DNA from: Octopus sinensis
Lineage: Eukaryota
Direction of reading: 5' to 3'
NCBI RefSeq assembly: GCF_006345805.1
Contig: NC_043020.1
Span: 30,752,001-30,816,000 of the forward strand
DNA: 64,000 nt
Part shown: positions 1 through 64,000 of the stretch, piece after piece
Position numbering within the stretch: the first letter of the stretch is position 1
Layout of the letters: every line of letters begins with the position of its first letter
The notes under the pieces: generated by a model
Told to the model about the DNA's origin: nothing
The model's input: only the letters and a program-made list of their open reading frames with translations
Databases searched by the model: none
Translations under genes and position numbers: made by a program

Positions 1-14599: not shown

Positions 14600-15490
14600 T
14601 GGAGGAGGAGGAGGAGTGGGTGATTAAATTGATCCCAGTACTGGGTTCATTAATTTTATCAACCCTTGAGGGATGAAAGGCAAAGTTAAACTCAAAAAGA
14701 TTTGAACACAGAACATAAACAACTGACAAATGCCACAAACGCTCTGATTTTTGTAATTCCCAAGTTTTAATCCTTTCTACAAGGGGCAGAAAGCAGTTAC
14801 ATCAGCCCCAGCACTCAACTGGAACTCATTTTACTTGACTCTGGAACGTTGAAAGACAAAGTGGACCCCAGCAGCATTTGAACTCAGAAAGTAAAGCCAG
14901 AAATGCCGCTAACCATTTGGTCCAACTCACCAATCAGCTTGCCACTTTAAAATAGTCCCCATTTCAACACAAAGAGGAATTTCAATCTACAGAACACTAG
15001 GTTATGGGCCCGGCACGTTTCCACTGCACCATTTTGCTCACATTCATTAATAATAATAATAATAGCTGCTTCTAATTTATGCACCAAACCCGAAATTTTA
15101 GAGGAGGTTACCTAATTCATCCACCTCAAAAGGATGAAAGGTGAAGTTGGCTGTGGCAGGATTTGAACCCAGAACGAATACTATCCCAATAATAATGATT
15201 TCAAATTTTGACACAAGGCCAGTAATTTTAGTGGGGGTGGGGTCTTTTACATCAATCCCAGAGCTTGACCATTACTTTATTCTACTGACCCCAGCAAGAT
15301 GAAAAGCTAAGTTGACCTCAGAACTCTAATAATGTTTTCTAATATAGCATCAACTACAGTACTTTACTTAATCACCCCTGGAAGTGTGAAATTTGACCTC
15401 AACAGGATTTTGAACCCAGAATATAAAAGAGCTGCAAAATTGCAACGCAATTTTTCCACTGCTCCAAAAATTCTGCAACCCTACCGAAGG
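14600..15490 (-). mobile_element. Cluster of decayed SINE family B fragments
   Basis: Repeated GGATGAAAGGCAAAGTTGACCTC...GATTTGAAC motif, the reverse complement of the intact copies at 59670 and 60348. Confidence 0.7.
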
Positions 15491-16129
15491 GAGGTAACTC
15501 CACTATTTCGTAATATAAATTTTTCTCTCTCCTTTATTTTATGCAACTCACTATTCTGCCAACTCGCCACCGTTAAGCAACACAATCCTTAATACGGAAC
15601 CCTAAGAGACAACTGTGTCTTGAATTTCGAATTTCAGAACAAAAACCAGCGGCCCTAGATTGTAAACTAAACGTCAAAATAGACGTCCTACTATCAAAGC
15701 AAAAGCAGGTGCATATGAACTCACAACCAGTGAGAAAAAAAGATTACAAATATTATTACAGTTCATTTATAGAGTAAATATCCTGGTAAATGAAACAGTG
15801 AGATAATTAAAATTACAAATAACAAAATACATACAATGGGATAATTTAAAACAAAAATACACAAACCAGAAGTACAGGTACAAACATTACCATGATATTT
15901 CTGTAGGGAGACGCAGAAGTCTTCACACTAATTTGAATAGTAAGAAACACTACAAATTCTATTACAGTGCTTTTATATGCAAGAACCATAAATTGGTTGA
16001 AACTAGGATAAATATGTAGCTGCAATTCAGTTGTGGGACAGTCTTCGTCAATGTCACCAACGTTATATTCAGGTTGCAGGCAAACTTACAATGATGGACC
16101 AATAACAGGATTCTCAAATGATGAAGTAG

Positions 16130-17700
16130 CAGCAAGAGAGAGAGATCATTTTGAAAGACTTTTTCAACTGCTATCTGTCTCATTAGCATAGGTTTCTGTT
16201 AAGGCAATGTCTCTTTAATTGAATAAATTCCCATAATTTGTAGCTCACTTCAAGGCCAGCTATTAATTGCAAATTTTCTCCATATCATCGAAAGCAATGT
16301 TTTTCCGCCCGTGTTCTCCATCACTATTATCTTCATTCTTATCTATTTTTAACATCAACTCAGCAATTTCCCCATCACTCAAGGAATGCACAAGGTCATC
16401 ATTATCAATGTCCGCTTCTTCTAGATCACTTACACTTCTGCATGATAAACTTTTAGCGTAAGTTACGAGTTTTGATATCTTCTCATTAGTGACATGAAAT
16501 CCTCCAAACTCGTTACCTATCAGGTCATTTTCATCAAACATCGATGTTGGCCAAATTCTGTGCCAAGCATTTCTTACTGTTTATTTGTCAACGTCATTCC
16601 AAGCATTCACAGCTGCGTAGATGGCATCTTTTGTTGACTGCATCAAGCACACAACTTGTAAAATTATTTCCATCGTTGCTCTTCTTGGAACGTAAAATTC
16701 CTTGATCACAACGCTGTCAAACAGATGTCACATTGGGAGGCAAGTAAATTCCAAAAACACTTTCTACAAGAAGTTTGATGGGAGGATGTGCAGAGCAGTT
16801 GTCCAGGAACAATAGAATTTTACAGTTTTCTTCGAATTCAGCCAAAAGCTCATGCTACTCGTACAAAATGGTTATTGAACCAGTTAGAAAATATTTCTTG
16901 GGTTACCCATGTTTTCTTGTTTGCATAATAATGCACAGGTAAATTAACTACACCTTTCAAACATCTCGGACATTGGCTTTTTTCAATGACTGCCAACTTC
17001 ATCATGTGTACCTGCGGCATTAACACATCCAAGAATAGTTAACCTTTCCTCAGCATCCTTAAAACCTGTTGGTACTGTCTCATCAACTGTTGTTAAGGTT
17101 TTTCTTGGAACATAGCATCAGTGTTGTCAGATGTGATCTTGGCAAATCCATCTGTGTAGTTTTCCGCAGCTTCATAATTAGCAGAAGCTTTTCAGATATT
17201 TTACACCATGATGCTTCTTAAATTTCGGCAGCCAGCCTTCTGAATATTGACAATCATCATCATCGTTTAACGTCCGTTTTTCATGCTAGCATGGGTTGGA
17301 CAATCTCCTTCAATATTCATTTCTTTATGACATTTTCTCACTTGTTTCATGACCAACAAACCATTCAGTAGCTTATGCTCCTTTCTTCGTAGTTGAATGC
17401 ATTGTCACCACACAGTCAAGATTTTCATTTTTCACCCCCATATAGTGTTTTCCTATTTTTCATTAGTTTGTGATTATCACTCTCACTATAAAGTTTCTGT
17501 AGTTCCAACACCATATTCTTCAGTGAGCTGCCATACAGACACACCATCATCAAATTCAATAGTAACTCCACTTTCAGCATTATTGATAATGATGTTTCCT
17601 TTTCTTTTCCTCGCTGCTATCTATTAGGGTATTTGCAGTTCTTTTTGACATTTTCAGGGTAAATTATATACAAAGTCACAAGAAACAACACGAAGACAGC
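16130..17700 (-). mobile_element. Decayed near full-length pogo/Tigger-type DNA transposon (HTH-psq, CENP-B HTH and DDE_1 remnants)
   Basis: Frameshifted fragments DGVSVWQLTEEYGVG, KLMKNRKTL, YSEGWLPKFKK, YVPRKTLTTVDET, LPVHYYANKKTWVTQEIFSNWFNNHFV, VHSLSDGEIAE and LMRQIAVEKVF occur in the order expected for a Tigger transposase. Confidence 0.88.
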
Positions 17701-18333
17701 AAACAGCAAATGTCATCTTCTCTTTGCAAGAACTGAGCTAAGCATTGCCATGTCAGGCCACGCAGATCAGTTGTTTGTACACCAAACGACTCTGTTATGA
17801 CACGCTCCACCCTCAACAAAAAGAAGTTCAGTTTTGGGGGTTTTTTTGATTTTAGATTTCCAGAGAATAAAGGATTGTGTACATGTATAACCCTTCAAGG
17901 CCTGAAATTTGGCAAGAGGAAGCAAGATGAATAGATTGACACTAGTGCTCACCCTTGGTATTTATTTTATCAACCCTGAAAGGCAAAGTCCAACCCCAGC
18001 AGAATTTGAACCTCAAACGTGAAGACAGACGAAATTTTGCATCAGTTTTGTAATTGAAGCGCAAGGCCAGCAACTTTGATGAGACGGGTTTCAGTTGATT
18101 ACACTGACCTCAGGATTTGGCTGATATTCTATTGCATCCATCCCAGCTGACCTCGACAGGATTTGAACTGAGAAAAAAGAGAGTTGAAAGAAATGCAGTA
18201 TGGCATTTTCCCAGTTCTGTAAGCATTCTGCCAGCTGGCCAATAGAAGCAGTCAATTTTCTGTTGAGTATTCAGAATGATGAAAGACAAGATTCTGTGAA
18301 ACCAAGCCAACTCAAGATAGACAGCAATAATAT

Positions 18334-18350
18334 TCAGCCAGCCATGTAGT
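18334..18350 (-). CDS. CEP126: Candidate last coding exon of CEP126-like gene (DYMAG*)
   Basis: Acceptor TTTATTTCTCTTTTAAG about 108 nt after the previous donor; phase 1 fits; stop TGA. Alternative distal exons cannot be excluded. Confidence 0.4.
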
Positions 18351-18458
18351 CTTAAAAGAGAAATAAACCATTCTGACCGTGGTTGAGGAATTGGGATAAA
18401 TTAATTTCATTGTTCTGTGAACTCGACTAAATTATAAACAATGTCAAAAATATCTTAC

Positions 18459-18530
18459 CTTTTAGTTTGTTGTTAATCCTTTCAAGGGATTCCATAAGTC
18501 GTTGTTCTTCGAGAGATATTATTGTTGGAC
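18459..18530 (-). CDS. CEP126: CEP126-like exon 9 (GPTIISLEEQRLMESLERINNKLK)
   Basis: AG/GTAAG boundaries, phase 1-1; resembles the recalled CEP126 C-terminal motif TLSAEEQKILESLNDLSERL. Confidence 0.88.
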
Positions 18531-19579
18531 CTATAACAAAAAAAAATAATTTTTATCTATTCACATATTTACAAGAGCCAACCTCTGCATAGTCCTTCAA
18601 CCTGCTAGAAATAGCAGCCAACTTACATATGTTGGTTTATGGTGGGCACATGGGAGTGCTCAATACATGTAGAGGCTGGTTTTTTTTTTGAAACTGGAAC
18701 TCGATTTGTGAGACAAATTTTCAGCTTCATTTTCAATATATAAATACTCACACAATGCTAATGAAAGCAACTAAAATAAGCTTAAACTTCAAAGTAACTC
18801 AACCTTTTTCTTATGAAAATCAAAATGATAAGATAATGTATTGAGAAGTATTCAGTGATCCTTCAATTGATTTTGGACTATTTTTATGCATAAAAGTCTC
18901 TCCCCCTCCCCCTGTGTGTGTGTGTGTGTGTGTGTACATGTGTATGTCTTCCAACAAACTATTTCCATTTCTATTCTTTCCTGCCGCTCTGCTTTGCCTA
19001 TGTCTCCCCCATCATAAAACAGCAACATCTCACACATGAAAACGGTATCTGAATATTCCTTCAAGCTTCATAATGCCAATGCTTGCCCCCCCCCCCCCAG
19101 TTTTTGCGATGGTAAGCAGAGGAGAGATAAATTTCCCTGGGATATGTTGATAGTCCTTGTGCCCTTTACATATGTAAAGGGCAAATCAAATATGGAAATA
19201 TTTTCAGATGGAACCACATCGACGTAGGAATAAAGACTTAGGGAAATGGTGGTGGTGGTGGTGTTCATGGGAACGCTGCTATTGATGCAGAGGTGGTGGT
19301 ACTATGTTGATGTACTAATGATGATAGCAGTAGTAATAATAGTGGCGTCGGTGATGGTGGTGGCAATTGTAGTGGTTGTTGTTTATCTCAAAGTCAGTGC
19401 TGATCAAAGGCAATCCAGTTGTGACCTCACTACCTGTTTATAGATGTTTACATTATCCATTGTGATGTGTCTTTTCTCATAAGCAGCAAAGGGTCATGTA
19501 GTGTTGGTCTTTGGCCCAAGAACAACAACCCTCTATGATCAAAGGCATTCCAGCCTTGACCATTCTGTCTTTATCATCA

Positions 19580-20260
19580 TCATCATTGTCAGTTAAACTC
19601 TAAACTCCATGCTGGTATGGGCTGCACGATTTGACCAGAGCTGCTCAGGCTCCATTTGTCTGCTCTGGCATGGTTTCCATGGCTGGACGAGGCCCTTCCT
19701 AATGCCAACCACTTTACAGAGTGTGGATTGGGTGCTTTAAACGTGGCACCAGCATGGACGTTTTTATGTGGCACTGGCATGAGCGCTTTTACATGACACC
19801 TGCGCCACCCTAGATGCTTTTATGTGACACCAACACTCATGAACCTGAAAGACTAGGATCTCTGAGCTAATAGAGGGATGTAGAGGACATGCCTGTATGC
19901 CTGGACAGCTATGACTTTACATAGCTTGACGTGTCTTCTCAAGCACAGCAAACCACTTTGTCCCTTGTCATCCCCTCTGTGAGGCCCAACTTCTGAAGAT
20001 TCTTGCTCACCATTTCATTCCAAGTCTTCCTAAGTCTACCCACTTCTACATGTTTCCTCCACAATTAGAGATCAGCACTTCTTGATGCAGCTGCTCTCAT
20101 CTGTATGCATCATATGACCATACCAGCAGCCTTCACTTTTGCACACTACACCTGATGCCACCTGTACCCAATTCTTCCCACAAATCACTCTCTTTTGTGC
20201 ACTCACAAGGATTGGTCATCTTGGAGCCCAAGGTGACACACACAATGGAACTGAATCCAA
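19580..20260 (-). mobile_element. RTE LINE 3' fragment
   Basis: Reverse complement of the RTE C-terminus and 3'UTR/tail seen elsewhere in the window. Confidence 0.75.
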
Positions 20261-20840
20261 AAGCAGGAGGCTGCAAAGTGAACTTCAGAACTACACAGCC
20301 ATGCCTGGGCCTACAGCTTCAGAATCACATGGTGAACGGAACAGGAAAATGCCTAGAAACCCTGATTTCGTCCTTCCTTCTGGTTTAAACATTGCCGAGT
20401 TGTTCTTCTTAGAGGTTATTATTGTTGTTGTTTCTATGTGAAAGCAGTGAAGGCACATAGCTAATGGTTGAGGCATTCGGCTCACAATCAAAGATCAGGA
20501 GTTCAATTCCCGGGAACATGTTGTATCCTTGAGCAAGACACTTTACTTCACTCAGCTGCCAAAAATGAATTATACCTGTAATTGAAAGGGTCAGCCTTGT
20601 CACATTCTGTGTTGATACTGAATCTCCCTGAGAACTAGCTTAAGGGTACAAGTGTCTGTGAAGTGCTCAGTCACATGAGCAAGCTGACTGTTGAGAGTTG
20701 ATCAAATCAGCTGGAACCCTCGTTGTCATTAGCAACGACGACAGAGTGCCGTGTGTACAAAGCCATTTACAGATGATTTCTACTACAAGAGAAAGAGGGG
20801 GAGAAGGCAGAGGAGGGGGAGAGAGACGTGTGAAAGTTAC

Positions 20841-20981
20841 CTTTAAGGTGCAGCTGTCTTCTGTTAAACACCTGCTGCTCCACAGCAGCATGGTTCATTG
20901 CAACCATCATTTGCTTGTCTGTCACGTTGAGTAGCTTGGAGTAGTCTTCTGCCGTCAGAAATGCAGCCAGGCTTTCACTGA
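20841..20981 (-). CDS. CEP126: CEP126-like exon 8 (VSESLAAFLTAEDYSKLLNVTDKQMMVAMN...QLHLK)
   Basis: Acceptor after a (CT)n tract, donor GTAACT, phase 1-1; resembles recalled CEP126 VSDSTSEFLMAENL...EDEILTVLN. Confidence 0.88.
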
Positions 20982-21002
20982 CTGAAATTGGGTTAGAAAG
21001 GC

Positions 21003-21033
<31 letters not shown>

Positions 21034-21645
21034 CTGGTGGTGGTGGTGGTGTAGCTGGTAGTGGTAATGGCAGTGGTGGTGGTGTAGGCTGTGAAGATGA
21101 TGTACAAGGTGAGGATGGTTGTGGCTGTTAGTGTTCTCTCTTGTTATTGTTGTTGTTGCTTTTTGTCGGTGGTGGTGGGAGGATGAAGGAGTAGGGAAGG
21201 TACAAACGGTGGTGGTGTAGGTGTTAATGCTGGTTGGTGGGTGGTAATGGTATGAGGGAGTAGTGGTGGTATGCGAGGATAAGGAGGAGGGTGATGATAG
21301 TAATAATGTTGGTGGCAGGACGACAGAAGGCAGCCAACTGTTGCACATGGTGGTGATGGCAAAAAAAATATATATTTCTGCTGCAAATCTTTACCAATCT
21401 TCAGCAAAAGCAACAATATCAATAACAAAATATTACATTATTGATTATTAATTTCCCATCATATATTTTATCACCTATAAATCAATAGAATAATTCACAT
21501 AATTATAACTAAAGAATTTTTTTTTTATATATATATCAGAAAAACTTTTTCGATGTCTGCTGAATGCTTAGAAGTGTAGAGTATTTTTCTATTTTCTAAT
21601 TGAAACAAAAAAAGAAATTTCAGGAAAAAAGTCACTTAACCTTTT

Positions 21646-21998
21646 AACATTTAAACTGTGTCCAGCCGAAATATTCTGCTTATTTTATATTCAACCTGGC
21701 TGGATCTGGCCTCTCGGACCCTCCCTGCTATAATGTCATTCTAAAACTAAACAATCACAAATAACAAAATCTTGAAACTACAACAAGTTAGAGCAAGATT
21801 AATTCAAAAATATTGTTTTGACAAGAACAGATGGGTCAGTGGGTTCTGTGGCTGGATACAGGGTACTGGGTGCTTTTTATGTGGCACCAGCACCCGTGAG
21901 GTCACCAAGTACCTGCAAGAGCCCTAAAATGAACAATAAGAAATCAGGATAGAGAGGAGCAGATGTCCTGCCAAAGAGTCATCTGAAAGCTAAAGGGT
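21646..21998. mobile_element. Second piggyBac-like MITE copy, interrupted by a minus-strand RTE 3'UTR piece
   Basis: Begins TTAA-CCTTTTAACATTTAAAC and ends GAAAGCTAAAGGG; homologous to 870-1517. Confidence 0.5.
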
Positions 21999-22391
21999 GT
22001 TGACCTGTCACCACCTTCAAAATATGTGACCCCTATTGCATTATTTCAACAACTTAGGGATACAAAACAGAGACCTGCAATTTGGAATACACATACCTTC
22101 CCTTTTACATAAACATTAAGTTATGGTTTTGAGGCTTAGGCCTTTTTTTGTTTTAGAGAATCTGTTTTGATTTTCAATGTGGCCAAAATTTCAACTGCAG
22201 TTGAGGGTTTCCCCAACCTTTGGTATAAAACAGTCATAAGCAAACTGCAGCCCTGGGTACATTCTGAATGGTACACCCAACAAAAAATTGCCTTACACCT
22301 TTTTCAGTAGAGCAGCTTGCCAGATAATTAGGCATGTCTCATGCTGCCTGCTTCTCAAAAAAAAGCTGCCATTAATGATGTAGAAACTCAC

Positions 22392-22508
22392 CCACTGATT
22401 CAGGGATGATGATGATGATGGGCCTACTCATGAATATGACACTAGTGTTCATGCTAATGGTGGTGATGAAGATCTGGTTATAATCCTTAAAGGACTGAAT
22501 GTTAATTT
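22392..22508 (-). CDS. Candidate 117-nt symmetric cassette exon of CEP126-like gene
   Basis: Acceptor AACCTTTCAG, perfect donor GTGAGT, phase 1-1 and open frame; no homology support. Confidence 0.35.
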
Positions 22509-23116
22509 CTGAAAGGTTATTGCATGTGGGATTGCACGGTGCCCTAATCCAATGCACTTATTACATGTTTGCCCTACACTCACCACATGTTAATGCAGTG
22601 CACAAGTCCAATGATGTTTTCAAACTGACAAATATCCATCTCCAATGGCTTACACATCCTCATTCTGAAACCCCACCAAAATCTGTACATTTTTAGGCTC
22701 TCCCTTCCCCCCACACCACACCTCAATAGAATTTCTTTCAATATAATTCTTCATTCATTATGATCTTGGACAAGTTTAAAAGTCAGAAGTATAACATTCA
22801 CTAACTACCGCCTGCCTATGTCCTATCAACAACCATCACTGGACCCCACTTTCCAACAGCATATGCTACATCACTTTCATCTGGTTCCGTGCCTACTTAC
22901 AGCCAGGTGGGCTCAGGCTGAGCACTAGGTATAAACCAGTGCTATACCCTCTCCAGTACAGAGCAACCCCTGCCCTCCTTCATCTTTCACTCTCCTCCCT
23001 CACATTGGAATGAAAACCAGCCAATTTTTTTTCTGGCAGGATTTGGACTTGAAAATAAAAGAGAAATAATTCAGGAGTGGAAATTGCTGGCAAAAGAGAA
23101 GAAATATCAAACTCAC

Positions 23117-24019
23117 CATTTGTGCGAACACTGGGCACGGGCTTCACTCTGTTTCCTACATTACTCTTCTCTGTCTTGCTCAATGAACCATCATAATAAC
23201 AATGCCTGCTGTCATTATCACTAATATTATTATTATCATTATTATCATTATTATAATTATTATTGTTGTTGTTGTTGTTGTTATTGTGAGTGGCATAGGA
23301 GTGCTGTTTGGCTTTCTGTTGTAGAAAGGTAAGTCGTCTCAGGTAGCTGTCAGATTTCTCCATGTAGTTGAAATTGTCGAAACCATTCTGATGCACAACA
23401 CTCAAGTTATTGCTCCAGCCGGGCGTTTTGCAGGTGACCAATCGACCGTTAAAGTGAACGGGCTGTGAGTTTGCAGTTAACTGTTGTTTATATTGCAACT
23501 GTTGTTGTTGCTGTTGCTGCTGCTGGTATTTTACATGTAGTTGTTGCTGGGGATGGTGAGGATGGTGTCTTTGGTGGTGTAAAGAATTCTGTTTGAAACA
23601 GGATTTCACTTTCTGCCACACCAAATTGATATCTTCATCTGTGGGTGTCTTGTCTACATGGATACCTACGGGTGGCTTTGATGACACCTCACCAGCAGAT
23701 GTCAGTTTTCTCCTCTCACCCAAGTTTGAAGCAGGCTTCTTGTTCCCACTCTGGTTTGAAATGTTTGACAATGCCGGACTGTTGGCTGCAAGCAGGATCT
23801 GAGAACTGAACATATTCTTCAGCTTCCCCATGGTGATGTGTTGTAGACCAGGTTTCTTCTCTGCAGGCTTCCCACTGGTCATAGTCTCGTTACAGGTGTT
23901 CGTTGATGTCTGCTGGCCATCATTATCAACAGCAGACTGTGTTATAATAAAAGCTTTTGCCGAAGGCCGACCTCCATATTGGTTTTCTTGATTCTCATTT
24001 ACGATTCCACTCTTTTCAC
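23117..24019 (-). CDS. CEP126: CEP126-like exon 7 (903 nt; RPSAKAF, TPTDEDINLVWQKVKSCF, polyQ and polyN tracts)
   Basis: Acceptor TTGTTTTTGCAG, donor GTGAGT; open frame includes ORF 22980-23882; phase 1-1. Confidence 0.88.
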
Positions 24020-24589
24020 CTGCAAAAACAACAAAGCATTACGGGTGAAACGAGTAAAAGACTAAAAAATGTAATCCATTCTTCTCAAGGCCCAAAAGTT
24101 TGGAGGCAGTGGGGGTTAGTTGATTACATTGACTCCAGTAGTCCTGGCACTTATTTTATCAACCCCAAAAGGGTGAAAGGCAAAATTGACCTCAGCAGAA
24201 TTTGAATTCAGAATGTAAAGCTATAAAAAAACGTTACTAAGCATTTTGGCCGGCCTGCTGACCATTCTGCTAGTTCACCAACCTCATGAAATGAAATAAC
24301 AATAATAATACCTAAAATAGAAGACAGGGCTAGAGGAGGGGGGGCGGGGGCGGATCAAGTATACTGACCTCCAGTACTTAACTGAGATCAATGAAATCTT
24401 TATATTATTGCAGATGCAGACATGGCTGTGTGGTTAAACAGCTTGCTTTCCTACCATGTGGCTTCAGGTTCAGTCCCACTGCATGGTATCTTGATGAAGT
24501 GTCTTCTACTACAAACCTAGGAAAGCCTTTTGAGTGCAACTGGTTGACAGAAAGGAGCCCATCATATATATACACACACACACATATAT

Positions 24590-24990
24590 ATGACTGGCAT
24601 CCGTGCTAGTGGAGTGCTAAGAGCACCATCTGAGCGTGATCGTTGCCAGAGCAGCTGACTGGCTTCCGTGCAGGTGGCACGTAAAAAACACCATTTGAGT
24701 GTGATCGTTACTAGCATCACCTTACTGGCACTTGTGTTGGTGGCATGTGAAAAAATATTTGAGTGAGGTCGTTGCCAGTACCGCCTGACTGGCCCCCCGA
24801 TGCTGGTGGCATGTAAAAGCACCCACTACACTCATGGAGTGGCTGGCATTAGGAAGGGCATCCAGCTGTAGAAACTTTGCCAGATCAGATTGGAGCCTGA
24901 TGTAGCCATCTGGTTTGCCAGTCCTTAGTCAAATGATCCAACCCATGCCTGCATGGAAAGTGGACGTTAAACGATGATGATGATGATATA
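24590..24990 (+). mobile_element. RTE LINE 3'UTR with tandem sub-repeats and (GAT)n tail
   Basis: Repeated GGCA(C/T)GTAAAAA.CACC units followed by the conserved terminal segment. Confidence 0.75.
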
Positions 24991-25054
24991 TATATATATG
25001 AAACCCATACCAACATAGAAGACTGATGTTAAATTACAATGATGACAATGATTA

Positions 25055-25085
<31 letters not shown>

Positions 25086-27144
25086 CTGTGTGTGTGTGCG
25101 CGCACGCCACTTTAACTTGACATCATTATGGGATAATTGTAAATGAGTGTCACTGTCAGAGAAGTGATGTCATTTGTCTCCAATCTTCTGCGCAAACCTA
25201 CCTGGCCAAGGGAAAATATCACACTGTTTAAAAACAAGTGAAGGTTGGTGACTGGAAGGGCATCCAGTTGTAGAAAATCTGCTTCAATTTATTCTGTGTA
25301 ACCCTGGAAAATTGGGTGCTAAAACAACGATGATAATGAGACACTACAGAGCCCTTTTTGGGATTCTCTGACAATGTGGAGAAGGGGACTATTCAGTGAC
25401 ACTGACCCCACTGCTCAAATGATAATTTCACTGACCCCAAAAGAAAGGCAAAGTCAACCTCAGTGGGATTTGAACTTAGAATGGAAAGAACTGGAAGAAA
25501 TGCTGGAAAGCATTTTGCTTTGACATGCTAATGATTCTGCCTTCCAATGAATAATAACTAAAAGCAGAATTATTATACAAGTTTGTTCAATATCATTTTC
25601 AAAGGTGGAAAGCTGGCACAACCGTTAGCATGACAGGAACAATGCTTGGCAGTATTTTGTCCATCTTTATGTTCTGAGCTCAAATTAAACAGAAGTTAAC
25701 TTCTACCTTTCATCCTTCCAGGGTTGATAAAATAAGTACCAGTTGAACACTGGGGGCATCAATGTAATCAACTTATCCCATCCCACAGACTTGCTGTCCT
25801 TCTGCCAAAATTTGAGACCAAAATTATTTTCATAGGTTTAAAATTTTTTGAATTGGCAGAATGATCTTCTGACTTCATAATTGGGCAAAAACTGGGGAAA
25901 AAATTAAGTGAGAAAGCTCCACTGGCTGTATAAGGTTAGTGTGGATGAATGACGAAAGCAGAAAGGAACTGAGGAGAAAAGTGGATATCAGCAGAAATGT
26001 GTGTAGTGTGCAAGAAATACAACCATGTTTGTATGGACATGCAATCCATTAACATCCATTTTGCCATACTTGTATGGGCGAGATGAGAGTTGTTGAAAGA
26101 GATTCTCTAAAGTTGGATGCCGTTCTTGTTGCCAACTCTCACCTGTTTCTAAACCAGGTAATATTCCCTCACCCCAGGGCCAGACGTGCTTTCACATGAA
26201 AGATTGGAAACAACCATGTCTGTATGACACTGATGCTCGTTCACAAATCTCATTTGATATCAAGAAAAGGATGAACACACACACACACACAACAGGCTTC
26301 TTCCCGTTTCCAACTACGAAACCCACTCAAGAGGCTTTGGTGGGCCTGGGTCTATACTTGCCAAAGATGCCATGCAGCGGGACAGGACCTGAAACCATGT
26401 GGCTGGAGAGCAAACTTCTTAGCCAGGCAGCCATGCCTACTTCTATAATGCTGACCGCTGGGTAGAGATCTAAGAGGAAGGAAAGCTTGGAAGAGGAAAA
26501 CTGAGGAAGACATGGCCAGAAGTAATGAAAGCTAATTTCGAGATGTTGAACCTCACAATAAATGGTCAGACATGATGTGGGAGTGGACCTGTCTAACCCA
26601 TACAAGCAGAGAAAAGCAAAGGTAATGATGCTAATGATGACAACATTGACAATGACAATGATGATGATGATGATGATGACAATGGTGGTGGCAATGAAAA
26701 TGACACTGATAATGATGATGACGAAATAGAAGCTTTATTTTTTTTGTAATGGAATCGAGGGTGGACAGTACTCATAATTGAGCGGGGACAGTACCCATGA
26801 CAATTTTCAAAAGTTCATCCCACTCAACATCTGACCCTATATCCCTGCAACAAGATGGATCCAACTAACAGCACCCCTGGTTTGGTGGTGGATTAAGTCA
26901 ATTGCAGTCTTCAAAACTGTCAGCATGTGTACATGGGTATGTTTGTGTGTCACACCACTTGACAATCAGCGTTGGTTTGTTTACAGTCTTGTCACTTAAC
27001 AGTTCAACAGAAAGAGACTGACAGAGTAAATACTAGGCTTAAAAATAAGCACAGGGGTTGATTTGATTGACCAAAACTTCTAAGGCTGTAGCCCCACCAT
27101 GGCCACAGTCCAACAAATAAAACAAGACTGTGTTAACATCCTAC

Positions 27145-27301
27145 CTTGATATGTACTGGAGGGGTCAGCCCTACACTTCAAGCCAGTGGCCAATGGTTTG
27201 TCCACTGCAAAACCTGCTATTTTGTCCTTAATGTTTGAAGCCAGCAACTGTTTCTCACACAGGATGTTCTCCATTGCAAAGTGAACGTGTTTCTTGGATG
27301 G
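27145..27301 (-). CDS. CEP126: CEP126-like exon 6 (PSKKHVHFAMENILCEKQLLASNIKDKIAG...STYQ)
   Basis: Acceptor TTGCTTATTGACAG, donor CAAG|GTAGGA; phase 0 to 1 bridges exons 5 and 7 exactly; KKHVHF sits where CEP126 has KKLRWF. Confidence 0.78.
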
Positions 27302-27888
27302 CTGTCAATAAGCAACAATTTTAAAACAGAATTTAATGCAAACAGAGTGGAAGACACAATAAAATAATTACAGTAAACGTGATTTTCACCACAACTTTTT
27401 TTGCATTTTTCAAACATGGCTTAGTGGTTAGGGAATTCGGCTTGTGATCGTACGGTCAGCAGTTTGATGTCCAGGGATGTGTTATATCCTTGAGCAAGAC
27501 ATTTTATTTCAATTTAAATCATGTTGCTCCAGTTCACTCAGTTGGCAAAAATGAGTAGCAGCTGTATTTCAGCAGGGGCCACCCTTGTCACCATTTTGTG
27601 TCACAATGAATCTTCTGTAGAACTACATTAAGGCTACACGAGTCTGTGGAGTGCTCAGCTACTTGATGCAAACTTCAGAAGCAGGCTGTTCCAGCAATCA
27701 GATCAACTGGAAAAATCACCATCATAACTGACAGAGTGCCAGTTTATATATATAATATATACATATATAAAATACAGAGATATATAAAATATGTAGTTGG
27801 AATTTTTAAAAATGCAAAGCAAAGGACAAAGACAGGTGTGTAAACAACAAACAGCTGTATTAGTTTAAAACGCAGGAAGTGAGAAAGT

Positions 27889-27924
27889 CTTTTACATTTC
27901 GAGCCTATGCTCTTCGACAAAAAG
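27889..27924 (-). ncRNA. Degenerate minimal hammerhead-ribozyme-like motif in a PLE-type repeat
   Basis: CTTT-[T]TGTCGAA-GAGC(ATAG)GCTC-GAAA-TG-TA-AAAG: stem I CTTT/AAAG and stem II 4 bp; the core deviates (C3U, A6U). Confidence 0.4.
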
Positions 27925-28043
27925 GAACACAGAAATAAGCAGAGAGAGAGAAAATAAAATAAAATAAAATAAAATAATATATATATATATATTAATAGAG
28001 GAATTTATCTGTAATATAATATGTGACAATTATTTGGTTACCA

Positions 28044-28106
28044 TAATAAAACTCCGAGTTTCAGATGTCAGGGCGGAAATTGGCTCTGGCATCTCATCAG
28101 TTATTA
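28044..28106 (-). ncRNA. Type I hammerhead-ribozyme-like motif in a Penelope-like terminal repeat
   Basis: TAATAA-CTGATGA-GATGCCAGAGC..GCCCTGACATC-T-GAAA-CT(CGG)AG-T-T-TTATTA: 6-bp stem I, long stem II, short stem III, GUU site; one extra U before GAAA. Confidence 0.6.
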
Positions 28107-28376
28107 AGACAAACCAAAAATGCTATGGAAATGACCTTTAAATAAAGGGAAAAAACCCAAAGGGGAGAAAGTAAAAAACGCTCACAGAATTTGCGTATGC
28201 GCGCATGTACATATGTATACATGCATGCATACACACCCACGTACATATGCCTCTATGCTCACTCACACTCGTGTGAAACACATGCATGCACACACACACA
28301 CCTATATGTGCACATATATATGCAACCCTACACATGTATACATATACATACTTGCGTACACACGTTTATATACGCA

Positions 28377-29012
28377 TGAGAGAGAATCGTGATGTGGTAG
28401 GAGAGAAGTGTGTTCGCATGGAAGATGGTTCACTTGCACTAAATGGGGATGCAAAGAGAGAGGTTTGGAGATGCCACTATGAAAGGTTGCTGAATAAAGA
28501 AAGTGAATGGGATAAAGAGAGTCTGCCGAATGTTGACCCAACAGAGGGACCAGCTATCCGAGTTGATAGTTCCGTGGTAGCTAAGGCAATTAGAAGCATG
28601 AAGACAGGGAAAGCCCCAGGCCCATCAGGAATCACTGCAGAGATGCTCAAAATGTCTGGTAGTGTCGGCTATAGCCTAGTCACCCGTATAGTTAATCAGG
28701 TGATTCACAAAGGAGTCATACCCAATGACTGGTGTAGCAGCATAATAGTCAACTGCTACAAAGGTAAAGGTGACGCCCTAGATACAAATAACTACAGAGG
28801 TATCAAGCTGTTGGATCAGGTGATGAAGGTTACGGAGAGGGTCATAGCCCAACTAATTAGAGAGAGAGTTAGTTTAGATGAGATGCAGTTTGGGTTTGTG
28901 CCAGGGAAAAGTACTACTGATGCTATATTCCTGGTAAGGCAGCTGCAGGAGAAATACCTAGCCAAAGATAAGCCCCTGTACCTGGCTTTTGTTGACATGG
29001 AGAAAGCCTTTT
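28377..29012 (+). mobile_element. RTE-clade LINE internal fragment (linker and N-terminal part of RT), uninterrupted ORF
   Basis: ORF 28286-29038 contains KAPGPSGITAEMLK, YKGKGD...NYRGIKLL, QFGFVPGKSTTDAIF and LYLAFVDMEKAF. Confidence 0.93.
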
Positions 29013-29194
29013 GTAGTCTACGTTGGTTTCATAAATGATGGTCTCAGACATGCAAGCTCTGTTTAGCTGGCACAAATTTTTATCCCTGCATGAACAGCTG
29101 GTTTCATTTTGTTGTTTTTGTGTGTTGTGTGCAATTGTGTTTTAAAAATTAATAGCACTTTTGTTTGTCTTAATAACGCTCCTTTACATAGTAA

Positions 29195-29805
29195 TCTCCC
29201 TTCATTTAACAGTCATTTTCATAGCATTTTTGTTTGTCTTAATAACTGACGAGATGCCGAAGCAGTTTCTGCCCCGACTTGGTGTTTTATTATGACAATC
29301 GAATAATTGTCACATATATTACAGATAAATTCCTCTATTTACATAATATCGAGGTCTCATTCATTCTTTTGTTGTCATACTATTACTATTAATAAATTAC
29401 CTCCCGTACACTGCAGTTTTTCCCTAAAAGCTCATACAGCTTGTTTTGAAAAATCGCCATATATCATTTGAGGACTCTGCCCCGCAGTAGAATTCAATAT
29501 GGACGCCTACAACATTGATTATTCTATGTAAAATATACCTATACCATCCAGGGAACTATACTCTAAGAAACTTTTGGAGAAAATTACAGACCTTATTAAG
29601 GGGATGAGATGGAAAGCTTTCTTTTACAATATGGAAGAGGACACTACAGAGACCATTTTCTATGGAAATAAATCAAAGAAATTCCCTCCAAAAATCAAAG
29701 GCTTAGAAGACTTCGAAGTGGACGTACTGAAGCTCATGAACAAAATAAAATTTTGTAACTCTTTTAGCACTTTCCAACAGAAACTGAAAAACGATATAAA
29801 TATTA
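29195..29805 (+). mobile_element. Penelope-like element 5' part: terminal repeat plus ORF N-terminus (ATG 29499, one in-frame stop)
   Basis: MDAYNIDYSM*NIPIPSRELYSKKLLEKITDLIKGMRWKAFF...FQQKLKNDI resembles the YSxKNIP/MRWKA N-terminus of PLE RTs. 29197-29339 is the reverse complement of 27994-28150. Confidence 0.75.
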
Positions 29806-30179
29806 CCATCAGCTTGGCTGTGGTTAAGAAGCTTACTTTACAAGCACATGGTTTCAGGTTCAGTCCCACTGCATGGCACCTGCAGCAAATGTGTTCTATT
29901 ATAAGAACCAGATCAAAACCAATGTCTTGCAAGTGAATTTCAAAAATGGAAACTGAGTGGAAGCTTACCATTTACCATTTTCATCTGTTTGGACACAGCT
30001 CATTAGTGTGATGCCCAAACACATTCAATCCTTAAAATCTACACAAGGCATTATGTCTGTTAATGCTTTAGATTGAGTAATTTAAATGTTTAAATGCATC
30101 AAATAACATTATTTTGTTTCTAGAAATATTAAAAAAAAATATGGTGTCTATTGACTTTTAAGATACCTATGTATGCGCG

Positions 30180-30226
<47 letters not shown>

Positions 30227-30270
30227 GCATGCACATATTTCACAGCAAAAAATAGATCCTAAAAACATAC

Positions 30271-31676
30271 TTTCTCATTTCTGTCTGTATTCTCCTTTTG
30301 ATTGGTTGAGTAATGTAAACGAGTAATTTCCAGGCTGTCTTTTAGTTGGAAAGGGATTGCAGATTGGTTGACATTGGCATCAGTCTGATGCTTCAGAATA
30401 CTACGCACAGATTTGCCATTCTTCTTAGTAAAGTGACTCTGTGTGCCGGCTCGAACTTCTTCACAACCATTACCATTTGTCTCAAGATTCTTTCCATTGG
30501 AATAGTAACTGTGAAAGTTGTGTTTCTTCTCATCTTTGCATCCGGGATGGGTTTCCTCTGATCTCACAACTGACTGCTTTCTCACTTTAACTTTTGGTGT
30601 TACATAGCAACAAGGCATTATAGGATTGTAATTATTAGAGTTATTACTGTCATCATCAACATCATCATCATCAGCATCACTATCATCATTGTCCCATTTT
30701 TTTAATGCTGTACAACTTGAGTTTGACTTCTTTTGATTTGAAACAACAACAGTTGAAGCATTTTCTCGTCCTGTTTTACTAGTTTTCTGGTTTATTGTCA
30801 CATGATCTGCTACTTCATGTTTTGCTTCAGGATTCGTGGAATTCCATCTGCTTTGACAGTTAGGTGATGAATTCTGTTTGTGTGCATGACAATGGTTGAC
30901 AAAATTATGCTTTATTTCTTGATGATTAGTGGTTGAATTCTGTCTTGTTCCTTGATAACTATTGGCTGAATTTTGCCTAATTGCTTCATGGTGATTGGCT
31001 GAAGTTTGCCTTGTTGATTGAGAGCTAGTGGTCGATAGCTGTTCTGTGGTTAGTGTAGTAGCATTGGTCACAGTATTCTTACAGGTAGATGCTATGTTAC
31101 TTTTGGAATTCTCTGTAGTTTTATGAATTATAGAATTACAACCAGTTTGAAGAGCAACATCTGATTGAGTGTCTGGATGTTGGTTTTCTGAAGCAGGCCC
31201 ATTTAGTTTAGAAGAACTATGAGAAATGTTAGAGGAAGTATTTGAAAAATTCGAAAGCTGTCTTTCATAAATATTATGTTTTGAAACTGTCCAAGTTCTT
31301 CCACCACTTAATGGCATATTGTTTGGGTCAGCTGTAGAATTTTGGGGCCACTTGGTGTCTCTAATACAAGTATTTTCCATTTGACAATAATTTTCAAACT
31401 GATCACAGTTTTCCATGGTACCGTTTATTTTCTTGTCGTTCTTTAGATGATTTCCAGGACTGGACCATGCTGTGATAGGTTTCACATTTGCAGCAGAGTG
31501 AGCGACTGTTTTAGGTCCTAAGAGAGACATTAACTGAGCAGCTTTGTGGTTTGGCCATTTTGTTGAAGGCTCTGAATTTGGTGGTAGCTCCTGTTTGGTG
31601 GTACTATTGTTGCAGCACGAAGGATAGTCACTATAACCATTGCATTCTGAGTTGGCGTCACAAGTTCTATGGTTAC
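30271..31676 (-). CDS. CEP126: CEP126-like exon 5 (1406 nt; low-complexity S/T/N/Q region, then VRSILK and LKDSLEI motifs)
   Basis: ORF 30259-31692; acceptor TTCATATTTTCAG, donor GTATGT; phase 1 to 0; motifs match recalled CEP126 LKSILKK and IRDSIEL. Confidence 0.9.
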
Positions 31677-32269
31677 CTGAAAATATGAACATGTATCAAT
31701 ATTACAGTCATGTTAGAGAATGAAACCTTGCTTCAATGGTCCAACTCATTTTAATTGAATTTTCACTCATAATACCTATTGTTAGCAATTATCAATTAAA
31801 TTCAGTTGGATAGAAATTAGCAAAATTTATAACCTTTATACAAATCTTTAAAGTAATCTATGGATTCATAGAATCATGTGGCTCCTCTGGCAGACCTGGC
31901 TAGCAGACAACATAGTAATCCACTACAAAAGATTATAATGCAGAGTTCCATGCAGCTGAAAACCAGGTGGTCTGACTGATGAAATTATTTCATAAAAAGT
32001 ACATGATTAATAATATATGTGAATATATTTAAACACTTGTCGTCCTTAGGATTACAACTGTTTTGCAGCCTTTATCATGTCGTAATGATTTCAGTGTATA
32101 ATGAACTATTTTATATGTCTGCATTACAATTGTATATTGCAAATGAGTGCAGGTAAAGAAAGTCAGCTCATCAAATGAGAAACAGTTGTAGACAAGGATG
32201 ACAAACGGATAAATAAAGATATTCACTTCTCCTACCTCCTGACTTTCTATGGTTTTTTTCAATCCTCCT

Positions 32270-33600
32270 CCTCCTTTAACCTCCATTTTCCGAGCTGGCA
32301 TGGGTTGGACAGTTTAACCAGAGCTAGCAAGCCAGAGTCCTGCCCCAGGTTCCACCAGTCTGGTTTGGCTTGGTTTCTATTGCTGGATGCCCTTCTTAAT
32401 GCCAATCGCTTTACAGTGTGTGTTGGGTGCTTTGAACATGGCATTGGCATTAGTACCATTACATAGCACTGGCATGGCAGCTTTTTATGTGACACCAGCA
32501 CAGGACTTTTGCTGGCCAGTTCTCTTCACGGGATTCAGCCTTAACACCTCTGCTTTGGGGGACAGGTCTTCTTGAGTTCAGCAAGGCACCAGGTATCTCA
32601 GTCTTTTGTCATCTCATCCAAAAGGTTTGAAATTCTGAAGGCATCCTTCAGTGCTTTGTCCCATGTCTTCCTGGGTCTCCCTCTTTCACAAGTTCCATCC
32701 ACTTTGAGTGAATGGCACTTCTTTATGGAGCTGTAGGCATCCATCTGCATCACATGACCAAACCAGCTCAGTCACCTCTCTTGCTCATTGCATCTAATTC
32801 CTCTCTTACATCCAACTTCTCTCTCAATACACTAACACTCCGTCACACATGTACACTTACATTACACATCCAGTGCAGCATACTAGCCTTATTCCATTTC
32901 AGCTTTTGCATATCCTCTACATTCAAGGGCCATGTCTCACTACCATGTAGAATTGCTACTCATATCATACACTCTTCCTTTCACTCAGAGAGAGAAACCT
33001 CTGTTGCCAAGAGGGGTAAAAGCTCTCTGAATTTTCTCCATCCTATTCTTATTCTAGCCATTACACTCTAATTTAGTTCCCTGGGTAGCAGAAATTATCC
33101 ACTACCTTAAAAGAGCCTTCAAATCATTTGAGAAAATTGATTTCCCAAGTGTCTGTAGTTTTTATGGCTCCTGTGCATCTTCCACATACAAACCCTACTT
33201 TTTCTGATAACCTTCCTATTATTCTACTGCACTACTTGTATGTCCATAACTTACACTGGGTACACCGTATGAAACTCCTGCTTACACCTTTCCTGCAAAT
33301 CAAGCAGGGCCACTTACCTGAAACGGGTAGGGTCCTGTCTGTTTTCTTGCTTACTAAGACCTTAGTCTTTGCTAAGTTAACTTTAAGACCCTTAGATTCC
33401 AGGTTTTGCTTTCAAACCTGAACTTCTTTTTCTAGCTCTGATACAGAATCTGCTTTGAGGACAAAATAATCAGCATACTGTATAGTAGTTTCCAAGGGCT
33501 GTCAGTCTTGAATTCCTCTATTATAGCTTGGAGGGCAATGATGAAAAGAAGAGGACCAATGAACACCTGCCTGAACACCAAATTCTTCGCTGTACTCATG
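32270..33600 (-). mobile_element. Decayed RTE LINE 3' portion (RT motif region to tail)
   Basis: Remnants EEFGVQAGVH, PLLFIIALQA, YAD.., CTRCKLWTYK and the RTE tail. Confidence 0.85.
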
Positions 33601-34535
33601 ATTGCATATGCATAAGAGGTGTAACAATATCAGAGGAAGGTTAACAGCAGGTGCACAGGTACAATAAACACTAGTAATATACAGAAAGTAGACTCCATCA
33701 AATGCCTGGAGGGATATCTAGAAGTAGTTGATAGCTTTTGTTATCTAGATGACCAAGTTAGCAGTGGAGGTGGATGCTCTGAGAGCATAGCTGTTAGAAT
33801 AAGAATAGGCTGGGCAAAGTTCAGAGAACTTCTACCTTTGTTGGTAACAAAGGGCCTCTCTCTCAGAGTGAAAGGCAGATTGTATGATGCCCGTGTGTGA
33901 ACAGCCATACTACATGGCAGTGAAACATGGTCTGTGACTGCCAAGGACATGCGAAAGCTTAAAAGAAAAGAAGCAAGTATACTATGCTGGATGTGTGATG
34001 TCAGTGTGCATGTAGGACAGAGTGTGTCTTGAGAAAAAACACAAGAGGCATCAGATGTGGTATGCAAGAGAGGCGACTGCACTGGTATGGTCATGTGGGG
34101 CATATAGATGGAGACAGTTGTGTAAAGAAGTGCCGATCTTTAACTGTGGGGGGAACTTGTGGAGGAGGTAGACCCAGGAAGACATGGGACAAGGTGGTGA
34201 AGCATGAGCTTCGAATATGGAGTCTCATGGAGGCAAAGACAAGAGAACATTGCTGTACTTGAGAAGACATTTCAAGCCAAGTGAAAGCATAGCTGTGGCC
34301 GGTGGTGCCAGTGACACATGAAAATACCCATGGAGGGAACACATAAAACACTCATGCCAGTGACACATAAAAGGCACCCACTACAACCTCAGAGTGGTTG
34401 GTATTAGGAAGGGCGTCCAGCCATAGAAACCAAGCCATACTTCAGTGTAGAACTTGGTGCAGCTCTCTAGCTGACAAGTCCCAGTCAAACCGTCTAACCC
34501 TTGCCAGCATGGAAAGCAGACGTTAAATGATGATG
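33600..34535 (+). mobile_element. Decayed RTE LINE 3' portion, head-to-head with the previous copy
   Basis: VVDSFCYL, RIGWAKFRELLPLL, RRLHWYGHV, GRPRKTWDKVVKH and a (GAT)n tail. Confidence 0.85.
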
Positions 34536-35399
34536 ATTTATGAATTATAAATGAAGACATAGCAATGGGGCTAAGAAGTTGGTGTTTCACATACATTGTT
34601 TTGAGTTCAATCCTGTTGCACAGTAACTTGGGCAAGTACCTTCCACAGTAGTCCTGGGCTGAGAAATGTCATGCGAATGAATCTGAGAGCTAGAAACTGT
34701 ACAAAGTCCACTGTGTGTGTGTGCATGCATTCATGTCTGTAAATATGCATGTTTACATTTTGTGTCAGCAAGAAAACAGCTTTAAGCTACAAACAGAATT
34801 TTCTTGTCATTTTTATCTCCATTAATCATTCAAGCTCTGTACTTTCAAAGACGAATGGAATAAAAGAAAAAACCCTTACTTGAAAAACTGTAAGGTTTAG
34901 TGGTAGGAAGAGCATGAAGTAAATAAGTCAATGCTTCAATAATATGCATTTGTCTAACACAAGCTATCATAGAAAAACAGACATGAAAATGAATGATTGC
35001 ATGAAGATTTTGTTAGTTTTATAGAGTTAATTCTCTTTTGATTTTAATCAGAACTGAATTAAATTTATAAAACTCAAACTTCTGACACATATAAGCTTTA
35101 TAGGGGCAATCATGGCAGAATGGTTAAGAAGGAAGTCACTTTGCAACCATCTGCTTTTAAGTTGAGTTTCACTGCAGAGCAGTTTTCTACTATAACCCTG
35201 GGTTGACCAATGCTTTCTGGGTGAATTTAGGAGATGAAAACTGTGTGGCAGTTCATGTGTCTGTGTGTTTGTATTATCTACTGAGCCTATGATAGATAAT
35301 ACTGGTACAAAGTGCTATGCAGTGGTTTTGTTCCCAGAACCATGAACCATGTTGTAGGGAGAACAATCTTCTTACCACACAGCCATGCCTTCACCTTTA

Positions 35400-36620
35400 T
35401 ATCATCATCATCATCATCATCGTTTAACGTCCACTTTCCATGCTAGCATGGGTTGGACGGTTCAACGGGAGTCTGGGAAGCCCGAAGGTTGCACCAGGCC
35501 AGTCAGATCTGGCAGTGTTTCTACAGCTGGATGCCCTTCCTAACGCCAACCACTCCGTGAGTGTAGTGGGTGCTTTTTATGCGCTACTGACACAGGTGCC
35601 AGATGAGGCTAGCGAATAGCTACGCTTGGATGGTGCTTTTTACGTGCCACCAGCACGGAAGCCAGGCGAGGCTGGCAATGGCCACGATCAGATGGTGTTT
35701 TTAACGTGCCACCGGCATGGAGGCCAGTCGATGCGGTGCTGGCTACGGCCACGTTCGTATGGTTCTCTTATGTGCCGCCGGCACTGGTATCACAACTACA
35801 AATTCCATTGAAGTTGATCGATTTTGATTTTGATTTTCACTTGCCTCAACAGGTCTTCACAAGTAGAGTTATGTGTCCCAAGAAGGAAGGTATGCACAGG
35901 TGGACTGACTACGTCCCAGGTAGAGGCCATGGGTTATGGCCTCACTTGTCCTGCCGGGTCTTCTCATGCACAGCATACTTCCAAAGGTCTCGGTCTCTGG
36001 TCATTTCCTCGGTGAGACCTAAAGAGCGAAGGTCGTGCTTCACCATCTTGTCCCAGGTTTTCCTGGGTCTACCTCTTTCACAGGTTCCCTCAACCGCTAG
36101 GGTGTGGCACTTTTTCACACAACTATCTTCACCCATTCTTACCACATGTCCATACCAGCGTAGTCATCTCTCTTGCACACCACATCTGATGCTTCTTAGG
36201 TCCAACTTTTCTCTCAAGGCACTTACACTCTGTTGAGTATGAACACTGACATTACACATCCATCGGAGCATACTGGCTTCATTTCTTGCAAGCTTACGCA
36301 TATCCTCAGCAGTCACGGCCCATGTTTCACTGCCATGTAGCATGGCTGTTCGTACACATGCGTCATACAGTCTGCCTTTTACTCTGAGCGAGAGTCCTTT
36401 TGTCACCAGCAGAGGTAAGAGCTGAACTTTGCCCAGGCTATTCTTACTCTAGCAGTTACACTTTCAGCACACCTGCCCCCGCTACTGACTTGATCACCTA
36501 GGTAACGGAAACTATCAACTATTTCTAGTTTTTCTCCCTTGAATGTGGCAGAAGATGGTCTCTGCGCATTTTCAGTGTTTATTGCACCAGAGCATCTGCC
36601 ACATACAAAAACTATCATCC
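35400..36620 (-). mobile_element. RTE LINE 3' portion
   Basis: ORF remnants GLSLRVKGRLYDACVRTAMLHGSETW and GRPRKTWDKMVKHDL, with a (CAT)n tail at 35400. Confidence 0.88.
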
Positions 36621-36634
36621 TAGTTAGCCTTATA

Positions 36635-38000
36635 TATATATATATCTGTAGAAAAGGCATTGGTAGAAACTCTATAAGATGTACCCAGTGTAAGCTATGG
36701 ACACATAAGAAGTGCAGCAATATCAAAAGAAGGCTAACTGGGAAGATAGTTTTAGTATGTGGCAGATGCTCAGGAGCAATACAAACTGAAAATGTGCAGA
36801 GAACAACTTATGCCACATCCCAGGGAGAAAAACTAGAAGCAGTTGATAGCTTCCATTACCTAGGTGACCAAGTCAGTAGCAGGGGTGGGTGCACTGAAAG
36901 TGTAGCTGCTAGAACAAGAATAGCCTGGACAAAGCTCAGAGAGGTCTTACCTCTGCTGGTGACAAAGGGCATGTCACTCTGAGTAAAAGGTAGACTGTAC
37001 GACGCATGCGTACTAACAGCCATGCTACACAGCAGTGAAACATGGGCTGTGACTGATGAGGACATGCGTAAGTTCGTGAGGAATGAAGCCACTATTCTCC
37101 GTTGGATGTGTAATGTCAGTGTGCATACTCGACAGAGTGTAAGTACCTTGAGAGAAAAGTTGGACCCAAGAAGCATCAGATGTGGTGTGCAAGAGAGACG
37201 ACTGCGCTGGTATGGTCACATGGTGAGAATAGATGAGGATAGCTGTGTGAAGAAGTGCCCTACACTAGCAGTTGAGGGACCCCGTGGAAGAGGTAGAGCC
37301 AGGAAGACCTGGGATGAAGTGATGAAGCACGACCTTCAAACATTAGGCCTCACCAAGGAAATGACTAGTGACCGAGACTTTTGGAAATATGCTGTGCTCG
37401 AGAAGACCCGGCAAGCCAAATGAGACCATAACCTTGTGGCCAATGCCAGGAGCGTAACCAGCCCACTTATGCATACCTTTCCTTCATTGGACACTAAACT
37501 CTGCTTGCGAAGACCTGTTGAGGCAAGTGAAATTGAAATCAAAATCAAATTTGATGACTGGCATCCGTGCTAGTGGAACGCTAAGAGCACCATCCAAGCA
37601 TGATTATTGCCAGAGCAGCTGACTGGCTTCCGTGCCAGTGGCATGTAAAAAGCACCATTCAAACATGTTCGTTACCGATGTTGCCTTACTGGCATGTGAA
37701 AAAATATTCGAGCGAGGTTGTTGCCAGTGCCACTGGACTGGCTCCTATGCAGATGACATGTAAAAAACACCATTTGAGCATGGCCGTTGCCAGTACCGCC
37801 TGACTGGCCCCCGTGCTGGTGGCACGTAAAAGTACCCACAACACTCTTGGAGTGGTTGGTGTTAGGAAGGGCATCCAGCTGTAGAAACTCTGCCAGATCA
37901 AGATTGAAGCCTGCTGCAGCCATCTTGTTTGCCAGTCCTCAGTCAAATTGTCCAGCCCATGACAACATGGAAAGTGGACGTTAAACGATGATGATGATGC
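36635..38000 (+). mobile_element. RTE LINE 3' portion, head-to-head with the previous copy across a (TA)n
   Basis: ORFs 36539-36982 and 37022-37423 (CTQCKLWTHKKC, YLGDQVSS, RRLRWYGHMVR), then the 3'UTR and tail. Confidence 0.9.
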
Positions 38001-38003
38001 TAT

Positions 38004-38269
38004 ATATTGTTATATTGGAGATGGTCGTATTTTTACCAATTGACCACACACTCTATGTACTTGGTCTTCACTTCAGTTTTAGTATTCTTTCCTCACACAC
38101 CCTGTGACCTCTTCAGCAACTCTCCATTCCACAAGTCTCCACCTGCCACCTTTTCTCTTTAGTTCATTCCTTAGCATAGATAAAGCAGAAGAGGAGGTAA
38201 GATGGGCTGGAAAGTTGTTCAAAGAGGTTATAGGATGCATAATGAAAGATTTCAGACAAAAGACACTAA

Positions 38270-38308
<39 letters not shown>

Positions 38309-38383
38309 GCTGAAGTGAAGACTGAGTACATAGAGTGTATGGTCAACTGGTCAGGAGATGACCATTCCCAAATGTAACAATAT
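38004..38383. mobile_element. Foldback element/MITE with long imperfect inverted arms
   Basis: 38004-38085 is the reverse complement of 38305-38383, with weaker pairing further inward; the spacer contains (TAA)n. Confidence 0.7.
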
Positions 38384-38726
38384 CTGCTTCAACACACGAT
38401 TTCACATCAGAAATCTTGCAAAACAAATACATAAATGTTTGTCTATATTATGAGTGCAACCTTAAAGTCAGAGTATCTTTCTCCTAGAAGAGCTGCCTTC
38501 TCCATGGCTTAGTCAAAAGTAATGAGAGTCTCCTCTGCCCCTGGGAAATCTATTTAACCCTAAGATGAGACCTGGACAGGTGTTTCCATTCTAGGTCAGA
38601 ACAGACCTGAGAGTAACAGTAATTAACGGGTAACTCCATGCCCCCCAGAATTCCTGAATCCCAAACTAGAACCCCATCATCAGATGCAGTTTAATGTCAG
38701 ACCCAGTCATTTTGCAATGTTTGTCA

Positions 38727-39203
38727 CTATGGCAACCGAGTGAGTGGCAAAAGTGTTGTACAAGCTTTTGTCACTTACAGATGTCTCTCTCTATCATTTC
38801 CATCCTTGATCCATTTTATATTTTATAAAGTCCTATGGTGATGGATGCATGGTGTGAAATATTACATCTGCACCTATGTGCTGATAAAAGTAAACCAAAA
38901 CAATCAGACTGAATGTGTGTGTGTGTAGTTATATATATATCATCATCATCATCATTGTTTAATGGCAGCCTTTGCTGATGATGATATAGATATATAAACA
39001 CACACACATTCAGCCTGATTGTTCTATTTACTTTTATCATCACATGGATATGGATATGACTTTTCAGACCATGCATCATCATCATCATCATCACCATAGG
39101 ACTTGATCAAGGAAGCAAATGATAGCAAGAGACATCTGTAAGTCGTTGGATTTAAGTGACAAAAGCTTGTACAACACTTTTGCCGCTCTCTCGGTCACCA
39201 CAG
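38727..39203. repeat. Inverted repeat pair (about 85-100 bp arms, about 290 bp spacer)
   Basis: GGCAAAAGTGTTGTACAAGCTTTTGTCACTTA...CAGATGTCTC at 38746 and its reverse complement at about 39128-39185. Confidence 0.8.
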
Positions 39204-39299
39204 TTTCTCTCCTAATTTCACTTACGACACAACCATGCCAGCATCTATTTAGAAACAAACAGCAGACATAAAATCAAGACAGATTGTGAATAATCTCAC

Positions 39300-39818
39300 C
39301 ATTTAAAGAATGCTGATCATCAATCATTTTGTTGCCATTACCAACCAAAGGCATCTTATATTTGGTAATATGGTCACTGATGGCTATAGAAGTGTTTTGG
39401 TTCGATGCACTTGATGGTAGCTTGCATTTCTTCCTGTAAGTCTCACTGCTAGAAATACTTTGATCAGAGTCGCTTAGTTCTTCTTTTGATGCAGGGGATG
39501 TCCCCTGATCAAATGGCTGCTGTTGATGCCTTCGCAGTTGCTGCTCAAACAAGTCCCGGTTGTTGACCATTCCTTTCAATTTCTTCTGGATGCACAAAGT
39601 GGCTCTCTCAGAAGGATTCAGCAGATACTGTAATTGGGATGGAGTGTGAATGGGTGGTTTCGTTGCTAGGATAGCATTGCCAAACTGAACTTCCTTTGGT
39701 AGTTTTGCTGAGTGGGATCGAAGTGGTTTAGTTGCTTGACTTGTTGTCTTACTGTTGGATGTCTCACCTCGTATGATCTGGAGCACTTCCTCCAGGGGTG
39801 TATTAAGACAACTTGCTC
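39300..39818 (-). CDS. CEP126: CEP126-like exon 4 (GASCLNTPLEEVLQIIRG...)
   Basis: ORF 39274-39831; acceptor TCTTGTCTGCTGCAG, donor GTGAGA; phase 1-1; PLEEVLQII resembles CEP126 PLEEALKQI. Confidence 0.9.
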
Positions 39819-41697
39819 CTGCAGCAGACAAGAAAGAAAAAGACCATTAATCATTCAATGTTAAATTCTTGGTGTTAGTCTTAAGCACCTAATCCGTAGC
39901 CTTAGCAGGGTATCTAATTAAAGAACCCCCTCTAATATGAGACAGGATGTTTGTGTGCCAATAGGGTGTCAGTCAACTGATCAAAGGTTCCTTTCATTGT
40001 TACCACATTATATGACTGTCTTTTATCTTTCACTTGTTTCAGCTATTAGATTGTGGCCATGCTGGGGCAGCACTGCCTTGAAGAATTTTCTTCAAACAAA
40101 TTGATGCAGGACTGCTTTTTGTTCGAAAGCCTGATATTTATTCTGTCAGTCACTTTTGCTGCTCTGGAGATGTCAATCGGTGGTGATGGGCAAACATAGA
40201 CAGAACCCCACCACACACACACACACACAACAGGCTTCTTTGAGTTTCTGTCTACTAAATCCACTAGCAAGGCTTTAGTCAGCCCAAGTCTATAGTAGAA
40301 GACACTTGCTCAAGGTGCCATGCAATGGAACTGAACCTGGAACTACATGGTCGGGAAGTGAACTTCTTACCACACAGCTACACCTCTATGGACATTATGT
40401 TAGTAAAATATGTCTGCAATCAAAAATCAACAGCTGAATTCCCCTAGCTTGAAGTAATTCCTACAAAACAGTTCCCCTTTGTAAGTAACAGCAGCACTGA
40501 GACCTCTATGAACATTCACCTGCTCTCATGAATAGCATGAACATAACAAATTTACATTTCTATATTTGTTCCAGCTCTGTGTCCTGTGTTCAAACCTTGC
40601 TATGGCCTACTTAAAGAGTACACTACTTCATTCCCTGGTTTAGTATTACCACCAGACTCTTTGAGTTCCTTTAGCAAAGGCTTCTCTGTAACAAGCACTC
40701 ACAGTAGATTTCTTACTTAAGGACACCTTCCTCTCATATTCACTCCCTTTCATCAATAAAAGCCACAGGTACAACCCTTTCCTCCTGACTAAATATTTAG
40801 GTCTGTCATGAGCCCCAAGGACTCATAAATAGCCAGAGCTTAACCTAGTTTCAAAGGCATATAACTGTCTGGGGATATAACTTCCCCTACTGAACAGGAC
40901 ATTGGTTCATTGCAGGTTAAACTTTGCAGCTGAGTGGAATGGAACAATGTGAATGCAGCAGCTGGTCCAGGAATCAAAACTACAATTTTATGATTGTGAG
41001 TACCCACACTCTAACCACTAAGCCATGCAATTTTATGCTCACTAAATGATAAAAGTCAGAGCTGCAGGAGTGGCTGTGTGGGAAGAAGCTTGCTTCCCAA
41101 CCACATGTGTTCTGGGTTCAGTCCCACTGCAGGGAGCACTTTGGGCAAGTGTCTTCTGCCATAGCCTTGAGCTGACCAAAGCCTTGGCAGTGGATTTGGT
41201 AGATGCAAACTGAAAGAAGTCCATTGTATACACACACACACACGATGGTGCATAGCCTAATGGTTAGGCTGTTGCACTCATGATCACTAGACTGTGGGTT
41301 CGATTCCCCAATTGGGTGGCATGTTGTGTTCTTGAGCAAAACACTTCATTTCACATTGCTCCTGTACTCCTTCGATCAGGGAGGATTCCTGGCCTACTCA
41401 CCTAGCCGGCAGGGTGGTGCCATTTGAAGGCTAAAACAATGCAAAAACACATTGTGACCAGTGATGTGTAACAACATCTGATAGCCTGGTTGGTCACGTG
41501 ATTATATATGAAACGAGTAAAAAAGAAAAGATAGCAATTTATCACTGCTTAAGCTTAAATCCCTACTCTTAATCCTAAGTGGTTATTTACTCTTTCATAA
41601 TTTTAAGTATCTCTTTACCCTCAGTAGAATAACAAACCAATGACTTATAGCAATGAAAGATTTCAAAAAATATCAGTTAAGGAAACGATCAGTTTAC

Positions 41698-41837
41698 CTT
41701 TTCTGATCCGACTTTGAAGCGGTGCCCTCTGAAACCGTTCTGTTGCCTGTTGCTGCAATAATCGCCGGTGCAATAAAATTTCTTGTCGTCGTTTCTCCTC
41801 TCTTTGACTCTCTTGCTTCCTTCGTAGAGCTAGAACT
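41698..41837 (-). CDS. CEP126: CEP126-like exon 3 (VLALRRKQESQREEKRRQEILLHRRLLQQQATERFQRAPLQSRIRK)
   Basis: AG/GTAAA boundaries; phase 2 to 1; coiled coil resembling CEP126 REQILQQRKQKFEEVTEKFQRA (K1377 region). Confidence 0.92.
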
Positions 41838-41880
41838 CTGGAGAATATGAGGTGAAGTTAAAAAATATAGAATATATATA

Positions 41881-42804
41881 TTGGGTCATCCCATAAATAA
41901 TGTGGATCTTTTACACATCTTTTATTTTTCAAATTAAGATAAAGTTATTTTTTGATCTAACATATACTCTCCTTCATTTTCTACAATGACCTTCCACCTA
42001 TCTGGTAGACTTGCAAGGCCCTTCTTCCATAATTCACTTGTCTGTAATGAAAAATACTCCGCCAGTACTGTTCTAACCTCATCTACAGAATTCATATTTT
42101 TTTACATCCAAATGATTTTGAAGAATGCAGAATAAATGATAATCAGATAAAGCAATGACCAGTAAATATGGTAGGTTGGGCATTGTTTCTTATTCAAACT
42201 GCTCCAGCCTTTGGAATGTCAGCTTTGCTGTATGTGGCCGAGCATTATCCTGATGGAAGAACACTTTTCATCTTGAAACCAAAGACACTCGTTTTTCTTC
42301 TGGCACTGACTTGAATGACAAGCTGAATGACCAAATCCAAGTTTCTCTGCTAGTTCCTCAAAAGTTACGATGGGATTTTGTTCCACCAGGGTTAGCACAG
42401 TGTCCTCGATGAGTTCTACAGATTTTCCAGGATGAGGATCGTCTTCTAGATTGTAGCTTCCAGCTTGGAATTTCTGGAACCACTATTGACACTGGCTTAA
42501 GCTTATTGTCCGATCCCCATATACTGCATTAATATTCCTTGAACTTTCCGGTGCGTTGTTGCCTTCATTGAACTCACAAACCAAAATATGCTGAAGATGT
42601 TCCTTTGTTACTTCCATTATAGATTTGAAAAAAAAATAACTGTTAAAATCAAACTACAATCTTCAAAACTTGCACTAAGAGTAATGACAAGGTAAAATTG
42701 CCACCTGCTTTTATAGCAAGTTGATGCAGGTAGTTTATCCTATCCCCCTCCAACTTTTAGTTCATGCAGTTGAAAAAAACCACATTATTTATGGGATAAC
42801 CCAA
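41881..42804 (-). mobile_element. Internally deleted mariner element with TIRs and TA TSD
   Basis: TIR TTGGGT(C/T)ATCCCATAAATAATGTGG at both ends, flanked by TA; N-terminal remnant MEVTKEHLQHIL...WFQKFQAGSYNLEDDPHPG. Confidence 0.9.
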
Positions 42805-42825
42805 TATATCAGCATCATCTTCATT

Positions 42826-44200
42826 GTTTAACATCCGTTTTCCATGCTGGCATGGGTTGGATGGTCTGACTGAGGTCTGGAGAGCCAGCAGTTGCACCAG
42901 GCTCCAATCTGATCTCATGATGTTTCTACAGCTGGATACCCTTCCTAATGCCAACCACTCCAAGAGTGTAGTGGGTGTTTTTTTACATGCCACCGGCACT
43001 GGAGCCAGTCAAGGGGCATTGGCCAACGGCTATGGTTTTGGTTTTACTTGACTCAAAAGGTCTTCTCAATCATAACATATCACCTGACGCATCAAGGGTA
43101 CTCTTCAATCGGCCAGATATGCAACACTGGTATCAGCCGTGATTGCAATCTCACTTTAGTTGCCGGGTCTTCTCAATCACAGCATATCTCCAAAGGTCTC
43201 AGTCTCCTATCATTGCCACTGTGAAGCCCAATTTTTGAAGGTCATGCTTCACCACCTCATCCTATGTCTTCCTGGGTCTACCTCTTCCACAGGTTCCTTC
43301 CACAGTTAGGATGTGGCACTTCCTCACACAATTATCCTCATCTATATGTAACACATGGCCATACCAGCAGTCACCTCTCTTGCACGTCACATTTGATACT
43401 TCTTATGTCCAACTTTTCCCCTCAAGGCGTTCACACTCTGTCTTTGGACACTGACATTACACATCCAGTGGATCATACTAACTTCATTTCTTTCAAGCCT
43501 ACACATGTCCTCAGCAGTCATGGCCCACGTTTCCCTGCTGTGTAGCATGGCAGTTCACACACATGCACCATACAGTCTACCTTTCATTCTGAGCAAGAGG
43601 CTGTTAGTTGCCAGCAGAGGTAGGAGCTCCCTGAACTTTGCCCAGGCAATTCTTATTCTAGCCACTACACTCTCAGAGCAAACACCCCAACTACAGACTT
43701 AGTCGCCTAGGTAGTGGAAGCTATCAACTACTTTTATTTTTTTTCCCCTGGCATGTGATGAAATCTCTTTTCGGTACATCTTCAGTGTTTATTGCCCCTG
43801 TGCATCTGCCACACACAAAAACTATCTTCCTGGTTAACCTCCCTCTCAGATTGCTGCACCTTGTATGTGGCCACAGCTTACATCAGGTACATTGTATGGA
43901 GTTTCTACCCACACCTTTTCTACAGACCGAGCAGGGCCATCTACATGAAGGGGTTTGTGATTTCTACTTACTAAGAGTTTGGTCTTTGCTAGGTTAATCT
44001 TAAAGCCCTTCGATTCTAGACCTTGCTTCCACACCCTAAACTTCGTCTTTAGTTCTGGTAGTGACTTGACTATTAGAGCAAGGTCATCAGCATAGAGAAG
44101 CTCCCAGGGGCATCCTGTCTTGAATTCCTCTGTTATTGCCTGGAGGACTATGAAGAATAAGAGGGAGATGAGGACTGATCCTGTTTTTCTATTCAGCTTC
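42826..44200 (-). mobile_element. Decayed RTE LINE with the catalytic YADD motif
   Basis: GCPWELLYADDLALI, KGFKINLAKTK, PCSVCRKGVGRNSIQC and the tail. Confidence 0.88.
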
Positions 44201-45499
44201 TATGCTCCGATCCTTGTAACTTGTGAGTATATCCTAGCACTACACCATCTCTCTTCTGCTCTCTCTTGCACTTTTTCTGTTTCCTACGCTCTCTTGATTA
44301 CTCTCTCTCTGCTTTTGTTTTCCCTCTGACTAGGTAACGCAAGTAACTCCTTTACATCAGCACACTTGTTTCTGGCCTCTTTCTGTACCTCTCTCTCTCT
44401 CTCACTGGGTAACCATATACCTCCTCTATAGCGAGACACCTATTTCTGCCTTGTTATTTCTGTCACACTCTAATCTTTCATCATTTGATACTGGATTACC
44501 TCCTCTGATACTCACTCTATTGTGGCAAGACACCTGCTTCTCTCTCTCTCTCTTTGTCACACTCTAACCTTTCATCTTCTAACATAAGTTCCCTTCCTCA
44601 AGTGCCCCTGCCCCTCTCATAATTCCTTGTCTTACAAGTCACTTGGTTACCCTGCCACTGCTGGTGCTATGTTGAAAGCATCCAGTCCACACTAACATGG
44701 TTGGCATTTGAAAGGGCATCCAGCTGTAAAAATCATGCCAAAATAGAGACAGTAGCCTCGGGTAGTTTTTCTACCTGACTGGTTCCTGTCAAACATCCCA
44801 CCCATGCATACATGGACGATGGCTGTTAAACGATGACAATGACAACATACACACACACACATTCAGAAGGTTTAGTTGTTATGACCAGTCAGAGTGGTGA
44901 TTGGTTTCACACCCATAAAGCTCTTAGCTGTATAGGAAACTTGTCGAACTCGTTAGCCAGAAGTACATAACCCCTCCCCCCTTCTCTCTAATCAAACCAA
45001 GTGAAACCAAGTCTATTAAGCAAGCCATCTTTTTAAAGAGGCACCTGAAGAGACACATCTGCACCTCAAACAGTTGTATAGTATCCTATCCACAAGAGAC
45101 CAATGTTGTAGGAGACAATTGTTGTAATGAATAAAGATTCTTGTGAATTCCACTTTCTGTTTCTCTCATTTGCTATATACTCAATGACCATTGCAAAATT
45201 CCTGAGGTAGATCCAGTGACTTTTATATCAAAACTGTGGATAACATCAGATAACCATAGACAGTGAAAGTGCTTTAATCGGCATACTATCAGATGTATAA
45301 TCAAAGTTTAAATACTATGTATATCATCATCATCGTTTCATGTCAGCATTCCATACTGGCATGGGTTGGATGGTTTGACAGGGGCTGGCCAGGCTGGAGC
45401 CTGCATCAGACTTCTGTGTCTGTTTTGGCAGGGTTTTTATGGTTGGACGTCCTTCCTAACACCAACCACCCAGCAGAGTGGATTATATAAGAATCACCT

Positions 45500-46525
45500 G
45501 GACAAGGTTCAGAAAGCTCCTACCTCTATCGGCAACTAAGGTCCTCTCACTCAGAGTGGAAGGTAGACTGTATGATGCATGTGTGTGAACTGCCATGCTA
45601 CACGGCAGTAAAACATGGGCCGTGGCTGCTGAAGACATGTGTAGGCTTGAAAGAAATGAAGCTAGTATGATCTGCTGGATGTGAAATATCAGTGTGCACT
45701 CACGACAGAGTGTAAGTGCCCCGAGAGAAATGTTGGACATAAGAAACATCAGATGTGGTGTGCAAGAGAGGTGACTGTGCTAGTATGGTCATGTGCTGTG
45801 TATGGATGAGGACAACAATGTGAAGAAGTGTCACTCCCTATCAGTGGAAGGAACCTGTGGAAGAGGTAGACCCAGGAAGACATGGGATGAGGTGGTGAAG
45901 CATGACCTTTGAACGAAGGGCCTCACAGAGGCAATAATGAAAGACCTCTGGAGATATGTGATTGAGAAGACCTGGCTAGTAAAGTGAGATCACAGCTGTT
46001 GCCTACACCAGCCCTTTTAAATAGTACCTTTGAATCGTCAGGTGACATGCCATGCTTGAGAAGACCTATTGAGTCAAGTAAAATCAAAATCAAATCACAA
46101 TCAAATGGAAATTGTAGTTGTGGACTATGCCAGTGCTGGTGGCATGCAATAAGCACCATTCAGGTGTGGGTCATTGCCAGGACCGCCTGAATGGCTCTCC
46201 ATGCTGGTGGCATGTAAAATGCATCATTTGAAAGTGGTCGATGCCAGCCTTGCTGCCCCACCTGGCTCCTGTGCCAGTAGCATGTAAAAAGCACCATCCG
46301 CACATGGCTGACGCCAGTGCCGCCTGACTGGTTCCCGTGCTGGTGGCATGTAAAAAGTACCCACTACACTCTCAGAGTGGTTGGCATTAGGAAGGGCATC
46401 CAGCTGCAGAAACGTTGCCAGATCAAGATTGGAGCCTGGTGCGGTCTCCTGGCTTTTGGTCCCCAGACAAACCACCTAACCCATGCCAGCAAAGAAAATG
46501 GATGTTAACCGATGATGATGATGAT
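45500..46525 (+). mobile_element. RTE LINE 3' portion (a short opposite-strand RTE tail precedes it at 45320-45480)
   Basis: LSLRVEGRLYDACV and GRPRKTWDEVVKHDL, then the sub-repeated 3'UTR and (GAT)n tail. Confidence 0.82.
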
Positions 46526-47329
46526 ATATGGGTAACTGCAGGCATGGCTATACGGTTGAGTAGCTAGCACCGCAACCATATAATCTTGGGTTCAGTCCCT
46601 ATACACAACAACTTGGGTGTCTTCTACTACTGTCCCAGGTCAACCAAAACCTTGGGAATGAATTTGAAAGAAGTCCATCATGTGTGTGTGTTGACATCAG
46701 TGCCATACAGTATTATGTTGCCTGGAAACAGATGAGGGTTGGCAACAGGAAGAGCATCCAGTAATAGAAAATCCACCCAAAATAATTTCTGTCTGACCCA
46801 TGCAAGCACGAAAAGTGGACATATGATGATGATGATGTTGTATGCATATTTTATAATTCCACTTCGCCACAGCAGAACTTTTGCTAGAACTTAATATACA
46901 TATAATGTACAGTATTACTAAGTTCTGGTGATGAGGTGATATGAATTCACGGACATCCTCAGCTCCAGATTCTTATATGAACCATAAGCTAAGTTCACAG
47001 CATGTCATCAATTAAAAGAACAAGAATTATGCATCTTCAGTAGTTTACAGCCATTTCAGCTACAAGGAACTGTGCATCCAGAAGAGCCAATTGCTGGTGT
47101 GACATCTTGTAGTTTCATGAAATTCTGAACAGGAAGTGTTTAGTTCTTGAGGAACATGTTTGACTGGCAAAGCTGTAAGATTCTGCACAGAGATTCAACT
47201 CTGGCTGGATGTGCAGTTCCTTATAATGAAACAGCTGTAAGGTAACGACCCTCACAGGCCACGACCATGATTTCATTTAGCTCAGAGTGTCTTCTTCTCA
47301 AACACAGCAGATTGTCAGAAGTATTAGTC

Positions 47330-49230
47330 ACTTATCACCACCGTGAGACTCAACAACAAAAGTTCATATTTCATCACCTCATCCCACATCTTTCTGGATT
47401 TACCTCTTCCACAAGTTCCCTCCACAATTAAAGATCAGTACTTCTTTATACAGCTGTCCATGTTCATATGCATCACATGACCATACCACGCCACATCTGA
47501 TAAGACCTCTTATACCCAATTTTCCTCTCAAGACACTTACACTCTGTCATACATGCATACTGACACTGCACATCCAGCAGAGTATGCTTCATTTCGTTCA
47601 AGCTTTCACATGTCCTCTGCAGTCACAGCCCACAATTCACTGCCATGTAGCATGGCTGTTTGTACACAGGCACCTTACAATCTGCCTTTTGCTCTGAGAG
47701 AGAGGCCCTTTGATACTAACAACAGTAGAAGCTTTCTAAACTTTGCCCAGCCTATTCTTATTCTAGCAGCTACATTCTCCAAACATCCTTCTCTACTGCT
47801 GACTTGGTCACCAAGGTAATGGAAGCTATCTACAACTTCCAAGTATCTTCCCAAGCATTTGACAGTCTATTTCCTGTACATTCCTAGTGATTATTGTACC
47901 TGCACATCTACATACAAAGACTACTTTCTCTGTTAACCTTCCTCTGATCCCATTATGTGTCCAAAGCTTACACTGGGTACACTGTATGGAGTTTCTATCA
48001 ACAAACTTTCCACATATCAAGTGGGGCCATGTCCCTGAAGGGAACAGTAATTTGTCTCTTTTCCTACTTACTAAGACCTTAGTCTTTGCTAAATTAACTC
48101 AAAGGCCCTTTGATTCTAGACCTTGCTTCTATACTTGAGAGCTCTTCTCTAGTTCTGGTAGTGATTCAGCTATAAGAACAAGGTCGTCAGCATAGTGGAG
48201 CTCCCATGGGCAGCCTGTCTTAAATTCCTCTGTTATAGCCTGGAGGATTATGATGAAGAAGAGGGGGCTGAGAACCGATCCTTGGTGAATTCCTACCTGT
48301 ACACTAAGTTCCTTGCTTTACTCATTGCCGACTTTCACCTTACTGACAGCATCACATCCCTGTACATGGCTTGTATAATACTCACCAAACGCACATCCAT
48401 CCCTAACTTCTGCATTAACCACCAGATAAGGGAGGAGGAACCATGTCAAAAGCTTTCTCCATGTCACAAAAACCAAATACAGAGATTTATTTTTTGCTAA
48501 ATACTTCTCCAGCTGCCTTACCAGCATAAACGGTGCTTCTCCCTAGTACAAAGCCAAACTGCATCTCCTGTAGACTAACCCTCATCCTAATTAATTGAGA
48601 TATGACCTTCTCTGTAACTTACATTACCTGGTTTAGCAATTTGATACCTCTATAATTATTTCTGACTAGGGCAGTTGGCCATGCTGTTGCTACACCAGTC
48701 GTTGGCTGTGATTCCTTTATGGACAACCTGTTTAACTATATGGGTGATTAGATCATATTCCACTCTGCCAGATATTTTAAGCATCTCCTGATGGGTTAGG
48801 GGCACTTTCCCTGTCTTCATATCCTTCATCTCTTTATCTACCAAGCTACTGTCCATTTGGATAGCTGATCCCTGTGTTGGGTCCACGCTAGGCAGACTCT
48901 CCTTCTCCCATCATCTGTTCTCTACATTTAGCAGCCTTTCTTAGTGGCAGTTCTTCCAAGCCTCTTTCTAAGCAGAGTCACTTACTGCAAGTGAACCATC
49001 ATCCATACAAACACACTTCTTTCCTGCTACATCATGGCTTTCCCTGACACACTGTCCTCCAAACGGAAACACCTCAAGCTTCTAGTCCTCCTCACACCAC
49101 ATAACATCAGCAAACTTCTGCCTTTCTGATTTCTTCCCTGGCTCAGTGTACCTGTCTCCTAGCTTCCCTTCAAGTTACCTGATATAGTTCTTTGCTATCA
49201 CCACCCTTCAAGTCCTTACAGGACTGTTTC
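47330..49230 (-). mobile_element. About 1.9-kb heavily decayed RTE LINE spanning most of RT
   Basis: Remnants LVRQLEKYLAKNKSLYLVFV, GCPWELHYADDL, NSIQCTQCKLWTH and RIRIGWAKF. Confidence 0.85.
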
Positions 49231-49945
49231 TTTGCTCTAATGTTAAACTGTGGCCATGCTGGGGCACCACTTTGAAGAATTTTTCGTCAAATGAATTGCC
49301 CCTAGTACTTAATTTTTTAAAGCCTGGTACTTTAGTTCAAATATATCAAAATGGTAGATGATAATTTCTTATTTTAGATAATAATAATAATAATAATTAT
49401 TATTATCATTTTCTTTTTTTCAGAAATTCAGATAGCAATAATCATTATCATTTACTGTCCTACTTCCATGCTGGCATGGGTTGGATGGTTTGATGGGATC
49501 CAGCAAGCTGCAGGGCTGTATTGAACGCCAGTGTCAATTTTGGCTTGGTTTCTACAGCCCGATGCTCTTCCTTACAACAGTAACTTTACATTGTGTACTG
49601 GGTGCTTTTTTCATGCCACCAGCACTAGAGAGGTTGCCAAGTAGCTTGCAAGACAGAAAAAGAAGAGAGAGAAAGTCAAAGGAAAAAGGTTCCACTACTC
49701 AGTAAGGGGGTGGGAGTATTTTCTTGCTATGGAGGAGATCCATAGCTACCACACATTATATGGAGGTAGAGGGTAGTGGTTGGAAGAAAGGAGATAAGGA
49801 TGGTTGTGATAAAATGCCAGAGTAAACTTTCAAGGTACAAGAAGTGAGCATGAGGGAGGATACAGGCAGAGGGTCAGGAGAGGGGGAAATAGGTACTTTC
49901 ATATAAGTGTGGGGGGAGGGAGATAAAGAAATATATTCTACTTAC

Positions 49946-50098
49946 TTTCTCCTTTTGTTTGTTTCTTGAGAGAGGCGCCTGGCTTTCCCTATGTTGTTGG
50001 CCGTTTCTTCATTGTTGCGGTTAACACAATCCTCATAGGAAGCATTCAGGAGCTTCAGTTTTTCAATCTGGTATTCTTGTAGTTTGCGAAACCGTTTC
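49946..50098 (-). CDS. CEP126: CEP126-like exon 2 (KRFRKLQEYQIEKLKLL...KARRLSQETNKRRK)
   Basis: Acceptor TTTTACTAG, donor GTAAGT; phase 2-2; ARRLSQETNKRRK resembles CEP126 ARKYFVESNRRKK. Confidence 0.9.
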
Positions 50099-52789
50099 CT
50101 AGTAAAACTTTCAGGATTAATAACTGTCTGGGGATGTGTTTGAGGGAATTTGGGACTAAGATGTTTTGGTGTGGTAGCAGAATCATTACTATACTGGGCA
50201 AAATACTTAGCAGTATTTTGTCTGTCCTTATGTTCTGAGTTCCAATTTGCCTTTCATTTTTTGAGGTCAGTAAAATAAAGAACGGTTAAGGACTGGGGAT
50301 CAATGTAATCAACTGAACTATTCCTGGAGTAAGAGTATAAAAAACAGCACACCTCTGTCAAGCCAGTGTGTCAGAGTAGGCTCATCAAACCAGTATGATC
50401 TCAAGCTCAAATTCACAGCCTCCACATCAGACTGTGGCTGGTGAAGAGAAACATGCTGATGTCTTTGTCCTGCAACGGACTGAACATGGGCAATCCAATC
50501 CAACAGGTGCAGATATGATTGTATGTTGAAGAAGTTCACTTCACAAACACAATTTCAGGTTCATTACCATAACACAACATCTTGGGGAAGTGTCTGTCAC
50601 TATAGCCCCAGGCTAACCCAAAACTTGTGAGTGAATTGTGTAGACAAAAACTGAAAGAAGCACACTCTGTGTGTATGTGAGTGTGTGTGTGTGTGTGTGT
50701 ATGTGTGCACACACCCTTATCTTGGCATGGTGCAGTTATTGTAAACAAACATCACCATCATACAAGTAGTAACATTTGCCTGCAATCTTCTCTTGTATGA
50801 AAAAATGTGAGAGTTAGTGGCAGGAAAAATATCTGGGCATAAAAAATTCCACCTCAGCAAATATTGTCTGGTTATGCAAGCATGGAAAAGTAGATGGGAT
50901 GAGGATGATTTGCCTGCCACTTTTTATCTGAAGATAAAGAGAAAAAAAAAAAACATTGGATAGTCAGGACAAGAAAGCCTTCATAAATTTGCTGTTCAAT
51001 CAGGTCTGACCTGAAGCTAAGCAACAACTTGACAATTGATTCAGCAACTGTACCAACAAATGAAATGTCCATGCAATCATGAAAATGCTAAAACAAGCCA
51101 ATGAAGATGTCTTTATATGGTTGCTTAACTGTTAGAAATAGCAGGTAATATTTCTTCAGATTACATTATGCTGTCTTTGACAAAAGACATATTGGATGAA
51201 ATAGTTTGACATATATTGTGTCTGGACAGAAAGGAAAAAAAAATTGATATGGCCAAGGCTGGGGCCTTTCAAGAAAGATCTGCTTGATGGAGGCAGAGTT
51301 GGAATTAATAAGAACAATGCGGATATGTGCTTAAGGGTTTATACATAGTGTCAAATATATTTTGCAATAAATATGGTGAGTTTTACATCAGAAGTCACTG
51401 TAAGCAAACAGCACATTCACATTTTGCTTACAAGTTTTTAAAGTTTACTATGGTTGTTTCTACAACTAGATGTGTGGTTGCAAAGAGTCCAAAATGACAC
51501 AATGAGATCAATGATAAAATAAGATACAGGTGTTTAGATTGGACTGGATATGTCCTCAAACGAGATCAAGAAAGTAATTATATGGTAGCAGAAAAGTGAC
51601 ATCCTGAGGGGAAAAGTGTAGCAGGGCAGCCTAAAGCCACATGGTGAAGGACCATTGACAAGGAAAGGAGATGAGAAGAGTGGAGAAGCTGGAATGAGAC
51701 CAGAACACAGAAAACAGAGCTGGTTGGAGAGATTGTGATGTGGCATTATGGACCTCATGACACATTGAGAACTAACACCAACTACAGCATACATTTCTTT
51801 GTCAAACCAGTACTAGGTAGGCTGTCATGTAGTCATCTTCACTAAAGAATCCTCTGTACTCTATGCTACCTCCTACTATTCTCCCAAACAGAAAGTACTG
51901 GATGCATTTCATCATGGCACCATTATTATTCATCCTTCAATGTGGTTGAACAACCAATCCCAACCAACCAGGATTCTCAGTATTGACTTGTACTCTTCAT
52001 CGTTTTTGAATACAAAATGTGGTTTGTAAGACGTCCGTTGGGGTGATTTTCCTGAGTCCCTATCTCAGCCTTGTACACCAAACCATCGCAAGGTTACTCA
52101 TTTATAGCTAAGTGGACTGGAGCAATGAGAACTGAAGTGTTTTACTCAAGGACACAACAATGCACAGCCAGTCTGGGAATTGAAACCATGATCTCGTGAC
52201 TATGGGTGCAACATCATAACCATTAGGCTTCAGTAAGTAATACTAACACTGGCTTTCTAAAACAATTTTTACAGTGATTGATGTAATCAACATTAGAGTT
52301 TAAAATAGATAGGCAGAATGAAAGAGAGAGGCAGATGGAGACAAACAGGTAGGTATGTAGATATATAGACAGGTAGAGAGAGAGAGAGAGAGAGAGGGAT
52401 TAATCGATAGATACATATAAATGGATGGATAGATAAAATGCTGAGCAAATAAAGCGCATACAGTTCGATAAAGATAGAAAATTAAACAGTGGAAGATAGA
52501 CGGATATATATTTCAATACCATATTGCCAACACAACGTTGAAAACTCTCAGGTGACAGACAGTGAAAACCTTAACAGAAAGAGATACTGTGGGACAAAGC
52601 TCTCTATTCGGTTAAAACCATTTTCACAAAATTTTAAATTTCCGCCTCAACACTCCCATCCTGCTGTCTAAAAGGGAAAATGAACGGTTTGTGTGTGCGA
52701 AGGAACAGAGAAAATATGCTAGAAATAGCAGCCAAATCTCACAAAACTGCGATAACATAATGAAAGCAATATGTAATGAATCTACTCAC

Positions 52790-52887
52790 CTTTCTGCAAA
52801 GGTTTCTTTCAGAGTAATTTCCCGCATTAATATGACAAAGTGAAATGAAAGTGTTAATTTATTTTTGACAACCGAAACCTCCGCCAT
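52790..52887 (-). CDS. CEP126: Predicted first coding exon of CEP126-like gene (MAEVSVVKNKLTLSFHFVILMREITLKETFAER)
   Basis: CAC-ATG-GCG start, open 98 nt, perfect donor AAG|GTGAGT; phase 2 joins exon 2 in frame. Lies inside an inverted-repeat arm. Confidence 0.65.
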
Positions 52888-53034
52888 GTGCGCCGCTGGA
52901 ATAAACTTTCCTATCGCCCGATGATCCAGTCATGATATACTTCAACCGTCTTTTGATTCGGGACCAATAGACCTTAACTGTGTGTTTTAAAAGATACTAA
53001 TTAAAACAATTTTTGTGTATAGTCTTCCGTGTTT

Positions 53035-53803
53035 TCAGGAACCTGGATATAATGTTGCAGCCTCCACAAGAAACTTATGAACTCGCTGGGTTGGTGGTGA
53101 AACAGCTCCTAGGAAAAGGAACCGAGCGACGTACTGCCTCAGGTATTCGGGCCTCCTTCCAGATAGTGAACCACAGTCAGGCTGTTGAGGTTACTATAGG
53201 CCCGCCAACAGTCAGTATAAATAATTGAGCCATGCCTGATGTAACGGGTAATAAATGCAAAGTCCCGGCATCTCGTCCGTCGGCCTCACCAGATTCGTTT
53301 AGCAGTGGAACCATAAAAGCCGTCCTACTTTTCCGTTCCAGTCCGCCAAAAACCCAAACCGTTTTCAGTCCTGCCGCATTGGTATTTCGACGGACCAAAA
53401 CCGTCTCATCAACTTCTTCTTCAATCCCCCACCCCCCGGTCCTCCGATAACAGTTTCGTGTTTTTTGCCCCAAACTGGCAGACCTCCAATCTACGGACGT
53501 TTTACGGCAGAATCCGAGGTTTTCCCCAATTAATGTGTGCGACCAAGCTGTGCTGAGGAAATGGTTGATAAAAAGCAAAACTGTCGTAGGCGGAAGATGG
53601 ACGCCTTCCAGAAAGGTGCCCTTAAATGTAGATATGGAATATCCACATTCCCTTTTCGACTGTCCACGTCGTCGCATCACCTTATGGCAGCAAAATGCAC
53701 GGGACATCGCAGTTCGGACAATCTCGTGTACGCGACAGGAGGCCGTGTTCGGATAAAAATGCGGTAAAATTTCAATAATGTTGCAAGAGTTACAAAGTGC
53801 CAT
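53035..53803 (-). mobile_element. Merlin-superfamily (IS1016/IS1595, ISXO2-like) transposase remnant
   Basis: GGWGIEEEVDET...VWVFGGLERKSRTAFMVP, then frameshifted GSIIYTDCWRAY and YLRQYVARFLF...FLVEAATLYP. The region of the third catalytic residue appears deleted. Confidence 0.88.
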
Positions 53804-54240
53804 GCAGTTGTATGAAGGTGTAAATTAAATGAGAATAAATATTAGTGTAATTCTTTCACTTGTAGTGTGGAAGGGCACTATTTCGTTTGGCGGAGACGTA
53901 AATGGACCCCTCCACCCCTTTAGAAAAAAAATTGTTTTTTCGTCTATGGAGATTCTGATTCTGAGAAAATATTGTTTGTAAAATTTGAATTTTACAAAAA
54001 AAAAAAAAAAAAAATTACCCCGACCCCTTCACTTGCACAAACTACATTGAGACCCATAGGTCCCGAATCAAAAGACGGTTGTAGTCTATCGCTGGATCAT
54101 CGGACGATATGAAATGGTCTGGCGTCGACGAATCTATTTCGAGAAATGTATGGATTTACGGCGAAGAAAGATTTCCAGAAGTTCTATACATTTCTCAAAC
54201 ACATTGCCGAAGTTTATTCCCACTAAATTCCAACTCCGTA

Positions 54241-54425
54241 CCTGGCGGAGGTTTCGGTTGTAAAAAAAAAAAAAAGAATTAACATTTTCATTTCACTTTG
54301 CGGGAAATTACTCTGAAAGAAACCTTTGCAGAAAGGTGAGTAGATTCATAACCTATTTTTGTCATTATGTTATCGCAGTTTTGTGAGATTTGGCTGTTAT
54401 TTCTAGCATATTTTCTCCGTTCCTT
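54241..54425 (+). pseudogene. Inverted, degraded copy of the predicted CEP126 exon 1 plus about 90 bp of intron
   Basis: Reverse complement of 52700-52885; ATG changed to CTG, poly-A expansion, 11-nt deletion; donor AAG|GTGAGT retained. Confidence 0.7.
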
Positions 54426-55516
54426 TTCAGCGGGATAGACTGGCGAGGGGTTTATGAATCAATTTTGGAGTTTCCTCACAGAAAATTTGAAATGAATTCC
54501 CCACCCATATTCTTAATCTCCATATTTTTCCACGTTGATTGAAAAATAAGTTAAAATTCAAAAATTTGGGGTGGGGAGGGAGAAAATTAAAATTTTGAAA
54601 AAATGGTTTTTGGCAAATTCAGAATCTCCGTCGTCGAAAAATTTTCTTCTTAAAAAAGAAAAATTGACTTTTCGTGCCAGTGCACTTGTAGCTATTAAAC
54701 CTATATTCTTTTACCTGTTTCAGTCGACAGACTGCAGCCAGTCTGGAGTACCTCCTTGAAGGATTTACTCAAACAAATCGACTCCAGTAATAATTTTAAA
54801 GTCTGGTTCTCATTCGACTGGTTTCTTTTTCCGGATCGCTTAGTTACAGGAACGTAAACAAAGCAGCATCGGTGCGGGCAGTAGAAAGATATGTATGTCT
54901 ACCAAATCCACTCAGAAGGCTTAAGTTTGCCAGGGCTATCTAAGTTGCAAGACAGTGGGACTGAACCCGGAACGATGTAACTGGGAAGTAAGCTTCTTAC
55001 TACTGAGCATGTGCTTGTGTGTGTGTGTGTGTGTGAGGTTGAAGAGGGACGGTCTCAGAAGGTGTTGCTTCGTTGACTCCATATGGAAAATGGAAACGAC
55101 AGGAGAGGTGAGATGTTAGAAATGGATGTGAGGGAGCGAGTCGGACATTATTTAGGTTGTGGTCGTGTGAGTGCAAGCTCGTAGGTGAAGTACGTGTTAC
55201 GTGACTATATATATATATATAAATATAGTCAGAGAGAGAGAAAAGCGTTGGGTCGATAAAAAAATACAAGCTTTAAATATTTGAAAGCTTGAAACTGTTA
55301 TGGGGGCGTTGTAGACTGTGTATTGTTGTTATGTTTAGTGTGTATTGTGGTGGAGAGGATCTAAACACAAATTTCTCGATGTTGGTTCTACGGTTGAAGA
55401 TTAAATGAGAGAGAGAGACGAGGCAATCTAGTGGAAACATGGAAAATAACAATAGTTATGAACATTAACACATATTTATCAAAGTGTTTGTGCGTGTGTA
55501 ATGTATACACACACTC

Positions 55517-55573
<57 letters not shown>

Positions 55574-55812
55574 TATGTGTGTATGTACGTATTAAAATAT
55601 ATAAAATATAGGAGAATGATAGAGGGAAAAGAGGAAGAAGATAAAAATGAAAGAGATGAACATGTTCTGTAAAGGATACGAGTAAGCTCCGGCCAACATT
55701 CTGACAAGACTGACCCCTGAAGAGGAGTCTTGGACGATAAGGAATCAGGCGTCAAGTATAAGTCCTAACATCACAAACATTGCTGTTAGGACGCCATATT
55801 GTCTCTGTGCTG

Positions 55813-55826
55813 GCTGCCATGGCAAC
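55813..55826. promoter_or_regulatory. RFX X-box-like motif GCTGCCATGGCAAC
   Basis: One mismatch to the GTTGCCATGGCAAC consensus, in a relatively CpG-richer region about 2.9 kb upstream of the predicted ATG. Confidence 0.45.
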
Positions 55827-56568
55827 AGACGTATACAATTGCAACAATCAACAAGAAGTCAGTGAAAAAGAGAGAAAGAACGAAGCTTAACACCGCCTCT
55901 TTTTCCTTTTCTTTCTATTACTACCACCGCCGCCATCACTACAGCTAAGAATAATTATTATTGTTTGAGTTAATTTTATTGGAATACAATAGGTATGTAT
56001 ATGATACATACCTAACGCAAAACCACATTAAAAATATAAATCCAAAATCGGGAGAAAAAATGGAAAAAGAGGAACAAGGAAAAATAAGGAAAGAAAAGAA
56101 GAAAAACGAAAAAAATAAACATCACTTGAACCCCGAGTGGTGCCTCAATCGATGACACATCTCAAGGTTAACAGAACCTCCTGAAGCAAGCCAACACGCT
56201 CGCAGCATTACCACAGCCAAGCGCCTTCACCGGCACAATAATAATAAGAATAAGAATAATAATTCTTTTTACTATAAGCACAAGGCCTGAAATTTGGGGG
56301 CGGGGGTAAGTCGATTATGCACTGGTGCATAACTGGTATTTAATTTATCGACCCCGAAAGGATGAAAGGCAAAGTCAACCTTAGCAGAATTTGAATTCAG
56401 AACGTAGTGATGTGCGAAATACCACTTTTTCGTTTGGCATGCTAATGATTCTGCCAGCTCGCCGCCTTATATAATAATAATGCTTTCTACTATAGGTACA
56501 AGGCCTGAAGTTTGGCGGGAGGGGCCAGTCAATTAGATCGACCCCAGTACACAATAATCATCGTTTAA

Positions 56569-56877
56569 TGATGTGGTTGCAAAAATTGTCTGACAGCCAT
56601 GACTGGGTTCTCCTGCTTGTGAGGAGGCATGGTGCAGAGTCCTGTTGCCAGACACAGGGTCTCCCAGCAGCCCACTCTCAAATGTTTGTATTGGAGCTTC
56701 CAGTGCGAATGCCATTTCAAAAATTCTGGCAGAGTGACTTGTGTCATGGTGCTGTTTTTCTCACAGGTGATGCCCAACTGACCCTACTATACTGTGTAGT
56801 TGATCAAATGAAAAACAAACAATGCACATGCACGAAATGAAAGATATAAAATGGTGACAATTTACCCATTGCACCCT
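56569..56877 (-). mobile_element. Internally deleted Tc1/mariner fragment (DD37D/maT-like)
   Basis: GRPCVWQQDSAPC..SRRTQSWLSDNFCNHI remnant; terminus TA-TAGGGTGCAATGGGTAAATTGTCACC. Confidence 0.75.
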
Positions 56878-57398
56878 ATATTTTGGGGTAATTGGTTAAA
56901 AAAGTTCCCCGACCCCTGCTCTAGAACAATATTCTGTGTAAAGCCAAAAGTATGGTACTCTAGTCATAATACCAACTTGAACTTCTAACTTGCTGTCTCT
57001 GGGTGAGACTTGGAGTCAACCTGTACAAATACAAAGCAGAAGCCAAACATATACTAACCAGCAGAGATGCTCGGCATTAAAATGACATAGGTTTTTATTG
57101 TTTTACTTGTTTCATTCACGTGACTGCAGCCATGCTGAAGCACTGCTGTTGGTCGAAGAAATCAACCACAGGATTTATTCTTTGTAAGCCTAGTACTCAT
57201 TCTGTCAGTGTCTTTTACCAAACCGCTAAGTTACGGGAATGTAAACACAACAACATCAGTTGTCAAGCAATGGTGGGGTACAAACACAAGACGCACACAT
57301 ACACATACACAAATATACACATATAGACGACAGCCTTCTTTCAATTTCCGAGTATGAAATCCACTCACAAGGTTTTGGTTGGCCTGAGGCTATAATAA

Positions 57399-57447
<49 letters not shown>

Positions 57448-57452
<5 letters not shown>

Positions 57453-58270
57453 GCTGACATACCCGGTAATTCCTGGGAAAGCGGGCTCTTATCCCTTGGT
57501 TCCGTTCTCATAATTGTTTCGTTAATCCAGTAACAACAATACAAAGTATATAGCCCTTAAAATGGTTTTTGTGTATTTATTGAGAACACCAAACTGTCTT
57601 ACAAAGGATCTTGTTTTTAGGAATTCCCAGTAAGTTATGAATAGCCAAATTATGAAGTCAGTTATGTAAGAACATGAAATTAATTACCCTATAGTAAGAA
57701 TTCAAATAAAGTAGCCCTGAAAAGGGCTTTAATATGTTCCCAGAGTATATAGATTTTAGGAGGAACAACTAATAAGGTATGTATACTAAAATCATGAAAC
57801 ATTACGTAATAACAGGCTAATCGGATATGAGATAATAGCAATTCAAAGTAACTAACTGTGAAAAAAAGCTTTTGTACGTTCCCAGAGAATATTACCCTCA
57901 GTGGCGCTAGTGTTGGTATATACGCAAATAAGCCACTAACCAAATAAGTGGATCTATTGTTTAAGAGAATACTATTTACTTGTTTAAGTGTTATATTGGA
58001 TAAATTGAGAAACTAACTAAAATGGTTCAAATACTAAGAAATAAGGATACTGAAAATGAATGGGTCATTTCCCTTAGAAGCTTATAAATCATTACTCACG
58101 CCCAAATGTTATTCCTCCCGCCGTTTACCCGAACATTTTTTCGAAATCAATTTATACTTAAAACCTCCCCAGACACATAAGCAATGTGTGGGTGAAGTTT
58201 AAGAAAAATCGGTCGAGCTGTTTTGGCACAATACGAGGACATACAGATACACACACACAGAAATTTTCAG
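57448..58270 (+). mobile_element. Helitron/Helentron-like non-autonomous element
   Basis: Starts TAGCTGACATACCCGG after (TA)n and ends AAATCGGTCGAGCTGTTTT...ACAGATACACACAC...TTTTAATATGTAAGAT, an architecture recalled from DINE-1/HINE-like families. Confidence 0.45.
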
Positions 58271-59669
58271 TTTTAATATGTAAGATAACAATAACAATAA
58301 TAATAATAATCGTTTCAAATTTTGCCACAAGGGCTGCAATTTTGGGGGAGGGGATGAGTTGATTACACTGACCCAAGTGTTCAACTGGTACTTATTTTAT
58401 TGACCCCGAAAAGATGAAAGGCAAAGTTGATCTCGACAGAATTTGAACTCAGAACGTAGTAATGAGCGAAATGTCGCTAAGCGTTTTGCCCAGCTTGTCA
58501 CTTTAATAATAATAATATGCATAAAGTACTGTCTGAGGTCCTAAGTGTGTGTCAAAAATCCTGATGTTGCTGATAGCCATCAAATCTGTAGCAAGCGCCT
58601 GAGGTTATTTAGTAGGTAAGCCTGCCTTCATAGCGGCATCAGGCTATGTGCATTTCTACAACCAACTTTCTGAGCTTCCATGTCGGTAGGAAAGAAAAAT
58701 GAAAAGGAAGTGGATGGTCACCAACCTTAATGTCTTTTTCTCTCTTGGCAGTTGGGTGTATCAAAATCTCATCTCTGTAAATGAGTCTTTGGGGAAATCC
58801 TGAAAGAGTCTCTTTGATGCCATGAGGATGGAGTTAGCCCACATCACGTGTGAACCCCTTTTTCATTATTCTCTATGTGCAGTTTTACCAGTTTCAAGTC
58901 CTCAGAGACTTTAATCATATTGATAATTCTAAAACTCTGGGGTTTTTTTGTGTGTAACTGAAATATCTCAGAAATAGTATATTTTATCTAATTTTTTTTT
59001 ATATATATTTATTTTCATAGCTATCTTCGGAAGTGGAAACAAATTTTTGTGACAGTTGGATCGCTATTTAAGCAACTAATTACAATTTTTGTTATTTCTT
59101 GATGAAAAAAAATACATGGCTTTCATGACGTCAACACACATCCGAGAATTCACACACACACACACACACATAATGGGGTGTCGATCAACAGAAACACACG
59201 TTCGCTGTCTGTTACACACACACACACACATTGTTTTTGTGCTCTCGAAGTAGAAAAAAAAACATTGATTTTTTGACCTACACAGTATTTTAATCATTTA
59301 GAAATAATTTTAACTGAATGTGATTTCATCATCCAGATTTTGTTAATTTCCGTAAAACTTTTTTATCTTCACCTTAAGCGAAGTCATGTTTGTCTATGGA
59401 CAAGATATCTCAAGAACCGTTGGATGGATTCGGATGAAACTTTCAGGGGTGTTTGACCTTGTGACTGGCACGAACTGATAAAATTTTGGGATCGCTCTGG
59501 TACCGGACAAGGATTCTGGATTACTTTTTATATTTTCTTTACATGTATATGTAAAGTTCCACATGGTTCTCTTGTACATGGACAAACATACACACACACA
59601 TATACTCACACTTCAAGCGCCGTTTGTCGGCTTCTTCACTCCTTCCCTCATTATTCACCTGTCACCCCA

Positions 59670-59890
59670 GGGCGGCGAACTGGCAGAGTGGTTAGCGCGC
59701 CGGGCAAAATGCTTAGCGGTAATTCGTCCGTCGTTACGTTCCAAGTTCAAATTCCGCCGACGTCGAATTTGCCTTTCATCCTTTCGGGGTCGATAAATAA
59801 AATACCAGTTTCGCACTGGGGTCGATGTAATCGAATTAATCCCTTTGTCTGTCCTTGTTTTAGCCCCTTGTGGGCAGTAAAGAAATATAT
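59670..59890 (+). mobile_element. Young tRNA-derived SINE family B copy
   Basis: GGCGGCGAACTGGCAGAGTGGTTAGCG...GTTCAAATTCC with A/B boxes; CpG-rich. Other copies at 60348, 56270(-), 58310(-), 24075(-), 25340(-), 25610, 17885(-) and 50165. Confidence 0.88.
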
Positions 59891-60295
59891 TAATCGGCGA
59901 TCACCCCTTCCTTTCTCATTCATATGACGCTCTCTTTGCCATTTATCTCCTCTACCTTCACCTCTCACTCTGGCTCTAGTGCATGTATGTATAATATATA
60001 TATATATAAATGGCGCTGCCCCAGCATGGCCACAGCTCGTGAGCTGAAACTAGATTTTTAAAAATATATATATGCCTATATTTCGTTATACCTCTCAACA
60101 GCTCGTTAATTTCCATAAAAAATTCTTACTTATTTACTTTTGTTTTATAGTGAAAGATGTATGAAATGGACGGGTGTGGGAGAGAGTTAGGCATACACGA
60201 GATCACACACTTTCTCTCTCTCTCTCTCTCTCTCACACATGTACATACAAAAAAGATATAGGCATATGTACTGATGTATGTACGTATACATAACA

Positions 60296-60834
60296 GGTAC
60301 TACTAGCGAACAGTGGTCCCGGTGCGCGCATCCGTACTAGCTAGTCGAGCTGGCAGAAACGTTAGCACGCCGGGCGAAATGCTTAGCGGTATTTCGTCTG
60401 CGTTACGTTGTGAGTTCAAATTCCGCCGTGGTCGACTTTGCCTTTCATCCTTTCGGGGTCGATAAATTAAGTACCAGTTACGCACTGGGGTCGATGTAAT
60501 CGACTTAATACCTATGTCTGTCCTTGTTTATCCCCTCTGTGTTTAGCCCCTTGTGGGTAATAAAGAAATAGTAAGTAGTCGATCCTACAACGCCTTGCGC
60601 GTATGTTTGTATTTCACGGTTGAATACAAATCCAAGAAAATTAAATAATATTCTTCGAACAAAGTAAATAAAACGCAAAGTAACTAATTTTTTAAACTAA
60701 GTAAATAAATTGTTTTTATAAACAAACTAGGGTTAGGTTTAGGGTTAAAAAGTCGTTGTAGGATCGACTACTTACGACTAGCTAGCGCGGATGCGCGAGT
60801 GCGCGCACCGGGACCACTGTTCGCTAGTAGTACC
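60296..60834. mobile_element. MITE with about 75-bp TIRs; a SINE B copy (60348-60571) is inserted in the left TIR
   Basis: GGTACTACTAGCGAACAGTGGTCCCGGTGCGCGCA... and its reverse complement at 60753-60834; AACA directly flanks both ends. Confidence 0.85.
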
Positions 60835-61991
60835 AACACAATACACCTACACTCACTCTCCATTTCACGTACCTGTTCATACATCTTTCACTTTCAAACA
60901 AAAAGTAAATAAATAAATAAAATTTACGGAAATTAACGAAGTCAATCGACAGTTCTGCAAGTCAAAATGAAAGAACACCCCGTGAAGGGTTGTGTTATGT
61001 ATACATACATCAATATATGTTTACATCTTTTTTGTATGTACGTATTCATGTGTGTGAGTGAGTGAACGTGTATCCTCATGTATGTGTAAGAGGCACACAC
61101 ACACTCTCTCTCACACACTTTAAAACAAAAGTGACGTGATTTTCAAGATAAAAATTGCTTAAAAAAAGGCTTCTCCTCATCTAAATTGTTTGGATAATTC
61201 CAATTAAATAAGTCCAGAAGTTAGGTTAAATATATACACATGCAGAAGTACCATGAATTCCCACCGTTCCACAAACTGGCAAACAATTCCAGGAATACTT
61301 TACCTGGCAATGCTGGATAGTAAGTCTAAAGGCCTTCCCCTCAATGTCCCCACTTTGTGCTAAGTTCTTTATTTTTCTTCTCACTGGAACAAATTTAAGG
61401 GTTCATAAGATTTGCTGTTGTTGGAGTTGAGTAGTTCAGGAAGTTTTATGGATATTGTTGTTCTAGTTGTTATCGGGTTTGTTGTTGTTGTGGACATTGC
61501 AGTATTTGGTGGTGTTGTGTAGAGGAGGAGTATAAAAGACGATGAGAAGCCACAGAAATATATGTTCAAGAGGACATGCTCACGGAAGAGCAGGTAAAAG
61601 AGACAAAACTAAAGGGACCTCTTGACCCTACACTTACCCCTTTCATTTACCAACCACTTTATAGGGAGTGCATTTTACCATGACATCAGCACAAGAAAGA
61701 TTTGTGGGATTTATCTCAATAAATTATAGAAGGGTTTGCTTCCACAGCTAATATAAAAAATATCTATCAGAGATAACCTTTCAAAATCACATGAGTGTCT
61801 TTATCTTTTACTGGTTTCAGTCTCTGGACTGTGGCCATGCTAAGGCATTTTCTTGTATGGTTTAGTCAAATAAATCAACCCCAGGACTTATTCTATTGTT
61901 TCCGCTTCGCTGAATCACTCAGTCGTGGAGATATTAACAAACCAACACCAGTTGTCATGTGGGGACAAACACAAATACACACACATATATA

Positions 61992-62788
61992 TGAGCTGGT
62001 ATCAAAAAGTTGCTGGACTAGTGCCAACAGGTGGCAGCACATGGTTATGTGTGCGATGAGAACTAGCAGTGACTTTCACGAGGCAATGTGCTGAGCAACA
62101 AAGCTGGGTTTACTTTGCAAGTTGTGTTTTTGTGATCACGAGTGTCTGCTGTAGTCCGCGATTTTTGTCATGGGCAGGAACAAAAAGAGCCAACATGAAA
62201 ATTTGCATTTAATTTGGGAAGTCTGCTACAGAGACATAGAGCATGCTTCGGCAAGCTTATGGTGGCTAGGCAATGGGTGCTTCAAAAGTGGAAGAATGTC
62301 TCTGAAAGACCTGTCAAGAGCATCACCTCTGGAAATATGGTATTGTGCATTGAGAATTTGTCCCCCAGGACCGGACCATCGAGAGTTCAACTGCATTTGA
62401 GGAAGGACATTCGGTGAAAGCAACCATATTTGTGGAACATGAAAAACTGGATTCCTCACTCATGAGTTTCTCACCAAAAGCAACATGGCATCATTTCTGT
62501 ACCTGCTCTGTTCACCAGATTTAGCACCTGTGAACTTCCATCCCTTCCCCAAGATGAAAATGCAGCTCAAAGGTTGCTATTTTAACACCGTTGTTGAGAT
62601 CAAAAGCAAATTGCAGAAGGTCCTCAATTCCCTTACAGAAAATTACTTCCAGGCTGGATTCCAAATGTGGCAGGGATGCTGGGATTGGTGCACAAGGTGG
62701 ATTATTTCAAAGGAGATGTTAAAACTCAGGTAAAAAAGTTATTTTTTATTAAACATAACTCGTCCAGAAACCTTTTGATACCACCTCC
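61992..62788 (+). mobile_element. Internally deleted mariner element with TIRs and TA TSD
   Basis: TIR GAG.TGGTATCAAAA.GTT.CTGGAC at both ends; C-terminal remnant SPDLAPVNFHPFPKMKMQLKG...WDYFKGD. Confidence 0.88.
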
Positions 62789-63714
62789 TATGACAGGCTT
62801 CTTTCAGTTTCTGTCTACCTAATTCTCTCACAAGGCTTTGGTTGACCCAGGTCTATAGTAGAAAACACCTAATGTGCAAGCAGTGGGATTGAACCCAGAA
62901 CCATGTGATTGAGAAGCAAACTTCTTACCACAAAGCCATGTCTACACCTAAAATTATTTTAATTTAGTTCCAATAATTCAAAATTTATGAAAAAAAAAAA
63001 AAATCAACCCAGGACCCTTCATTAGTCCTCCAGTGGTGTGGAGGGGTCCCTCCCCCACCCCAGGGAATGTTTGTTTATGTGTATCTCAGAGATAGTGCTT
63101 TCCATCCATGTGATTTCTAAACACACACTATTATTACTTGCTGAATGATGACAAGTGTCCACACTTGTTATTTGTGTCTGGGGTTGTTATACCCCACCAT
63201 AACCATTCACTCTACTATTTATTGACAGGGACATTTTTGTTTCATTTTCTTTATTATTGTTTATTTTACTTATTTTTATGTCTGAAAGGCTGATTATTTC
63301 TCACATAATATATATATTATTGTCAACTGACCAACATCTTTTTCCTTTTTTGTTATTAGATGTTCTGAATGTCATAAAAGTGAAAATAACTCCTGAGATC
63401 AATTTGTTCAACTAATCCCTTTTAAGGTTGTGGCCCAGCATGGTCACACTCCAATGACTGGAAGAAATAAAAGATAAAAAGTCTAAAACCCAGTCTTTCC
63501 TGTAAGGTGTACAGTGTCTAGAAAACATTGGTGGGATTTTAGGTAAATTTGGCTGCAATTTCTAGCACCTAAATGACTATATTAGGCTTCCTCAACTCAT
63601 TAGTATTAGAAATATTCTGAAAAGTGTAAGTAAAATAATAGAATCCAAGAAAACTAGTGAAGGTTTGTATTAAAAATAACGAGCATCATTTGCAAAGTTC
63701 ACAGACTGACTGAG

Positions 63715-64000
63715 ATACTCTCATGGAATGCAACCAAATGAGGTTTATTTTTCAACATAATGACCCCTTGTGGTCCACATATTCCTTCCATCAGTGCTTA
63801 AGTACTTGGCTCCCATTGGTGAAGAAGCTTTCATCCTGTTGGTCAAAAAATGTCAACAACAGCAGATATGATGTCATTATCACTGTGATGCTGGTTCTCA
63901 GTCAAGTATTTCCCCATGTTAGGAAGCAGATGATAGCTAGATGGGGCCAAATTAGGGAAATAAGGATTGATAATCAACCACTTGAAAGCCATTCAAACCA
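63715..64000 (-). mobile_element. Mariner transposase C-terminal remnant (continues beyond the window)
   Basis: PNLAPSSYHLLPNMGKYL...HHSDNDIISAV...YVEK* resembles the YSPDLAPSD..LF..YVEK mariner end. Confidence 0.7.

What the first reader, a model, noticed from the sequence alone, without database searches (positions are those of the whole stretch)
52700..54425. Predicted first coding exon of CEP126 lies in one arm of an inverted repeat enclosing a Merlin transposase; the other arm holds a dead copy
Seen: 52700-52885 is the reverse complement of 54243-54425, and an inner pair links 52913-52970 with 54055-54108. The left arm, read on the minus strand, has ATGGCG, a 98-nt open frame and AAG|GTGAGT, splicing in phase to exon 2 (MAEV...FAER|KRFRKL). 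The right arm has ATG>CTG, an A-run expansion and an 11-nt deletion. A decayed Merlin transposase sits between them on the gene's strand. Inference: either a transposon TIR was exapted as the start exon, or transposition duplicated and inverted host exon 1. The asymmetric decay suggests selection on the left arm only. Transposase-to-CEP126 read-through splicing is also possible.
Basis: partly seen in the sequence, partly recalled or inferred. Interest (0 to 1): 0.8.

Follow-up and report, generated by a model that had tools for sequence, protein, structure and literature searches.

The report
Dead Merlin transposon inside CEP126 intron
The inverted repeat is real, but it is the pair of long end-repeats of a dead Merlin transposon sitting in intron 1 of an octopus CEP126-family gene, whose true, deeply conserved start exon lies 2.8 kb further upstream; one end-repeat carries a perfect splice donor that a sister-species annotation uses as a minor alternative 5' exon.

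Summary
**Observation:** confirmed at the stated coordinates. The arms 52700-52977 and 54047-54425 are inverted copies flanking a frameshifted, internally deleted IS1595/Merlin transposase relic (53038-53803, minus strand). The window is Octopus sinensis CM016882.1.

**Interpretation:** only partly right.
- The gene does belong to the CEP126 (Pfam K1377) family.
- Its first coding exon is MLAGAYS at 55699-55680, not the arm.
  - All RefSeq models of O. sinensis and O. bimaculoides use it, as does the main O. vulgaris model.
  - It lies in a 100-nt block identical between O. sinensis and O. bimaculoides.
  - Its ML-x-G-x-YS motif is the N-terminus of distant homologues.
- The whole repeat therefore lies in intron 1.
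- The arm exon is not imaginary. O. vulgaris isoform CAI9740026.1 starts in the same arm and uses the same AAG|GTGAGT donor, joined to exon 3 (exon 2 skipped).
- The start codon differs in each of three species, and the donor sequence is present in both arms.
- The left arm has changed as fast as the right one, so selection on the left arm only is not supported.

**Verdict:** an ordinary transposon-supplied alternative or cryptic 5' exon, of modest interest. Genome-wide copy number and RNA junction counts could not be tested here.

The parts
52700..52977 (-). Left arm: the downstream (3') long terminal inverted repeat of the Merlin relic, in gene and transposase orientation.
   Evidence: Reverse complement of 54047-54425. 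Present in O. vulgaris (L001 12740-13025) and O. bimaculoides (L003 12889-13481).
52790..52887 (-). The 98-nt ATG-initiated open frame (MAEV...FAE, with R completed by the next exon) ending at the consensus donor AAG|GTGAGT (GT at 52789-52788). It corresponds to the alternative 5' coding exon of O. vulgaris isoform CAI9740026.1.
   Evidence: The donor scores 9/9 against MAG|GTRAGT. The frame is compatible with both exon 2 and exon 3.
52859..52933 (-). Upstream ATG (MTGSSGDRK...). In O. vulgaris it is in frame and is the annotated start. In O. sinensis an 8-nt deletion puts it out of frame, so it forms a short upstream ORF overlapping the MAEV ATG.
53038..53803 (-). Dead Merlin / IS1595-like transposase. 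It is spread over three reading frames, and the segment that includes the third catalytic block is deleted.
   Evidence: Relative to P0003 (O. vulgaris ISXO2-like transposase, PF12762): E = 1.3e-49, 55% identity. tblastn pieces are 53689-53258, 53255-53163 and 53160-53038, in frames -1, -3 and -2, with P0003 residues 185-215 missing. Pfam PF12762 hits the relic itself at E = 4e-4, below threshold.
53804..54046 (-). Non-coding interior of the element upstream of the transposase ORF. It contains an A17 run.
54047..54425 (+). Right arm: the upstream (5') long terminal inverted repeat. It carries an extra 112 nt (54115-54226) that the left arm lacks, plus the same GCAGAAAG|GTGAGTAG motif pointing away from the gene.
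55680..55699 (-). True (canonical) first coding exon: ATGTTGGCCGGAGCTTACTC|gtatcc = MLAGAYS. It lies inside a 100-nt block (55656-55755) identical between O. sinensis and O. bimaculoides.
49946..50098 (-). Exon 2, 153 nt (a multiple of three). It is skipped in the O. vulgaris arm-exon isoform.
41696..41837 (-). Exon 3, the acceptor used by the arm exon in CAI9740026.1.
52601..52656 (.). Weak outer inverted pair with 54568-54623 (75%). A third related copy lies at 53936-53993. This may be an older outer part of the element or an unrelated short dispersed repeat.

Best explanation
A 1.73-kb autonomous-type Merlin (IS1595-related) DNA transposon with long terminal inverted repeats of about 280-380 bp inserted, in sense orientation, into intron 1 (55679-50099) of the octopus CEP126-family gene. 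The insertion predates the split of O. bimaculoides from O. vulgaris and O. sinensis. The element then died through frameshifts and loss of the third catalytic block.

The repeat sequence itself contains GCAGAAAG|GTGAGT, so the downstream repeat presents a perfect 5' splice site in the gene's sense. RNA that begins inside the element, or otherwise includes the arm, can splice from it to exon 2 or exon 3 in frame, because exon 2 is 153 nt. O. vulgaris has such a model, arm to exon 3.

This is a minor, lineage-variable, transposon-supplied alternative 5' exon, and most likely neutral. The gene's real start is the conserved MLAGAYS exon upstream.

Shown here: the structure, homology, gene model, conservation pattern and phase compatibility.

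Inferred:
- The O. vulgaris isoform rests on transcripts.
- The arms are the element's own end-repeats.
- Usage is minor and not selected.
- In canonical pre-mRNA the two arms pair and hide the donor.
For: Locus and species:
- The window is 100% identical to O. sinensis L004 over 6.2 kb.
- The element is present in O. vulgaris at 97.8% colinear identity. In O. bimaculoides the relic and left arm are present; the right arm is hidden by an N-run.

Transposase: homology and decay.

Architecture:
- The layout is compact: repeat, 243 bp, ORF, about 60 bp, repeat.
- A related O. vulgaris Merlin (L002) has the same layout, with arms 5017-5391 / 6865-7123.
- Merlin end-repeats of 24-462 bp are described in PMC8101967.

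Canonical start:
- MLAGAYS at 55699-55680.
- All RefSeq isoforms begin there.
- It lies in a 100-nt perfectly conserved block, against roughly 75-90% identity across the alignable parts of the region.
- Distant homologues all begin ML[ASGTK]G[AGT]YS.

Arm exon:
- P0009 (CAI9740026.1) reads MTGSS...MAEV...FAER|VLALRRK and maps to L001 12784-12936, then to exon 3.
- The annotation pipeline added isoforms by PASA from Iso-Seq and RNA-seq (PMC10700109).
- The donor motif is identical in both arms and in all three species.

No extra constraint on the left arm:
- Unique substitutions are 14 / 16 / 21.
- There are three different ATGs and a frame-shifted middle segment.

Pairing: cofolding of the two arms gives -272 kcal/mol against -82 +/- 4 for shuffles, with the donor fully paired.
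Against: - No 8-9-bp target-site duplication is recognisable at 52700 / 54425 (TGTGCGAA versus TTTTCAGC).
- The repeat ends AAGG..., not GG....
- The arms of the related element L002 are not similar in sequence.
- No reads were seen. The O. vulgaris isoform could be a pipeline product, or the arm could be an internal cassette exon rather than a first exon.
- All three species keep an ATG-initiated open frame of 33-51 codons into the donor, which leaves some room for selection on coding capacity.
Confidence: 0.7

Rival explanations
1. Functional exaptation. The downstream end-repeat has been domesticated as an alternative promoter and first exon. It would give a CEP126 isoform that lacks the conserved MLxGAYS N-terminus (and, in the annotated model, exon 2), and it would be maintained by selection in the O. 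vulgaris / O. sinensis lineage.
For: - An annotated O. vulgaris isoform uses it.
- The donor is a perfect consensus, whereas the canonical exon-1 donor is weak at 4/9.
- All three species retain an ATG-initiated open frame to the donor, while the right arm does not.
Against: - The start codon and the first 15-30 residues differ in each species.
- An 8-nt deletion in O. sinensis turns the O. vulgaris start into an overlapping out-of-frame upstream ORF.
- The substitution rate in the left arm is not lower than in the right arm or the surrounding intron.
- The donor motif is ancestral to both arms.
- RefSeq gives no such isoform in O. sinensis or O. bimaculoides.
Confidence: 0.15
2. The arm exon is never used in vivo. 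The open frame and donor are chance features of the repeat, and the O. vulgaris isoform is an artefact, for example from an unspliced or mis-assembled transcript or an ab initio model.
For: - The open frame is short (33 codons).
- In canonical pre-mRNA the donor would be buried in a stem of about 200 bp.
- The same annotation also carries a 5'-truncated isoform (P0008), which shows that partial transcript models were kept.
- No reads were inspected here.
Against: - The pipeline adds isoforms only through PASA transcript assemblies.
- The model uses a canonical GT-AG junction from a 9/9 donor to the authentic exon-3 acceptor, in frame. Noise is unlikely to produce that.
Confidence: 0.13
3. Transposition duplicated and inverted a host exon 1, so the arms are host sequence rather than transposon end-repeats.
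For: Only two copies of the arm were seen in the DNA available. No target-site duplication was found.
Against: - The real exon 1 (55699-55680) and its conserved surroundings share no similarity with the arms.
- The orthologous N-termini are unrelated to MAEV....
- The arms abut the transposase unit exactly as end-repeats do, and a related Merlin has the same build.
Confidence: 0.02

Closest known systems
Merlin superfamily of DNA transposons (related to bacterial IS1016 / IS1595; Feschotte 2004, as summarised in PMC8101967)
   Same: [quoted passage not shown]
- Long terminal inverted repeats within the described range of 24-462 bp.
- Element size of about 1.7 kb.
- Merlin families are reported in O. 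vulgaris (PMC13282606).
   Different: - No recognisable 8-9-bp target-site duplication.
- The repeat ends AAGG rather than GG.
- The transposase is dead: at least two frameshifts, with the third catalytic block deleted.
- Family copy number is unknown.
Transposon-derived alternative first exons and exonisation of transposon sequence that happens to carry splice sites (general knowledge, e.g. Alu or MITE exonisation, transposon-derived promoters)
   Same: An intronic transposon in sense orientation supplies a consensus 5' splice site and a short open frame, joined in frame to authentic downstream exons. It appears as a minor, lineage-restricted isoform beside a conserved canonical start.
   Different: - The donor lies in the end-repeat of a Merlin DNA transposon in a cephalopod.
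- The transcription start is unknown.
- No evidence of function or selection was found.
Intronic inverted repeats forming long double-stranded RNA (e.g. inverted Alu pairs; substrates of ADAR editing and modulators of splicing; general knowledge)
   Same: Two arms of about 200 nt lie 1.3 kb apart in one intron. They are predicted to pair at -272 kcal/mol, with the cryptic donor inside the stem.
   Different: This is purely a prediction. No editing or splicing data were examined.
CEP126 / KIAA1377 (Pfam K1377, PF15352)
   Same: - A protein of about 1,100-1,200 residues.
- The C-terminal block aligns to the end of the K1377 profile.
- Homologues pass the Pfam threshold.
- The family shares the N-terminal MLxGAYS motif and a coiled-coil region.
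   Different: - The octopus protein itself is below the Pfam threshold (21.7 versus 27 bits).
- RefSeq names it 'probable serine/threonine-protein kinase DDB_G0282963'. That name looks driven by low-complexity sequence.

Membership tests
Merlin superfamily DNA transposon | Transposase with a DDE_Tnp_IS1595 (PF12762) domain | tested here: met
   The relic hits PF12762 at E = 4e-4, below threshold because of decay. It is 55% identical (E = 1.3e-49) to O. vulgaris P0003, which carries PF12762, and it hits a Periplaneta PF12762 protein.
Merlin superfamily DNA transposon | Terminal inverted repeats of 24-462 bp flanking the transposase | tested here: met
   Arms 52700-52977 and 54047-54425; blastn E = 4.6e-55.
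Merlin superfamily DNA transposon | Repeat termini beginning 5'-GG-3' | tested here: inconclusive
   The shared sequence begins AAGGAAC..., with GG at positions 3-4. The exact terminus cannot be fixed without other copies.
Merlin superfamily DNA transposon | Target-site duplication of 8 or 9 bp | tested here: not met
   The flanks TGTGCGAA and TTTTCAGC match at 3 of 8 positions. The insertion is old, being shared by three species, so erosion is plausible.
Merlin superfamily DNA transposon | Intact DDE catalytic triad (active element) | tested here: not met
   The segment matching P0003 residues 185-215 (third block) is missing, and there are at least two frameshifts. This is a dead copy.
Merlin superfamily DNA transposon | Dispersed family copies sharing the same end-repeats | not testable with these tools
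   No octopus whole-genome DNA search is available.
CEP126 / K1377 family | Match to Pfam PF15352 above the gathering score | tested here: inconclusive
   The octopus C-terminus scores 21.7 bits against a cut-off of 27, but it aligns to profile positions 909-982 of 983. Homologues found with P0001 (E down to 1e-38) score 28-61 bits.
CEP126 / K1377 family | Family-typical N-terminus | tested here: met
   MLAGAYSKRF... aligns from residue 1 with the ML[ASGTK]G[AGT]YS N-termini of distant homologues. The arm-encoded MAEV... peptide does not.
Transposon-derived alternative first exon (exaptation) | A splice junction from transposon sequence to an authentic host exon | tested here: met
   The annotated O. 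vulgaris isoform CAI9740026.1 maps to the arm and then to exon 3. No reads were inspected.
Transposon-derived alternative first exon (exaptation) | Transcription start inside the transposon | not testable with these tools
   No 5'-end or UTR data are available.
Transposon-derived alternative first exon (exaptation) | Purifying selection on the exonised sequence | tested here: not met
   - Unique substitutions are 14 (O. sinensis left), 16 (O. bimaculoides left) and 21 (O. sinensis right).
- The ATGs are species-specific and a middle segment is frame-shifted.
- There is an 8-nt indel between O. sinensis and O. vulgaris.

The most novel reading that the evidence does not exclude
The two end-repeats of the Merlin relic form an RNA switch built from a transposon.
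- In transcripts from the canonical promoter, the arms pair into a duplex of about 200 bp. That duplex hides the perfect donor and is a likely ADAR substrate.
- In transcripts that start inside the element, the downstream arm is left single-stranded. It then acts as a first exon.
- The product would be a lineage-specific CEP126 isoform lacking the deeply conserved MLxGAYS N-terminus and the exon-2 segment.
Probability: 0.08. Interest if true: 0.6.

Novelty: new member of a known kind. Interest (0 to 1): 0.27.

Why it matters
The main value is a correction. The gene's real start is the conserved MLAGAYS exon, RefSeq's 'kinase' name hides a CEP126-family gene, and the striking repeat is an ordinary dead transposon.

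If the arm exon proves to be expressed, it would be a clean, datable cephalopod example of a DNA-transposon end-repeat supplying a splice donor and an alternative N-terminus. A built-in double-stranded RNA partner would add interest in animals known for heavy RNA editing.

Tried and rejected
- Protein search with arm exon plus exon 2 (84 aa) found nothing, a limit of the word index. A longer concatenated query worked.
- Pfam on the large exon ORFs and on full-length P0001 and P0002 gave nothing. Only the isolated C-terminus hit K1377.
- Looked for sequence similarity between the arms and the arms of the related Merlin locus L002. None was found beyond the coding region; one 34-nt hit is non-colinear and probably chance.
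- Looked for a target-site duplication at 52700 / 54425, with 8 or 9 bp and with GG-start offsets. None was found.
- Looked for further copies of the arms, or of the outer flanks, in the window and in L001-L003. Only the orthologous copies appeared.
- P0002 has no contig on record. The O. bimaculoides locus was reached through P0012 instead, but its right arm lies in a 1,894-nt N-run.
- Folding the whole element failed because it is too long. It was replaced by a two-arm cofold.
- A transposase-host fusion ORF is rejected: stop codons separate the relic's last frame from the arm's open stretch.
Full report

Yes. The repeat finder reports arms 52700-52826 / 54299-54425 (127 nt, 94% complementary). 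They continue with indels to 52902 / 54227. An inner pair lies at 52907-52977 / 54047-54114. blastn of the left half against the right half gives E = 4.6e-55 and 2.4e-13 for the two pairs.

On the minus strand the left arm reads ATG (52887-52885), then a 98-nt open frame, then AAG|GTGAGT. The right arm has CTG at the ATG position, an expanded A-run and an 11-14-nt deletion. All details in the finding are confirmed.

**2. Where is this?**

Window 56100-49900 is 100% identical to locus L004, which is Octopus sinensis CM016882.1 (GCA_006345805.1). By arithmetic on the reported ranges, the window is CM016882.1:30,752,001-30,816,000.

Orthologous loci were fetched from:
- O. vulgaris: L001, OX597837.1, 97.8% identity and colinear over 12 kb.
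- O. bimaculoides: L003, CM046624.1.

**3. The interior**

The minus-strand translation between the arms is a decayed IS1595/Merlin-type transposase.
- Pfam PF12762 hits it weakly, at E = 4e-4 and below threshold.
- A frame-stitched translation finds an O. vulgaris ISXO2-like transposase (P0003, 271 aa, PF12762) at E = 1.3e-49 and 55% identity. It also finds more distant relatives, including one from Periplaneta.
- tblastn of P0003 places the relic at 53689-53258, 53255-53163 and 53160-53038, in three different frames.
- P0003 residues 185-215, the region of the third catalytic block, are missing. A more distant relative extends the match to the ORF start at 53803. The copy is dead.

**4. The gene and its real first exon**

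A concatenation of exon 2 and the large minus-strand ORFs retrieved an O. vulgaris protein (P0001, 1173 aa) and a second-species protein (P0002). Their cluster members include two O. sinensis and two O. bimaculoides RefSeq isoforms.

tblastn maps the exons onto the window:

| Exon piece | Window coordinates (tblastn hit) |
|---|---|
| exon 2 | 50097-49945 |
| exon 3 | 41839-41696 |
| next | 39819-39298 |
| next | 31683-30232 |
| next | 27304-27143 |
| next | 24029-23064 |
| next | 20985-20839 |
| last | 18531-18457 |

Every RefSeq isoform and the main O. vulgaris model begin MLAGAYS|KRFRKL.... That seven-residue exon is at 55699-55680 (ATGTTGGCCGGAGCTTACTC|gtatcc), found once in the window against none expected by chance. 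Intron 1 is therefore 55679-50099, and the whole inverted-repeat structure (52700-54425) lies inside it.

Evidence that this exon is the true start:
- It sits in a 100-nt block (55755-55656) that is identical between O. sinensis and O. bimaculoides. The checked 80 nt around the ATG are also identical in O. vulgaris. The alignable parts of the surrounding region and intron 1 are roughly 75-90% identical.
- An exhaustive HMMER search with P0001 found 68 relatives. The distant ones (28-46% identity, 1,000-1,400 aa) align from residue 1.
- Of the ten N-termini read, nine begin ML[ASGTK]G[AGT]YS at residue 1. P0014 carries MLAGAYS after a 16-residue extension.

The N-terminus is therefore deeply conserved and unrelated to MAEV...FAER.

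**5. Is it CEP126?**

Full-length P0001 has no Pfam hit. Its C-terminal 104 residues hit K1377 (PF15352, the KIAA1377/CEP126 family) at E = 6.4e-5, aligned to the last 74 profile positions. Five of eight distant homologues pass the K1377 gathering score, at 28-61 bits.

The family assignment is therefore supported through intermediate sequences. RefSeq's name, 'probable serine/threonine-protein kinase DDB_G0282963', is not informative.

**6. The arm exon is nevertheless annotated in the sister species**

One O. vulgaris isoform, CAI9740026.1 (P0009), begins:

MTGSSGDRKLPKFIPAAHMAEVSVVKNKLTLSFHFVILMREITLKETFAER|VLALRRK...

- Its first 51 residues map at 100% to L001 12784-12936, the orthologue of the left arm.
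- The next residues map to exon 3.
- Exon 2 is 153 nt, so the arm exon is in phase with either exon 2 or exon 3.

[quoted passage not shown] That this isoform rests on a transcript assembly is an inference; I saw no reads. I also cannot tell whether the arm is a true first exon or an internal exon of a transcript whose longest ORF happens to start there.

**7. Is the left arm under selection?**

A five-way alignment was made of the left arms of three species and the right arms of two. The O. bimaculoides right arm is hidden by a 1,894-nt N-run.

- **Donor region.** The 50-70 nt around the donor, including GCAGAAAGGTGAGTAGATT, are the same in both arms. The donor is therefore an ancestral property of the repeat, not something evolved after insertion.
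- **Left-arm decay.** The left arm has decayed too.
  - It lacks about 90-112 nt that the right arm has.
  - It lost 11 nt in the O. vulgaris / O. sinensis ancestor.
  - It lost a further 8 nt in O. sinensis alone.
- **Substitutions.** Over 277 shared columns, the unique substitutions are 14 (O. sinensis left), 16 (O. bimaculoides left) and 21 (O. sinensis right, whose branch is longer).
- **O. sinensis versus O. vulgaris.** The left arm differs by the 8-nt indel. The right arm differs by two substitutions.
- **Start codons**.
  - O. vulgaris uses MTGSS (51 aa).
  - In O. sinensis that ATG is out of frame. It forms a short upstream ORF overlapping the MAEV ATG, which opens a 33-aa frame.
  - O. 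bimaculoides lacks both ATGs. It has a third one (MKLPKF..., 46 aa), with a frame-shifted middle segment.

All three species do keep an open frame into the donor and the right arm does not, which leaves a little room for the exaptation view. The peptide itself is not conserved, and the divergence matches that of the neutral intron. 'Selection on the left arm only' is not supported.

**8. End-repeat or duplicated host exon?**

Points favouring the end-repeat reading:
- The arms have no similarity to the real exon 1 or its surroundings.
- They abut the transposase unit compactly: repeat, 243 bp, ORF, about 60 bp, repeat.
- The related O. vulgaris Merlin at L002 has the same build, with arms of about 375 bp (5017-5391 / 6865-7123).
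- Merlin end-repeats of 24-462 bp with 8-9-bp duplications and GG termini are the published definition (PMC8101967).

Points against, or untested:
- No target-site duplication is visible.
- The repeat ends AAGG.
- The arms of L002 are not similar in sequence. The two elements are different families, about 70% identical in coding DNA.
- Genome-wide copy number could not be measured.

A weak outer inverted pair (52601-52656 / 54568-54623), with a third copy inside the element, remains unexplained.

**9. Mechanism proposed**

- A dead Merlin lies in sense orientation in intron 1.
- Its downstream end-repeat offers a 9/9 consensus donor, while the canonical exon-1 donor scores only 4/9.
- RNA that includes the arm without a competing upstream context, most simply RNA that starts inside the element, splices to exon 2 or exon 3 in frame.
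- In canonical pre-mRNA both arms are transcribed. They are predicted to form a duplex of -272 kcal/mol (shuffles -82 +/- 4) in which the donor is fully paired. This would suppress its use and would make a plausible ADAR substrate.

These last two steps are inference only.

**10. Verdict**

| Question | Verdict |
|---|---|
| Observation | confirmed |
| Interpretation | partly supported |
| What it is | a new instance of a well-known phenomenon (a transposon supplying a cryptic or alternative 5' exon), not the gene's first coding exon |
| Interest | low to moderate |

Noticed in passing
window 3495-11631: An 8.1-kb degenerate (TA)n-type microsatellite tract (TRF: period 2, about 4,093 copies, 72% matches). 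It produces the long YIYI/CMCM pseudo-ORFs in all frames.
   Followed up: partly
window 28286-29038 (+) and 36539-37423 (+): Retrotransposon fragments antisense to the CEP126-family gene, inside its introns. The first ORF hits RVT_1 (E = 6.5e-9, above threshold). The second has only a weak PHD-like hit.
   Followed up: partly
window 18457-55699 (-), whole gene: RefSeq names this gene 'probable serine/threonine-protein kinase DDB_G0282963' or 'uncharacterized protein DDB_G0289263'. It has no kinase domain and belongs to the K1377/CEP126 family, so the name looks driven by low-complexity Q/N-rich runs.
   Followed up: yes
window 49946-50098 (-): Exon 2 is exactly 153 nt and is skipped in O. vulgaris isoform CAI9740026.1. 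Exon 1, the arm exon and exon 2 all end in phase 2, so several in-frame 5' combinations are possible.
   Followed up: yes
L003 13117-13420 (O. bimaculoides): A species-specific insertion of about 300 nt sits about 30 nt downstream of the arm's GTGAGT donor. It is absent from O. sinensis and O. vulgaris. Its identity was not determined.
   Followed up: no
window 52601-52656, 53936-53993, 54568-54641: Three copies of a 45-60-nt AT-rich motif (AAAACCATTTT..CAAAATTTTAA..CCC.CCCC), 75-81% alike. Two of them form a weak outer inverted pair around the Merlin relic. This is either an older outer part of the element or a short dispersed repeat.
   Followed up: partly
window 55656-55833 (-): The canonical exon 1 with its 5' flank and the first 24 nt of intron 1 is 96-100% identical between O. 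sinensis and O. bimaculoides, including a 100-nt perfect block. This holds despite a weak donor (CTC|GTATCC, 4/9). It suggests a conserved promoter, 5'UTR or splicing element.
   Followed up: partly
window 20839-20985 (-): The exon encoding NVSESLAAFL...HLKG is absent from O. sinensis isoform X2 (P0010), so it is a second alternatively spliced exon near the conserved C-terminus.
   Followed up: no
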